DNA of 64,000 nt, from NCBI GenBank assembly GCA_963782055.1, contig CAWAIF010000003.1, positions 480,001 to 544,000 on the forward strand, in the 5' to 3' direction. A program made the position numbers and the translations under genes. This document shows, in pieces, positions 1 to 64,000 of the stretch (position 1 is the first letter of the stretch; each line of letters starts with the position of its first letter). This stretch comes from an uncultured delta proteobacterium. Lineage in GTDB: Bacteria > Myxococcota_A > Polyangia > Polyangiales > Polyangiaceae. Under the pieces are notes generated by a model. The model saw nothing but the letters and a program-made list of their open reading frames with translations. It made no database searches and was not told where the DNA came from.

Positions 1-196
1 ATGTAGGACAACCTACAAGTGCACCTGCGTCGCGGGCGAGCCCCGCGCGAACGGTGTTTGCGATCCCCGAAGCCCAGTCCGGGTGGCACCTCGCGAAGGC
101 CCCATCGATCGTGATGTCGAGCGCTCCGCCCCCGTGGCGAGCAGGAGACCCGGTCGGTGCTCCATCGCAGGAGTTTAGGTCCCCGGAGTCTCGCAA

Positions 197-997
197 ATGT
201 TCACCAAGTTCGCCTCGGCTTGTCTCGTCGCCATCACCCTCGCCACCGCGTCCCTCACCGCCGCTTGCAGCGCGCCTGTCCAGGACGTCACCGCGGACGG
301 CGCCGACCAGATCGTCTCCCACAGCGCTCATTTCGAGACCTTCGTTGGCAAGGACGGTGACCACTACTTCTCCCTCGTCGCCGCCAACGGCCAGAACGTC
401 CTGCGCTCGGAGGGCTACACGAGCACCTCGGGCATGAAGAACGGGATGTCGTCGGTCGTGTCCAACGGCGTCGACATCACCAACTTCGACATTCGCGAGG
501 CCACCAACGGCGAGTGGTACTTCAACCTGAAGGCGCAGAACCACCGCGTCATCGGCACGAGCGAGACCTACTCCACCAAGTCCAACGCCACCCGCGGCGC
601 GAAGACGGTCGTCGCCCTCACGCTCCTCCTCGGCGCCACGCCCGAGGTCTCCGACGCCCTCCACCAGGAGCAGTTCGAGGTGTTCCGCGGCGAGGACAGG
701 AAGTTCTACTTCCACCTCCGCGCCGGCAACGGCGAGATCGTCCTCGCCTCGCAGGGCTACACCACCAAGCAGAGCGCCGAGAACGGCATCAGCTCGGTGG
801 AGACCAACGGCACGACGGACTCCCGCTACCAGGTGTTCGAGACCGGCGACGGCCAGTACGCCTTCCACCTCAAGGCGGGCAACGGCCGCATCATCGCGCG
901 CAGCGAGTCGTACGTGTCGGAGTCCAACGCGCAGCGCGGCGTCGGCGACTGCGCCAGCATCCTCGGCGACCGCGGCATCCCCGTCGTCACCAAGTGA
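197..997 (+). CDS. YegP/DUF1508-repeat lipoprotein (four repeats)
   Basis: Lipobox LTAA-C after a hydrophobic signal; four copies of the F-x(6)-G-x(2)-YFxL-x-AxNG-x(5)-SE/QGY-x(6)-NG-type DUF1508 pattern. Confidence 0.85.
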   Translation: MFTKFASACLVAITLATASLTAACSAPVQDVTADGADQIVSHSAHFETFVGKDGDHYFSLVAANGQNVLRSEGYTSTSGMKNGMSSVVSNGVDITNFDIREATNGEWYFNLKAQNHRVIGTSETYSTKSNATRGAKTVVALTLLLGATPEVSDALHQEQFEVFRGEDRKFYFHLRAGNGEIVLASQGYTTKQSAENGISSVETNGTTDSRYQVFETGDGQYAFHLKAGNGRIIARSESYVSESNAQRGVGDCASILGDRGIPVVTK

Positions 998-1123
998 CCT
1001 CGCGGGGCTCCCGCCCCGCCCGCGAAACGCCCGGCGGCGGTCCCTTGCGAGGGGCTGCCGCCGCGGTCATTTGGGGCCAGCGCCGGCGCGCGCCGGGCGG
1101 GCGAATGGAGTACAAGGAGCTTG

Positions 1124-3196
1124 ATGTTCGAGCTCGTGGGCACCTTCGCGCGGCCGCAGGTCTCCGCCTGGCCCTGGCTCCTGCCCGCGCTGCCCCTGCT
1201 CTTCGCACTGCTCGTGTGGCGCGCGCGCGTCGTGCCCTCCCGGCGGCTGTCCATCGCGGGGGCGCTGGCGCCCGTCGCCGCGGCCCTCGCGCTCGCGGGG
1301 CGGCTCGCCGCGTTCCCCGCCGACCGTCGCGTGCTCGTCCACCACCTCTGGCTCGCCGCGCGCGTGTCCATGCTCGACGTGTCCGTCGACGCGCGCCTGG
1401 ACCCGGCGGGCGTGGTGCTGGCCGCGGGCGCCGGCCTGGCGTGCGCGGCGTGGCTCCTGCGCGAGAGGGGCCAGGCCCGCCGCCGCCGTGCGCTGCTCGG
1501 CCTCGGGCTCCTGGGCTGCGCGGAGCTCGCCATCGTCGCCGACGGCTTCCCCCTGCTGGTGCTCGCGTGGGCCGGCGCCGCCGCGCTCGCGCTCACGCTG
1601 GGTCGGGCCCAGGCGCCCGCCTTCGTGGCCGATCGCGTCGCCGACGCGGCGCTGCTCTTCGGCGCCATCGCGCTCTTCTGGGTGCTGGGTGGCACCTTCA
1701 CCGCGCAGGGTTACGCGCCGGACCTGGACCCCCGCGTCGTGGCGGCGCGCGCCACGCCCACGCCGCCGCCCACCTTCTTCGATGATGACGACGACGACGA
1801 TCGCGAGGCGCTCCCGCCGCCGGTGACCGGCAACGCGCCGGCCACGCTGACGTTCGTCACCCTCCCCGGCGCCGACGTGGACATCGACGACGCGCGCGTC
1901 CCGCTGCGCGCGCCCTTCGCCGAGCACGCGCTCGCCGGCGGCCTCCACCGCGTACGCGTGCACCCGGGGCACGGCTCGGACGACTTCGTGCTCGACCGCT
2001 TCTACGTCGACGCCGGGGAGCACGCCGCGCTGACCATCCTCGGCTCCACGATGAGCTTCACCGCGCTCGACGCCCAGCTCGCGGCGCACGATCCCTCGGG
2101 CGAGGCGTTCGTCCGGCAGCGCCTCGCTGCCCGCACCCTGTTCGGCCTTCCGGCGGCGTGGCTCGCCGCGGCGATGGTGATCGTGGCCTTCGGCGCGCGC
2201 TCTCTGCGCGAGCGGCGGCCGGCGGTCGCCGGGCTCGCCGGGCTGGCGGCCGTCGCGGTGGTGCTGCGCGCGGCGCCGCTGTTCGCGATCACGCCGGGCT
2301 GGACGCCCGGCTTCGCCGCCGCCTTCGCGGTCCTCTCGGCGGGCGTGGCGACCTACGCGCTCCGGTTCGGCGGGGCCGGGCGCTGGGTCTCGGCGGAGAT
2401 GGCGTTCGCCGCCTTCGCGGTGGCGGTGGGCGCGCCCGCGGCCGGCGTGCTGCACGCTTCGCTCGTGGGGCTCGCGTCGACACGGCCCGCGCGCGTGCCG
2501 CTCGCCGTCTCGGTGGCGCTGTTCGGGACGCGCCTCGCCGCGCTGGAGGCGGCGTACACCCAGCGTGCCGGCGTGCTGCTGCTGGTGCTCGGCGCCGTCG
2601 CGCTGCTCGCGTGCACCGCCGCCGTGCATCGCGGCGCCTCGCGCTCGGCCCGCGTGCCTGCCGCGTGGGCCGTCGCCGTGCTGGGCCTCGGCCTGGGCCT
2701 GGGGCCCCACCTGATCGCCGGAGACGTGCCGTCCCTCATCCAGGCGTGGGTGCTGCCCACGCGCGGCGCCGCGCCGCTCGCCACCGCGCCGGCCGTCTTC
2801 GCGCGCGCCGCGATCGCCCTGCTCGTCGCCGGTCTCACCGCCCTGGCGGTGCGAGACGCCTCGCGCGCGGCGCGCAGCGGCGCCGTGACGGCGATGGCGT
2901 CGGCGGTGCGCGGCGCGCGCGTGTCGGTCCTCGCCGCCGGCGCGGCGGTGCGCTCGCTGGCCGGCGTCGCCGCCGAGCTGGACGAGCGCGTCGTCTCCGG
3001 TGCCGCCGGCGCCGCCGGGCTGCTCGGTCGGGCCGCCGGCTTCGCGCAGGCGTACGTCGACGAGACGCTCTTCGAGGCGCCGACCGAGCGCGTCGCGCGC
3101 GCCGCCGGCGTCGCCGTGGGGCGGGCCATGACGATGGTCCTCGCCGCTCTCTTCCTGCTCATGGCGTTCGCCGCCCTCGCCCCCCTCCTCGCATGA
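1124..3196 (+). CDS. Degenerate NuoL/MrpA-like membrane protein with inserted acidic/PEGA-like loop
   Basis: SD AAGGAG at 1114-1119; NuoL-like landmarks RLDP, IVADG...LAW and FVADRVAD (cf. FxxNRxGD); many TM segments; ATGA overlap with the next gene. Confidence 0.7.
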   Translation: MFELVGTFARPQVSAWPWLLPALPLLFALLVWRARVVPSRRLSIAGALAPVAAALALAGRLAAFPADRRVLVHHLWLAARVSMLDVSVDARLDPAGVVLAAGAGLACAAWLLRERGQARRRRALLGLGLLGCAELAIVADGFPLLVLAWAGAAALALTLGRAQAPAFVADRVADAALLFGAIALFWVLGGTFTAQGYAPDLDPRVVAARATPTPPPTFFDDDDDDDREALPPPVTGNAPATLTFVTLPGADVDIDDARVPLRAPFAEHALAGGLHRVRVHPGHGSDDFVLDRFYVDAGEHAALTILGSTMSFTALDAQLAAHDPSGEAFVRQRLAARTLFGLPAAWLAAAMVIVAFGARSLRERRPAVAGLAGLAAVAVVLRAAPLFAITPGWTPGFAAAFAVLSAGVATYALRFGGAGRWVSAEMAFAAFAVAVGAPAAGVLHASLVGLASTRPARVPLAVSVALFGTRLAALEAAYTQRAGVLLLVLGAVALLACTAAVHRGASRSARVPAAWAVAVLGLGLGLGPHLIAGDVPSLIQAWVLPTRGAAPLATAPAVFARAAIALLVAGLTALAVRDASRAARSGAVTAMASAVRGARVSVLAAGAAVRSLAGVAAELDERVVSGAAGAAGLLGRAAGFAQAYVDETLFEAPTERVARAAGVAVGRAMTMVLAALFLLMAFAALAPLLA

Positions 3197-5329
3197 CGCC
3201 CCTCCTCCGCCGACTGATGCTCGCGTTGCTGGCGCTCGTCGTCGGGGTGACGTGGGCGCCCGCGCGGGCCTGGGCGGGCGGCCGCATCCAGCTCGTCCCC
3301 GTCGGGCAGGCGCGCGGCCCGCTGGAGCTCACGCCGCACGCCGGCTCGCTGGCCGGCGACTTCCGCATCCGCAACGACGACGACGCGCCGCTCGTGGTCT
3401 CGCGCGTGGCGGTGCGCAGCGACGCCGAGGACGTGCGCGTGCCGTCGCGCGTGCTGGTGCACCTCGCCGGGGGAGGCGCCAGCGCCACGGTCCCCCCGCG
3501 CGGCGCGCTGGACGTGCACGTCACGTGGGCGCCGGCGCGCGGCAGGCCGGTGCGCAGCTTCTACGGAGAGGTGGTGGTCACCTCCAGCGACGAGCGCGCG
3601 GGGGAGGTGGCGATGGGCATCCACGGGCGGCTCCCCGGCCGGCTCGGCCGCCTCGGCGATCACCTCCTCTCGGTGATGCTCGCGCTCCCCGTCGGCGGGG
3701 CGCTGCTCCTGGCCATCGGCCTGCTCGCCGGCCTCGCCGGAGAGCGGGGGCGCTTCGCGCGGGCGGTGGCGCTCTCGGTGAGCCTGGCGGAGGCCGCGCT
3801 CGCGTGCGCCGCCTACGCCCTGTTCCACCCGGACCTGCTGCGCGCCGCCGGGACGGAGGGGCTGCAGCTCGTCGAGCACGGCGCGTGGATCCGCCCCCTC
3901 GGCGCGGAGTACTTCGTCGGCGTCGACGGCGGATTGCTGCTCGGCGTGGTGCTCCTCTGCGCGGTGGCGCCGTGCGCGGTCGTCGCCGCGTGGCGGGAGC
4001 AGCGGCAGCCCGCGGGCTTCTTCGCGCTCCTGCTCCTGGCGCTCGCCGCGCTGCTCGGCGCCACGGTCGCGCAGGACGCGCTCTTCTGGCTCACGTGCGT
4101 GGCGTCGGCGGTGCTCGCGCTGGTGCTGCTCGTCGGCGGGTGGGGCTCGGGGGACGCGCGGACCGCGGCGGGGCGGCTCCTGGTGTTCGGCGGGATCGCC
4201 GTGGTGTGCCTGACGGCGGGCGTCGCCCTGCTCCACGCCTTCTCCGACCGCACCTTCCTCGTCGACGGCACCACCGTCAGCCACACCTGGTCGATGCCCG
4301 ATTCTGATGCGCGTCGACTACGCGCGCAAGCCCGGTCACGTGCTGGGCGCGCCGGTGGTGAAGGTCGCCTTCGTGCTGACGTTCCTGGGTGGCTGGGTCC
4401 TGGGGGGCGGGTTCCCGGGGCATGCCTGGTTGCCGCGGACGCTGGCGTGCGCGCCGCCCGCCGCCGCGGCGCTGGTCGTCGCCGGCCTCCTGCGCGTCGC
4501 CGCGCTGGGGATGCTCCGCCTCGACCTGGACGTGCTGCCCAACGCGCTGCGCTGGGCGGCCCCGGCGCTGCTCGGCCTGGGCGCGGCGTCCGCCGCCTAC
4601 GCGTCACTCGCCGCGCTCGGGCAGAGGTCGCTCGTGCGGGTCGTGGCGTTCGCGCTGATCGCGCAGCAGGGCGTCGCGCTCATGGCGTTCGCCTCGCGTA
4701 CGCCGGAGGGGCTCGCCGGCTTCTACGGTCTGCTCTTCGGTGGGGGCGCCGCCGCGGCCGCGGCGGTCCTCGCGCTCGGCATGCTGGAGGCGCGCATCGG
4801 CGCGGTGGAGACCCGGGGGATCGCCGGGCTGGCACGCGACGCCGCGCTGCTCGCGGTCTTCGTAGGCGCCGCGCTCCTCGCGGTGGCGCAGGTCCCCGGT
4901 ACGACGGCCTTCTGGGGGCCGCTCCTCGCCGCGACAGGCGCCGCGCCGCGCGCGCCGGCGCTGACCCTCGTCGCCGGGGCCGCGTGGGTCCTCACCGCGT
5001 GCGCGCTGGTGCTCCCGCTGCTGCGCGTGCTGCGCGGCACCGTCCCCGCGGCGCTGCGCGAGAGCGCGCTGCTCGAGCCCTTCGGCGGCCTGGTGCCCGA
5101 GCTCTCCTCGCGGGAGGCCCTCGCCCTGGCGCCGCTGCTGCTGCTGGCGGTGGGGCTCGGCCTCTACCCGGCGCCGATGTTCGATGTCGCGGCGGGCGCG
5201 GTGCGCGATCACGTCGACCTGGTCGACACCGTGGGACCGGACCAGATCGCGCTGTCCTCCCACGCGCCCTTCGGCCCGCTGGCCGGTATGGGGCCGGTCA
5301 GCCCTTCAGAGCTTCCGCGCCGCCGATGA
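3193..5329 (+). pseudogene. NuoM-like membrane protein with N-terminal Ig-like domain; +1 frameshift at 4302-4303 (pseudogene or sequencing error)
   Basis: NuoM landmarks WIRPLGAEYFVGVDG, GGWG, FPGHAWLP, VPGTTAFWG and LSSRE...LGLYPAP; removing one T from GATTCTGATG joins the two frames as ...SMPDLMRVDY... Confidence 0.7.
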
Positions 5330-6209
5330 TCTCCATCAGCTCCTTGGTGATCGCCGCCTGACGCGCGCGGTTGTACTGGAGCGTCAGCCTGGCGATCATG
5401 TCCTTGGCGTTGCGCGTGGCGGCGTCCATCGCCGTCATCTGCGCGCCGAGGAAGCCGGCCTGACTCTCGAGCAGCGCGCGGTAGACGCTCATCTCCAGGT
5501 ACATGGGCAGCAAGCGGTCGAGCACCTTGCTCTTGTCCGGCTCGAAGATCAGCCCCTCCACCAGGGCGTCCTTCGGCTCGGCCGAAGAATCGGCGGCGAG
5601 GGGCAGGAGCTCGTCGTCGGTGGGCCGCTGCGTGATCGCGCTGCGGAACTCGCTGAAGATGAGGTGGATGGAGTCGAACTCGCCGGCGCGGTAGCGGTCG
5701 GTCAGCCAGATGGCCACCGTCCGCGCGAAGTCGGTCGAGATGTCCTCGTTGCCGCGCGCGAAGTGATGCACCACCGTCCCCTTGCGACGGGTGAGGTAGT
5801 CGCGTCCCTTGCGGCCGATGGTGGCGAAGAAGACGCTGCGCCCCTCCTCCTCCTTCTTCTTCCACGCCGCCTCGGCCATCTTGCCGATGTTGGTGTTGAA
5901 GGCGCCGCAGAGGCCGCGGTCGCTGGTCACCACCAGCAGCAGCACGCTCTTCTCCGGGCGGCGCACCAGCAGCGGGTGGATGTCCTGGGCCTCCTCCGCG
6001 CCGCTCTCCTCGCTCGTCGTCTCCTCGGTGATGGCCCAGGACACCGCGTGGACGGCCTCCCGCGTCTTCACCGCGTAGGGACGGAGCGCCGTGATGCGCT
6101 GCTGCGCGCGGTTGAGGCGCGCGCCAGCGACCATCTTCATGGCGCGGGTGATCTTCTGCGTCGACTTGACGCTGGCGATCCGCTTGCGAATGGTCTTGAG
6201 AGAAGGCAT
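5298..6209 (-). CDS. atpG: F1 ATP synthase gamma subunit
   Basis: KITRAMKMVA, SDRGLCGAFN and YNRARQAAITKELMEIIGGAEAL motifs. Confidence 0.98.
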   Translation of the reverse strand: MPSLKTIRKRIASVKSTQKITRAMKMVAGARLNRAQQRITALRPYAVKTREAVHAVSWAITEETTSEESGAEEAQDIHPLLVRRPEKSVLLLVVTSDRGLCGAFNTNIGKMAEAAWKKKEEEGRSVFFATIGRKGRDYLTRRKGTVVHHFARGNEDISTDFARTVAIWLTDRYRAGEFDSIHLIFSEFRSAITQRPTDDELLPLAADSSAEPKDALVEGLIFEPDKSKVLDRLLPMYLEMSVYRALLESQAGFLGAQMTAMDAATRNAKDMIARLTLQYNRARQAAITKELMEIIGGAEALKG

Positions 6210-6229
6210 CGGGGCTCCGGATCAGGCGG

Positions 6230-8113
<1,884 letters not shown>

Positions 8114-8165
8114 GGTCGGTTTCTCGGCTATGCGGGGTGGTGCGAGGGGTGGAGAGTGGCTTGGC

Positions 8166-8708
8166 CTAGTTGGGGAGCAGCGCGTTGCGCAGGCTCTCGA
8201 GACGGGTGCGGAGGGAGCCGTCGAGGACCATGTCCCCGAGGCGCGTCACGACGCCGCCGAGCAGCGCGGGGTCCTGCTTGCGGTCGAGCACGACGCGCTT
8301 GCCGGTCATCTTCTCGAGCTGCTCCTTGAGGCGCGAGTAGAAGGCCTCGCTGAGCGGGGCGGCGGTGGTGACCTCGGCGCGGACCAGGCCCTTGCGCTGG
8401 TCGTTCATCTCCCGGAGCATCTGGGCGATCTCCGGCAGGAGCTTGAGGCGGTTGCGGTCGCCCAGGAGCATCACGGTGTGCTTGGCGGTGGGGCCGACGC
8501 CCAGCTTGTCGGAGAGCTCGGCGAGGATGGCGCGCCGGGCGGGGTGCGGGACGACGGGGTTGTCCAGCGCGGCGCGGAGCTCCTCGCTCGCCTCGTAGGC
8601 GTTCGCCGTGGCCTCCATCTCCCCGGTGAGGGCGTCCAGGTTGCCGCCTTCGGTGCCCAGCTCCAGCAGTGCGCTGGCGTAGCGGCGCGAGACGTGGGCG
8701 GCGATCAC
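8166..8708 (-). CDS. atpH: ATP synthase delta subunit
   Basis: RRYASAL N-terminus, [22 protein letters not shown]-terminus; operon position. Confidence 0.95.
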
Positions 8709-9415
8709 GAGGCACCTCCGGCGGCGCCCGGGCGCTCGCGCGCGAGCTGGTCGAGGAACTCCTGCGCCAGGCGCTCGTGGTCCGCCGGGGTCAGCCCCTT
8801 CTTGATCATGCCCTCGGCCGCTGCGACGGCGGACTCCACCGCCTCGCGGGTGAGGTCGATCTTGAGCTGCTTGCCCTCCTGCTCCAGCATGAAGTCGGCG
8901 TCGCGGCGCATGCGCGCGGCCTTCTCCTGTGCCTCGCGGACGATCTTGTCGCGATCGCCCTCGCCGGCGGCGACGAGGGCCTTGCGGCCCTGCTCGGCGT
9001 CCGTCTGGACGTCCTCCAGCTTGGCCTGGTAGCGCTCGGCGCGGCCCTCCGCCTCCGCGAGCATGCGCGCTGCGCCCTCGATGTCCTTGGCGATGCCGTC
9101 CTTGCGGTTCTTCAGCCCCTGGACCACCGCCTTCTTGCCGAAGCGGTAGTAGAGGTAAAAGAGGATCACCGTGTCGAGGACGAGCGCGCCGTAGGGCGGC
9201 TGCTTCCGGTTGCCCAGGTCGATCCAGTTGATGGGGCCGGGTGGGCCACTCTCCTCGGCCTCTTCGCCCTTCTTCTCCACGGGCGCGGCGGTGCTCTCCT
9301 GCCCCTGCTCGATGGTCGGCTCGGGCTGGAGGCTCGCGGCGAGCGCGGTGGTGCTGGCGAAGAGGAGCGAGAGGAGGAGGGCGACGGCGGCCCCCGCGGT
9401 CAGGCGGCGCATCAT
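8705..9415 (-). CDS. atpF: ATP synthase F0 subunit b
   Basis: N-terminal hydrophobic segment, TM helix, long coiled coil; ATGA overlaps with both neighbours; upstream of atpH. Confidence 0.85.
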   Translation of the reverse strand: MMRRLTAGAAVALLLSLLFASTTALAASLQPEPTIEQGQESTAAPVEKKGEEAEESGPPGPINWIDLGNRKQPPYGALVLDTVILFYLYYRFGKKAVVQGLKNRKDGIAKDIEGAARMLAEAEGRAERYQAKLEDVQTDAEQGRKALVAAGEGDRDKIVREAQEKAARMRRDADFMLEQEGKQLKIDLTREAVESAVAAAEGMIKKGLTPADHERLAQEFLDQLARERPGAAGGAS

Positions 9416-9921
9416 CCGGACACCTCCCGCCCGAGCACGCGCGTGGCCAGGTCCTTGGCGAGGCGCTCCTGGTCCTTGCGCAGCTCCCCGCGCAGGGCGG
9501 TGGCCTCCTCGGCGGCCTTGCGGCGCGCCGCGTCCATCTTCGCCTGCGTCTCCTCGCGGACCTTGCCGAGCAGCTCGCTCTCCTTCTTCAGACCCTCGCC
9601 CTTGAGGCGCTCGCGCTCGGCGTTGCCGGCGGCGCGCGCCTTGTCCATGGCCGACTCGTACTTCGTCTTGGCCTCGATCGACTCCATGTCGATGTCGCGC
9701 GCCTGCTTGATGGCGCCCTCGATGCGGCGCTCGCGCTCCTCGAAGAGCTTGAGCATCGGGTCGAAGAGCAGCGGCTTGAGCACCACCCAGAGGAAAAGGA
9801 AGATGGCGATCTGGACCACGATGGTCCAGTCGAAGTCGACTGTGACGCCCCCCGCGGCGGCGCCGTGGGTGACCGTCTTTGCGAGGGCGTCGGCTCCCAG
9901 GCCGATGCTGACGAGAGACAT
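9412..9921 (-). CDS. ATP synthase F0 subunit b'
   Basis: DWTIVVQIAIFLFLWVVLKPLLFDPMLKLFEERERRI followed by a coiled coil. Confidence 0.85.
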   Translation of the reverse strand: MSLVSIGLGADALAKTVTHGAAAGGVTVDFDWTIVVQIAIFLFLWVVLKPLLFDPMLKLFEERERRIEGAIKQARDIDMESIEAKTKYESAMDKARAAGNAERERLKGEGLKKESELLGKVREETQAKMDAARRKAAEEATALRGELRKDQERLAKDLATRVLGREVSG

Positions 9922-10106
9922 GGATCCTCGAGAGGACACGGAAGAGGTGAAACGCGGCCATCGCCGGGGAAACCCGCGGCTTTTCGCCGGCAGGCCAGTA
10001 CCATCATGCGGCCGGCATGTCTACGGCTGCTCGCACGTTCAACGTCCGTCGTCGGGGTGGAGCGCGGGCTGGTGTAGGGCCCCTGGCGGCTCGCGTCCAG
10101 CGCGGA

Positions 10107-10907
10107 CTAGCGGCCGCGGGCGAGGCGGCGCAGGCTCAGGTTGGCGCTGCGGACCCGGACGGGGATGGACTTGATGCCGGTGTCCGGGTTGCTCGTCCCG
10201 AAGGTCGAGGGGATGCCGTTGGTCCGCACGGTGCTGTCCGACAGGCGCGGACCGAGCGGACGAGGGGCGGGGGCGGCGGCGCGCACCTCACCGGACGGCG
10301 GCACCGAGCGGCGCGGAGGGGGGACCAGGCTGATGGCGTGGGCTCTCGGCGGCGGGGGCGGAAGGGTGGCGACCGACTGGCCGGGGACGGCGGGCGGGGG
10401 CGGCAGCGGCCGGCGGATGGGCTCCCCACCCGGTGGGCTGGAGCGAGTGCGCACCAGGGCAGAGCCCAGCGGGCGGCTGGAGATGGGGCGCGCGAGGGCG
10501 GAGCTGGGCAGGGGGCGGAGCAGCGGCATGGGCGCGGCGGAGGGAGGCGCGCTCGGGCGGACCGGGACGGCGACCACCGGCGTGGCGTCCTCGTTCGCCG
10601 GCGGGGGCGAGGAGATGGTCGTCCCGTTGCGCTTGTCCTCGAAGCGGAGCACCGGCTGGGTGCGAACCAGGCGGATCTTGCCGTCCTCGTCGGTGTGGGC
10701 GAAGAGCATCGGGCAGCCGGCCCGGGGCATGTCCACCAGCCCGCCGGAGGAGGCGAGATCGAGCGTGGCGACGTACTGGGCGCCGACGATGCGCTCGGGC
10801 ACCTGCGCGTGGGTGCGGCCGGGCGGCGCGACTGCCCACCGGCAGATGCCCTGCCCGTCGAGCATGAAGACACCCGATTCGGTGTGCGCGGCGTACACGA
10901 TCTCCAT
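10107..10907 (-). CDS. Hypothetical protein: ~95-aa globular N-terminus plus Pro-rich disordered tail
   Basis: High-GC3 frame; compact N-domain (HTESGVFMLDGQGICRW...LVRTQPVLRFE); start chosen at MEIVY. Confidence 0.65.
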   Translation of the reverse strand: MEIVYAAHTESGVFMLDGQGICRWAVAPPGRTHAQVPERIVGAQYVATLDLASSGGLVDMPRAGCPMLFAHTDEDGKIRLVRTQPVLRFEDKRNGTTISSPPPANEDATPVVAVPVRPSAPPSAAPMPLLRPLPSSALARPISSRPLGSALVRTRSSPPGGEPIRRPLPPPPAVPGQSVATLPPPPPRAHAISLVPPPRRSVPPSGEVRAAAPAPRPLGPRLSDSTVRTNGIPSTFGTSNPDTGIKSIPVRVRSANLSLRRLARGR

Positions 10908-10959
10908 CACGCGCGTATGAATGCAAAGGTCGGGCTCGGCCGGTCGGGGTGTCTCCCTT

Positions 10960-11298
10960 TCACGACGAGCGGCTTTTTCTGGGTTTTCGACCCCCACCAG
11001 AGCGCGGCGAATGGACCTTCGGCGATCCACCCCGGGGAGGAGACGGTCCATCGGCACGGGAGGGGCGCGCGTTGCGGTACGGCTGCTGGGCGGCGCTGCG
11101 GCTCACGCAGAGGCGCGGGCCGTCCGGGCCGAGCTCCGGGTGGACGCTGGCGTACCCCTCGGCCGTCGCGAAGCCCGCGAGGTCGCCGCGGTGGGCCTCC
11201 ATGTGCTCGCTGAAGCGCTTCCAGAACGCCTGGGCCTCCGGCTCGGGCATGGGCACTCCGTCGACGAGGACCTCCAGGGCGGGCACGGCCTCGAGCAT
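10960..11298 (-). CDS. Small hypothetical protein (true start may be GTG at 11286)
   Basis: Protein-like composition (AFWKRFSEHMEAHRGDLAGFA); fills the intergenic space. Confidence 0.6.
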   Translation of the reverse strand: MLEAVPALEVLVDGVPMPEPEAQAFWKRFSEHMEAHRGDLAGFATAEGYASVHPELGPDGPRLCVSRSAAQQPYRNARPSRADGPSPPRGGSPKVHSPRSGGGRKPRKSRSS

Positions 11299-11493
11299 AG
11301 CACCCGCCCGGCAGGGCCCGCCCCCGCAGAAACCCGCCGGAACGCTCGATTGTCAGCCTGCTAGCGGTCCGACGGGTGGCCGCGTCCCGCCCGCCCCCCT
11401 GTCCCGGCCACCCCCCGGCCACCCCGTCCCACCTACCTTTCGGGGCGAGATCATCAGCAAGCACTCGAAAGGGCCTCGAACGGCCCTCCGCCC

Positions 11494-14400
11494 TCAGAGG
11501 ATCCCGAACTCTTTCAGCCGGCGGTAGAACGTGCGCCGGGGAATGCCGGTGAGCTGCGCCGCCTTCACCCGGTTCCAGTTGCAGGCCTCCAGCGCGCGCA
11601 GGATGCGGTCTCGCTCCGAGCCCTTGAACTCCTCCTCGTTCTGGGCGAAGCGCGCCTGCCGCGAGGGCTGCGGGCGGCTCTGGTCGGGGAGCTGGAAGTC
11701 GCCGAGCACCAGCTCCTTCCCCTCGCCCATCAGCCACGCGTTGAGGAGCACGTGCTCGAGCTGCCGCACGTTGCCCGGCCACGAGTAGGCCGAGAGGCGT
11801 CGCAGGGCGTCGCGCTCCACCGATTTGCGCTCCCGCCTGTAGCGCGAGGAAAAGAGGGTGAGGAAGTGGTCGATGAGCGGGGGGATGTCCTCGCTGCGCT
11901 CGCGCAGCGCCGGGACGTGCAGCTCGATGACGTTCAGCCGGTAGTAGAGGTCCTCGCGGAAGGTTCCCTCGGCGACCATCTGCTCCAGGTCGCGGTTGGT
12001 GGCGGCGAGGACGCGGACGTCGACCGCCTCCTCCTTCTCGCCGCCGACGGGTCGCACCGTCCGCTCCTGCAGCACGCGCAGCAGGCCCGCCTGCATCTTG
12101 AGCGGCATCTCGCCGATCTCGTCGAGCAGCAGGGTGCCTCCCTCCGTCTCGCGGAAGAGGCCCTTGCGGTCGCGGTCGGCGCCGGTGAAGGCGCCGCGCA
12201 CGTGGCCGAACAGCTCGCTCTCCAGCAGGTTGGCGGGGATGGCGCCGCAGTTGACGCCGAGGAAGGGCTTCTTCGCGCGCGGGCCGGCCTGGTGGATGGC
12301 GCGCGCCACCACCTCCTTGCCGGTGCCGCTCTCGCCGGTGACGAGCGCCGGGACGTCGGTGTCCTTGATGCGATCGATGAGGGCGTAGACGCGGCGCATG
12401 GCGGCGCTGGTGCCGACCAGGCCCGCGTAGCCGAAGTGGCCGCGCAGCTCGGCGCGCGCCTGCTGCAGGTTGCGGCGCGTGGCGTGGAGCTGCTCGGTGC
12501 GGCGGCCGAGCGCGTCGGCGAGCCGCTCCTTCGCCGCCTCGAGCTCCCGGCCCTTCTGCTCCAGCTCGGCGTTGCGGCGCTCGTTCTCCTCCAGGAGGCG
12601 CGCGTTCTCGATGGCGATGGCCGCCTGATCGGCGAAGGCGGCGAGGGTGGGCAGCTCCTCCTGGAAGCGCAGGCCCGGACGCAGGCGCGTCTCGATGTAG
12701 AGCGCGCCGATGGGCCGGCCGAGCGGCGGCGCCCCGCGCACCGGCACGCAGGCGATGGACTGGATCATGAGCTGGTGCACGCTCACCGCGGACGCGAGGC
12801 GCTCGTCCTCGCGCGCCTTGATCGCGACGACGGGCTCGCCCGTGCGCACCACCTTCTCCGCCACCGACCGTGAGAACTGGGCGTGAGGGTCGTCACCCTC
12901 GCGATCGCGAGCGGCGTGCGCGAGCAGCTCGCCCTCCTCGTTGGCCAGGACGACGAAGCCGCGCTCGCCGCCGAGCAGCGCCAGCGCGTGGTCGGTCACC
13001 TTGCGCAGCAGATCGGGCAGGCGGCGCTCGGTGGCGAGCTCGCGCGTCACCTCCAGCACCCGCGCCAGCTTGTCCTCGGCGGGGCGCGGCAAGAACAGCG
13101 AGGTGGCGGCGCCATCGCTGGGGTGCGTGGTGGAGGCGCGGTGGCGCAGCGCGCGGCGGCGTGCGTCGTCCCAGAAGACCTCGCGAAGATCTCGCGGGAG
13201 GCGCGACGCGCTCTCCTCCAGCATGCCGAGCGCCGTGTCGACGTCCCGGCGCGCGAGGGAGAGGTTGCCCTGCGTCGCGTGCAGGCGCGCGCGCGCCTCC
13301 AGCGCCCACACCGCGCGCTCCTGGTGACCGGCGGCGGTGGACGCCTGCACCGACTCGTCGAGCGCGCGCTTGGCCGCTGCCTCGTCGCCCTGGTGTGTCG
13401 CCAGCACGCCGCGCACCAGCTGGGCGAGCGGCTCGTGCTCGCCGAAGCCGCCGTCGATCCCGGCGCGCAGGCCGTCCAGCTCGGCGAGCAGCTTCTCGGC
13501 TCGCGCGTCCTTCGCCTCCGCCCGCACCAGCAGGCCCTCGAGCCGTGCCTCCACCGCGTCCAGCGCGCGCCCCTGCGTCTCGTAGGCGGCCGCGCACTGT
13601 TCGTAGAGCGGCGCGGCGCGCGCCACGTCCCCGGTGCGGGCGGCGAGCTCCGCCTCGCACCCGGCGAGCTGCGCCAGCACCGGTGCCCCGAGCTCCCCCT
13701 CGCGGCGCAGCGCCTCGATGGCGGCGCGCGCCCGCGCGTGACGTCCGAGGTACAGGTCCAGGTTGACCAGGTTGAGGCGCGCCTGCGTGACGGCGAGCAG
13801 CCCGCCCGCGCGCCGCCCCAGGTCCACCGCCGCCTCCAGGTGGCCGAGGGCGGCGGCCGGGTCCCCCTCGGCGCGCGCGAGGGCCGCCAGGTTGAGGCGC
13901 GTGGCCGCGACCGTCGCCGCGTCGCGCGCCGCCTCCGCCGCCGCGAGCGCGCCCTCGTACGCGCGCTTCGCGTCCCCCTGCCGGCTCGCACGCTGGTGCA
14001 CGATCGCCAGCGACCCGAGAGCGATGCCCTCCACCCGGCGGTCGTTGGCGGCCCGCGCGAGGGCGACCGCGCGGGTGATCGCCTCGGTACCCTTGGCGTC
14101 GTCGCCCGTGAAGGCGAGCGCCAGGCCGAGCGTCGTCAGCGCCTCGGCGGCGGTGGAGTCCTCCGCGCCCGCGGCGGCCGCCTCGGCGTCGGCGCGCACG
14201 TCGGGGTAGCGCCCGGCGCGCAGAAGGGCTCGCGCGCGCGCCGCCGACCACGCGCGCCGCCGGGAGCCGCGCCGCGCCTCCGTCGCGACGGCGTCCAGCG
14301 CCTCCAGCGCCGCGCGCGCGTCGCCCCGACCGGTCGCGAGGCGCGAGCGCGCGATCGCCACGCGCACGGCGTCGTCGCCCGCGCCGCCGCCGGCTCGCGC

Positions 14401-15780
14401 CAGCTCGCGCTCCGCCTCGCCGACGTGGCCGCGGTCGATGAGCGACTCCACCTCGTCGAGCGACGCCGGGCCGCCGGACGTCTCCTCGCGGCCGAGCGCG
14501 GCGTCCACGTCGTCGGTGGACACGAGCGGGCGGCCTGCCAGCGCGCGCACCGCGGCGCGCAGCTTCCCCGGGCGCCCGCCGGTGCGCTTCACCAGGTGCG
14601 CGGCGAGCGTCTCGGAGAGGGACGGCATCGCGCGCACGAGGAGATCCCGCGCGACCGCGCCCTCCAGCGGGGGCACCTCGAAGACGCTCACCGGGCGTCC
14701 CAGCGCGCGCGCGGACTCCTCGCTCCCGGCGACCACGGCGCGCGCCCCCCGCGCGAGCGCCGCCCCGAGCTGCCCGCGCGTGGCCGCGTCCAGCGTCTCG
14801 GTGTCGTCCACCACCACCACGGCGTCCTTCGCCACGGGCGCGGCGCCGAGCGGCGGCGCCTCCACGACCGCCTTGCCCTCCACGCCCAGCGTCCACGCGA
14901 TGCGGCGCAGCAGCGTCGTCTTCCCCGCTCCCGGAGGCCCGGTGACGACGAGCACCTCACCCGGAGCCAGATCGCGCGCGGCGGCGATCAACCGCTGCGC
15001 GGGCGCGTCGATGCCGAGCACCGGCCACGCCGGCAGCTCCTCGCTCGGCCCGAGGCCCGCCGCGCGACGCAGCGCGCTCGCCAGCTCGCCGGTGCTCGGG
15101 TAGCGCCGCTTCGCGTCTTCCTCCCGCGCGCGCGCGGCCACCTTCTCCAGCGATCTGCGCGTCGCGACGGGCAGGTCGGCGCCCCGGCGCGCCAGTCCGT
15201 CGGCGAGCGTGGCGCCGAGCGCGTAGACCTCCGCGCGCACCGTGAGCGGCGCGCCCGCGAGCACCTCCGGCGCGGCGTACTTCGGCGTGAGGCCCACCGC
15301 CTGCGCGCCTCCCTCCCGCAGCGGGGTCGCCAGCCCGAGGTCCACCAGCGTCCCGCGCCGGTCCGGCCCGACGATCACGTTCGCCGGCTTGATGTCGCCG
15401 TGAAGCAGCCCCGCGCGGTGCAGCGCGGTGAGCTGCTCGGCCGCGTGCGCGAGCGGCTCCAGCCAGTCCGCCGCGCGCGCGTCGTCGTCGCCCACGACGT
15501 CCTCCAGGCTGCGCCCCTCCACCAGCTCGCGCACCAGGTAGCGGCGGCCGCCCTCCAGCGTGCCGAAGCCGATCACCTTCGGCACGCCGAGGCCTTCCAG
15601 TCCGGAGAGGGCGACCGCCTCGCGCACCAGGGCGTGGAGCTCCGCCGCGCCCGCGCCCTTGGCGAGCACCTTGAGCGCAGCGCGCTCCCCGCGGACCCGG
15701 TCGCGCACGGCCCACACTTCGCCGCCGCCCCCCTGGCCCAGGCGGTGCAGCGCCTCGTACCGACCCGGGAGGGAGAGCAA
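11494..15780 (-). CDS. Multidomain sigma54 activator: Ser/Thr kinase - P-loop NTPase - TPR - GAF - AAA+ - HTH
   Basis: LGQGGGGEV, ALK, HGDIKPANV, YAAPE; GPPGAGKTT; helical repeats; GAF (SIACVP...IGALYI); GESGTGKE, GAFTGA, WPGNVRQL; Fis-type HTH. Confidence 0.92.
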   Translation of the reverse strand: MLSLPGRYEALHRLGQGGGGEVWAVRDRVRGERAALKVLAKGAGAAELHALVREAVALSGLEGLGVPKVIGFGTLEGGRRYLVRELVEGRSLEDVVGDDDARAADWLEPLAHAAEQLTALHRAGLLHGDIKPANVIVGPDRRGTLVDLGLATPLREGGAQAVGLTPKYAAPEVLAGAPLTVRAEVYALGATLADGLARRGADLPVATRRSLEKVAARAREEDAKRRYPSTGELASALRRAAGLGPSEELPAWPVLGIDAPAQRLIAAARDLAPGEVLVVTGPPGAGKTTLLRRIAWTLGVEGKAVVEAPPLGAAPVAKDAVVVVDDTETLDAATRGQLGAALARGARAVVAGSEESARALGRPVSVFEVPPLEGAVARDLLVRAMPSLSETLAAHLVKRTGGRPGKLRAAVRALAGRPLVSTDDVDAALGREETSGGPASLDEVESLIDRGHVGEAERELARAGGGAGDDAVRVAIARSRLATGRGDARAALEALDAVATEARRGSRRRAWSAARARALLRAGRYPDVRADAEAAAAGAEDSTAAEALTTLGLALAFTGDDAKGTEAITRAVALARAANDRRVEGIALGSLAIVHQRASRQGDAKRAYEGALAAAEAARDAATVAATRLNLAALARAEGDPAAALGHLEAAVDLGRRAGGLLAVTQARLNLVNLDLYLGRHARARAAIEALRREGELGAPVLAQLAGCEAELAARTGDVARAAPLYEQCAAAYETQGRALDAVEARLEGLLVRAEAKDARAEKLLAELDGLRAGIDGGFGEHEPLAQLVRGVLATHQGDEAAAKRALDESVQASTAAGHQERAVWALEARARLHATQGNLSLARRDVDTALGMLEESASRLPRDLREVFWDDARRRALRHRASTTHPSDGAATSLFLPRPAEDKLARVLEVTRELATERRLPDLLRKVTDHALALLGGERGFVVLANEEGELLAHAARDREGDDPHAQFSRSVAEKVVRTGEPVVAIKAREDERLASAVSVHQLMIQSIACVPVRGAPPLGRPIGALYIETRLRPGLRFQEELPTLAAFADQAAIAIENARLLEENERRNAELEQKGRELEAAKERLADALGRRTEQLHATRRNLQQARAELRGHFGYAGLVGTSAAMRRVYALIDRIKDTDVPALVTGESGTGKEVVARAIHQAGPRAKKPFLGVNCGAIPANLLESELFGHVRGAFTGADRDRKGLFRETEGGTLLLDEIGEMPLKMQAGLLRVLQERTVRPVGGEKEEAVDVRVLAATNRDLEQMVAEGTFREDLYYRLNVIELHVPALRERSEDIPPLIDHFLTLFSSRYRRERKSVERDALRRLSAYSWPGNVRQLEHVLLNAWLMGEGKELVLGDFQLPDQSRPQPSRQARFAQNEEEFKGSERDRILRALEACNWNRVKAAQLTGIPRRTFYRRLKEFGIL

Positions 15781-16755
15781 CTACTTCTTCTTCAGCAGCG
15801 GCTCGAAGCCGAAGTACCCGCTGAGGTTCCAGAAGAAGCCGGTCAGCGAGAAGCCGATGTTGGTGCGCAGCTCGAGGGCCTTGATGGGCTTGAAGCGCAA
15901 GCCGAGCACCGGGAGGGTGAAGTCGATGAACATGCCCGGGACGCTGCCGCCGCCGAACCAGTTGGGCTCGGTGTGGCCGGGGTAGGTGCCGATCTTCTCC
16001 TCGCCCACCTTCGACCCGGAGTGGTTGCTGGCGTTGCAGCCAGCCGGGCCGGTGGTCTCGCACTGGTAGTAGACCGTGCCGCTCGAGCTCTTCTTGCTGT
16101 ACCAGCCGGGGTGCGACGAGTCGGTCGTCACCCAGGTGTCGTAGAGGTTGCCGAAGAGGAAGCCGATGCCGACGCCAAGGCCGTACTCGAAGTCGACGTA
16201 GCCCTTCTTGCTGATCGGCACCGACCACAGCAGGTCCAGCCCGCCGTAGATCCCCCAGAGGGTGGAGTGCACCATGCTCCAGTTGCCGGCGTCGCTGGCG
16301 TTCTTGCCCTTCTGGAGGAACAGCACCGGGTCGAAGCCGTACTCGGTGACGTTGAGCTTCGGCATCAGCGAGAAGTGGTCCTTGCGGATGTCGAGCTGGA
16401 GGCCGACGCTGTTGGTGTAGAAGGTCGCGCCCTCGTCCACGAAGAGGTTGACCATGAACTGCGGGACGATCGTCCCGCGGTAGTAGGCGCCCAGGAAGTA
16501 GTAGGTCTGGCCGGGCGTCTCGAGCACGTCCGACTCCGACTCGGTGGCCGCGGCCGTCGCCGGTGCCGCGGCGCCCTGGTTGGTCAGCCCAGCCTTGGGC
16601 ACGGTCGTCGCGGTGTTCACGGGGGCCGCGCTGTCGTCGCCGGCCGTCGCCGAAGCGTCGCCGCTGCCCGTCACATCCGTCCCCGTCTGCGCGAACGCCG
16701 GACCGGAGACGGCGAGCGCTGCGAGGACCACTGCCAAGCGAAGCCGACCGACCAT
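15781..16755 (-). CDS. Exported protein, probable outer-membrane beta-barrel
   Basis: Signal peptide ending AFA-Q; aromatic/Gly-rich alternating beta segments; ends ...NLSGYFGF. Confidence 0.65.
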   Translation of the reverse strand: MVGRLRLAVVLAALAVSGPAFAQTGTDVTGSGDASATAGDDSAAPVNTATTVPKAGLTNQGAAAPATAAATESESDVLETPGQTYYFLGAYYRGTIVPQFMVNLFVDEGATFYTNSVGLQLDIRKDHFSLMPKLNVTEYGFDPVLFLQKGKNASDAGNWSMVHSTLWGIYGGLDLLWSVPISKKGYVDFEYGLGVGIGFLFGNLYDTWVTTDSSHPGWYSKKSSSGTVYYQCETTGPAGCNASNHSGSKVGEEKIGTYPGHTEPNWFGGGSVPGMFIDFTLPVLGLRFKPIKALELRTNIGFSLTGFFWNLSGYFGFEPLLKKK

Positions 16756-16821
16756 GGTTACTCCTTGAGCGTGTGAGCTAACGCGTTTCCTGCCGCGCGA
16801 TGCGGCTCAGCCCGACAGACA

Positions 16822-16830
16822 TGCTACACT
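16822..16830 (+). promoter_or_regulatory. Putative extended -10 promoter element
   Basis: TGcTACACT 27 nt upstream of the GTG at 16858. Confidence 0.3.
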
Positions 16831-16857
16831 AACGAGCAGGTACGCTTCAGGTCTTTT

Positions 16858-17883
16858 GTGATCCTCCACGGACGTCTGGTCGACCAAGCCATCGACGGTC
16901 ACGAGCGCGCGACGTTCGTGAAGGAGGTGGTCGTCACCCGCGGCGCCGTACCCCTGGCGATGGTGCGCAAGCGTCTCGCCGACGGAGGCAAGGGCATCGC
17001 CGGCGGCGCGCGCGGTCCGGTCCTGCTGGTCCACGGCTTCGGGCAGAACCGTTACGCGTGGCACCTGCCCTCGCGCAGCTTCGTGAATTTCCTGGCACGG
17101 CTGGGCTTCGACGTCTTCAACCTCGACCTCCGCGGCCACGGCCGCTCGCGCCACTTCGGCACCAAGCGCTCGTCGAGCGTCAGCGACTACGTCGAGGAGG
17201 ATCTGCCCAACGCCGTGGAAGAGGTGCAGCGCATCGCCGGCGTGCGGCCGGTGTTCCTCGTCGGTCACTCCCTCGGCGGTCTGGTGAGCTACGCGGCCGC
17301 GCCCAAGCTGGAGGGCGCCGTCGCGGGGATCACCTCCATCGGCAGCCCGTATCACTTCACGCGCGGATCCATGTCGCTCGCCGCCATCGCGACCTTCGTG
17401 CGTCTCGCGACCACGCTCAACGTGCGACCCAACTCGCTGGTGCCGCTGCGGCCCGTCGGGCTCACCATGTCCACCTTCCGCCGCTTCGCCGAGAGCCCGC
17501 TCTACCCCGTGCCGTGGCGCGGCTGGCACAGGGGTGCGCTCGAGCCGCAAGTGCTGACCGAGCATCTGCGCCTCGCCTTCGACCGCGCCGGCCTGGGTGA
17601 GCTGGTGGACATGTTCGAGTGGGCCTCGGAGCGGCAGTTCGGCGGCAAGGAGCGCGACTACGCCGAGCGCTTCGAGGCGATGGACCTCCCGCTGCTCGTG
17701 GTGGCCGGCACCAAGGACGACCTGGCCCCGCCGCAGAGCGTGCGGCCCGGCTTCGCCGCGAGCCGATCGCACGACAAGACCTACCGCGCGCTGCCGCTCG
17801 GCCACATCGACCTGCTCGTCGGGCGCGACGCGCCCTCGTCCACCTGGCCGCTCGTCGGCGAGTGGATGAGCGCGCGGGCGTGA
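16858..17883 (+). CDS. Alpha/beta hydrolase
   Basis: LVHGFG oxyanion loop, DLRGHG, GHSLGG nucleophile elbow, DDLAP, GHIDL. Confidence 0.9.
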   Translation: MILHGRLVDQAIDGHERATFVKEVVVTRGAVPLAMVRKRLADGGKGIAGGARGPVLLVHGFGQNRYAWHLPSRSFVNFLARLGFDVFNLDLRGHGRSRHFGTKRSSSVSDYVEEDLPNAVEEVQRIAGVRPVFLVGHSLGGLVSYAAAPKLEGAVAGITSIGSPYHFTRGSMSLAAIATFVRLATTLNVRPNSLVPLRPVGLTMSTFRRFAESPLYPVPWRGWHRGALEPQVLTEHLRLAFDRAGLGELVDMFEWASERQFGGKERDYAERFEAMDLPLLVVAGTKDDLAPPQSVRPGFAASRSHDKTYRALPLGHIDLLVGRDAPSSTWPLVGEWMSARA

Positions 17884-17915
17884 CGGCGGGGACGCGGCGT
17901 CGTACGTTCTGCCGG

Positions 17916-18515
17916 ATGCGCAAGCTCGCCGTCGCGCTGCTCCTCCTGGCCGCCTGCGGTCCGGCCGCGCCGCCGCCGCCGGCCCCCCCGGCCACCGCCC
18001 CGAGCTGGAAGCCGAACGGGCACGAGGGCGACGCCGTTCGCCGCGTGAGCCTCCGCCCGGGCGGCACCGTGCGCGAGGCCGCCGCCGACATCGGCCAGGG
18101 CGAGTGTCCGGACGCCGTCTTCGTGTGGGGCGACGTCAACGCCGACCGCGCCATCACCAGGCCCGTCATCCTCTCCGTCGGCACGGCCGAGCTGGTGAAG
18201 GGCTTCATCCTCTGCGAGCGCGACATGACCGCCTTCCTCCGCGCGCAGACGCAGAACCCCAGGCTCAAGGCCGGCCACGGCGGCACCGCCGACCTGCGCT
18301 ACGCCGAGGGGCAGCTCGTCATGCACCGCCGGTGGTCGGCGGGCCTGATCCCCATGGGCGACATGTCCACCATCCCCGACGGCGTCTTCCAGAAGGGCGA
18401 GGTGCTCGCCGCGCTCATCGAGGTGGAGCACCTGAGCGATCCCGCCGCCACCCTGCTGCGCGCCCTCCCCAACGTGCCGAAGGCCTTCCTCTTCGGCATG
18501 TGGCCGCTTCACTAG
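17916..18515 (+). CDS. Hypothetical lipoprotein
   Basis: MRKLAVALLLLAA-C lipobox, Pro linker, globular domain. Confidence 0.7.
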   Translation: MRKLAVALLLLAACGPAAPPPPAPPATAPSWKPNGHEGDAVRRVSLRPGGTVREAAADIGQGECPDAVFVWGDVNADRAITRPVILSVGTAELVKGFILCERDMTAFLRAQTQNPRLKAGHGGTADLRYAEGQLVMHRRWSAGLIPMGDMSTIPDGVFQKGEVLAALIEVEHLSDPAATLLRALPNVPKAFLFGMWPLH

Positions 18516-20146
18516 CCCTCGCTGCCGGCCAGGGCGGCGAGGATCTTCTCCTTGCCGCGGCGCAGCCGCCGATCGCCGCCGGAACCGAGCGCGCGGTGGA
18601 AGAGCGCGGCGAGCGCGAGCAGGCCGGCCGTGATCGGCACGAGCAACGCGGGAGCGTAGTGCATGGCGGCCACGTAGGTGCCGCCCAGCAGAAGCCCGCC
18701 GGCGATGGACAGCCCGAGGCCGACGAAGACCAGCCCGATGGGCGTCGCGTTGCCCCGCACGCTGCGGCGCGGGAGCATGCGCGGCATCCACACGCTGGTG
18801 CGTCGCCCCACGCCGTTCTGCACGAAGACGAGCGCGGCGAAGACGAGGACACCCCCGATCACCTGCACCACCGGCGTGTGCCGGAGCCAGAGCATGAGCC
18901 CCGCCAGGAGCGCCGCCTGGATGGCGTGGTAGCCCGCGAAGCCGACGGCCTTGCCACGCCACAGATCCCGCTCGGCGATGGGCAGGAGAAACAGGCACTT
19001 CACGCCGTGGCCATCCAGGCCGAACTGGTTGAGCTGGAACTGGTTGCCGACGAGCGCCACGTAGACGAAGGCGCTGGGGACGGTCCACGCGCTCTGCCCC
19101 ACCACCTGCGCGAGCGGTCCGCGCACCAGCACCAGCACGATGAGCGGCACCACCAGCCCGAAGCGACCGATGCGGCTGCCCATCACGCTGGCGAACTGGA
19201 GCCGCGCCACGCCCTCCCACGGCGCGCCGAAGGACCACGCCCTCGCCGGGCGCCCCTCGCCGGTGAAGTCGCCGCGGGCCTCTCGCGAGAGCAGCCGGGC
19301 GGCCCACACCGAGGCGAGCAGCAAGATGGTTGCAGGATACACGTGAAGCAGCAGCGCCTTCCCCGCCGCGCCGCTGGCCCACGCGTGCACCGATCGCGCG
19401 CCGAAGGTCGTGGGAAGCGCCGCGGCGATCTTGCGCAGCGGCTCGAGGAGCCGCGTGAGCGCCGCCACGCGCGCCGGGGCGAGCGGGTCGTCGCCCGCCG
19501 CCTTCATCTCCGCCGGGATCATCGCGGTCAGCGCGATCCCCAGCCAGCCGGCGAGGGCGAGCAGGCCGAGCGCGACGCGCAGCCGGCGCACCGCGCGCTC
19601 GGCGAGGCTGCCGACCAGGATCTGCGCCACCAGCACGCCGAGCACACCCTCGACCAGCAGGAGCACCAGCATGGGCGTGGACGCGGGCACCGCGATGCCC
19701 ACCCCGACGAGCAGGCACGCCGTCGCGACGCCCAGCACGATGGGGACGAGGTCGGCGGCGCCGGCGAGCAGCTCGGCGAGGAAGAGGGTGCGCACGCGCA
19801 CCGGGTAGGTGCGGTAGCTCTCCCACGTGAGCTGCCGCGCCCCGCCCAGCGTGCCGCTCAGCGCGCCGCCCACCGCCGACGCCCCGAAGAGCACCGCGCC
19901 GAGGAGCGTCTGCGCGTTGGGGTTGGCGATGGACTTCCCGAGGAACCACCCCACACCCAGCATCATCGTCCAGAGCGGCAAAAGGAAGGTGGTGACGAGC
20001 AGCAAGATGAGCACCGCCACCAGCCACACGCCGGAGCGGCCCATCTCGCGCACCGCGCGGTTCTTGGTGGCGGTGGCGTGGGCGACCACGAGCGCGCGGA
20101 AGGCCCGCGGCCGCGGCGGCCCGTCCTGCGCGCCGCCCGCCGTCAC
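18512..20146 (-). CDS. ABC transporter permease (multi-TM)
   Basis: About 12 hydrophobic segments; GTGA overlap with the ABC ATPase stop. Confidence 0.75.
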   Translation of the reverse strand: MTAGGAQDGPPRPRAFRALVVAHATATKNRAVREMGRSGVWLVAVLILLLVTTFLLPLWTMMLGVGWFLGKSIANPNAQTLLGAVLFGASAVGGALSGTLGGARQLTWESYRTYPVRVRTLFLAELLAGAADLVPIVLGVATACLLVGVGIAVPASTPMLVLLLVEGVLGVLVAQILVGSLAERAVRRLRVALGLLALAGWLGIALTAMIPAEMKAAGDDPLAPARVAALTRLLEPLRKIAAALPTTFGARSVHAWASGAAGKALLLHVYPATILLLASVWAARLLSREARGDFTGEGRPARAWSFGAPWEGVARLQFASVMGSRIGRFGLVVPLIVLVLVRGPLAQVVGQSAWTVPSAFVYVALVGNQFQLNQFGLDGHGVKCLFLLPIAERDLWRGKAVGFAGYHAIQAALLAGLMLWLRHTPVVQVIGGVLVFAALVFVQNGVGRRTSVWMPRMLPRRSVRGNATPIGLVFVGLGLSIAGGLLLGGTYVAAMHYAPALLVPITAGLLALAALFHRALGSGGDRRLRRGKEKILAALAGSEG

Positions 20147-20889
20147 AGCCACGAGAGCTCCCCCGTGCGCGCGCCACCCACCAGCTCCACGAAGGTGGTC
20201 TCCAGCGACGCGTTCTGTCCGCGCAGCTCCTCCAGCGAGCCGGCGCCGAGCAGCTTGCCCCTGTCCAGGATGGCGATCTCCGGACACAGCCGCTCGACGA
20301 TCTCCAGGATGTGGCTGGTGAGCACCAGCGTGGTACCGCGCCGCTGCAGCCCCAGGAGAATGTCCTTGATGGTGCGGCTGGTGACCGGGTCGATCCCCTC
20401 GAAGGGCTCGTCCAGGAAGATCACCCTCGGGCCGTGCAGCAGCGCCGCCGAGAGCGCCACCTTCTTCTTCATGCCGAAGCTGTAGTCGCCGAGGAGCGTG
20501 CGCGGGCCGGGCGCCAGGTCCAGCTTCTCGAAGAGCTCCTTCTGCCGGGCGTCGATGACGTCGTCCTCCAGGCCGTACATGCGCCCGACGAAGCGCAGGT
20601 ACTGCGGGCCGGTGAGCATCTCCAGCAGCGCCATGTCCTCCGGCATCACGCCGATGCGCCGCTTCACCGCAATCGGGTCCTTCGCCAGGTCGATGCCGAG
20701 CACCTGGATGGAGCCCGCGGTGGGCTCGACGAGCCCCGTCAGCATCTTCAGCGTGGTGGACTTGCCCGCGCCGTTGCGGCCGAGCAGCCCGAGGAAGGTG
20801 CCCTCCGGCACCGAAAGCGAGAGGTCGTCCACCGCGACCTTCTCCCCGAAGCGCTTGGTCACGTGATCGAGGACGATGGCCGCGGCCAT
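20143..20889 (-). CDS. ABC transporter ATP-binding protein
   Basis: GRNGAGKST, YSFGMKKK signature variant, FLDEPFEGID, TSH switch. Confidence 0.95.
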   Translation of the reverse strand: MAAAIVLDHVTKRFGEKVAVDDLSLSVPEGTFLGLLGRNGAGKSTTLKMLTGLVEPTAGSIQVLGIDLAKDPIAVKRRIGVMPEDMALLEMLTGPQYLRFVGRMYGLEDDVIDARQKELFEKLDLAPGPRTLLGDYSFGMKKKVALSAALLHGPRVIFLDEPFEGIDPVTSRTIKDILLGLQRRGTTLVLTSHILEIVERLCPEIAILDRGKLLGAGSLEELRGQNASLETTFVELVGGARTGELSWL

Positions 20890-20891
20890 GG

Positions 20892-21716
20892 CTACGCGGG
20901 CGTCCCGGAGACGACGAGGTCGAGCAGGGCCGCCGGCGCGTCGACGTGCACCCAGTGGCCCGCGCCGGGGACGATGTGGAAAAACACCCGGTGCGGCGCG
21001 ACCAGGGCAGCGCGCTGCGCGCGCGCGCGGTCACCGGAGTCCAGCACCGAGGAGTCGCCGCCCGCGACCAGGTGCACCGCCACGCGCCCCGCGCGCGACT
21101 CCACCATCGCCCACTCGTCGGTCGCGAAGTAGTCGTCCAGGAGCGCCTTGATGCCCCCCATGTCCGCCCGCCACTCGTAGCCCGCGCCGTCCTTCGCGGC
21201 CTTGACCGACATGGCGAGCCACATCGCCGTCGGCCGGTCGACCCCTTGACCCGTCACGTATGCCAAAAAGTCCTCGCGCCGCGCGAAGCGAGCGGGGAGC
21301 GTCTCGAGCAGGCGCACGATCCGGATGGTCGCGTCCGATCCGCGCGCGTCCGGCCGGGCGCTGGGCGTGGAGTCGATGACCCACGCCACCTCCAGGTCGC
21401 GCCGCTCGCGCAGGTACTCCAGCGCCACCTTGCCGCCGAAGCTGTGGCCGAGCACGCCGCCGACCGGGCCGATCTCCGCCTCGAGGGCGCGCAGGTCCGC
21501 CGCGCAGGCGGCGAGGGTGTGCGGCGGGGGAAAATCCTGCGAGGCGCCGTGCAGCCGCAGGTCGACGAGGACCGCGCCCCAGCCGGGCCGCGCCGCCACG
21601 ACCTGCTTGGCGAAGGTGCGCCAGTTGGCGCCGCTCCCGAGGATGCCGTGCAACAAGAGCATCCAGCGGGAAGGGGCGGCGCCTTCCGCGCGGACCAGCG
21701 CGTGAGCCAGGACCAC
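20892..21716 (-). CDS. Alpha/beta hydrolase (YbfF/ABHD11-like esterase)
   Basis: LLHGILGSGANW, DLRLHG, GHSFGGKVA, GAGHWVHVD. Confidence 0.88.
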   Translation of the reverse strand: MVLAHALVRAEGAAPSRWMLLLHGILGSGANWRTFAKQVVAARPGWGAVLVDLRLHGASQDFPPPHTLAACAADLRALEAEIGPVGGVLGHSFGGKVALEYLRERRDLEVAWVIDSTPSARPDARGSDATIRIVRLLETLPARFARREDFLAYVTGQGVDRPTAMWLAMSVKAAKDGAGYEWRADMGGIKALLDDYFATDEWAMVESRAGRVAVHLVAGGDSSVLDSGDRARAQRAALVAPHRVFFHIVPGAGHWVHVDAPAALLDLVVSGTPA

Positions 21717-21780
21717 GAGGCCGGACCTTAGCACGCGGCGCGGACGGCTTCGGCCGGCGCCTGTGCTATGCGTGCACCCC

Positions 21781-23310
21781 GTGAGCCAACCGAAGACCGC
21801 CATCACCCCGACCCGCGCCGAGGACTACGCCGAGTGGTACCAGCAGGTGGTCCGCGCGGCCGATCTCGCCGAGAGCTCGCCCGTCCGCGGCTGCATGATC
21901 ATCAAGCCGTGGGGCTACGCGCTCTGGGAGAACATCCAGCGCGAGCTCGACCGCATGTTCAAGGAGACGGGCCACAAGAACGCCTACTTCCCGCTCTTCA
22001 TCCCCAAGTCCTTCCTGGAGAAGGAGGCGGAGCACGTCGAGGGGTTCGCCAAGGAGTGCGCGGTCGTCACCCACCACCGGCTCGTCGCCGGCCCGGGCGG
22101 CGGGCTCATCCCCGACCCGGAGGCGAAGCTGGAGGAGCCGCTCATCGTGCGGCCCACGTCGGAGACGATCATCGGCGCCGCCTTCGCGAGCTGGGTGCAG
22201 AGCTACCGTGACCTGCCGCTGCTCATCAACCAGTGGGCCAACGTGGTGCGCTGGGAGCTGCGCACGCGCCTCTTCCTGCGCACCTCCGAGTTCCTCTGGC
22301 AGGAGGGCCACACCGCCCACGCGACGGAGGCGGAGGCGCGGGAGGAGACCGCGCGCATGCTCGGCGTCTACGCCACCTTCGCCCGCGACTTCCTCGCGAT
22401 GCCCGTCATCAAGGGCCCGAAGTCCGCCGGCGAGCGCTTCCCCGGCGCCGTCGACACGTACGCCATCGAGGGGATGATGCAGGACCGCAAGGCCTTGCAG
22501 GCGGGGACCTCCCACTTCCTCGGCCAGAACTTCTCCCACGCCAGCGGCATCAAGTTCCAGAACAAGCAGGAGCAGGAGGAGTACGCGTGGACGACGTCGT
22601 GGGGCGTCTCCACGCGCCTCGTCGGCGGCCTGGTGATGACCCACGCCGACGACGACGGCCTGGTCATCCCGCCGCGCCTCGCCCCCGCGCACGTGGTCCT
22701 CTGGCCGGTCCTTCGTGGCGACGACACCAAGGCGCAGGTGCTGGAGTACGTCGACGCGCTGGCGAAGGAGCTGCGCGCGCGCACCGTGTTCGGCCGCGCC
22801 GTCGAGGTGGAGGTCGATCTGCGCGACGTGCGTGGCGGCGACAAGCAGTGGGAGTGGGTGAAGAAGGGCGTGCCGCTTCGCATCGAGGTCGGCCCGCGCG
22901 ACGTCGCGGCGGGCGTCGCCATGGTCGCCCGGCGCGATCGCGGCCCGAAGGAGAAGGAGAGCGTCCCCCGCGCGGAGATCGGCGCGCGCGTCGTGGCGAT
23001 GCTGGAGGAGATGCAGGCGGGCCTGCTCGCCCGCGCGACCAAGCTGCGCGACGACGCCACGCGCGTCGTCGACGACTGGGCGTCGCTGGAGCGCTTCTTC
23101 GAGAAGGACGGCGGCGGCTTCGCCCTGGTCCACTGGGACGGCACGCCGGAGAGCGAGGCGCGCTTCAAGGACGCGCTCAAGGCGACCATCCGCTGCATCG
23201 TCGAGCCGGAGCCCGGCGCCCCGTGGTCCGACGCCGTGCTCCAGCAGGGCAAGTGCATCGTCTCGGGCAAGCCGAGCCCCCGCCGCGTCGTGGTCGCGCG
23301 CGCGTACTGA
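21781..23310 (+). CDS. proS: Proline--tRNA ligase, archaeal/eukaryote-like type
   Basis: VRPTSET, QWANVVRWE, FLRTSEFLWQEGHT, QAGTSHFLGQNF, SWGVSTRL; C-terminal Tyr (RAY). Confidence 0.97.
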   Translation: MSQPKTAITPTRAEDYAEWYQQVVRAADLAESSPVRGCMIIKPWGYALWENIQRELDRMFKETGHKNAYFPLFIPKSFLEKEAEHVEGFAKECAVVTHHRLVAGPGGGLIPDPEAKLEEPLIVRPTSETIIGAAFASWVQSYRDLPLLINQWANVVRWELRTRLFLRTSEFLWQEGHTAHATEAEAREETARMLGVYATFARDFLAMPVIKGPKSAGERFPGAVDTYAIEGMMQDRKALQAGTSHFLGQNFSHASGIKFQNKQEQEEYAWTTSWGVSTRLVGGLVMTHADDDGLVIPPRLAPAHVVLWPVLRGDDTKAQVLEYVDALAKELRARTVFGRAVEVEVDLRDVRGGDKQWEWVKKGVPLRIEVGPRDVAAGVAMVARRDRGPKEKESVPRAEIGARVVAMLEEMQAGLLARATKLRDDATRVVDDWASLERFFEKDGGGFALVHWDGTPESEARFKDALKATIRCIVEPEPGAPWSDAVLQQGKCIVSGKPSPRRVVVARAY

Positions 23311-23326
23311 ATCGAGTGAGCTGGCG

Positions 23327-24310
23327 TCAGTCCCCTGCCGGGAACGCACAGCGGAATCCGGTGTACCAGAAGGCCTTCCAGCGAGTGTCTTTCAGGTCCT
23401 TGCTGGACAGCGCAGGGTGAACAATCCAAGCGTTTCCGCCGATACTGGTGGCTTGCTGGTCGGGCTGCGCCAGGAGGAATCCTAGGACGTCTCCGAGTTG
23501 CCACGAGAACGCGGTGCCGAACGTCGACTGGGGCAGATACGAGACCGGGTCCGCGGAGCCATCCTGCAAAGTACAGAACTCCGGTTCACCCAGACGAGCC
23601 GCTGCCGAACGAGTCCACTCCCCCGCGTTACCCCACAAGTCCACATGTCCGTAAGGCCCGACGTCCCATGACGTGGTACCGACGGCGACGGGCGCCCGCC
23701 CGTTCTGGCCGGCTGCCCGTGTCTCCCTTGCCAGGTCAGCGCAGATGGCGTCGGAGGCCCCGGCGAGGCACCGATCCCAGGCCGCTCGCACGGCCGGAAT
23801 TCCCCAGCCCGGTGTCCCGCCCGTCGCCGCGCGCGTCCACTGCGCGTCGGAGGGCAGATCGCCGCCGTACTGCTGGCAGAAGCTGCGCGCCTGTGCCCAG
23901 GTCACCGAGACCGGCACCGCCGGGTCGGCGGGCGGGTCGACCGAGTCCTGAACGTCCTGACCGACGAGCCCCTTCGGCGAATCGCATGCGCCCTCCTGCA
24001 TGCAGTCCGCCCACATGGCGTGCGTCACCTCGGTGCGCATCAAACGAAAGGAGTTGACGTAGAAGCGCCGCACGACGCCGTCGTAGGAGCAGTCGACCGC
24101 GGGGCTCCAGGCGCGCGTCTTGACATCCACCAGGAAGGAGCCGACATCCGTCATTCCTGCGGGCACGAGGAGAGTGTCGAGGCTCGCGGGCGGCGGCGTC
24201 GCCGCGTCGCCGAACACGTCGGCATCGGGCGGGCCAGCGGGCGTCACTTCGCCGCCGCAGGCACCGGCGGCGACGACGAGCAACCCGAGGACCACCGCTC
24301 CCTCCCGCAT
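23327..24310 (-). CDS. Formylglycine-generating-enzyme (SUMF1/FGE-sulfatase) fold lipoprotein
   Basis: Lipobox AAGA-C; RTEVT, VTWAQARSFC, LPSDAQW, GNAGEW, GFRCA; TGATG coupling with the upstream gene. Confidence 0.85.
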   Translation of the reverse strand: MREGAVVLGLLVVAAGACGGEVTPAGPPDADVFGDAATPPPASLDTLLVPAGMTDVGSFLVDVKTRAWSPAVDCSYDGVVRRFYVNSFRLMRTEVTHAMWADCMQEGACDSPKGLVGQDVQDSVDPPADPAVPVSVTWAQARSFCQQYGGDLPSDAQWTRAATGGTPGWGIPAVRAAWDRCLAGASDAICADLARETRAAGQNGRAPVAVGTTSWDVGPYGHVDLWGNAGEWTRSAAARLGEPEFCTLQDGSADPVSYLPQSTFGTAFSWQLGDVLGFLLAQPDQQATSIGGNAWIVHPALSSKDLKDTRWKAFWYTGFRCAFPAGD

Positions 24311-25648
24311 CACCAACCCTCGTCGTTGGAGCGGTTCATGGCCGCCGGATAGGCGGTGCTGCACTCCTTCGAGCCGGGATCACCCGGGTTGGCGCACATC
24401 AGGCTGTAGCCGGGAGGACAGTTGCCCACCGTGCACTGACCCGGTATCAGGGTCCCGGTATAGGCCTCGCACAGGCCCAGTGCGTGGCCCAGCTCGTGCG
24501 AGAGCACGAATGGCTTGGCGTCGCGCCCGACGCAGACGAGACCGCCGTTGAACCGACCATCGCCCTCGTCATCAATCCCAATGGCCTGTGGGCAGTTGCA
24601 CGTCTGCATGAAGACGACGCGAATCGGCACTCCTGGCATCTCAAGGTTATGTGCGTTGGCGTAACCTTCGGCGCGGTGCATCGGCTCATTGTCGCCGAAC
24701 GTGTCGCAAGTGCCCTGCTGCGCAACGACATACGAATCGTCGGGCGCCTCGAACTCCACGTAGTGCACCATGCGGAACTGGATCCCGCAGCGATCCCACA
24801 CCGAGTCCGGCGTGTAGACCTCGCTGTAGTTGTAATGCCCGGTCTTGTCCCGGTTCGGCCACACAGTGATATTGGGGTTCCAGTTCTCGTTGGGCTTCTT
24901 GGGCGGCGTCCAGCTCCGCGCCACCGTGCTCAGCTCCGATCCCGAGCTGGTGGGGATGTCGATCTCGCTGTTCTCCGTCGGCTCGGAGCCTAGATCCCAG
25001 AGGACCTTCTGGAACGCAAGGCGGCGGTCCGTCTGCGGGTAGTGCGCGGTGTAGGGGACGATGACCTCGACCGGCACGAGCGCCACGCTCGGATCGAGCT
25101 GGACGTCGAAGGCCAGCGCCCCGAGCCGCCGCGTCATGTCGGGGAGCTTCTGCACCAGGGTGATGGTGAGCGGCGTATGGCCCAGCCGGACCGCGTGCGT
25201 GTCGAAGGGTACGTCGCCGTCGGCCGTGATCGGGACCGGCGCCCAGTAGCCGGCCTGGTTCGGCCAGGGGTAGAGCAGGTCGTTGACGGACCCGACCGCG
25301 CCGGATGTCCCGTCCGCGTTCGCCGGGTCCGCGCCGCCAGTCGCCTCGACCAGGAAGTCCGACTTGGAGAACTTGAAGTCGTACGGCGCGAGGTTGCCGA
25401 ACACCTCCTGAGGCGAGGTCACGGTCCCGCTCTGGGCCGGAACGTACTGGAGCAGCTCCTTGAAGTGGATGTTCGGGTTATCCAGCTCCGAGTACACGAG
25501 CGTCGGGCTAGCAGGCGTGCCGGTCTCCACCTGGCTGGTGTTCGGGTCTACGCCCGGCTGGCCACAACCCCCCCCCGCCGGTCGGGTTGCAGGCAACCGC
25601 GACCACCACGCCGGCCGCGCTCCACGAAAGCCTCGCTGCTCGCCCCAT
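24310..25648 (-). pseudogene. Cys-rich zinc metalloprotease-like lipoprotein, frameshifted at a G9 tract (25568-25576)
   Basis: SD GGAGG before ATG at 25648; MGRAARLSWSAAGVVVAVA-C lipobox; that frame stops at 25508-25510 unless one G is removed, which fuses it to the 428-aa ORF carrying HELGHALGL and an SLM Met-turn. Confidence 0.7.
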
Positions 25649-25783
25649 GAGTCCCTCCGCGAGTTGAGTCTACATCAGCGTAGCACCGCACCACGACCGT
25701 GGGCATCGAAAGCGGGAGCGCCGGAAAGAGGTGCCGAAAGGTGCGCGGCCCGACCGTCCTACGGCCGGCACCGCGAGCGCCGA

Positions 25784-26056
25784 CTACCGCCGCTTCTCCT
25801 TGCGGAGCTCGGCGATCTCCTCCTCCAGCTTGCGCACGGTGCGCTGGAGGTCCTTCACCTCGTCCTCGGTGGCCAGCGCCATCGCCTTGGCGATGCGCTC
25901 CACCTGATCGCTCGTGAAGCTCGTCACCTTGCCGGGCACGCTCATGGCCTTCATCACGGCCTTCATGACGCGCTCGTCCTGCATCAGCTTCATGACGCGC
26001 GGGTCGGTCATCAGCTTCATGCCCTGCTTCACCAGCGACTTCTTGATCGAGCTCAT
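25784..26056 (-). CDS. Small hypothetical protein with C-terminal coiled coil
   Basis: Clean high-GC3 ORF; LATEDEVKDLQRTVRKLEEEI. Confidence 0.75.
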   Translation of the reverse strand: MSSIKKSLVKQGMKLMTDPRVMKLMQDERVMKAVMKAMSVPGKVTSFTSDQVERIAKAMALATEDEVKDLQRTVRKLEEEIAELRKEKRR

Positions 26057-26102
26057 GGGTGGGACAAGCCTTACCGAAGGCCCGCGGCGGGCGCAACCAC
26101 GC

Positions 26103-26768
26103 TCACGCCGACCGCGGGCGCTCCAGCGTCCAGTGCCGGTCGCTCACCCGCGCCACGCGCGCGTCGCCCAGGCCGGCCTCGCGCGCCAGCGCGGCGACCT
26201 CCTCCAGGGTGAGGGCGGCGCAGAGGGAGTCGAAGAAGAGCTGCTTCTGCCGCGGGCCGTCACCGGCGGCCACGCGCTCGACGGTGGCCCACGCCTCCTC
26301 GGTCGTCTCCGGGCGGATCAGGTCTCGCACGATGACGGCGCCCCCTGGCCTGACCACGCGCGCGAGCTCGCGCAGCAGCGCGATGGGCTCCGGCACGTGG
26401 TGCACGGCGGAGTTGCACATGACCATGTCGAAGCGGCCGGCGTCGAAGGGGAGCGCCTTGCCGTCCACTCGCTCGAGGCTGCACTGCGCGGAGAGGCCCG
26501 CGTCCGCCACCTTCCGCGCCGCGAGGCGCAGCATCTCTCCGGCGAGGTCCACGCCCACCACGCGCAGCCGCGCATCCCGCCGGAGCATGCGCACCGGGAT
26601 GTCGGCGGTGCCCGTCCCGACGTCGAGCACCTCGGCGCCCGGCCGCTCGCCGAGGAGGGCGAGCGCGTCCTCGGCGAAGCGCCCGTTGGGCGCCGCGAAG
26701 TCCATCGCGTCGTACTCCGCGGCGTCCTCGGCCGTGTCCATCACCTCCGGCTCGAGGACGCGCTTCAT
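26103..26768 (-). CDS. Class I SAM-dependent methyltransferase
   Basis: RVLEPEVMD start, VLDVGTGTA motif I, LPFDAGRFD, LVRVVRPGG-type motif. Confidence 0.9.
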   Translation of the reverse strand: MKRVLEPEVMDTAEDAAEYDAMDFAAPNGRFAEDALALLGERPGAEVLDVGTGTADIPVRMLRRDARLRVVGVDLAGEMLRLAARKVADAGLSAQCSLERVDGKALPFDAGRFDMVMCNSAVHHVPEPIALLRELARVVRPGGAVIVRDLIRPETTEEAWATVERVAAGDGPRQKQLFFDSLCAALTLEEVAALAREAGLGDARVARVSDRHWTLERPRSA

Positions 26769-26791
26769 GACGCTCGCTCCGGGGCGGGGGA

Positions 26792-28855
<2,064 letters not shown>

Positions 28856-29268
28856 CTGGTGTCTCCTCGCCCGCGGACGACGGCCGCGGCGCCTTGGTTC
28901 GGGCAAAGAGTAACACCGCGGGTTCATTCCCGCTCCCGGCATCGATCCGCCTCGCGGCCGGTCCGCACTCCCTGGGCCGAGCCCGCCGACGCGCGAGCCG
29001 CCGATCATGTGCATGCTAATGATCTGGCGGTTGCGCGGCAGCAGGCAGGGGGTATCGCCGAGCCTCTCGGGGGAGGAACCGGGTGGCGGATGGGTAGGAT
29101 CTGGACGATCGGCCCGACTGTGACAGTTCGGCACGCCGGCACCCCCTCCGCGCGTTCACACCTGGGCTGGCCATCGCAAGAGAACTTTGCGAAATCCCGG
29201 CCTTTACGCGCGTTGCTCGAGCTCTGGCGCGGGCCTAAGCTTTGCTTGGAACAGGAAGGAGCCTCGTC

Positions 29269-30816
29269 ATGTCTTTGTCCTCAGCCCTCGCCCGCATTGC
29301 TCCCATGGCCGTGGTGGGCCTGGTCGCGGCCACGCTGACAGGGTGCGGGACCTACTATTACGACAGCCCTCCGGCGGCCTACGGCGAGTCGGGCGGCGCC
29401 TACGGGGACGATCAAGGCAACGGGGTGACCGTGGAGGGCTCTGCCAATGTGACAGAGGACGGCACGGTCGTTGACGGTGATGGCCAGGAGGTCGTGGTCG
29501 GGGCCGACGAAGACGAGTACGCCGACACCAATCCCTCCGCCCTGACCGACTTCCGCGCCACCCTCGACCCGTACGGCACCTGGGTGGAGGACCCCACCTA
29601 CGGCACCGTCTGGGTCCCCGCCGCCACGGTCGTCGGCGCCGATTTCGCCCCGTACGTCACCGCCGGGCACTGGGTCTACGGCGACGATTACGTCTGGGTC
29701 AGCGACTACGACTGGGGCTGGGTCCCCTTCCACTACGGGCGCTGGGTCTACGTCGACAGCCGCGGCTGGGCGTGGATCCCCGGCCGCGAGTACGCCGGCG
29801 CGTGGGTCTCCTGGCGCGTGGGGGACGACGACTACGACTACGTCGGCTGGGGGCCCATGGCGCCCACCTGGTACTGGCGCGGCGGCGTCGCCTACCGCTT
29901 CGGCTTCGATGTCTTCACGCCCTACACCTTCTGCGACCGCGACGACCTCTTCGATCACCACGTCGGGCGGCACGTCATTCGCGGCCCGCGCGTCCACAAC
30001 ATCGCGACCCGCACGCGGCCGTGGAACCCCGGGCATCCCGGCGTCGGCGGCCCGCACCGTACCCCCGCGCATCCGGGCGTCGGCGGCCCGCATCGCACCC
30101 CCGCGTCGCCGGAGGTGGGGCCGCCGCATCACGGCGCCTCGCCCGCCCGCGTGCCGATGGGCCCGCCCCCCTCGTCACTCGGGCTGAAGGCGTCCAGCGT
30201 CGTTCGCGCGCCGGCGTCGGACGCCGGGCTCACCCGCGCGCTCGCCTACTCGCGGCCCAGCTCCGCCGCGCGGTTCGGGGCGCACGCGCCGCAGCACTTC
30301 GCGGGAACGGGCCGCCCCATCGCCCACACGACGACCATCGGCCGGCAGCCGGGCGCCTACTCGCGCCCCGCAGCGACAGCCCCGCGCTACGTGCAGGGCG
30401 GCCACGTCTACCAGTCCCCCTACCAGGTCCAGCGGCCGTCGCCCGTCTATCGCTCCTCCGGCACCCACTACACCCGGCCGACGCAGAGCTACCGCGCGCC
30501 GCAGTACACGCGGCCGACGCAGAGCTACCACGCGCCCGCGCCGTCCTCGCGCAGCAGCTGGCCCACGCAGAGCTACCACTCGCCCTCTCGCTCGTCGTCG
30601 TCCTCGTACCGCGCGCCGACGTACCACTCCTCTGCGCCGTCGCGCTCCTACCACTCCTCCGCGCCGTCGCGCTCCTACCACTCCTCCGCGCCCACCCGCT
30701 CCTTCCGCTCCTCGTACCACGGCTCCTCTTCCAGCTCCTCTTCGTCTTCGTCTTCGTCTTCGTCGCATCATGCGGCGTCTTCACACCACGCCGGCGGCGC
30801 CTCACGGCGCCGCTGA
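29269..30816 (+). CDS. DUF6600-like Trp/Tyr-rich lipoprotein with low-complexity Ser/His/Pro tail
   Basis: Lipobox LTG-C; LDPYGTWVEDPTYGTVWVP, WGWVPFHYGRW and AWVSWR motifs. Confidence 0.8.
   Translation: MSLSSALARIAPMAVVGLVAATLTGCGTYYYDSPPAAYGESGGAYGDDQGNGVTVEGSANVTEDGTVVDGDGQEVVVGADEDEYADTNPSALTDFRATLDPYGTWVEDPTYGTVWVPAATVVGADFAPYVTAGHWVYGDDYVWVSDYDWGWVPFHYGRWVYVDSRGWAWIPGREYAGAWVSWRVGDDDYDYVGWGPMAPTWYWRGGVAYRFGFDVFTPYTFCDRDDLFDHHVGRHVIRGPRVHNIATRTRPWNPGHPGVGGPHRTPAHPGVGGPHRTPASPEVGPPHHGASPARVPMGPPPSSLGLKASSVVRAPASDAGLTRALAYSRPSSAARFGAHAPQHFAGTGRPIAHTTTIGRQPGAYSRPAATAPRYVQGGHVYQSPYQVQRPSPVYRSSGTHYTRPTQSYRAPQYTRPTQSYHAPAPSSRSSWPTQSYHSPSRSSSSSYRAPTYHSSAPSRSYHSSAPSRSYHSSAPTRSFRSSYHGSSSSSSSSSSSSSSHHAASSHHAGGASRRR
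30033..30104 (+). repeat. 36-bp tandem duplication (HPGVGGPHRTPA x2)
   Basis: Near-identical units start at 30033 and 30069. Confidence 0.85.
30622..30702 (+). repeat. 27-bp tandem repeat x3 (YHSSAPS/TRS)
   Basis: taccactcctc units at 30622, 30649 and 30676. Confidence 0.85.
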
Positions 30817-30828
30817 ACGGAGTCCAGC

Positions 30829-31392
30829 ATGCGTGTCCCGTCGCTTCTCGCCGTGAGCCTCGCCGTCCCCCTCGTCGTCGCGTGCACCGTGACGACGCAT
30901 CACGGGGACCCGCCCCCCACGCCCCAGCCCACGCCGACGAGCAACCCGAACGTCGACCCCCTCACCGTGGTGGTGGACACCGACCAGACCATGACCGCCG
31001 CCGGCGGCGACGGCGTGGGCGTGTTCGTCGAGTACCAGAAGGGCGGGCACTGGCACATGTGGTGGACGTGCGACACCAACACCAGCGGCTACGACTGCGC
31101 GTTCGACATCAACGTCACGTCGTCCTCCATCAGCAACCCGGTGACCGAGCAGTTCGCCTCGAGCGACTCCCTCGTGCCGAGCGCGGGCTCGCTGCGCATC
31201 AGCACCGACACGACGACGACGGCGCCCGGGGTGACCTTCGACACCAGCGCCGGCGACACCATCCAGATCGACGTGACCATGAGCGGCATCCGCGACGGCA
31301 AGTTCTTCTTCTTCGTGCAGGACGGCGTGGTCAACGGCGGCTACTCCGGGCAGCTCACCGACCCGCTCATCTTCGAGCCCTCCACGCCTTGA
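30829..31392 (+). CDS. Hypothetical beta-rich lipoprotein
   Basis: Lipobox LVVA-C, Pro/Thr linker, beta-sandwich-like composition with a Cys pair. Confidence 0.75.
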   Translation: MRVPSLLAVSLAVPLVVACTVTTHHGDPPPTPQPTPTSNPNVDPLTVVVDTDQTMTAAGGDGVGVFVEYQKGGHWHMWWTCDTNTSGYDCAFDINVTSSSISNPVTEQFASSDSLVPSAGSLRISTDTTTTAPGVTFDTSAGDTIQIDVTMSGIRDGKFFFFVQDGVVNGGYSGQLTDPLIFEPSTP

Positions 31393-31399
31393 GCGCCGC

Positions 31400-31930
31400 G
31401 TGACCCATCGCTACGCGGTTGGCCTGGGGGGGAACCTGGGCGATCGCCTGGGCACGCTGCGCGAGGCCGCGCGGCGGCTCGCGGCGGCCGGAACGGTGGT
31501 GCGCGTCTCGCGCGTCTACGAGACCGAGCCCGTCGGCCCCCCGCAGCCGCGCTTCCTGAACGCCGTCGCGCTCCTGCAGAGCGATCTGGAGCCGCCCGCG
31601 CTGATGCGTGTGCTGCTCGACGTGGAGCGCGACCTCGGCCGCGTCCGCGAAGAGGAAGCCGAGCGCTGGGGCCCGCGCGTCATCGACCTGGACCTCCTGG
31701 TCTGGGAGGGCGCGCCGTACGTGCACCCGGACATCACCATCCCGCACCCCCGCCTGCGCGAGCGCGCCTTCGCCCTCATCCCCCTGCGTGACGTCTGGCC
31801 CGAGGCGCTCGACCCGTCCACCGGCGAGCCCTGGGGCCCCGCCCCCAACCCCGGCGTCGAGCCGACCGGGGACGCCCTCCTCCTCCCTCAGGGAGAGGGG
31901 GCCGGGACGCCGCCGTTACCGGCTCGTTGA
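31400..31930 (+). CDS. folK: 2-amino-4-hydroxy-6-hydroxymethyldihydropteridine diphosphokinase
   Basis: GLGGNLGDR, YETEP, FLNAV, WGPRVIDLDLL, IPHPRLRERAF. Confidence 0.96.
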   Translation: MTHRYAVGLGGNLGDRLGTLREAARRLAAAGTVVRVSRVYETEPVGPPQPRFLNAVALLQSDLEPPALMRVLLDVERDLGRVREEEAERWGPRVIDLDLLVWEGAPYVHPDITIPHPRLRERAFALIPLRDVWPEALDPSTGEPWGPAPNPGVEPTGDALLLPQGEGAGTPPLPAR

Positions 31931-31987
31931 GCTTCACAGAGAGATCGGAAGATCAAGAAGCTGGAGGTTTGACGGCGACGAGCGGGT

Positions 31988-33925
31988 TCACAACCCGAAG
32001 GACCGCAGCTTCTTGTGCAGCCCCTCGCGGGTGATGCCGAGCGACTTCGCCGCCGCCGTCTTGTTGTTCTGGTGCTCGCGCAAGGCCTCGATCAAAAGCC
32101 ACCGCTCCACCTGATCCATCATCTCCTTGAGCGTCCCCTTGGCGGGCTTCACGCGATCCAGCGTGCCCTCCACCTGCCGCACACGCGGGGAGAGCAGGTC
32201 CGGCGTGATGAAGCCGCCGGGATCGATCTGGATCACCAGGCGCTGCACCTCGTTCTGTAGCTCGCGCACGTTGCCGGGCCAGTCGTAGGTCTGGAGCAGC
32301 TCCATCGCCTGCTGCGAGTACCCGCCGGCGGGCTTGCCCAGCTCCTGGGCGAAGCGCTTGAGGAAGTACTCGGCGAGCAGCGGAATGTCCTCGCGGCGCT
32401 CACGCAGCGGCGGCACGCGCAGGGGGAAGACCTTCAGACGGTAGTAGAGGTCCTCGCGGAAGCGGCCCTCCGCCACCTCCTTCTCCAGGTTGCGGTTGGT
32501 CGCGGCGACGATGCGCACGTCGACCTTCTTCTCCTGCGTCGCGCCGATGGGGCGGATCTCGCCCTCCTGCAGGGCACGCAGCAGCTTGGACTGCAGCGAC
32601 AGAGGCATCTCCGTCACCTCGTCCAGGAAGAGCGTGCCGCCGTCGGCGATCTCGAACAGGCCCTTCTTCTCCTCGTGGGCGCCGGTGAACGCGCCCTTCT
32701 TGTGGCCGAAGAGCTCGCTCTCCAGCAGGTTCTCCGGCATGGCCGCGCAGTTCTGCCCGACGAAGAGCTTGTCCCGGCGCTTCGACCGGTAGTGCACCGC
32801 CGCGGCCACCAGCTCCTTGCCGACGCCCGTCTCGCCCTCGATGAGCACCGTGACGCGCGTGTCCACCACCTTGTCGAGCTGACCGAGCAGGGTGCGTATC
32901 GCCGAGGAGGTGCCGATGATCTCCTGCTTGGCGCCGCCGCGCCCGCCGGTGCGGCGCTCCTGCTCGCGGCCCTTGAGGAACTGGTTCTCCTTGCGCAGCC
33001 GCTCCTCTGCGGCGCGCAGCCGGCGGACGAGGCGCGCGTTGGCGACCGCGAGGGAGGCGTTGTGCGCGAGCACCGCGATGAGCTCCAGGTCCTGCGAGGT
33101 GAAGACGCCGGTGGACTCGCGGTTGTCCAGCTGCAAGACGCCGAGGATCTCGTTGCCCTTCCAGAGCGGCACCGCCATCGTCGAGCGGATGCTCGCGCCC
33201 ATGAGCGACTCCGACTGGCCGACCTCCCGAGGGGCGTCCGCCGCGACGACCGCCGCGCGCTCGGTGATGACCTTGCGGAAGACGCTGCGGGTGATCGGGA
33301 TGGGGCCGGAGGGCTGCGGCTCGCCGCGCACGCGCGTCAGGATGGGCACGTAGGCCTGCGGCTTGGACCCCGCGTCCTCCTCGTCGTCGTCGCGGAGAAT
33401 GAGGGTGACGTGCGTGGCGCGCACCACGAGCGCGAGCACGGCGTCGGCGACGGCGGAGAGCACGTCGGCGAGGTCCTCGGCGGCGCCTATCTTCTTTTGC
33501 GCCTCGTAGAGGGCGCGCAGGCGGCTGGCGTCCTGCTCGATCTTGCTCGTCGCCGGGGCGATCTCGTCGATGCGGCGCACCGCGAGCACGCGCGCGTCCT
33601 CGTCCTCCTGCAGCGTGACCTTGAAGCGTACGCCCAGGTCGCCCTTGCCGAGCTCGACCACGTCCCCGGACTCGAGCGGGAAGGGGGCCTCGCCGTCGAC
33701 GCTGGTGTGCTCCCCGCCGCGCACGACGGCGGTGCCGTTGGTGGAGCCCAGGTCGAACAGGACGTAGCGCTCCCCCACGAACTGGATGCGCGCGTGATCT
33801 CCGGAGACGTGGTCATCGGGGAGAAGGAGGTCGTTGCCCTCGGCCCGACCGACACGAACGACGTCGGCCTCCGACTCGAGCCGCTTTCCCTTGGCCTGTC
33901 CGCTCTCGACCTCGATCCGGATCAT
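31988..33925 (-). CDS. FHA-GAF sigma54-dependent activator
   Basis: FHA ([17 protein letters not shown]), [28 protein letters not shown]. Confidence 0.95.
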
Positions 33926-33932
33926 GCGGTGG

Positions 33933-35672
33933 TCACTGCCCCGCGCGCGCGCGGAGGCGGAGTGACACCTTCACGAGCGCGTCGTCCGCCTTGTTGGCGT
34001 TCGACTTCGTGTCGGCTTCGACCACCTTGTCCAGCGCGTCCGCGGCGGCGACGTCGCCCTTCGGAGCGAGCTCGTCGATCGCCACGCTCACGGCCAGCCG
34101 CGCGCCCGGGTTCTCGACCTTGCCGATCTTCGCCACGAGCGCCTTGCGGGTGGCGTCGTCGCCGATCATCCCGGCCATCGCCGCGGCCTTGATCGCCTTC
34201 CAGTTGGCGGTGGGCGGGCTGGAGGGAACCGGCTCGTCCAGGACCTTGACGTAGCAGGCCGCGTCCTTCTTGCACTGGTCCAGCACGCCCGCGGCGCGGT
34301 CGTACGCGTCGCGGAGGTTGGCCACCGCGCTCTTCTCGTCCTTGCTCATGGAGGTGGACTCGAGCGCGCTCAGGGCGGCGCCGACCATCTTCTTCTGGTC
34401 GGGCTGCATCACCTTCGTCGCGGCCTGGATGGCGTTGAGCTTGGCGGCGATGACGAAGTCGCCCTTGGCCGCGGAGCCTTCCTTCAGCATCCACGGGATG
34501 AGGGAGGGGTCGTTGAACTCGCTGGAGACCTGGAGCAGGCCGGAGCGCTCGCGCCCGGTGGTCTCGCCGCCCTTGTCGGTGATGGGCGGGAGCTTCGCGT
34601 AGAGTTCCTTGAAGTCCTCCACGAGCTTGGGGTCGTGCGGGAACCAGATGAGCGACTGCGCGACCGCGGCGCGGTTGGTGTCGTTGTCCAGCGACGGGAT
34701 CGCGGCGACGATGGCGTCCTTCGCGGCTTCCACCGAGGAGTACGAGAGGATGTCCACCAGCAGGATGACGTAGCCCTTCTCCTCCCCCCACTCGGGGTAG
34801 AGCTTGGCGAAGTCCGGGTCGCTGCCGGAGAGCGCGGCGGCGAGGATGGGCACCGAGGCCTTCGGCATCTTGAGGAGCGCCGTCTTCGCCGCGTTGGCGA
34901 GCTTCAGCTTGTTCTTGGTCATGATGACCGTGACGAGCGCCTTGCACGCCGGCGCGAACTTGAGCGCGCTGATCGTCTGCACCGCCGTCATCTGCCAGAA
35001 ATCGAGCTGGTCGTTGACGGGCTGGTCGGTGAGCACCACCGGCGCGGCGAGCATGGCCACCGCCTTCGGCCCGTAGGAAGGGTCCTTCACCGCGAGCACG
35101 GCGTCGTGGATGGCGTGCGTGGCCTGGATGGAGTGGCTCTTGGTGGGCGTGAACTTGGTGAAGCACTTCCACAGGGCGTCGATGACGGTCTGGTCCAGCT
35201 TGGTGCCGTGGTCGGCGAGCCAGCCCACGGCCTCGGCGGCGTACTTCACGTCGTCGTCCATGCCGCTCTCGTACTCGTTGAACGCCTTGGCGAAGGCGGG
35301 CGACGCGCGCTTGTCCTTCATGTCGGACAGCGTCTTCATCAGGTCCTTGCGGGTCTTCTCGTCGAGGTTGCCCGCGGTGTAGGTCTTGGTGAGCGGCTCC
35401 ACCGCCACGTCGAGCACCGCCTTCACCTCCGGGGAGTCCGGCTTCTTGCCGCTCCGGCTCATGGCGTCCTCGTAGAACTCGCCGAGCCGCTTGACCGCGG
35501 CCGAGCGCTGCGCGGGATCGTCCAGGCGCTTGACCCATGTCTTCGGGTCGTTCTCGTCGTCGCAGGCCGTCAGCCCCACACTGACCGCCACGAGCGGGCC
35601 GGCGACGGCGAGCGTGGGGAGGGTGATGCGGAGGGCGAACGAGAGGGCTTGTCCCAGCTTGCGCGTCTTCAT
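33933..35672 (-). CDS. HEAT-repeat-like alpha-solenoid lipoprotein
   Basis: Lipobox LTA-C; Ala/Leu/Lys helical repeats throughout; 7 bp upstream of the activator gene. Confidence 0.75.
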   Translation of the reverse strand: MKTRKLGQALSFALRITLPTLAVAGPLVAVSVGLTACDDENDPKTWVKRLDDPAQRSAAVKRLGEFYEDAMSRSGKKPDSPEVKAVLDVAVEPLTKTYTAGNLDEKTRKDLMKTLSDMKDKRASPAFAKAFNEYESGMDDDVKYAAEAVGWLADHGTKLDQTVIDALWKCFTKFTPTKSHSIQATHAIHDAVLAVKDPSYGPKAVAMLAAPVVLTDQPVNDQLDFWQMTAVQTISALKFAPACKALVTVIMTKNKLKLANAAKTALLKMPKASVPILAAALSGSDPDFAKLYPEWGEEKGYVILLVDILSYSSVEAAKDAIVAAIPSLDNDTNRAAVAQSLIWFPHDPKLVEDFKELYAKLPPITDKGGETTGRERSGLLQVSSEFNDPSLIPWMLKEGSAAKGDFVIAAKLNAIQAATKVMQPDQKKMVGAALSALESTSMSKDEKSAVANLRDAYDRAAGVLDQCKKDAACYVKVLDEPVPSSPPTANWKAIKAAAMAGMIGDDATRKALVAKIGKVENPGARLAVSVAIDELAPKGDVAAADALDKVVEADTKSNANKADDALVKVSLRLRARAGQ

Positions 35673-35795
35673 GGCGAGCGTCCTTGGTTGGGCGGGGGCG
35701 TCGCGACCCCCGGGAAACGGGCAGAAAACACCCACCTCGGGGCAGACGCTAGCCCCAGAGCCCCGTGATCACAAGCGCAAGCGCAGTTCGGGCGG

Positions 35796-36974
35796 CTACC
35801 CGATGATCATCGCCTCGGAGAGGAGCTTGCCCTCCTTGAAGCGCCTCAGGTTCCACCGGTCGAACATGGGAAGGGCGGTCCTCTCCCGGATGTGGCGGGC
35901 GATCAGCTTGCCCACGACAGGCGCCATCATGAAGCCGTGCCCCATGAAGCCGGACGCCTGGTAGAAATCGTCGACCTCGTCCACCTCGCCCACGATGGGG
36001 TTCTGGTCCGGGGTGATGTCGTAGCAGCCGGACCACTGCCGCAGCACCTTGACGCTCCCGAGCACCGGGCAAGCCCGGGTGAGGGCCCGCGCGTAGAGGC
36101 CGAGGAAGGCGAAGCCGGACCCCTGGTCGATGCCGGGTGGCACCCGCGTCTGGCCCACGCCCCCCACGATCTCGCCGCGCGTGGACTGGCTGAAGTAGAG
36201 GCCGTCGGTGAGGTCGGCCACCAGCGGCTTCAGCCAGGGCTTGAGCGGCTCGGTCGAGCAGATCTCGTGGCGGTGCGGCTGGTTGGGCAGCTCCACGCCG
36301 AGCAGCCGCGCCACCTCCGGCGACCACGCGCCGGCGGCGTTGACCACCCGGTGGGTGCGGACCTTCTCCGCGTCCCCCACGTGCTCGCCGTCCGGTCCGA
36401 CCCGCCGCGTCACGACGGCGTCGATGCGGCGCCCGGTGGTCTCGAAGCCGATGACGTCGCGGAAGGTCTCCACGTCGACGCCCAGCTTGCGCGCGCCCTG
36501 GGCGAAGCCCCAGACGAAGGGCCAGGGGAAGACCACGCCGTCGTCGCCGTTGTAGCTGGCCGCGACGACCCCGCTCACGTCCAGCTCGGGGACGAGCTTC
36601 TGCGCCTGCTTCGGCGTGAGCATGCGCGTGCCCAGGCCGCACGCCTTCTGCACCTTCACGCTCTGCTCCAGCGCGCGGCGCCTGTCCTCCGAGCGCACCA
36701 GGAAGAGGTAGCCGCCCTGGCGGAACCACACGTTGATCTTCATCTCGCTGGCGAACTCGCGGCACAGGCGGATGCTCTCCTGCATCAGCCGGACGTTCGC
36801 CTCGCTCGACCACTGCGCGCGCACGCCGCCGCCGTTGCGCCCGCTCGCGCCGCCGCAGAGGTAGCCGCGGTCGAGCACCACCACGTCGTTCGTTCCCTCC
36901 TTCGCCAGGTGATAGGCGATGGCGAGCCCCATGATGCCGGCCCCGACGACGACGATCTCCGCGCGGTCCCGCAT
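35796..36974 (-). CDS. FAD-dependent oxidoreductase (DAO / sarcosine oxidase beta family)
   Basis: VVGAGIMG, GASGRNGG, VNAAGAWS, TPDQNPIVG, GFMGHGFM. Confidence 0.92.
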   Translation of the reverse strand: MRDRAEIVVVGAGIMGLAIAYHLAKEGTNDVVVLDRGYLCGGASGRNGGGVRAQWSSEANVRLMQESIRLCREFASEMKINVWFRQGGYLFLVRSEDRRRALEQSVKVQKACGLGTRMLTPKQAQKLVPELDVSGVVAASYNGDDGVVFPWPFVWGFAQGARKLGVDVETFRDVIGFETTGRRIDAVVTRRVGPDGEHVGDAEKVRTHRVVNAAGAWSPEVARLLGVELPNQPHRHEICSTEPLKPWLKPLVADLTDGLYFSQSTRGEIVGGVGQTRVPPGIDQGSGFAFLGLYARALTRACPVLGSVKVLRQWSGCYDITPDQNPIVGEVDEVDDFYQASGFMGHGFMMAPVVGKLIARHIRERTALPMFDRWNLRRFKEGKLLSEAMIIG

Positions 36975-37002
36975 GCGCGAACAATGCTAGCGCAGAACCG
37001 GA

Positions 37003-37818
37003 TCAGCCGCCGAGCGCGGCGAGCACCGCCGGGCGCAGGGCCGGCGTGGTGACGAGGGTGCCGCCGAGCAGGTCGATCGTCCCGCGCGCGTAGTCCACCG
37101 GCGCCCCGCGCGTGTCGGACAGGAGCGCGCCCGCGCCCGCGGCGATGGCCCCCGGCGCGCACGCGTCCCACAGGCTGCCCGCCCTGCCGAGGTGCAGGTA
37201 GATCTCCGCCTCCCCCGCGGCCACGAGCGCCACCTTGATGCCCGCGCTCCCGACGCGCCGCACGTCGGTGATGCCCAGCCGCGCCAGCGCGTCCAGCGTC
37301 TCGGGGCTCGCCCGGGACCGCGACACCACGGCCCTGGCGCGCGAGGGATCGGCCTCGGGCGAAGCGCGCAGCGGCCGGCGCGAGCCATCGGCGGCGATCT
37401 CGAAGGCGCCGGCGCCCGGCCCGCCGGCGAAGACGCGCCCCATCGCCGGGCAGTCCACCACGCCGAGCGCCGCGCGGCCGGCGCGCGCCAGGCCGATCAT
37501 CACCGCGAACTCGCCGTTGTGGGCGATGAAGTCGCGCGTGCCGTCGAGCGGGTCGACGAAGAAGGTCTCCGCCGCGCCCTCGCGGGCGGCGAAGGTGGAG
37601 GGGTCGCTCTCCTCCGCCACCACCGGCACCCCCGGGGCGACGCGGGCGAGCGCGGCGACGATCTCCGCGTTGGCCGCGCGGTCCACCTCGGTCACCGGAT
37701 CGCCCGGAGACTTGTATTGTACATGGACCTGCCGCGCGTAGCCGTCCATCACGATGCGCGCGGCGTCACGCGCCATGCGCACCAGCTCCTCGAGCAGGGC
37801 AGCGTCCCCGCCGCTCAC
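37003..37818 (-). CDS. cysQ: CysQ / inositol monophosphatase family phosphatase
   Basis: PVTEVD, AEES, FVDPLDGTRDF, GSAGIK, WD; GTGA overlap with the upstream gene. Confidence 0.8.
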   Translation of the reverse strand: MSGGDAALLEELVRMARDAARIVMDGYARQVHVQYKSPGDPVTEVDRAANAEIVAALARVAPGVPVVAEESDPSTFAAREGAAETFFVDPLDGTRDFIAHNGEFAVMIGLARAGRAALGVVDCPAMGRVFAGGPGAGAFEIAADGSRRPLRASPEADPSRARAVVSRSRASPETLDALARLGITDVRRVGSAGIKVALVAAGEAEIYLHLGRAGSLWDACAPGAIAAGAGALLSDTRGAPVDYARGTIDLLGGTLVTTPALRPAVLAALGG

Positions 37819-38759
37819 GTGAGGATCCCCACCTTGCCGAGCACGCGCGGCAGCCGGGCGAGGGCTGCGTCGGGGAGGTAGCGCGGGCCGCCGCCCGTCT
37901 CGCGCACGAGCTGCTCGGCCTGCTCCACGGTGTGCGGGCCCAGCACCACCGACGAGACGAGCGTGTTGGCCAGGACGAAGCGGACCGCCGCGGCCCGGAG
38001 GGTCTGCACCTCGCCCTGGACGAGGAAGCGCAGCGCGTCGAGCTGCTCGACGCGGTGCTCCAGCTCCAGCCGCGTCCAGCGCTCGTTGCGGTGGTCCGCC
38101 TCCTCGAAGGTGCGCTCCCGCGACCACGTGCCGGCGAGCAGGCCGTAGTCCAGCGGGGAGCGCGCGAGCACGCCGGCGCCGGTGACCATCACGTCCCCGG
38201 CGACGCGGTGCAGGTCGACGGAGTGCATCAGGTTGTAGGCGAGCTCCACGACCTCCGCGTCCTTGTCCAGCGCGGCGCGGGCGATCTCGTCGGTCCCCGC
38301 GGAGACGCCCCAGTGCGCGATCTTGCCCTTGTCCTTCAGCGCGAGCATCGCGTCCACGGCCTCGCTGGAGAGCACGGCGTCCAGGCTCGGGTTGTGCAGC
38401 AGGTAGACGTCGATCACGTCGCGCCCGAGGCGCTTGCGCGAGCGATCCACGCTCTGCTCCAGGTACTCGCGCTCGAAGTGCTTGCGCGGGGGGTCGGTGG
38501 TGCGGTCGGTGCCGCCCTTGGTCACCACCACCACGTCGTCCTGCTTGGCGATGACGCGCCCGACGAGGCGCTCCATCCGCCCCCCGCCGTAGGAGTCCGC
38601 CGTGTCGACGAGGGTGATGCCCATCTCCAGGCAGCGCCTCAGCACGCGCTCGGCGTCCGGCTCCGCGACCGGGCCGTACGCCTCACCGGACAGGCCCCAG
38701 GTGCCGATCGCCATCTCGGCGACGTAGAGCCCGGTCTTTCCGAGGGCGCGCTTCCTCAC
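37815..38759 (-). CDS. Aldo/keto reductase
   Basis: IGTWGL, DTADSYG, TKGG, IDVYLLHNP, GKIAHWGVS. Confidence 0.93.
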   Translation of the reverse strand: MRKRALGKTGLYVAEMAIGTWGLSGEAYGPVAEPDAERVLRRCLEMGITLVDTADSYGGGRMERLVGRVIAKQDDVVVVTKGGTDRTTDPPRKHFEREYLEQSVDRSRKRLGRDVIDVYLLHNPSLDAVLSSEAVDAMLALKDKGKIAHWGVSAGTDEIARAALDKDAEVVELAYNLMHSVDLHRVAGDVMVTGAGVLARSPLDYGLLAGTWSRERTFEEADHRNERWTRLELEHRVEQLDALRFLVQGEVQTLRAAAVRFVLANTLVSSVVLGPHTVEQAEQLVRETGGGPRYLPDAALARLPRVLGKVGILT

Positions 38760-39080
38760 CGGGCAGGGTGTACTGGACCCGCGCCCCGGCCTCAAGCTGG
38801 CGAGGCCCAGCTCCCTGGCCCCACCCCTTTGCCAAGGGCGCGGGGCTTTCGCCCCCGCCAGAACTTTACAGCCCTGTTTTCAGGGCGCTTTTTCTGGAAC
38901 CTGCGCCCCCGGACCGTGTCTCTTCCGGTGAGGCGCAATCGAGCGCCGAAGACGACAGGGCGGCGAAGCCGGATGGTCCGAGCCGCCGCCCAACCACTGG
39001 GCACGTCCGCCGGCGCCACACGCCAGCGTCTCGCGCCCACCCACCTGCGCGCCACCGCGCGCACCGAGGAGGACTGTGTC

Positions 39081-40532
39081 ATGGCGGCGTATTCATCGAC
39101 GGGCGTTTCGGCAAAGGGTTTCGCGGCGGAGGCGGGCGACGCCAAGGGCTACGAGATCGACATCACCCTGTACTGGGGCAGCACCGCCGGGGGTAACGCC
39201 ATCGCCGAGCAGCACCTGCCCGTCGGTTCGAGCGTGCTCGTCGGCGAGGACGCCGCCTGCCACTTCACGGTCCCCGGCGAGACGCTCGGCGCGCAGTCGC
39301 ACCAGCTCGTCACCTGCGACGGCGGCGAGGTCACCATCCACCCGCCGGCGGGCGCCGCGGTCTTCGTCGATCGCTTGATGCATCAAGGGTCCTTCGTGCT
39401 GCGCGCCGGGCACACCGCGGACGTGACGGTGGGCGGCTTCACCTTCCGCATCGGCGTCGCGGAGAAGGAGAAGGCGGTCCCGCGCGCCTTCGCCAAGCTG
39501 GAGGACAGCGCGCTGCCGACGATCGCCGGCGCGGGGGTGTTCCACGCCGCCCTCTTCGCCGCCTTCGCCTTCTTCATGCCCGCGATGGGCAACGCCGACG
39601 ACGCGGGCATCAACCGCGACCACATGCTCGCGATGAAGCACTACATGTCCAGCATCGCCGAGAAGGAGCAAGACGAGATCGACCACGCCTCCGCGCAGGA
39701 CGCGCGCGGCGCCGAGTCGCAGGCCTCCGGCGGGGCGCGCGCCAAGGACGCCGAGGGCGCGATGGGCGGCCCGAAGCCGGTCACCAAGCCCGGCCGCTGG
39801 AGCGAGAAGGGCGACAGCAAGCCCGAGGACATGACCCTCGCCCGCCAGCACGCGCTGGAGGAGGCCGAGAAGTTCGGCATGATCGGCCTGCTCAGCACCG
39901 CGGAGGCCGCGGACCCCAACGCCCCGGTGGTGCCGTGGGGCAGCGTCGCCTCGGGCGCCGACCAGGAGAGCCACATGGGCAACCTCTGGGCGGGCGACAT
40001 CGGCGACGCCTTCGGCAGCGGCCTCGGCCTCACCGGCACCGGAGAGGGTGGCGGCGGCAAGGGCGAGGGGCTCGGCGTCAACGACGTGGGGGGTCTCGGC
40101 CGGTCGCTCGACAACCGCCTGGGCGCCTGCACCGGCGGCGACTGCGGCCACGGCCACGGTCACGGTCACGTCCCCGGCACCCACGTGGCGAAGGGCCCGT
40201 CGGTCCACTGGCGCAACCCCACGATCGACACCAACGGCCGCCTCGACCCGCAGGTCATCCAGCGCGTCGTGCGCCTGAACTCCGGCCGCTTCATCGGCTG
40301 CTACCAGGACGGCCTGCGCAGCAACCCGAGCCTGCAGGGGCGCGTCGCGGTGCAGTTCCTCATCGGGCGCGACGGCAGCGTGGCGACCGCCGCGGACACC
40401 TCCGGCAGCGACCTCGCCGACCCCGGCGTCCGCTCCTGCGTCGTGCGCAGCTTCTACAGCCTGAGCTTCCCCTCGCCGAAGGGCGGCACCGTCCGGGTCA
40501 TCTACCCCTTCAGCTTCACCCCGGCGGACTGA
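39081..40532 (+). CDS. AgmX/PglI C-terminal (TonB-C-like) domain protein, GltG-like architecture
   Basis: SD GAGGAG; beta-rich N-domain, single TM, Gly-rich linker, C-domain GRLDPQVIQRVVR...CYQ...GRVAVQFLI...C...FPSPKGGTVRVIYPF. Confidence 0.85.
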   Translation: MAAYSSTGVSAKGFAAEAGDAKGYEIDITLYWGSTAGGNAIAEQHLPVGSSVLVGEDAACHFTVPGETLGAQSHQLVTCDGGEVTIHPPAGAAVFVDRLMHQGSFVLRAGHTADVTVGGFTFRIGVAEKEKAVPRAFAKLEDSALPTIAGAGVFHAALFAAFAFFMPAMGNADDAGINRDHMLAMKHYMSSIAEKEQDEIDHASAQDARGAESQASGGARAKDAEGAMGGPKPVTKPGRWSEKGDSKPEDMTLARQHALEEAEKFGMIGLLSTAEAADPNAPVVPWGSVASGADQESHMGNLWAGDIGDAFGSGLGLTGTGEGGGGKGEGLGVNDVGGLGRSLDNRLGACTGGDCGHGHGHGHVPGTHVAKGPSVHWRNPTIDTNGRLDPQVIQRVVRLNSGRFIGCYQDGLRSNPSLQGRVAVQFLIGRDGSVATAADTSGSDLADPGVRSCVVRSFYSLSFPSPKGGTVRVIYPFSFTPAD

Positions 40533-42603
40533 ACAGCCAGTAGTGGAAGGAGGTGAACGACCCTCCCCGAGCGCGAAGCTCGAGGGGGGTCGTCGCCTTT
40601 GCGGCGTCCGCCGGTACGTCGAACGTCTGCTCCGTCCACTCGTTGCCCGGCAGCGCCAGCGTCGCGATCACGCGCCCGCCGGCCAGCACCTCCACCGCGC
40701 AGCGGTCCTTCGACTTCAGCCGGGCGATGCCGTGCGCGAGGCGGCCTGCGGGCAGGTGCACCACGAAGCGCTCGCGGGTGCGGCGCGTGCGTCCGCCGTC
40801 CAGCACCTCCCGGCCGTCGGGCGTCGAGCCGTCCTCCACCGCCTCCTCCCCGTCGCGCGCGCCGAGCAGCTCGTAGGAATGCGCGGCCTCGCTCTCCAGG
40901 TCGGCCACGTCCAGCGCGTCCGCCGGAGCGCCCTCCACCCGGGTCCACGGCTGCTCCCCGGAGCCGAGCAGGGAGTAGTCGGCGACGTAGGCGACCATGT
41001 CCTGCCCGCCCAGGATGGTGGAGTCGGTGACGCGCTCCTCGTGGAGCTGCTCGCCGAAGAGGGCCCGCGTGCCGAACCACTCCGGGTAGACGATGAAGTG
41101 CGTGGGCAGCGCGCCGGGGTCGGTGCGACGCAGCCGCTCGTAGTGCTCGACGCGCGAGGCCACCCCCGCCACCCAGTACCGCGCCTCGCCCGCGGTGGTG
41201 AGGCCGACGATGTCGAAGGTCTTGCGGTCGCTGAAGTAGGCGATGGCGCCGGTGTCGTTGACGCCGATGATCGCGTCCCTGGGCAGGTTGTCCTTCGCCC
41301 AGCGCGCCATGGTGACGTGCTGGCGGTAGATGCCGCTCGCCGAGTTGGCGACGTCGTCGATCGTCCAGTCCAGGCGCACCGCGAGCGCGCCGGCGAAGGC
41401 GCCGGCGATCATCGGGACGCCCCACCGCGCGCGCGGGTGGAGCGCGGTCGCCAGGTCGGCCAGCACCGTCGCCACGCACGCCATCCCGATGATCCACCCG
41501 GTGCTGAAGGGCCAGAGGTAGCGAAGTCGGTTCCAGAGGAAGGTCACGTAGAAGCACGGCGCGAACATGCCGAGCGCGAGGAGCAGCACCGCCACGGCGC
41601 GCCAGCGGCGGCCGGCGCGCCACCCCGCCACGATCACCGCCACCGGCGCCATCAGCACCAGCGGCCCAGCGCCCGTCGGCAGGAACTCCACCGACCACGT
41701 CTGCCCGTTGAGGATGGTGCCGGTGAGTGTCCTGGCGTTGGCGAGCACCGCGTCCCAGAGCGCGTGGCCGGCGTAGTACGGGTTGCCCGGCAGCAGCTTG
41801 ACCACCGCCGTGCTCGAGCGCGCGCTCCCTGTGAGCAGGTAGAGCGAGAGCGGCGTCACCACCGCGGCGAGCACCGGCGCGCCGGCCCAGGCGAGCTCGC
41901 GCGGGGTGCGCCGGCGCGGGAAGACCGCCAAGGTCACCGCGATGCCGAAGGCGGCGACCATGCCCTCCGGGCGCAGGAGCGGCGTGACGAGCGCGAGGGC
42001 GATGAGCTCCCAGCGACGCCGCGGGGTGCGCGTGTCCTCCTCCTTCCCGCCCGCCTTCGTCTTGCCCTCCGCCCACTCGCTGGCCCGCCGCGCGCACCGC
42101 GCCAGCGCCCACGCGAAGGGCATGACCTCCATGCCGCTCGCCGAGCACCAGGCGTACGCCGAGAAGCAGAGGACCATCGCCGCGCTGGCCCACGCGCCGG
42201 CGCGCCCGGCGAGCGGCTTCGCCAGGTAAAACGCCTCGTACGCGAGCAGGCCCTGCGCGGCGTAGGAGATCGCCCAGGCGGGCCAGAGGATGGAGAGCCC
42301 GCGGAAGCCCACCAGGTAGAAGGGCGCGAGCATCGCCGGCCAGAGCATGCTGGTGGCGCCGCTGGTGATGGGCGCCCCCGCCTGGTAGCGCAGCGGGTGG
42401 CCCTCCGCGATGGCCCGCGCGTACTGGAAGTGGATGAAGCTGTCGTCCAGCGTCGCGCAGGGGTGGCCGACCTGGGCGTGCAGCGCGGCGAGCGTCCGCC
42501 ACGCCAGCACCAGCGTCGCCACCGCGATGGGCAGGCCGGGCAGCCAGCGGTCGGGGATGCGGAGGCGCCACGCCCGGTCCTTCGCCTTGCGGTCGGCTGC
42601 CAC
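40516..42603 (-). CDS. Polytopic membrane protein, GT-C glycosyltransferase-like
   Basis: LDDSFIHFQYA after the first TM, SGME, RPEG, RY and DTGAIAYF...DIVGL motifs; start approximate. Confidence 0.7.
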   Translation of the reverse strand: MAADRKAKDRAWRLRIPDRWLPGLPIAVATLVLAWRTLAALHAQVGHPCATLDDSFIHFQYARAIAEGHPLRYQAGAPITSGATSMLWPAMLAPFYLVGFRGLSILWPAWAISYAAQGLLAYEAFYLAKPLAGRAGAWASAAMVLCFSAYAWCSASGMEVMPFAWALARCARRASEWAEGKTKAGGKEEDTRTPRRRWELIALALVTPLLRPEGMVAAFGIAVTLAVFPRRRTPRELAWAGAPVLAAVVTPLSLYLLTGSARSSTAVVKLLPGNPYYAGHALWDAVLANARTLTGTILNGQTWSVEFLPTGAGPLVLMAPVAVIVAGWRAGRRWRAVAVLLLALGMFAPCFYVTFLWNRLRYLWPFSTGWIIGMACVATVLADLATALHPRARWGVPMIAGAFAGALAVRLDWTIDDVANSASGIYRQHVTMARWAKDNLPRDAIIGVNDTGAIAYFSDRKTFDIVGLTTAGEARYWVAGVASRVEHYERLRRTDPGALPTHFIVYPEWFGTRALFGEQLHEERVTDSTILGGQDMVAYVADYSLLGSGEQPWTRVEGAPADALDVADLESEAAHSYELLGARDGEEAVEDGSTPDGREVLDGGRTRRTRERFVVHLPAGRLAHGIARLKSKDRCAVEVLAGGRVIATLALPGNEWTEQTFDVPADAAKATTPLELRARGGSFTSFHYWLFSPPG

Positions 42604-42657
42604 GTCGCGACCGAACACGCGCCGCCGCCGCGGGTCAAGGGGGAATATAAAGCTCCC

Positions 42658-43314
42658 ATGGCCGAGGCGAAGAAGCGTTACGAGGACGCGCCGACACTGG
42701 ACGGGGACCCGGCGGTCTTCCGTCCGGGCGCGCGCCGCGACACGCCGGTGGAGGTCGCGTCGCTCGTGCGCGGCGAGTGGGTCGAGGTGGAGATCGGCCC
42801 CGGCCGCGGCGGCTTCATGCTCGAGCGCGCCGTCGCCGAGCCGCGCGCGGGCCTCGTCGGCCTGGAGATCCGGCGCAAGTGGGCCGCCATCGTCGACGCG
42901 CGCCTCGCCGGGCTGGGCCACGGCGCGCGCGCGCGCGTCTTCGCCGAGGACGCCAGGCCCGCCCTCGCGCGACTGCGCCCCGACGCCTCGGTGCGGCGCT
43001 TCTTCCTGCACTTCCCCGACCCGTGGTGGAAGAAGCGGCACGCCAAGCGACTGGTCGTCGGCACCACCCTCCTCGACGAGATGGCGCGCCTGCTCGAGCC
43101 GGGCGGCGAGCTCTTCGTCCAGACCGACGTGGAGGAGCGGGCGGAGCAGTACGAGGCCCTCGTGCTCGCCGACGCGCGCTTCGCTCCCGCCGGGGACGCG
43201 GCCGGAAGCGCCCGGCTGGCGGACAACCCGTACGGCGCGCGCAGCCCGCGCGAGCACCGCGCCATCGCCGACGGCCTGCCGGTCCACCGGATGCGCTTCG
43301 TGCGGCAGGGCTGA
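42658..43314 (+). CDS. trmB: tRNA (guanine-N7)-methyltransferase
   Basis: EIGPGRGGF, GLEIR, FPDPWWKKRH, QTD. Confidence 0.92.
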   Translation: MAEAKKRYEDAPTLDGDPAVFRPGARRDTPVEVASLVRGEWVEVEIGPGRGGFMLERAVAEPRAGLVGLEIRRKWAAIVDARLAGLGHGARARVFAEDARPALARLRPDASVRRFFLHFPDPWWKKRHAKRLVVGTTLLDEMARLLEPGGELFVQTDVEERAEQYEALVLADARFAPAGDAAGSARLADNPYGARSPREHRAIADGLPVHRMRFVRQG

Positions 43315-43470
43315 GGCGCGTCACCGCTGACGCGCCAGGCGCCGCCGGTCCGACCTCTCCCGCGTCGCCGCCGACGCTACCCTCGCTCGTTGCGCGGTGA
43401 TTTCGTGCCTCCCGCCGGCCGCGACGATGGAACGCGTCTTGAGATGGGGATGGGTCGGAGGTCTCGACCC

Positions 43471-44157
43471 ATGCGCCTGCTCTTCTTCCCCATCTTCGTA
43501 TCCACCGTCCTCGCCACCGCGTGCAGCGTCTCGACAGGAGGCCCGGGCGATCCGCAGAGCCAGAACGACGCGGGGACGGGGGGCGACTCGCAAGCGGCGC
43601 ACCCCGACGCTGGCTTGCCGCAGCCCGTCCCGGCGGACGTGGTGGTCCAGACCACCTGCCCTGCGAGCACCGCGCCGTGCGGCGGCTCCGTCGTGGGCGT
43701 GTGGGACTACACCGGCGGCTGCGCCGAGGCCCCCCTCGACGACGTGAAGAAGGCCTGCCCGGCCGCCACCGTCTCCGACGTGCACGCCAAGGTGACCGGG
43801 CGCGTCGCCTTCGACGCGCTGACCGTGTCGCGCGCCTTCACGAGCACGTACCAGGCGACCATCACCGTCCCCGCCTCGTGCGCCACGGTCGCCGGCGGCT
43901 GCGCGGTGGTCCAGAAGGCCATGGCCCCGTCCTTTGACTCGGCCGCATGCACCGACGACGGCAGCGGCGGCTGCAGCTGCGCCGTCCAGGGCAGCCAGAG
44001 CAACTCCGCGGACACCGGCTACACCCTCCAGGGCAACACGGTCGTCACCGACGACGGAAACCGCTACGACTATTGCGTGCAGGGTTCGACGATGAGCTAC
44101 CAGCACGTCCAGGGGTCGTCTCCGGAGGCGGGCTCCTTCCAGCTCACCAAGCGCTGA
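43471..44157 (+). CDS. Cys-rich lipoprotein
   Basis: Lipobox LATA-C; CGGSVVGVW, multiple Cys, YDYCVQG. Confidence 0.78.
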   Translation: MRLLFFPIFVSTVLATACSVSTGGPGDPQSQNDAGTGGDSQAAHPDAGLPQPVPADVVVQTTCPASTAPCGGSVVGVWDYTGGCAEAPLDDVKKACPAATVSDVHAKVTGRVAFDALTVSRAFTSTYQATITVPASCATVAGGCAVVQKAMAPSFDSAACTDDGSGGCSCAVQGSQSNSADTGYTLQGNTVVTDDGNRYDYCVQGSTMSYQHVQGSSPEAGSFQLTKR

Positions 44158-44161
44158 GATC

Positions 44162-44590
44162 ATGAGAGTCGCCGCCGTCATCGCCGCCGCCCTCCTCGCC
44201 GGCTGCTTCTACGACTTCGGCACGCCACCCTTGCCGAAGGGCGGCGGCGACGCAGGCGGCGGCGGGGACGGTGGCCCCGGCTACCAGTGCTCGGGCGCCA
44301 CCGCCGTGTGCAACGGCTCGTGCAACGACGGCTCGTGCGCGTTCGACTGCCCACCGGGCTCCACGTGCAACGCCTCGTGCAGCGGCGGCGGCTGCAGCTT
44401 CGTCTGCCCCGCGGGCTCGACGTGCAACGTCTCGTGCAGCGGCGGCGACTGCACCTTCGATTGCCACTCCGGATCGAAGTGCAACATCTCCTGCGCCGGC
44501 GGCGCGTGCAGCACCCAGTGCGACGGGAGCTGCGGGCCCATCAGCTGTCCACCCAGCGACTGCACCTGCGCCGGCCCCGGCTGCCAATGA
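44162..44590 (+). CDS. Small Cys/Gly-rich repeat lipoprotein
   Basis: Lipobox LLAG-C; 19-aa CxxGSxCNxSCxGGxCxxx repeats. Confidence 0.8.
   Translation: MRVAAVIAAALLAGCFYDFGTPPLPKGGGDAGGGGDGGPGYQCSGATAVCNGSCNDGSCAFDCPPGSTCNASCSGGGCSFVCPAGSTCNVSCSGGDCTFDCHSGSKCNISCAGGACSTQCDGSCGPISCPPSDCTCAGPGCQ
44348..44518 (+). repeat. 57-bp coding tandem repeat x3
   Basis: Units begin at 44348, 44405 and 44462. Confidence 0.85.
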
Positions 44591-45576
44591 GACGCACGAT
44601 CCTCCTCGCCCTGGTCCTCGGCGTGGGGATGCTCGACGCGGCCCCCTCCCTCGCCCAGGATCGCACCGCGGCGAGCGCGGCGTACGATCGCGGCACGCAG
44701 GCCTACCACCGCGGCGACTACGCGGAGGCCGCCGGCGACTACGCCCGCGCGGACGAGCTCGCCCCGAGCGCCGTCGCGCTGCAGGCCGCGCTGGACGCCG
44801 CGGTGAAGGCGGACGACCCGGTGCTCGGCGCCGAGCTCCTGGAGCGGGCGGAGAAGCGCGCGGCGCACGGCGCGCTCGCCGCATCCATCCGCAAGGCCCG
44901 GGCGAAGCTCGCGCACCGCGCGGGGAAGGTGCGCGTCACGTGCCCCGGGCCGTGCACCGCCACCCTCGACGGCGGCGCGGTGGAGCTGGACCACTCGCGC
45001 TGGGTCAAGCCCGGCGCGCACGTCATCGCCTTCACCGTCGACGGCCGAAGCGCGAACCGCGACGTCACCGTGCGCCCCGACGAGACGGCGGAGGTGTCTC
45101 CCCCCGATGCGCTGCTCGCGCCCCCGCCCGTCGCGACCGCGCCGCCGCCCGCCGCGTCGTCGGCGCCGCCCGTCACCATCGCGCCGCCGCCCGCCACCAC
45201 GTCGACCCCGCCCCCACCCGGTCCCGCGCCCACCGACCACGCCACCGCCGGCCTGTCGCCGGGCTGGTTCTGGGCGGGCCTCATCGTGACCGGCGTGTCG
45301 GCGGCGGGCGCCGTCGCAGCCCTCGCCGACGCGCAGTCGGTGCACGACCAGTTCGTGGCGAAGTCGTGCTCCAAGACCGCGTCGACCACGTGCACCAACC
45401 TCTCGCAGGAAGGCTGGGCCACCGAGATCGCCGGCGACGTGCTGGTGGGCGTGGGCGCCGTCGCGGCGTTGTGGACGGTCGTCGCCGGCGTCTGGCTCGT
45501 CCGCTGGCACGCGCCGAGTGTCGCGGTCACCGCGGGCCCACACGGGGCCGCGGTGCTCTGGTCGACGGCCTTTTGA
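44587..45576 (+). CDS. Exported TPR + PEGA-like protein with C-terminal hydrophobic segments
   Basis: Signal peptide ending SLA-Q; YDRGTQAYHRGDYAEA TPR; ATLDG...VKPGAHVI PEGA-like; Pro linker; two hydrophobic helices; ATGA overlap. Confidence 0.78.
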   Translation: MRRTILLALVLGVGMLDAAPSLAQDRTAASAAYDRGTQAYHRGDYAEAAGDYARADELAPSAVALQAALDAAVKADDPVLGAELLERAEKRAAHGALAASIRKARAKLAHRAGKVRVTCPGPCTATLDGGAVELDHSRWVKPGAHVIAFTVDGRSANRDVTVRPDETAEVSPPDALLAPPPVATAPPPAASSAPPVTIAPPPATTSTPPPPGPAPTDHATAGLSPGWFWAGLIVTGVSAAGAVAALADAQSVHDQFVAKSCSKTASTTCTNLSQEGWATEIAGDVLVGVGAVAALWTVVAGVWLVRWHAPSVAVTAGPHGAAVLWSTAF

Positions 45577-45591
45577 TATAGTCGACGGCCG

Positions 45592-47061
45592 ATGGGCAGC
45601 GCTCCGGATGGCGCGTCCCGCTACGAGGTGCTCTTCAAGCTCGCCGCGGGGGGCATGGCTACGGTCTACGTGGGCACCGCTCGCGGCGCGATGGGCTTCC
45701 GTCAGATCGTCGCCATCAAGCGCCCTCACCCGCACCTGCTCGACGACCCGGGCTACCGCCGCGAGCTCGTCGCCGAGGCGCGCCTCGCGTCGCTGATCCA
45801 TCACGTGAACGTCGTGGACGTGCGCGACGTGGAGGCGACCGACACCACGCTGCAGCTCGTGATGGACTACATCGAGGGCGCGTCCTTCGGCGAGCTCATC
45901 GTCGCCGCCAGCAAGGCGGGGCGGCGGCTGCCTCCCGGCGCGGTGGTGCGCATCGCCCTCGACGCGTGCGCCGGCCTGCACGCCGCCCACGAGCTCATCG
46001 ACGAGAAGGGGCGGGCGGTCGGTCTCGTCCACCGCGACATCTCCCCGCAGAACATCCTGGTCGGGCTGGACGGCACCGCGCGCGTCTCCGACTTCGGGGT
46101 GGCGAAGGCGACCGCCGCCTCCGCCACGACCAGCGGCGCCCTGAAGGGCAAGCTCGCGTACATGGCGCCGGAGTACCTGCAGGGCCAGCGCATCGACCGC
46201 CGCGCCGACGTCTTCGCGATGGGCGTCGTCGTGTGGGAGGCGCTGACGGGCAAGCGCCTCTTCCGCGGCGCGAGCGAGGCGGACACCATCCACCGCGTGC
46301 TCTTCGTCGACCCGAAGCCTGTCTCGGCGGAGGCGCCGGAGCTCGGCACGCACTTCGACGCGGCGCTCGCCACCGCCCTCGCCAAGAAGCCGGAGGAGCG
46401 CTTCGCGACGGCGCGCGCCTTCGCCGCGGCGCTGGAGGCGAGCGCGCAAGGAGCCGGCACGCTCGCCAGCCACCCCGACGTCGCGGCCGTCGTGCTCGAC
46501 CTCGCAGGCGTGGCGCTGGAGGCACGCCGCGCGGAGATCCGCGGGCGGCTCTCGCAGGAGCCGGGCCTGCTCAGCATCATGGGCGCCGACCCGCCCAGCT
46601 TGCCCACGCGCGATCTCGGCGCCGCCACCGTCCCCGACGCGCGGCCGGTGCAGCTGCCGCCGCTCGCGCTCTACGGCAGCACCGAGCCCACCGTCTCGGA
46701 GGTGTCCGCCGCGACGCAGGAGCCGCTCTCGCCCGCGGGTGTTCCTCCGGCGCGCTCCGCCCTGCGCCGCGTCGCCGGCGTGGCCGCCGTGGTCGGCGTG
46801 CTGGCCGGGGGCGCGGGGCTCCTCGCGATGCGCGCGGCGAGTCGACCGCCGGAGCGTGCCGCGCCGGCGTCGGACGTCTCCATCGCGCCGCCCGTGCGGA
46901 GCCAGGCCGCCTCGGCCGCGCCCGTGCCGTCGTCGGAGCTGGACGCCGCACCCCCGCCGCTCGCGCCGCTCTCCTCGACGGCCGCGCCGCCGGCGGCGCA
47001 CGCGCCCGCGGCGCATCACGTCAAACCGCCCAGCGGACCTCCGCCCAACCCCTACCGCTGA
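45592..47061 (+). CDS. Membrane-anchored Hanks-type Ser/Thr kinase
   Basis: LAAGGMATV, VAIK, HRDISPQN, DFG, KGKLAYMAPE; TM and Pro-rich tail. Confidence 0.95.
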   Translation: MGSAPDGASRYEVLFKLAAGGMATVYVGTARGAMGFRQIVAIKRPHPHLLDDPGYRRELVAEARLASLIHHVNVVDVRDVEATDTTLQLVMDYIEGASFGELIVAASKAGRRLPPGAVVRIALDACAGLHAAHELIDEKGRAVGLVHRDISPQNILVGLDGTARVSDFGVAKATAASATTSGALKGKLAYMAPEYLQGQRIDRRADVFAMGVVVWEALTGKRLFRGASEADTIHRVLFVDPKPVSAEAPELGTHFDAALATALAKKPEERFATARAFAAALEASAQGAGTLASHPDVAAVVLDLAGVALEARRAEIRGRLSQEPGLLSIMGADPPSLPTRDLGAATVPDARPVQLPPLALYGSTEPTVSEVSAATQEPLSPAGVPPARSALRRVAGVAAVVGVLAGGAGLLAMRAASRPPERAAPASDVSIAPPVRSQAASAAPVPSSELDAAPPPLAPLSSTAAPPAAHAPAAHHVKPPSGPPPNPYR

Positions 47062-47083
47062 CAAGCGCTATCATCGCCGGACG

Positions 47084-48424
47084 ATGTCCTTCCGTCTGGA
47101 CGAGACCGAGCGCGCTCAGCCCAGGCCCGTCTTCGTCAAGGTCCCGCAGGTGACGCTCGTGGTGGTCGAGGGTCCCTCGCGCGGCCGCTCCGCCCGCGTG
47201 ACCGGCAGCACGCTGCGCATCGGGTCGTCGGAGGCATGCGGTCTGCACATCGAGGACCGCCGCGTCTCGCGCGTGCACTGCGAGGTGGCCGTCTCCGCCG
47301 ATGCCGTGGGCGTGCGCGATCTCGGCAGCACCAACGGCACCTTCGTCAACGGCGTGCGCGTGCGCGACGCGGACCTCGCCGCCGGGAGCGTCCTGCGCGT
47401 CGGCGACTCGTCGGTGCGCGTCGATGTCGACCCCGCTCCCGCCAGCGTGCCCATCTCCCCGCACGACTCCTTCGGCGAGCTGCTCGGCTCCAGCGTCGCG
47501 ATGCGCATGCTCTACGCCGTGCTGGAGCGCGCCGCGCCGACCGACACCACCGTGCTGTTGCTCGGGGAGACGGGGACCGGCAAGGATGTCGCTGCGCGCA
47601 GCATCCACGCCGCCTCCGCGCGCAAGGACGGGCCGCTGGTGCCGGTGGATTGCGGCGCCATCCCGGAGAACCTCATCGAGAGCGAGCTCTTCGGCCACGT
47701 GCGCGGGGCGTTCACCGGCGCGGTCGCCAGCCGCAAGGGCGCCTTCGAGGAGGCGTCGGGCGGCACCCTCTTCCTGGACGAGATCGGCGAGATGCCGGTC
47801 TCCCTCCAGCCGAAGCTGCTTCGCGCCATCGAGACGCGCACCATCCGGCGCGTGGGCGAGACGACGCCGCGGCCCATCGACGTGCGCATCGTCGCGGCGA
47901 CCAACCGACCCCTCGCGCGCGCGGTGAACGAGGGCACCTTCCGCGAGGACCTCTACTACCGCCTCGCGGTGATCGAGGCGACGCTGCCGCCGCTGCGCGC
48001 GCGCCGCGAGGACGTGCCCGCGCTCGCCGCCGCCTTCCACCGCCGCCTGGCGGGGGCGGACGCCACGCTCCCCGCGGCATACCTCGCCTCGCTCGCGGCG
48101 AAGGCCTGGCCGGGCAACGTCCGCGAGCTGCGCAACGCCATCGAGCGCGACGTCACCCTCGGCGCGACCGGCGCGCCCGGCGAGCCGGCCCTGCAGGAGC
48201 CGCTGCCCGCCGGCGTCGCCTCGCTGGTGCCGCTGCACCTGCCACTGAAGGACGCGCGCGCGGCGTGGAATCGTGCGTTCGAGAGCATCTACGCGCGGGC
48301 CATGCTGGACAAGACCGGGGGCAACCTCACGCGCGCCGCGGAGCTCGCGGGCGTGAGCCGGCGCTTCATGCAGCGCATGCTCGCGCGTCTCGGCATGAGC
48401 CGCGACGACGGCGCCGACGAGTGA
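47084..48424 (+). CDS. FHA-domain sigma54-dependent activator
   Basis: VSRVH and [36 protein letters not shown]. Confidence 0.95.
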   Translation: MSFRLDETERAQPRPVFVKVPQVTLVVVEGPSRGRSARVTGSTLRIGSSEACGLHIEDRRVSRVHCEVAVSADAVGVRDLGSTNGTFVNGVRVRDADLAAGSVLRVGDSSVRVDVDPAPASVPISPHDSFGELLGSSVAMRMLYAVLERAAPTDTTVLLLGETGTGKDVAARSIHAASARKDGPLVPVDCGAIPENLIESELFGHVRGAFTGAVASRKGAFEEASGGTLFLDEIGEMPVSLQPKLLRAIETRTIRRVGETTPRPIDVRIVAATNRPLARAVNEGTFREDLYYRLAVIEATLPPLRARREDVPALAAAFHRRLAGADATLPAAYLASLAAKAWPGNVRELRNAIERDVTLGATGAPGEPALQEPLPAGVASLVPLHLPLKDARAAWNRAFESIYARAMLDKTGGNLTRAAELAGVSRRFMQRMLARLGMSRDDGADE

Positions 48425-48479
48425 CGCCCTCGCGCAAGCCCGACGCGCGGCAGAGGACCTGCGCAGGGGAGGGGCCCGC

Positions 48480-50480
<2,001 letters not shown>

Positions 50481-50710
50481 GAATCCTCGGCCAGACGGAA
50501 CGCGAACGTGACGAGCGCGTTTCGCCCGTGTCGATCGAAACCTCTAAACGGTAAACTGCGGACCTTGCCCGGTCAATCGAGCGCGCCCCTCCAGACGATG
50601 TGGTGCAAGGTGGGCGGCGCCCGCCGGCCAGGCACGGACGAGCCGGCCTTCAGGGGGCGGCGGCGTTTGGACCGGCGCCCGGCGCCCTGCCTTTGCTACA
50701 ACTGCTGGCG

Positions 50711-51985
50711 TTGCGCCTCCTCGCCCTCGCCGCCGTGCTCCTGCTCCCGGCCACCGCGGTCGCGGCCGGGCCGAGCCCGGTCCTCAAGGGGCCCTGGCTC
50801 ACCGAGCTGGGCGCGCACGGGGTGTCCATCCGCGCGGAGGTGGACCCGCCCGCGCCCGTGAGCGTCGTCATCGACTCGGCGACGCCCCCGCGCGAGCTGC
50901 GCGACGACCAGACCAGGGCCATCCACGTGGTGCGGGTGGACGGGCTGGAGCCGCACACCCGCTACCGCTACAGCCTGCACGTCGGCGGCGCGCAGATCGC
51001 CGGCAGCTTCACCACCGCGCCGCCCGACGACGACCCCGCGCCGATCCGGTTCATCATCTACGGCGACGACCGCTCTGACGTGCTCGCGCACGCGTCGGTG
51101 GTGCGCGCCATCTCCGACGAGCCCTCCGACTTCCTGATCAACACGGGCGACATGGTCGGCGACGGGGCGAGCGGCTCGCAGTGGCAGACCTTCTTCGAGG
51201 TCGAGGGCCCGCTTCTGCGCGACCGCTGCCTCTTCCCTGCCATCGGCAACCATGAGCTGGAGGACGGGACCATGTTCCCCTCCTTCTTCGGCCCCTCCTA
51301 CGCGGAGGGCTTCGACTACACCTTCCGCTGGGGGCGGGCGCGCTTCTTCTTCGTCAACGGCGAGGGCAGCTTCACCGGGAAGCAGCGCGACTGGCTGGAC
51401 CGCGTGCTCACCAAGGCCGACGCCGAGCCGGGCCTCGTCTGGCGGGTGTTCGTCATCCACGACGGCCCGTACGCGTCGGGCATCCACGGTGACAACCCCG
51501 CCGTGCACGCCGGCGACATCCCGGAGATGCTCGCACGGCATCACGTGGACTTCGTCCTGGAGGGGCACGATCACCTCTACGAGCGCGGCGCGGCAGACGG
51601 CCTGCGCTACGTCGCGAGCGGCGGCGGCGGCGCCCCCCTCTACCCCGTCGTGCATCGCCGGGCCACCACGCGCAAGGTGGAGTCCACCCACCACTTCGTG
51701 CTGTTCGAGCTGGGGAAGGACTCCGGCACGCTGACGGCCAAGCGCGTCGACGGGAGCGTCATCGAGCAGGTGGGCTTCAAGAAGACGAACCTCTGGGACG
51801 ACGATCCGGCGCCGCCCGCCCCGCCGCCGTCCGGCCCCGCCGTCGGCAGGGCGCCTCCCGCGCCGCCGCAGCCGCTCGGGTGGACGGCGAGCCAGACGAC
51901 ACACACGCTGCGCAACGTCGTGATCGTGCTGGGCGCGCTCGCCGCGGTGGCGTGGGGCGTGCGCCGCATGCGACGAGAGAGTTGA
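50711..51985 (+). CDS. Exported metallophosphoesterase (purple-acid-phosphatase-like) with C-terminal TM
   Basis: FN3-like N-domain (GLEPHTRYRY); YGD, TGD, GNHE, GHDHLYER. Confidence 0.9.
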   Translation: MRLLALAAVLLLPATAVAAGPSPVLKGPWLTELGAHGVSIRAEVDPPAPVSVVIDSATPPRELRDDQTRAIHVVRVDGLEPHTRYRYSLHVGGAQIAGSFTTAPPDDDPAPIRFIIYGDDRSDVLAHASVVRAISDEPSDFLINTGDMVGDGASGSQWQTFFEVEGPLLRDRCLFPAIGNHELEDGTMFPSFFGPSYAEGFDYTFRWGRARFFFVNGEGSFTGKQRDWLDRVLTKADAEPGLVWRVFVIHDGPYASGIHGDNPAVHAGDIPEMLARHHVDFVLEGHDHLYERGAADGLRYVASGGGGAPLYPVVHRRATTRKVESTHHFVLFELGKDSGTLTAKRVDGSVIEQVGFKKTNLWDDDPAPPAPPPSGPAVGRAPPAPPQPLGWTASQTTHTLRNVVIVLGALAAVAWGVRRMRRES

Positions 51986-52019
51986 TCCGCCGCCCGCGGC
52001 GCCTGTACCCTCCGTGGCG

Positions 52020-52445
52020 ATGCGCTCGCTCTTCGTCGTCCTCGCCCTCGTGGGCGCCGCCGGCTGCGCCACCTACAGCGACGAGCTGGGCCGCGGCCAG
52101 GCCGCCTTCGAGAAGAACGACTACGAGCGCGCGCTGGCGATGTTCCGCGCGCTGGAGCCCGACCAGTCGCACTTCTCCACGCAGGAGCGCGCGCACTACG
52201 CGTACCTGCGCGGCATGACGGACTACCGCATCGGCTACAAGTCGGACGCGCGCCACTGGCTGATGATCAGCACGGCCATCGACGAGCAGAACCCGGGCTC
52301 GCTCCCCTCCGACTGGAAGAAGCGCGACAAGGACACGCTCAAGGACCTGAACGACGACGTCTTCGGCGGGACGGGGCTCACCAACAAGCGGGTGACCGAC
52401 ACCGACATGCCGAAGCACTCGTCGTCTTCGTCCGGCGACGAATGA
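52020..52445 (+). CDS. Small TPR-like lipoprotein
   Basis: Lipobox AAG-C; GQAAFEKNDYERAL and YLRGMTDYRIG helices. Confidence 0.75.
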   Translation: MRSLFVVLALVGAAGCATYSDELGRGQAAFEKNDYERALAMFRALEPDQSHFSTQERAHYAYLRGMTDYRIGYKSDARHWLMISTAIDEQNPGSLPSDWKKRDKDTLKDLNDDVFGGTGLTNKRVTDTDMPKHSSSSSGDE

Positions 52446-52458
52446 CCCCGGACGCGCG

Positions 52459-52644
52459 CTAGTTGCGCGAGCGAGTCATGGCGTAGAGACGGTCCTTCAT
52501 GGCGAGCTTCTCGCGCTTGAGGCGTGTGGCGAGCTGCCGCTCCACCTCGCTCATCCGCGCCCCGCGACGCTCCAGCCTCTTGATGCGCAAGTCCAGCACA
52601 CGGTGCTGCGTCTCCAGGCCCTCGATCGACGTGCCTTCGCGCAT
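52459..52644 (-). CDS. Small coiled-coil protein, DUF465/YdcH-like
   Basis: LETQHRVLDLRI...LKREKLAMKDRL pattern. Confidence 0.7.
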   Translation of the reverse strand: MREGTSIEGLETQHRVLDLRIKRLERRGARMSEVERQLATRLKREKLAMKDRLYAMTRSRN

Positions 52645-52819
52645 TTTCCGACCCTTTCCCGGGGCGCTCGCCCCGACACGGCAGAACCCGCATCCAGATG
52701 GAAGTCGAGGGCGGCCCGAAGCCGCCGTCAATGGACGCGATGCCCGATTCTTGATGTCCTGGCTCGAAAAACCGCCGGGGCGTGGGAACATTCCAGGGCT
52801 GGTGAACTCGATCCTCTCG

Positions 52820-54097
52820 ATGCGCGCTCTTCTGCTCCTGCTGCCCCTGGGCCTGGTGGCCTGCGCGGGCGCCGCACCCCCGCCTGCGGCCGCGCCGTTG
52901 GCCGCGCCGACACACGTCGTGGTGGACCAGCAGATCATCACTCCGACCCAGGACGCCAGCGCGCGCGAGCTGCTCGCCCGCGGCGAGCGAGCGCTGCTGG
53001 ACGGCGACTACGAGGAGGCGCGACGCGCGCTGGACACCCTGCTCGCCGCCGGGCCCTCTCCGGCGATGAAGCCGCTGGTCCTGTTCGAGCTCGGCGCAGC
53101 GTACGAGGGGCTCGGCCAGCGCGAGCGCGCGCGCGACCTCTATCACGAGGTGGCCGACGAGTTTCCCCATTCCCCGCAGGCGCGCGCCGCGCTGGAGCGC
53201 GCCGTCTGGGTCCACGCTTACCTCGAGGAGTGGGACAAGCTCGGCGTCACAGGCGAGGCGCTGCTCGCGCGCCCCGACGCCAAGCCCATCGATCGCATGA
53301 CCGCCTACGGCGCGCGCGCTCTCTCTCGCATCGAGGCGGGCGACGACGATCACGCCATGCGCGACGTCCAGTCCGGGCTCGATATCGTGGAGGCGCTGCA
53401 CTTCGGCACCGCCGGTCGGCTCCCGCCGCCGGTGGCCATGCTCCGCTTCGCGCTGGCGGAGATCCGCCGCGTCCGCTCGGAGCGCATCACCTTGCAGCCG
53501 GTGACCGACGACTTCGTGGCGCGCCTCTCCGCTCGCTGCCAGCTCCTGCTCGACGCGCAGAGCGCCTACGCCGACGCGATGCGCTCGGAGGACACGCACT
53601 GGACGACGATGAGCGGCTACCGCGTGGGCGCGATGTACCGGCAGCTCCACGCCGAGCTGATGGCCATCCCCTCCGACGGCCGCGCCAAGAACGACAGCGA
53701 CCGGCAGGTGTTCTACGCGATCATGCACGTGCGCTACCGCGCGCTGCTGGACAAGGGCATCGAGATGCTGCGGCGCACGCTGGCCACGGCGGACAGGACT
53801 CACGACGACTCGGCCTGGGTCGCGCGGTGCAAGGAGGCCAAGGCGGAGATGGAGAAGTCGCTGGAGGAGGAGAAGGCGACCATGGCCCGGTTCCCCTTCA
53901 ACGAGGCGACCACCCAGCGCGCGCTCGAGATCATGGAGCAGCACTACAAGGAGAAGCAGGCGAAGGCTGCTGGACATCACGCGGCTGCGGCCGGCAAGGC
54001 GACCAGGGCGAAGGGCACGGGCCACGACAGGCACGCGGCGGGTGGGGAAGAGGTCGTGACCCACCCCAAGCACGCCGCCAGCTCGTCCGGTCCCTGA
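52820..54097 (+). CDS. TPR-containing lipoprotein
   Basis: Lipobox LVA-C; TPR motifs (LFELGAAYEGLG...EFPHSPQA). Confidence 0.8.
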   Translation: MRALLLLLPLGLVACAGAAPPPAAAPLAAPTHVVVDQQIITPTQDASARELLARGERALLDGDYEEARRALDTLLAAGPSPAMKPLVLFELGAAYEGLGQRERARDLYHEVADEFPHSPQARAALERAVWVHAYLEEWDKLGVTGEALLARPDAKPIDRMTAYGARALSRIEAGDDDHAMRDVQSGLDIVEALHFGTAGRLPPPVAMLRFALAEIRRVRSERITLQPVTDDFVARLSARCQLLLDAQSAYADAMRSEDTHWTTMSGYRVGAMYRQLHAELMAIPSDGRAKNDSDRQVFYAIMHVRYRALLDKGIEMLRRTLATADRTHDDSAWVARCKEAKAEMEKSLEEEKATMARFPFNEATTQRALEIMEQHYKEKQAKAAGHHAAAAGKATRAKGTGHDRHAAGGEEVVTHPKHAASSSGP

Positions 54098-54217
54098 GCC
54101 GGTCGGGGCTGGCGGCCGAGACCCCTCCCCCACGCACGGAGGCACGGCGCCGGACCGCGAGCGTGCTAACGATGGCCGTCGGGAGGCAGAAAGTGGCGGG
54201 CTGCCCCGTCCGTCATC

Positions 54218-54246
54218 TTGCGGGCGCTGGCGGAGTAGGCTAGCTT
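54218..54246 (+). promoter_or_regulatory. Putative sigma70-type promoter for the tRNA cluster
   Basis: TTGCGG-N17-TAGCTT followed by a GC-rich discriminator. Confidence 0.55.
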
Positions 54247-54303
54247 CCGCGCCCCCCAAGGCCCGCGGTCGCTCTCCGACCGCTTGGACGAGGAGGTTTT
54301 CGC

Positions 54304-54375
54304 GCTGGCGTAGCTCAATGGCAGAGCACCTGTTTTGTAAACAGGTGGTTAGGGGTTCAAGTCCCCTCGCCAGCT
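54304..54375 (+). tRNA. tRNA-Thr(TGT)
   Basis: Cloverleaf: GCTGGCG/CGCCAGC acceptor stem, CCTGT-ttTGTaa-ACAGG anticodon arm, TTCAAGT T-loop. Confidence 0.95.
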
Positions 54376-54407
54376 CCGCCACGCGAGGTTCGAGTTTCAA
54401 GCATTCC

Positions 54408-54489
54408 GGAGGGTTGCCCGAGCGGCCAAAGGGAGCAGACTGTAAATCTGCCGGCTATGCCTTCGGTGGTTCGAATCCACCACCCTCCA
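54408..54489 (+). tRNA. tRNA-Tyr(GTA)
   Basis: GGAGGGT/ACCCTCC acceptor stem, GCAGA-ctGTAaa-TCTGC, long variable arm. Confidence 0.95.
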
Positions 54490-54511
54490 CCCTGCTTTCC
54501 TTCGTATTTTT

Positions 54512-54705
<194 letters not shown>

Positions 54706-54867
54706 TTCCCAAGGTTCATGCTCCGGGGGGATCGTTGGCAGGCGAACGAGGGGGCCGACCAGTCGGTCTGTCCGGGAACCGGGGGGTGCAGCGTCCCTGT
54801 TTTCTGGCGCCGCGGTGGCGCGGAAAGACCTGAACAGGTGTCCCGCCGGTTTTGGCTTCCGTTTTGC

Positions 54868-54896
54868 TTGCGCGCCCCATGAGCGTGCGCTAGCTT
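54868..54896 (+). promoter_or_regulatory. Putative sigma70-type promoter for tRNA-Thr(GGT)-tuf
   Basis: TTGCGC-N17-TAGCTT plus GC-rich discriminator, closely resembling the element at 54218. Confidence 0.55.
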
Positions 54897-54961
54897 GCGC
54901 GCCCCAAACTTCGGAGGGGACGTGTGCACTGCGCTCGCCCCCTCACTACCCCTTTCCACTC

Positions 54962-55033
<72 letters not shown>

Positions 55034-55076
55034 CGGCTCTTTCCAGAGCGCGTCAGCCACCGTCCAGGAGATCGCA

Positions 55077-56267
<1,191 letters not shown>

Positions 56268-56276
56268 TCCCGCAGC

Positions 56277-56307
56277 GCCCGCCTTCCTCGTCCCGGGGGA
56301 GGCGGGC
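56277..56307 (+). other. Stem-loop after tuf
   Basis: GCCCGCCT...AGGCGGGC inverted repeat with no U-tract. Confidence 0.4.
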
Positions 56308-56322
56308 CCGAAAGCCGCACGT

Positions 56323-56475
56323 ATGAGCCAGAGGGTGAGTGTTTCGCTCGTTTGCTCCGAATGCCAGGGCCGCAACTACAAGACGACCCGACGCACCGAC
56401 AAGAAAGGCCAGCTGGAGCTGCGGAAATTCTGTCCGCACTGCAACAAGCACACCGTGCACAAGGAAGCGAAATAG
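56323..56475 (+). CDS. rpmG: 50S ribosomal protein L33 (zinc-ribbon form; absent from the ORF track)
   Basis: Manual translation: MSQRVSVSLVCSECQGRNYKTTRRTDKKGQLELRKFCPHCNKHTVHKEAK. Confidence 0.95.
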   Translation: MSQRVSVSLVCSECQGRNYKTTRRTDKKGQLELRKFCPHCNKHTVHKEAK

Positions 56476-56481
56476 CCACCT

Positions 56482-56554
56482 AGGGGTTTAGCTCAGTCGG
56501 TAGAGCAGCGGATTCCAAATCCGCAGGTCGTGGGTTCGAGTCCCTCAGCCCCTG
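56482..56554 (+). tRNA. tRNA-Trp(CCA)
   Basis: AGGGGTT/AGCCCCT acceptor stem, GCGGA-ttCCAaa-TCCGC; conserved position before secE. Confidence 0.93.
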
Positions 56555-56569
56555 CGAAAAGAGAAGTCA

Positions 56570-57208
56570 ATGGCCACGGACGAAGAGCTGAAGAAGGATC
56601 CCGAAGAAGAGTCCGGCGACGATGATGCCGAGGCGGAGGCGGACGACCAGGCCGAGGCGGAAGCCGAAGCCGCTCCGGACGCCGAGGCCGAGGCCGGCGC
56701 CGAGAAGGAAGAACAGGAGGACGAGGGCAGCAAGCTGGAGAAGACCGGGCAGGACGAGGAAGAGGAAGAGGAAGACGACGAAGACGACGAGGACGTGGCC
56801 ACGCCGGCGCAGCTCGGCTTTCGCCGCTACGTCTACGCGGCGTACCTCGCCGCGGCCGTCACCACCGCCTTCCTGCTGACCAAGGCGCTCGACTACGCGT
56901 GGTTCAAGCTTGCCACGTGGAAGCCGGAGTGGTTCGGCACCATCGGCGTCGAGCCGCGTGACGAGATCCTCGTCCCGCTGTGCGCCGCCATCGGCATCTT
57001 CCTGGCCATCTACTACTGGCGCAAGACGAAGGTTCGCACGCTGATCGAGGAGGTCGCCGAGGAGCTGACCAAGGTCACCTGGCCCACCCGCCAAGAGGTC
57101 ACCAGCTCCACCACGGTCGTCATCATCGCCACGGCGTTCTCCACCGCCTTCTTCGCGCTGATGGACCAGTTCTGGCTCTGGCTCACCAAGCACGTGTACG
57201 GGTCGTGA
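56570..57208 (+). CDS. secE: Preprotein translocase SecE with long acidic N-terminal extension
   Basis: EVAEELTKVTWPTRQE...TTVVI motif; three TMs; lies between tRNA-Trp and nusG. Confidence 0.92.
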   Translation: MATDEELKKDPEEESGDDDAEAEADDQAEAEAEAAPDAEAEAGAEKEEQEDEGSKLEKTGQDEEEEEEDDEDDEDVATPAQLGFRRYVYAAYLAAAVTTAFLLTKALDYAWFKLATWKPEWFGTIGVEPRDEILVPLCAAIGIFLAIYYWRKTKVRTLIEEVAEELTKVTWPTRQEVTSSTTVVIIATAFSTAFFALMDQFWLWLTKHVYGS

Positions 57209-57273
57209 GCTCAATTCCGGCGCGCGGCCTGCCCACGCGCGCCTCACACGCATCAGGGGTTTTCGGGGTCGTC

Positions 57274-57804
57274 ATGAAGAAGTGGTACGTGATTCAGACC
57301 TACTCGGGATACGAGAACAAGGTCCGCGAGGCGCTCCAGCAGCGCATCAAGGAGCACAACATGGAGGAGCGCTTCGGCGAGGTCCTCATCCCGACCGAGA
57401 CGGTTCAGGAGCCGCGCGCCGGCGGGAAGACCCGCGTCCGCCAAAAGAACAGCTTCCCCGGCTACATCTTCGTCGAGATGGACATGAGCGAGGAGGCCTG
57501 GCACCTCGTCAAGGACACCCCGAAGGTCACCGGCTTCATCGGCAACCAGCGCCCGCAGGAGGTCAAGCCTCCGCAGATCGACGACCTCCGCAAGATCATC
57601 GTGGAGGGCGCGGTCAAGCCCAAGCCCCGCGTCTCCTTCGAGGCGGGCAACCAGATCCGCGTCATCGACGGCCCCTTCGCCAACTTCTCCGGCACCGTCG
57701 AAGAGGTCAACCCCGACAAGCAGAAGCTCCGCGTCAAGGTGTCCATCTTCGGGCGCGCCACGCCGGTGGAGCTGGACTTCGCGCAGGTGGAGAAGAGCGC
57801 CTGA
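57274..57804 (+). CDS. nusG: Transcription termination/antitermination factor NusG
   Basis: [41 protein letters not shown]. Confidence 0.97.
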
Positions 57805-57932
57805 GGCGCGCAACGCAGGCTTAGACACGACACGACACATCACCACTACGGACCGCCCTCGCGGCGACCACCCGTAGGAGCTGGGACCCGAGCCACCGCG
57901 AAGGCCCCAACGAACCGAAGACAGGTAACGCG

Positions 57933-58373
57933 ATGAAGAAGATCACCGGATACGTGAAGCTGCAGCTCCCCGCGGGAAAGGCCAACCCGGCGCCGCCGGT
58001 CGGGCCCGCGCTCGGCTCGGCCGGCGTGAACATCATGCAGTTCTGCAAGGAGTTCAACGCGAAGACCGCCGGCGGGGACATGATCATCCCCGTCGTCATC
58101 ACGGTCTACTCCGACCGCTCCTTCACCTTCGTGCTGCGCACGCCCCCCGCGAGTGTCCTCTTGAAGAAGGCCGCCGGCCTCTCGACGGGGAAGAAGCCCG
58201 GCTCGGGCTCCAAGGAGCCGAACAAGACCAAGGTCGGTCAGGTGACGATGGCCCAGGTGCGCGAGCTGGCGAAGCAGAAGATCGTCGACATGAACACCGC
58301 CGATCTGGAGTCCGCCGTCCGCACCATCAAGGGCACCGCCCGCTCGATGGGCATCGACGTAGTCGAGAAGTGA
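57933..58373 (+). CDS. rplK: 50S ribosomal protein L11
   Basis: [31 protein letters not shown]. Confidence 0.98.
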
Positions 58374-58445
58374 CCCCCGTACCACCGCCCGGGTAGTCAA
58401 CCGGCAACGGTGGGAGATCCAAGCAACCGATCGAATAGGAGGCAA

Positions 58446-59156
58446 ATGCCGAAAGTCTCGAAGAACCGCGCGAAGGTCGACGAAGTCGTCGATCGCACGC
58501 GCAAGTACAGCGTCGAGGAGGCGTGCGCTCTGGTCAAACAGGCCAAGTTCGCCAAGTTCGACGAAACGGTCGACATCGCTGTCCGTCTGGGCGTGAATCC
58601 CAAACACGCCGATCAGATGGTCCGCGGCGCGATCGTTCTGCCGCATGGAACCGGGCAGACCGTCCGCGTGCTCGTCTTCGCCAAGGGCGAGAAGGAGCGC
58701 GAGGCTCGCGAAGCCGGCGCCGACTTCGTCGGCTCCGACGACATGGTCGCCAAGGTCTCCGAAGGCTTCATGGACTTCGACCGCGTCATCGCCACGCCCG
58801 ACATGATGGGCGTGGTCGGCAAGCTCGGTCGCGTCCTCGGCCCGCGTGGTCTCATGCCGAACCCCAAGGTCGGCACGGTGACCTTCGACGTGGGTCAGGC
58901 GGTCCGCGAGGCCAAGGGCGGCAAGGTGGAGTACCGGGTCGAGAAGGCGGGCATCGTCCACGCCCGCATCGGCAAGAGCTCGTTCGCGGAGGCCGCCCTC
59001 GCGGACAACGCGAGCGCCCTCATCAACGCCCTCGTCAAGGCCAAGCCCTCGACGGCGAAGGGGACCTACCTCAAGAGCATCACGGTGAGCTCCACCATGG
59101 GCCCTGGAGTGAAGGTCGACCCGGGTCCGTACATGGGCCACGTCGAGGAGGGGTGA
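58446..59156 (+). CDS. rplA: 50S ribosomal protein L1
   Basis: [36 protein letters not shown]. Confidence 0.98.
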
Positions 59157-59160
59157 CCCC

Positions 59161-59685
59161 ATGGAACGCGCTCAGAAAGAACAGCAGATCGGCGAGATCA
59201 AGTCTCGCTTCGACAAGATGACCGCCGCGGTCTTCCTCGACTTCAAGGGGATGACGGTGGAGCACGCGACCAAGCTCCGGTCGGAGTTCCGCAAGGCGGG
59301 CGTCGAATACAAGGTGTGCAAGAACACGCTCGTCAGGCAGGCCATCAAGGGCACCGCCTACGGCGAGAAGCTCGACGAGGTGCTGATCGGCATGACCGGC
59401 ATCGCGTGGAGCTACGAGGACCCCAGCGCCGCCGCGAAGATCGTCAAGGCCTTCAAGAAGGACTCCGCCGGGGACAAGCTCACCATCAAGGCAGGTCTCG
59501 TCGAGGGACAGATCCTGGACGGCAAGGCCGTCGAGGACCAGCTCGCGACGATGCCCGGCAAGGACGAGCTACGGTCGATGCTGCTCGCGACGCTCCAGGC
59601 GCCCATGCAGCAGTTCGTCCGCTTGCTCAACGCCCCCGCCCAGAACTTCGTCTACGTACTGGCGGCGAAAGAGGACGAGGGCTGA
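59161..59685 (+). CDS. rplJ: 50S ribosomal protein L10
   Basis: DFKGMTV, LRSEFR, VCKNTL, LATMPGKDEL. Confidence 0.95.
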   Translation: MERAQKEQQIGEIKSRFDKMTAAVFLDFKGMTVEHATKLRSEFRKAGVEYKVCKNTLVRQAIKGTAYGEKLDEVLIGMTGIAWSYEDPSAAAKIVKAFKKDSAGDKLTIKAGLVEGQILDGKAVEDQLATMPGKDELRSMLLATLQAPMQQFVRLLNAPAQNFVYVLAAKEDEG

Positions 59686-59746
59686 TTTCTCGGAGGTGGT
59701 TTCCACCTTCCAACAAAGACTCGATTGAAGATTACGGAGAATAACA

Positions 59747-60130
59747 ATGGCTGAGATTACGAAAGAGCAAGTGGTCGATTTCCTCTCCAACATGCCGGTC
59801 ATCCAGCTGGCGGAGATGATCAAGACGCTCGAGGACAAGTGGGGCGTCAAGGCGGCCCCGGCGGCGGTCGCGATGGCGGCGGCGCCGGCGGGCGGCGCGG
59901 CTCCCGCGGCGGTGGAGCAGACGGAGTTCACCGTCGAGCTCAAGGAGACGGGCGCGAACAAGATCAACGTGATCAAGGTCGTACGCGAGATCACTGGCCT
60001 GGGCCTCAAGGAGGCCAAGGACCTGGTCGAGGCCGCTCCGAAGCCCCTCAAGGAGGGCGTCTCCAAGGCCGAGGCCGAGGAGATGAAGAAGAAGCTCGAG
60101 GAAGCCGGCGCCAAGGTCGACCTCAAGTAA
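59747..60130 (+). CDS. rplL: 50S ribosomal protein L7/L12
   Basis: Ala-rich hinge, [24 protein letters not shown]. Confidence 0.98.
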
Positions 60131-60146
60131 AGCCTGCGCCTCCCTC

Positions 60147-60270
60147 CCCCTCTCCCTCCCCGGGAGGGGGGGCCGGGGGGTGAGGTGATGCTTACTTTTC
60201 CTATTTTGTTTCCAGCTCTCGGTCGTGTCGCTCGCCCCATTCCCCCTTCACGGGGGGCGCGGGGGTGAGG
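60147..60270. repeat. Two REP-like GC-rich palindromic elements in the rplL-rpoB spacer
   Basis: CCCCTCTCCC..GGGAGGGGGGGCCGGGGGGTGAGG (60147-60185) and CCCCATTCCCCC..GGGGGGCGCGGGGGTGAGG (60235-60270). Confidence 0.55.
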
Positions 60271-60282
60271 TTAGGAGCAGCG

Positions 60283-64000
<3,718 letters not shown>

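Follow-up and report, generated by a model that had tools for sequence, protein, structure and literature searches.

Complex I ranks among the most conserved enzymes; in its NuoL subunit, E144, K229, H254, K342 and K399/D400 have roles in pumping, and the transverse helix together with TM16 (HL+TM16) forms a clamp onto NuoN. NuoL-like subunits are also found outside ordinary complex I, in the DAB/MpsAB carbon transporters and in the cyanobacterial NdhF3/D3, which retain transport residues as well as a catalytic partner. We know of no bacterial complex I membrane arm that carries large periplasmic domains or that has been kept after pumping was lost. The positions of the mutants cited here are presumably equivalent to those in E. 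coli numbering. E141Q, K232Q, K263Q and E405Q cripple catalysis in working complexes (PMC9802314), and in isolated modules K235M, E377Q and K385I block conduction, loss of the TM5 Glu alone increasing passive conduction (PMC11496545).

Near the start of the window investigated here (the whole stretch of 64,000 nucleotides that was analysed) lie two coupled genes, as the initial annotation had stated: L' (1124-3196, 690 aa) and M', which starts at 3193 with an ATGA overlap. Their description as NuoL-like and NuoM-like also stands. The second gene is not a single open frame, being interrupted by a +1 shift near 4295-4301; nor is the pair without other nuo genes nearby, as a degenerate NuoH gene with lipoprotein and PDZ domains (H') is located upstream, outside the window. 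The features are:

1124..3196, forward strand: L', degenerate NuoL-fold protein of 690 aa (alignment, structure model)
1682..2143, forward strand: periplasmic insert of L' in the TM6-TM7 loop (strands, motif, PEGA-like matches)
2882..3106, forward strand: transverse (HL) helix of L' (residues 587-661), retained in eroded form
3193..5329, forward strand: M', degenerate NuoM-like gene with a +1 base break in the assembly
3193..3648, forward strand: signal peptide and Ig-like periplasmic domain of M' (Ig-like part 3274-3648)
4293..4301, forward strand: GATTCTG site at which the M' frame is broken, very likely through an assembly error specific to this motif
197..997, forward strand: DUF1508 protein, between the upstream H'/small gene and L'
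5298..6209, reverse strand: atpG, convergent, overlapping the 3' end of M' by 32 bases
G000:C3:476974-478677, outside the window, 2.4 kb upstream of L': H', degenerate NuoH with lipoprotein domain and PDZ

The gene order of the trio, H..L-M, matches that of complex I. The DUF1508 gene was not seen at the corresponding position in the six congener loci listed and probably is not a member of the H'-L'-M' system; atpG as the neighbour of M' is confined to one large clade. No sigma-70 promoter was found in positions 1-6300, where terminators are not in excess.

The L' sequence had no match in Pfam or NCBIfam, and a word-based protein search with it as query returned only L' itself. A single-sequence fold (pLDDT 44.8) was discarded as unusable; refolded with a 59-row alignment as input, the model reached pLDDT 84.6 and pTM 0.83 and aligned with 4he8_L at Z 27.2 (rmsd 4.6, 455 residues aligned), a score obtained with the whole model and thus not assessing the insert alone. 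The best 39 Foldseek rows are, by name and length, L/F/5-type chains, and on this model L' is a homologue of NuoL/ND5, its predicted fold including the transverse helix and the terminal TM. Whether a shortened transverse helix marks a two-subunit module was considered: the alignment shows a shortening by 8-15 residues, but the helix is unconserved, and nothing was concluded from it. Aligned with E. coli NuoL, the residues at E144, K229, H254, K342 and K399/D400 are A, R, G, S and R/L (E144->A at 1571, K229->R at 2198, K399->R at 2531), bearing out the earlier motif readings WAGAA (E144->A) and GARSL (K229->R); H254, H338, K342 and D400 count among the further losses, R175 (1634), D178 (1643) and H334 are kept, and the C-terminal positions depend on a gappy alignment. 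Judged by these residues, L' does not appear to be a working NuoL/ND5 pump subunit. Its insert, which we place on the periplasmic side from NuoL topology, contains a conserved W..GG.W...Y.PD..PR motif, an acidic linker and a PEGA-like beta domain; the best ESM Atlas matches are PEGA at 0.90 (a lead), and a Pfam PEGA match occurs in just one of 62 members. Profiles of the L insert and the M Ig-like domain yielded weak leads in PDB sequence searches (6xi1, E 8e-05; designed Ig proteins).

M' matches PF00361 with 56.2 bits (cut-off 21.5) and TIGR01972 (NuoM) with 68 and 136.5 bits on its two halves, under the cut-off of 263.8; by these profile matches it is a homologue of NuoM/ND4. At E144, K234, H248, K265, H322, H348 and E407 it has A, L, L, R, Q, G and P (E144->A at 4102, K234->L at 4400, K265->R at 4493, E407->P at 4919), whereas H241 and R273 are kept; the readings CVA (E144->A), VLGGGFPGHAWLP (K234->L) and LLR (K265->R) hold against E. 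coli NuoM. Judged by these residues, M' does not appear to be a working NuoM/ND4 pump subunit, and the retention of Glu and Lys on a proper alignment, which the initial annotation had named as evidence against its own reading, is found neither in L' nor in M'. The signal peptide of M' was read from the sequence (A-x-A at residues 26-28), and a V.P.GP.QI motif lies at the periplasmic C terminus. Weak Pfam matches of the Ig-like domain among 78 members are to DUF4232 (29), DUF1573 (20), HYDIN-like (18) and ASH (11).

H' matches PF00146, and its PDZ domain PF17820 with 33.4 bits (cut-off 27), the best PDB sequence matches being DegP/DegQ; a PDZ match was obtained in 54/54 H members (E 0.05). Its periplasmic part (residues 27-252), with Cys26 as the putative lipidation site, gave no usable ESM Atlas match and Pfam names the PDZ half only; the first half we take to be Ig/IPT-like by motif resemblance. 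H' keeps three of 20 key NuoH residues, a set chosen by hand with the E. coli sequence as a guide, and five intact H2 proteins keep 18-19. With regard to the TM1-2 quinone-entry segment and the acidic TM5-6 loop, H' does not look like a working NuoH/ND1, and 7/104 cytoplasmic positions are retained. Among 120 scored H proteins, 117 have at most 14/20 of the key residues, and for many of these proteins the source gives the name 'NADH-quinone oxidoreductase subunit H', a label that annotators should treat with caution. The degenerate H' proteins P0037 and P0044 (5/20 residues) carry Pendulispora species names in their source; these species presumably are cultured, which would make experimental tests possible.

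The coding frame of M' moves by +1 near 4295-4301, as seen from a switch in GC3 and from NCBIfam NuoM matches on both halves. The orthologue is one open frame in all five congeners whose contig covers the gene. GATTCTG/CAGAATC on contig C3 coincides with a +1 shift at 23 of 41 testable sites, compared with about 1% for the motifs GATC, GATCTG and GACTC, and the sole true frameshift among 57 checked genes also lies at a GATTCTG motif. Since it is sited at such an error-prone motif, the break very likely is an assembly error. Among the 40 degenerate M loci in other genomes, only two, those of G145 and G022, were flagged as having split frames, and the one in G022 resolves as one fused frame.

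The initial annotation had suggested looking for a separate intact nuo operon, and a canonical complex I is indeed encoded intact in this genome (97% complete). One copy each was found of A, B, C, D, I, K and N, and for NuoJ only the canonical ORF was found, J queries giving no tblastn match; a complete second complex I with cognate A, B, C, D, I, J, K and N was not found here. In relatives, the intact second complex I comprises A2B2C2D2 at one locus and H2, I2, J2, K2, L2, M2 and N2, and its H, L and M carry the same periplasmic domains with all pump residues present. The A2B2C2D2 loci contain no E/F/G; NuoF is single in three of five intact genomes and present in two copies in the other two. 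Genomes form a series from intact (G100) over intermediate (G019, G083, G101) to the eroded state of this genus, to fusions and to H' alone, a natural gradation from a working pump to the proposed dead scaffold. Among 77 M loci, NuoN adjoins 30/32 intact but 2/40 degenerate M genes; a second NuoD is found in 30/31 intact genomes, while 36/48 degenerate genomes have a single NuoD and ten of the other 12 an extra one from a different clade. Many lineages have lost the matching NuoD and N, and J/K/I have disappeared from the locus, leaving only the three domain-bearing subunits. Losses of M and L residues occur in all 6-7 genus members and variously across the 40 M loci. The L insert and the M Ig domain each went undetected in about 43% of family genomes, so that L'M' are dispensable; H' is kept in a single-contig genome of 1.8 Mb in which neither an L insert nor an M Ig domain was found. 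G059 and G157 show only H' near the locus, yet carry L/M parts elsewhere.

The decay of the second complex I arose repeatedly, at least twice. An RpoB tree alone had given three to four independent degenerations, reduced to at least two by gene trees; in the full-length M tree a branch with support 100 has all 39 degenerate copies on the same side, so that the number of independent origins is less secure.

Retention on the periplasmic and cytoplasmic side was 0.61/0.32 for M, 0.49/0.15 for L and 0.48/0.17 for H, with topology boundaries set by hand and non-independent genomes and columns; the periplasmic value was the higher in each of the four lineages (for H, in the three that were scored), and a residue-type-matched permutation gave 0/5000 for the side bias. 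The working canonical paralogues of the same genomes have 0.39/0.60 (M), 0.48/0.70 (L) and 0.42/0.62 (H), and E. coli L has 0.47/0.46. All 13 pairs of degenerate relatives have dN/dS of 0.03-0.80. The M Ig domain reaches 0.13-0.49 in degenerate versus 0.10-0.48 in six intact pairs, the M TM part 0.10-0.53 versus 0.03-0.20. Compared with congeners, the window genes have dN/dS of 0.52-1.02, values not showing constraint, at 29-51% identity, dS probably being saturated at 72% GC. Neutral decay among homologues had been named as the other observation that would speak against repurposing; with dN/dS below 1 in the 13 degenerate pairs and losses that are not side-blind, the family does not look like one of pseudogenes.

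With moderate confidence, we propose that L'M' and H' are what is left of the membrane arm of a second complex I, likely serving as an inner-membrane scaffold for periplasmic domains: pump residues are gone while periplasmic domains and loops are kept, which argues for domain-holding on the periplasmic side and not for pumping. That the genes are repurposed, non-pumping and selected, as initially annotated, is consistent with residue loss, dN/dS, periplasmic-face conservation and L'-M' fusions; the view of an orphan heterodimer that gained domains gives way to that of an H'-L'-M' remnant of a complex already bearing them. Points against the proposal are the dN/dS of the window genes versus congeners, the frame break of M' in this assembly, the dispensability of L'M', the increased passive conduction of isolated modules that have lost the TM5 Glu alone, and the frequent retention of H241 and R273 in M. 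Added soluble domains do exist, PEGA-like in L' and Ig-like in M', but were not gained alongside residue loss, as intact charged relatives possess them. H, L and M of the second complex I already bore these domains when the pump residues were lost, and in the three retained subunits the charged axis and the cytoplasmic surface have gone while the periplasmic surface has been kept. L' and M' may still be adjacent partners, as NuoL and NuoM are in complex I, with the N-terminal half of L' against M', which would bring the L' insert beside the periplasmic loops of M'. The membrane helices would now be anchors and spacers only, Lys->Arg changes keeping buried salt bridges incapable of proton exchange. 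The core would be H', with its lipid-anchored domain and DegP-type PDZ binding the peptide tail of a partner from the envelope or from respiration, while L'M' would be an accessory part dropped by some lineages; as N, J, K and A are gone, any contact between H' and L'M' would be through periplasmic domains. Such a scaffold would hold PEGA-like, Ig-like and PDZ domains in the periplasm.

Rather unlikely, in our opinion, is that H' has a periplasmic function and L'M' have no job of their own, being needed only for folding or stability of H' or another membrane protein and shed once this need is bypassed. This would fit the H fusion being present in 138/151 family genomes versus 87 for the L insert and 86 for the M Ig-like domain, the progressive shortening of L' (single-frame L'-M' fusions in five genomes of four genera and a shortened L' in six more, with much of the C-terminal half missing and the insert kept in all) and this half evolving fastest (dN/dS 0.31-0.80). 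However, one clade keeps L'M' at a locus apart from H' with the same periplasmic bias, and the periplasmic face of M' is conserved as well as that of H'. The M' frame break, the low identity to congeners with dN/dS up to 1.0 and the apparently repeated loss of L'M' could also be taken for slowly decaying leftovers with a real, inactivating frameshift, which we consider distinctly unlikely: neutral decay would not spare one membrane face, dN/dS stays below 1 in every degenerate pair, split frames are as rare as stated above, GC3 is 0.92-1.0 in the coding frame along L' and M' except for the bin with the break, and the break sits at an error-prone motif. At family level, this reading is already largely refuted.

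It is very unlikely that L'M' (and H') swap into canonical complex I and lower its H+/e- ratio or inhibit it. The NuoL fold of L' is complete, transverse helix and last TM included, and a canonical complex I is available, but HL+TM16 has 0/105 conserved columns in 36 degenerate L copies versus 46/105 in 33 intact ones, H' is without the quinone-module binding loops, and the fused and shortened L' miss much of the C-terminal half; moreover, mutants of the ND4 axis have slower catalysis that stays coupled (PMC9802314). The accessory complex I module considered in the initial annotation is disfavoured as well, given that erosion is strongest in the transverse helix and the quinone-site loops. We also give very little credence to a new transport or sensing job, in which L'M' would be a conduit for some other ion or solute or would pass a periplasmic binding signal across the membrane. 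Some residues are kept (in L, Arg at 229 in 22/38, R175 in 29/38 and D178 in 28/38; in M, H241 in 32/43 and R273 in 40/43) and the part of M' within the membrane remains almost complete even where M' is fused; against this, mid-membrane retention is low (0.24-0.36), substitutions of the lost residues vary between lineages and a conserved cytoplasmic surface for signal relay is absent.

If the proposed scaffold is real, pseudo-complex I would carry PDZ, Ig and PEGA domains at the inner membrane, tethered by lipid, and would have a task in the envelope whose importance could explain why the core persists even in the 1.8 Mb genome. A possible but more tentative extension is that the periplasmic platform matters more than pumping in the second complex I of this order of myxobacteria, several lineages having kept the platform and shed the redox engine; the intact form would then couple respiration or the proton-motive force to a periplasmic process. 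In the largely open-access literature searched, the arm or its remnants were not described, although the intact complex may figure in the supplements of PMC4758237, PMC4453560 and PMC3144371.

Among known systems, the Mrp subunits MrpA/MrpD have the antiporter-like fold in common with L' (7qru_A Z 23.7, 6z16_d Z 22.0), but NuoM models outscore MrpD models on M' and the charged residues are lost. An Mrp identity was rejected, as no mrpB-G were recognised at the locus and G100 shows descent from a nuo operon. Unlike DAB/MpsAB and NdhF3/D3, L'M' are without pump residues; this genome has a DAB-like cluster elsewhere (C3:4.347-4.353 Mb). The 11-subunit complex I without NuoEFG (PMC3144371) may resemble the intact ancestor, A2B2C2D2 plus H2-I2-J2-K2-L2-M2-N2, and the part of that paper available to us makes no mention of periplasmic H/L/M domains or remnants; the window genes are a remnant and not this enzyme. 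Pseudoenzymes and pseudo-subunits acting as scaffolds or regulators have lost catalytic residues with fold and binding surfaces under selection, as in the trio; no such case from the complex I membrane arm was found in the literature searched. A whole family with a domain-bearing arm, intact or reduced, points to a non-respiratory job at the periplasmic face. NuoL/Nqo12, NuoM/Nqo13 and NuoH/Nqo8 of complex I (3rko, 7p69, 4he8) are alike in fold, profile matches and gene order, whereas the trio is without the charged axis and the quinone-site loops, without N, J, K and I alongside or matching A-D, and has periplasmic PEGA-like, Ig-like and lipoprotein-PDZ domains instead.

The two coupled membrane genes, which the initial annotation took for an orphan pair, have a third member upstream, a degenerate NuoH (H') lying just outside the window; the degenerate NuoL-fold gene is here called L' and the degenerate NuoM-like gene M'. 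Positions are those of the window unless the contig (G000:C3) or a locus fetched from it (L031) is named.

1124-3196, + strand: L' (gene 1), 690 aa, GC3 0.92-0.98 along the whole gene
start 3193, + strand: M' (gene 2), ATGA overlap with L'
G000:C3:476974-478677 (L031:6975-8678), + strand: H', 567 aa, ending 1.3 kb before window base 1
L031:8728-9480 (about G000:C3:478727-479479), + strand: small gene for a membrane protein, lying between H' and L', no Pfam match

The order manC-like gene, H', small gene, L', M' and convergent atpG is the same in congeners as far as their contigs extend; the small spacer gene of this genus is a possible member of the system. H' consists of a lipobox (Cys26), an unnamed beta-rich domain, a PDZ domain of DegP type and a degenerate NuoH body, in which 3 of 20 key NuoH residues are left. 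L' has no Pfam or NCBIfam match by sequence, and its structure was predicted confidently from a 59-row alignment (pLDDT 84.6, pTM 0.83), including the transverse helix and the last TM; NuoL chains are the best Foldseek match (E 2e-11; against 4he8_L Z 27.2, rmsd 4.6, 455 residues aligned), with the reservation that intact relatives in the alignment may pull the model toward the NuoL fold. Further downstream (6230-8113), the nucleotide-binding domain of the 627-aa AtpA is interrupted by a long charged insertion, and the protein ends in a tail rich in Lys.

Alignment with E. coli NuoL and NuoM, whose numbering is used throughout, bore out all five motif readings of the initial annotation: TM5 Glu and TM7 Lys are lost in both proteins. 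M' has A/L/H/L/R/R/Q/G/P at E144/K234/H241/H248/K265/R273/H322/H348/E407, with the same kind of residues in the M' of five congeners; in L', E144 is gone and K229 replaced by Arg in all seven genus members, while R175 and D178 are retained. The published variant numbers are taken to correspond to these E. coli positions. Severe impairment is reported for the Paracoccus ND4 variants E141Q, K232Q, K263Q and E405Q (PMC9802314), and in isolated modules K235M, E377Q and K385I stop conduction, whereas removing only the TM5 Glu accelerates it (PMC11496545). Given the residue losses and these variant effects, neither pumping nor passive conduction would be expected of L' and M'. The three proteins thus are NuoL, NuoM and NuoH by homology, but not working members by their defining residues. 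A Mrp identity of L' and M' was rejected. The same genome encodes a full canonical complex I, split over two loci; at G000:C3:3251634-3256417 its NuoL (956 aa) bears a C-terminal extension past the last TM and its NuoM an additional N-terminal membrane segment. In the canonical NuoH of two relatives, PF00146 is split after position 38 (G100, C64:48155-49705; G067, C1:765021-766526). A DAB/MpsAB-like cluster (G000:C3:4347715-4353034) holds two PF00361 genes and an adjoining 947-aa protein with a resemblance to DUF2309/DabA.

Gene 2 had been read as unbroken. Its coding frame, however, shifts by +1 near 4295-4301, with NuoM profile matches on both halves, and it is a single frame in all five congeners covering it. 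Checking 57 genes (63.5 kb) of the window's genome against 189 of 787 relative frames flagged two sites: one is a gene boundary, and one a genuine frame shift at GATTCTG, the motif also found at the M' break. On the whole contig, GATTCTG/CAGAATC coincides with a +1 shift at 23 of 41 testable sites, against about 1% at the control motifs GATC, GATCTG, GACTC and GATAC, so the M' break very likely is an assembly error; GATTCT/AGAATC sites give 15/42 and 22/63 (for example, G000:C3:2432874). A methylation-linked long-read error is our guess at the cause, and other 'broken genes' of this assembly are worth checking for such motifs. Past the last TM, several M copies, both intact and degenerate, share a V.P.GP.QI-like motif (5216-5248 in M'), a candidate ligand for a periplasmic domain.

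The extracytoplasmic domains were not gained by the degenerate proteins, as had been proposed, since intact, charged M, L and H of relatives already carry them. The H fusion is found in 138 of 151 family genomes, the L insert in 87 and the M Ig domain in 86, relatives being Polyangiaceae by title. Across 301 phylum genomes, among the matches listed (1545 further, weaker ones lie beyond them), the periplasmic part of H is matched at length in the window's order alone, and outside it just the PDZ half matches. We fetched 78 loci, 77 with M, comprising most of the 86 Ig matches, the congeners and the genome G036. Where M keeps E144, K234, K265 and E407 (32 copies), NuoN adjoins in 30 and the other two lie at a contig edge; where at least one is lost (40 copies), 38 are without N despite at least 1.5 kb of room, the degenerate copies of G019 and G083 still having it, and five truncated or gapped copies were left unscored. 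Intermediates are seen in these two genomes (L024, with Q144/T234 in M, and L088), with J, K and N present and residues partly lost, and in G101 (L086), whose M keeps E144, K234 and K265, yet is without N. In six loci (L024, L073, L074, L117, L143, L144) M' or N2 is followed by a small gene that is PilZ-like by its motif.

In G100 the intact operon reads H2-I2-J2-K2-L2-M2-N2. Of five intact genomes examined for NuoF, three have one copy and two have two. A second NuoD match is present in 30 of 31 intact genomes, and in the 10 loci looked at it belongs to an A2B2C2D2 cluster lacking E/F/G; 36 of 48 degenerate genomes have a single NuoD, and in 10 of the remaining 12 (G099 and G101 left out) the extra one belongs to a third, separate clade. 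Seven degenerate genomes have a contiguous third nuoA-N operon without E/F/G and with a distinct NuoD clade (L149-L155), and split forms belonging to that clade occur in G127, G068 and G050. Two degenerate genomes have a second PF00420 match (G107:C1:6488012, G131:C1:2421016), which could be MrpC or leftover K2.

We conclude that degeneration arose at least twice, possibly three or four times. Mapping intact and degenerate states onto an RpoB tree of 77 genomes takes 4 changes, at least 3 of them forced by starred branches, and a test with five rows omitted rejects a single degenerate clade (p-AU 1.7e-05). A tree of full-length M (71 rows, nine omitted) argues the other way, uniting the 39 degenerate copies at support 100, under warnings about long branches and composition; periplasmic columns only (68 rows) nest six degenerate copies among intact ones (support 98), and these six have the gene neighbourhood of their intact relatives, with N missing.

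What has been preserved is the periplasmic face, in a system without proton wire, quinone site or partner subunits. Where intact copies are conserved, the fraction of positions that degenerate M/L/H (pooled without G019, G083 and G022) still keep is 0.61/0.49/0.48 in periplasmic loops, 0.36/0.24/0.32 in mid-membrane and 0.32/0.15/0.17 in cytoplasmic loops; the periplasmic share exceeds the cytoplasmic one in every lineage, four for M and L and three for H, and the bias was absent from working paralogues. Permutations with residue types matched gave 0/5000, a significance overstated because loop boundaries were hand-set from the known topology, intact H number five and kin are not independent. 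In the window's genome, periplasmic against cytoplasmic retention is 30/66 vs 11/105 for L', 23/53 vs 7/104 for H' and 41/75 vs 30/88 for M'. By simple NG86, dN/dS is 0.03-0.80 in every region among 13 pairs of degenerate relatives; membrane parts are relaxed (M 0.10-0.53 vs 0.03-0.20 in 6 intact pairs), and the M Ig domain unchanged (0.13-0.49 vs 0.10-0.48). The window's own genes give 0.52-1.02 against two congeners, where dS probably is saturated, values that by themselves do not show constraint; that the pair is a neutral relic we consider improbable. Slightly better, though still unlikely, is the idea that L' and M' are kept merely as a folding dependency. Five genomes of four genera fuse both in one open frame (L288:3084-6527 in G157; L131, L132, L136, L029), 117-397 residues separating insert from Ig domain and a signal-peptide-like stretch persisting at the junction; six more have an L' without most of its C-terminal half (frames of 407-599 codons, possibly assembly errors), and the insert is retained in every fused or shortened L'. 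A decoy or low-gear module of canonical complex I seems very improbable, as 0 of 105 columns in the NuoN clamp of L' are conserved, and we give just as little credit to a new transport or signalling role.

We lean, with some reserve, towards L', M' and H' forming a non-pumping periplasmic scaffold with a putative binding function; of the earlier interpretation, the repurposed, non-pumping part finds support. L' and M' would pair as in complex I and display a PEGA-like insert (so far a lead) and an Ig-like domain, H' would anchor a lipid-tethered domain and a PDZ, which may bind the peptide tail of a partner, and the membrane helices would now serve as anchors. H' is the most widely kept member: in the strongly reduced G048 (L078; 1.8 Mb single contig, 96% complete) it lies between the manC-like gene and atpG, and a search for L insert and M Ig domain there found neither. 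A literature search covering mainly open-access main texts found no account of a domain-bearing second complex or its remnants. Tentatively, and with slightly more doubt than confidence, we picture a pseudo-complex I platform whose envelope job outranks pumping. By the intact relatives with the same domains, N and a second NuoD, the ancestor was a second complex I, probably of 11 subunits like the 11-subunit form described in PMC3144371, and the three domain-bearing subunits are its survivors.
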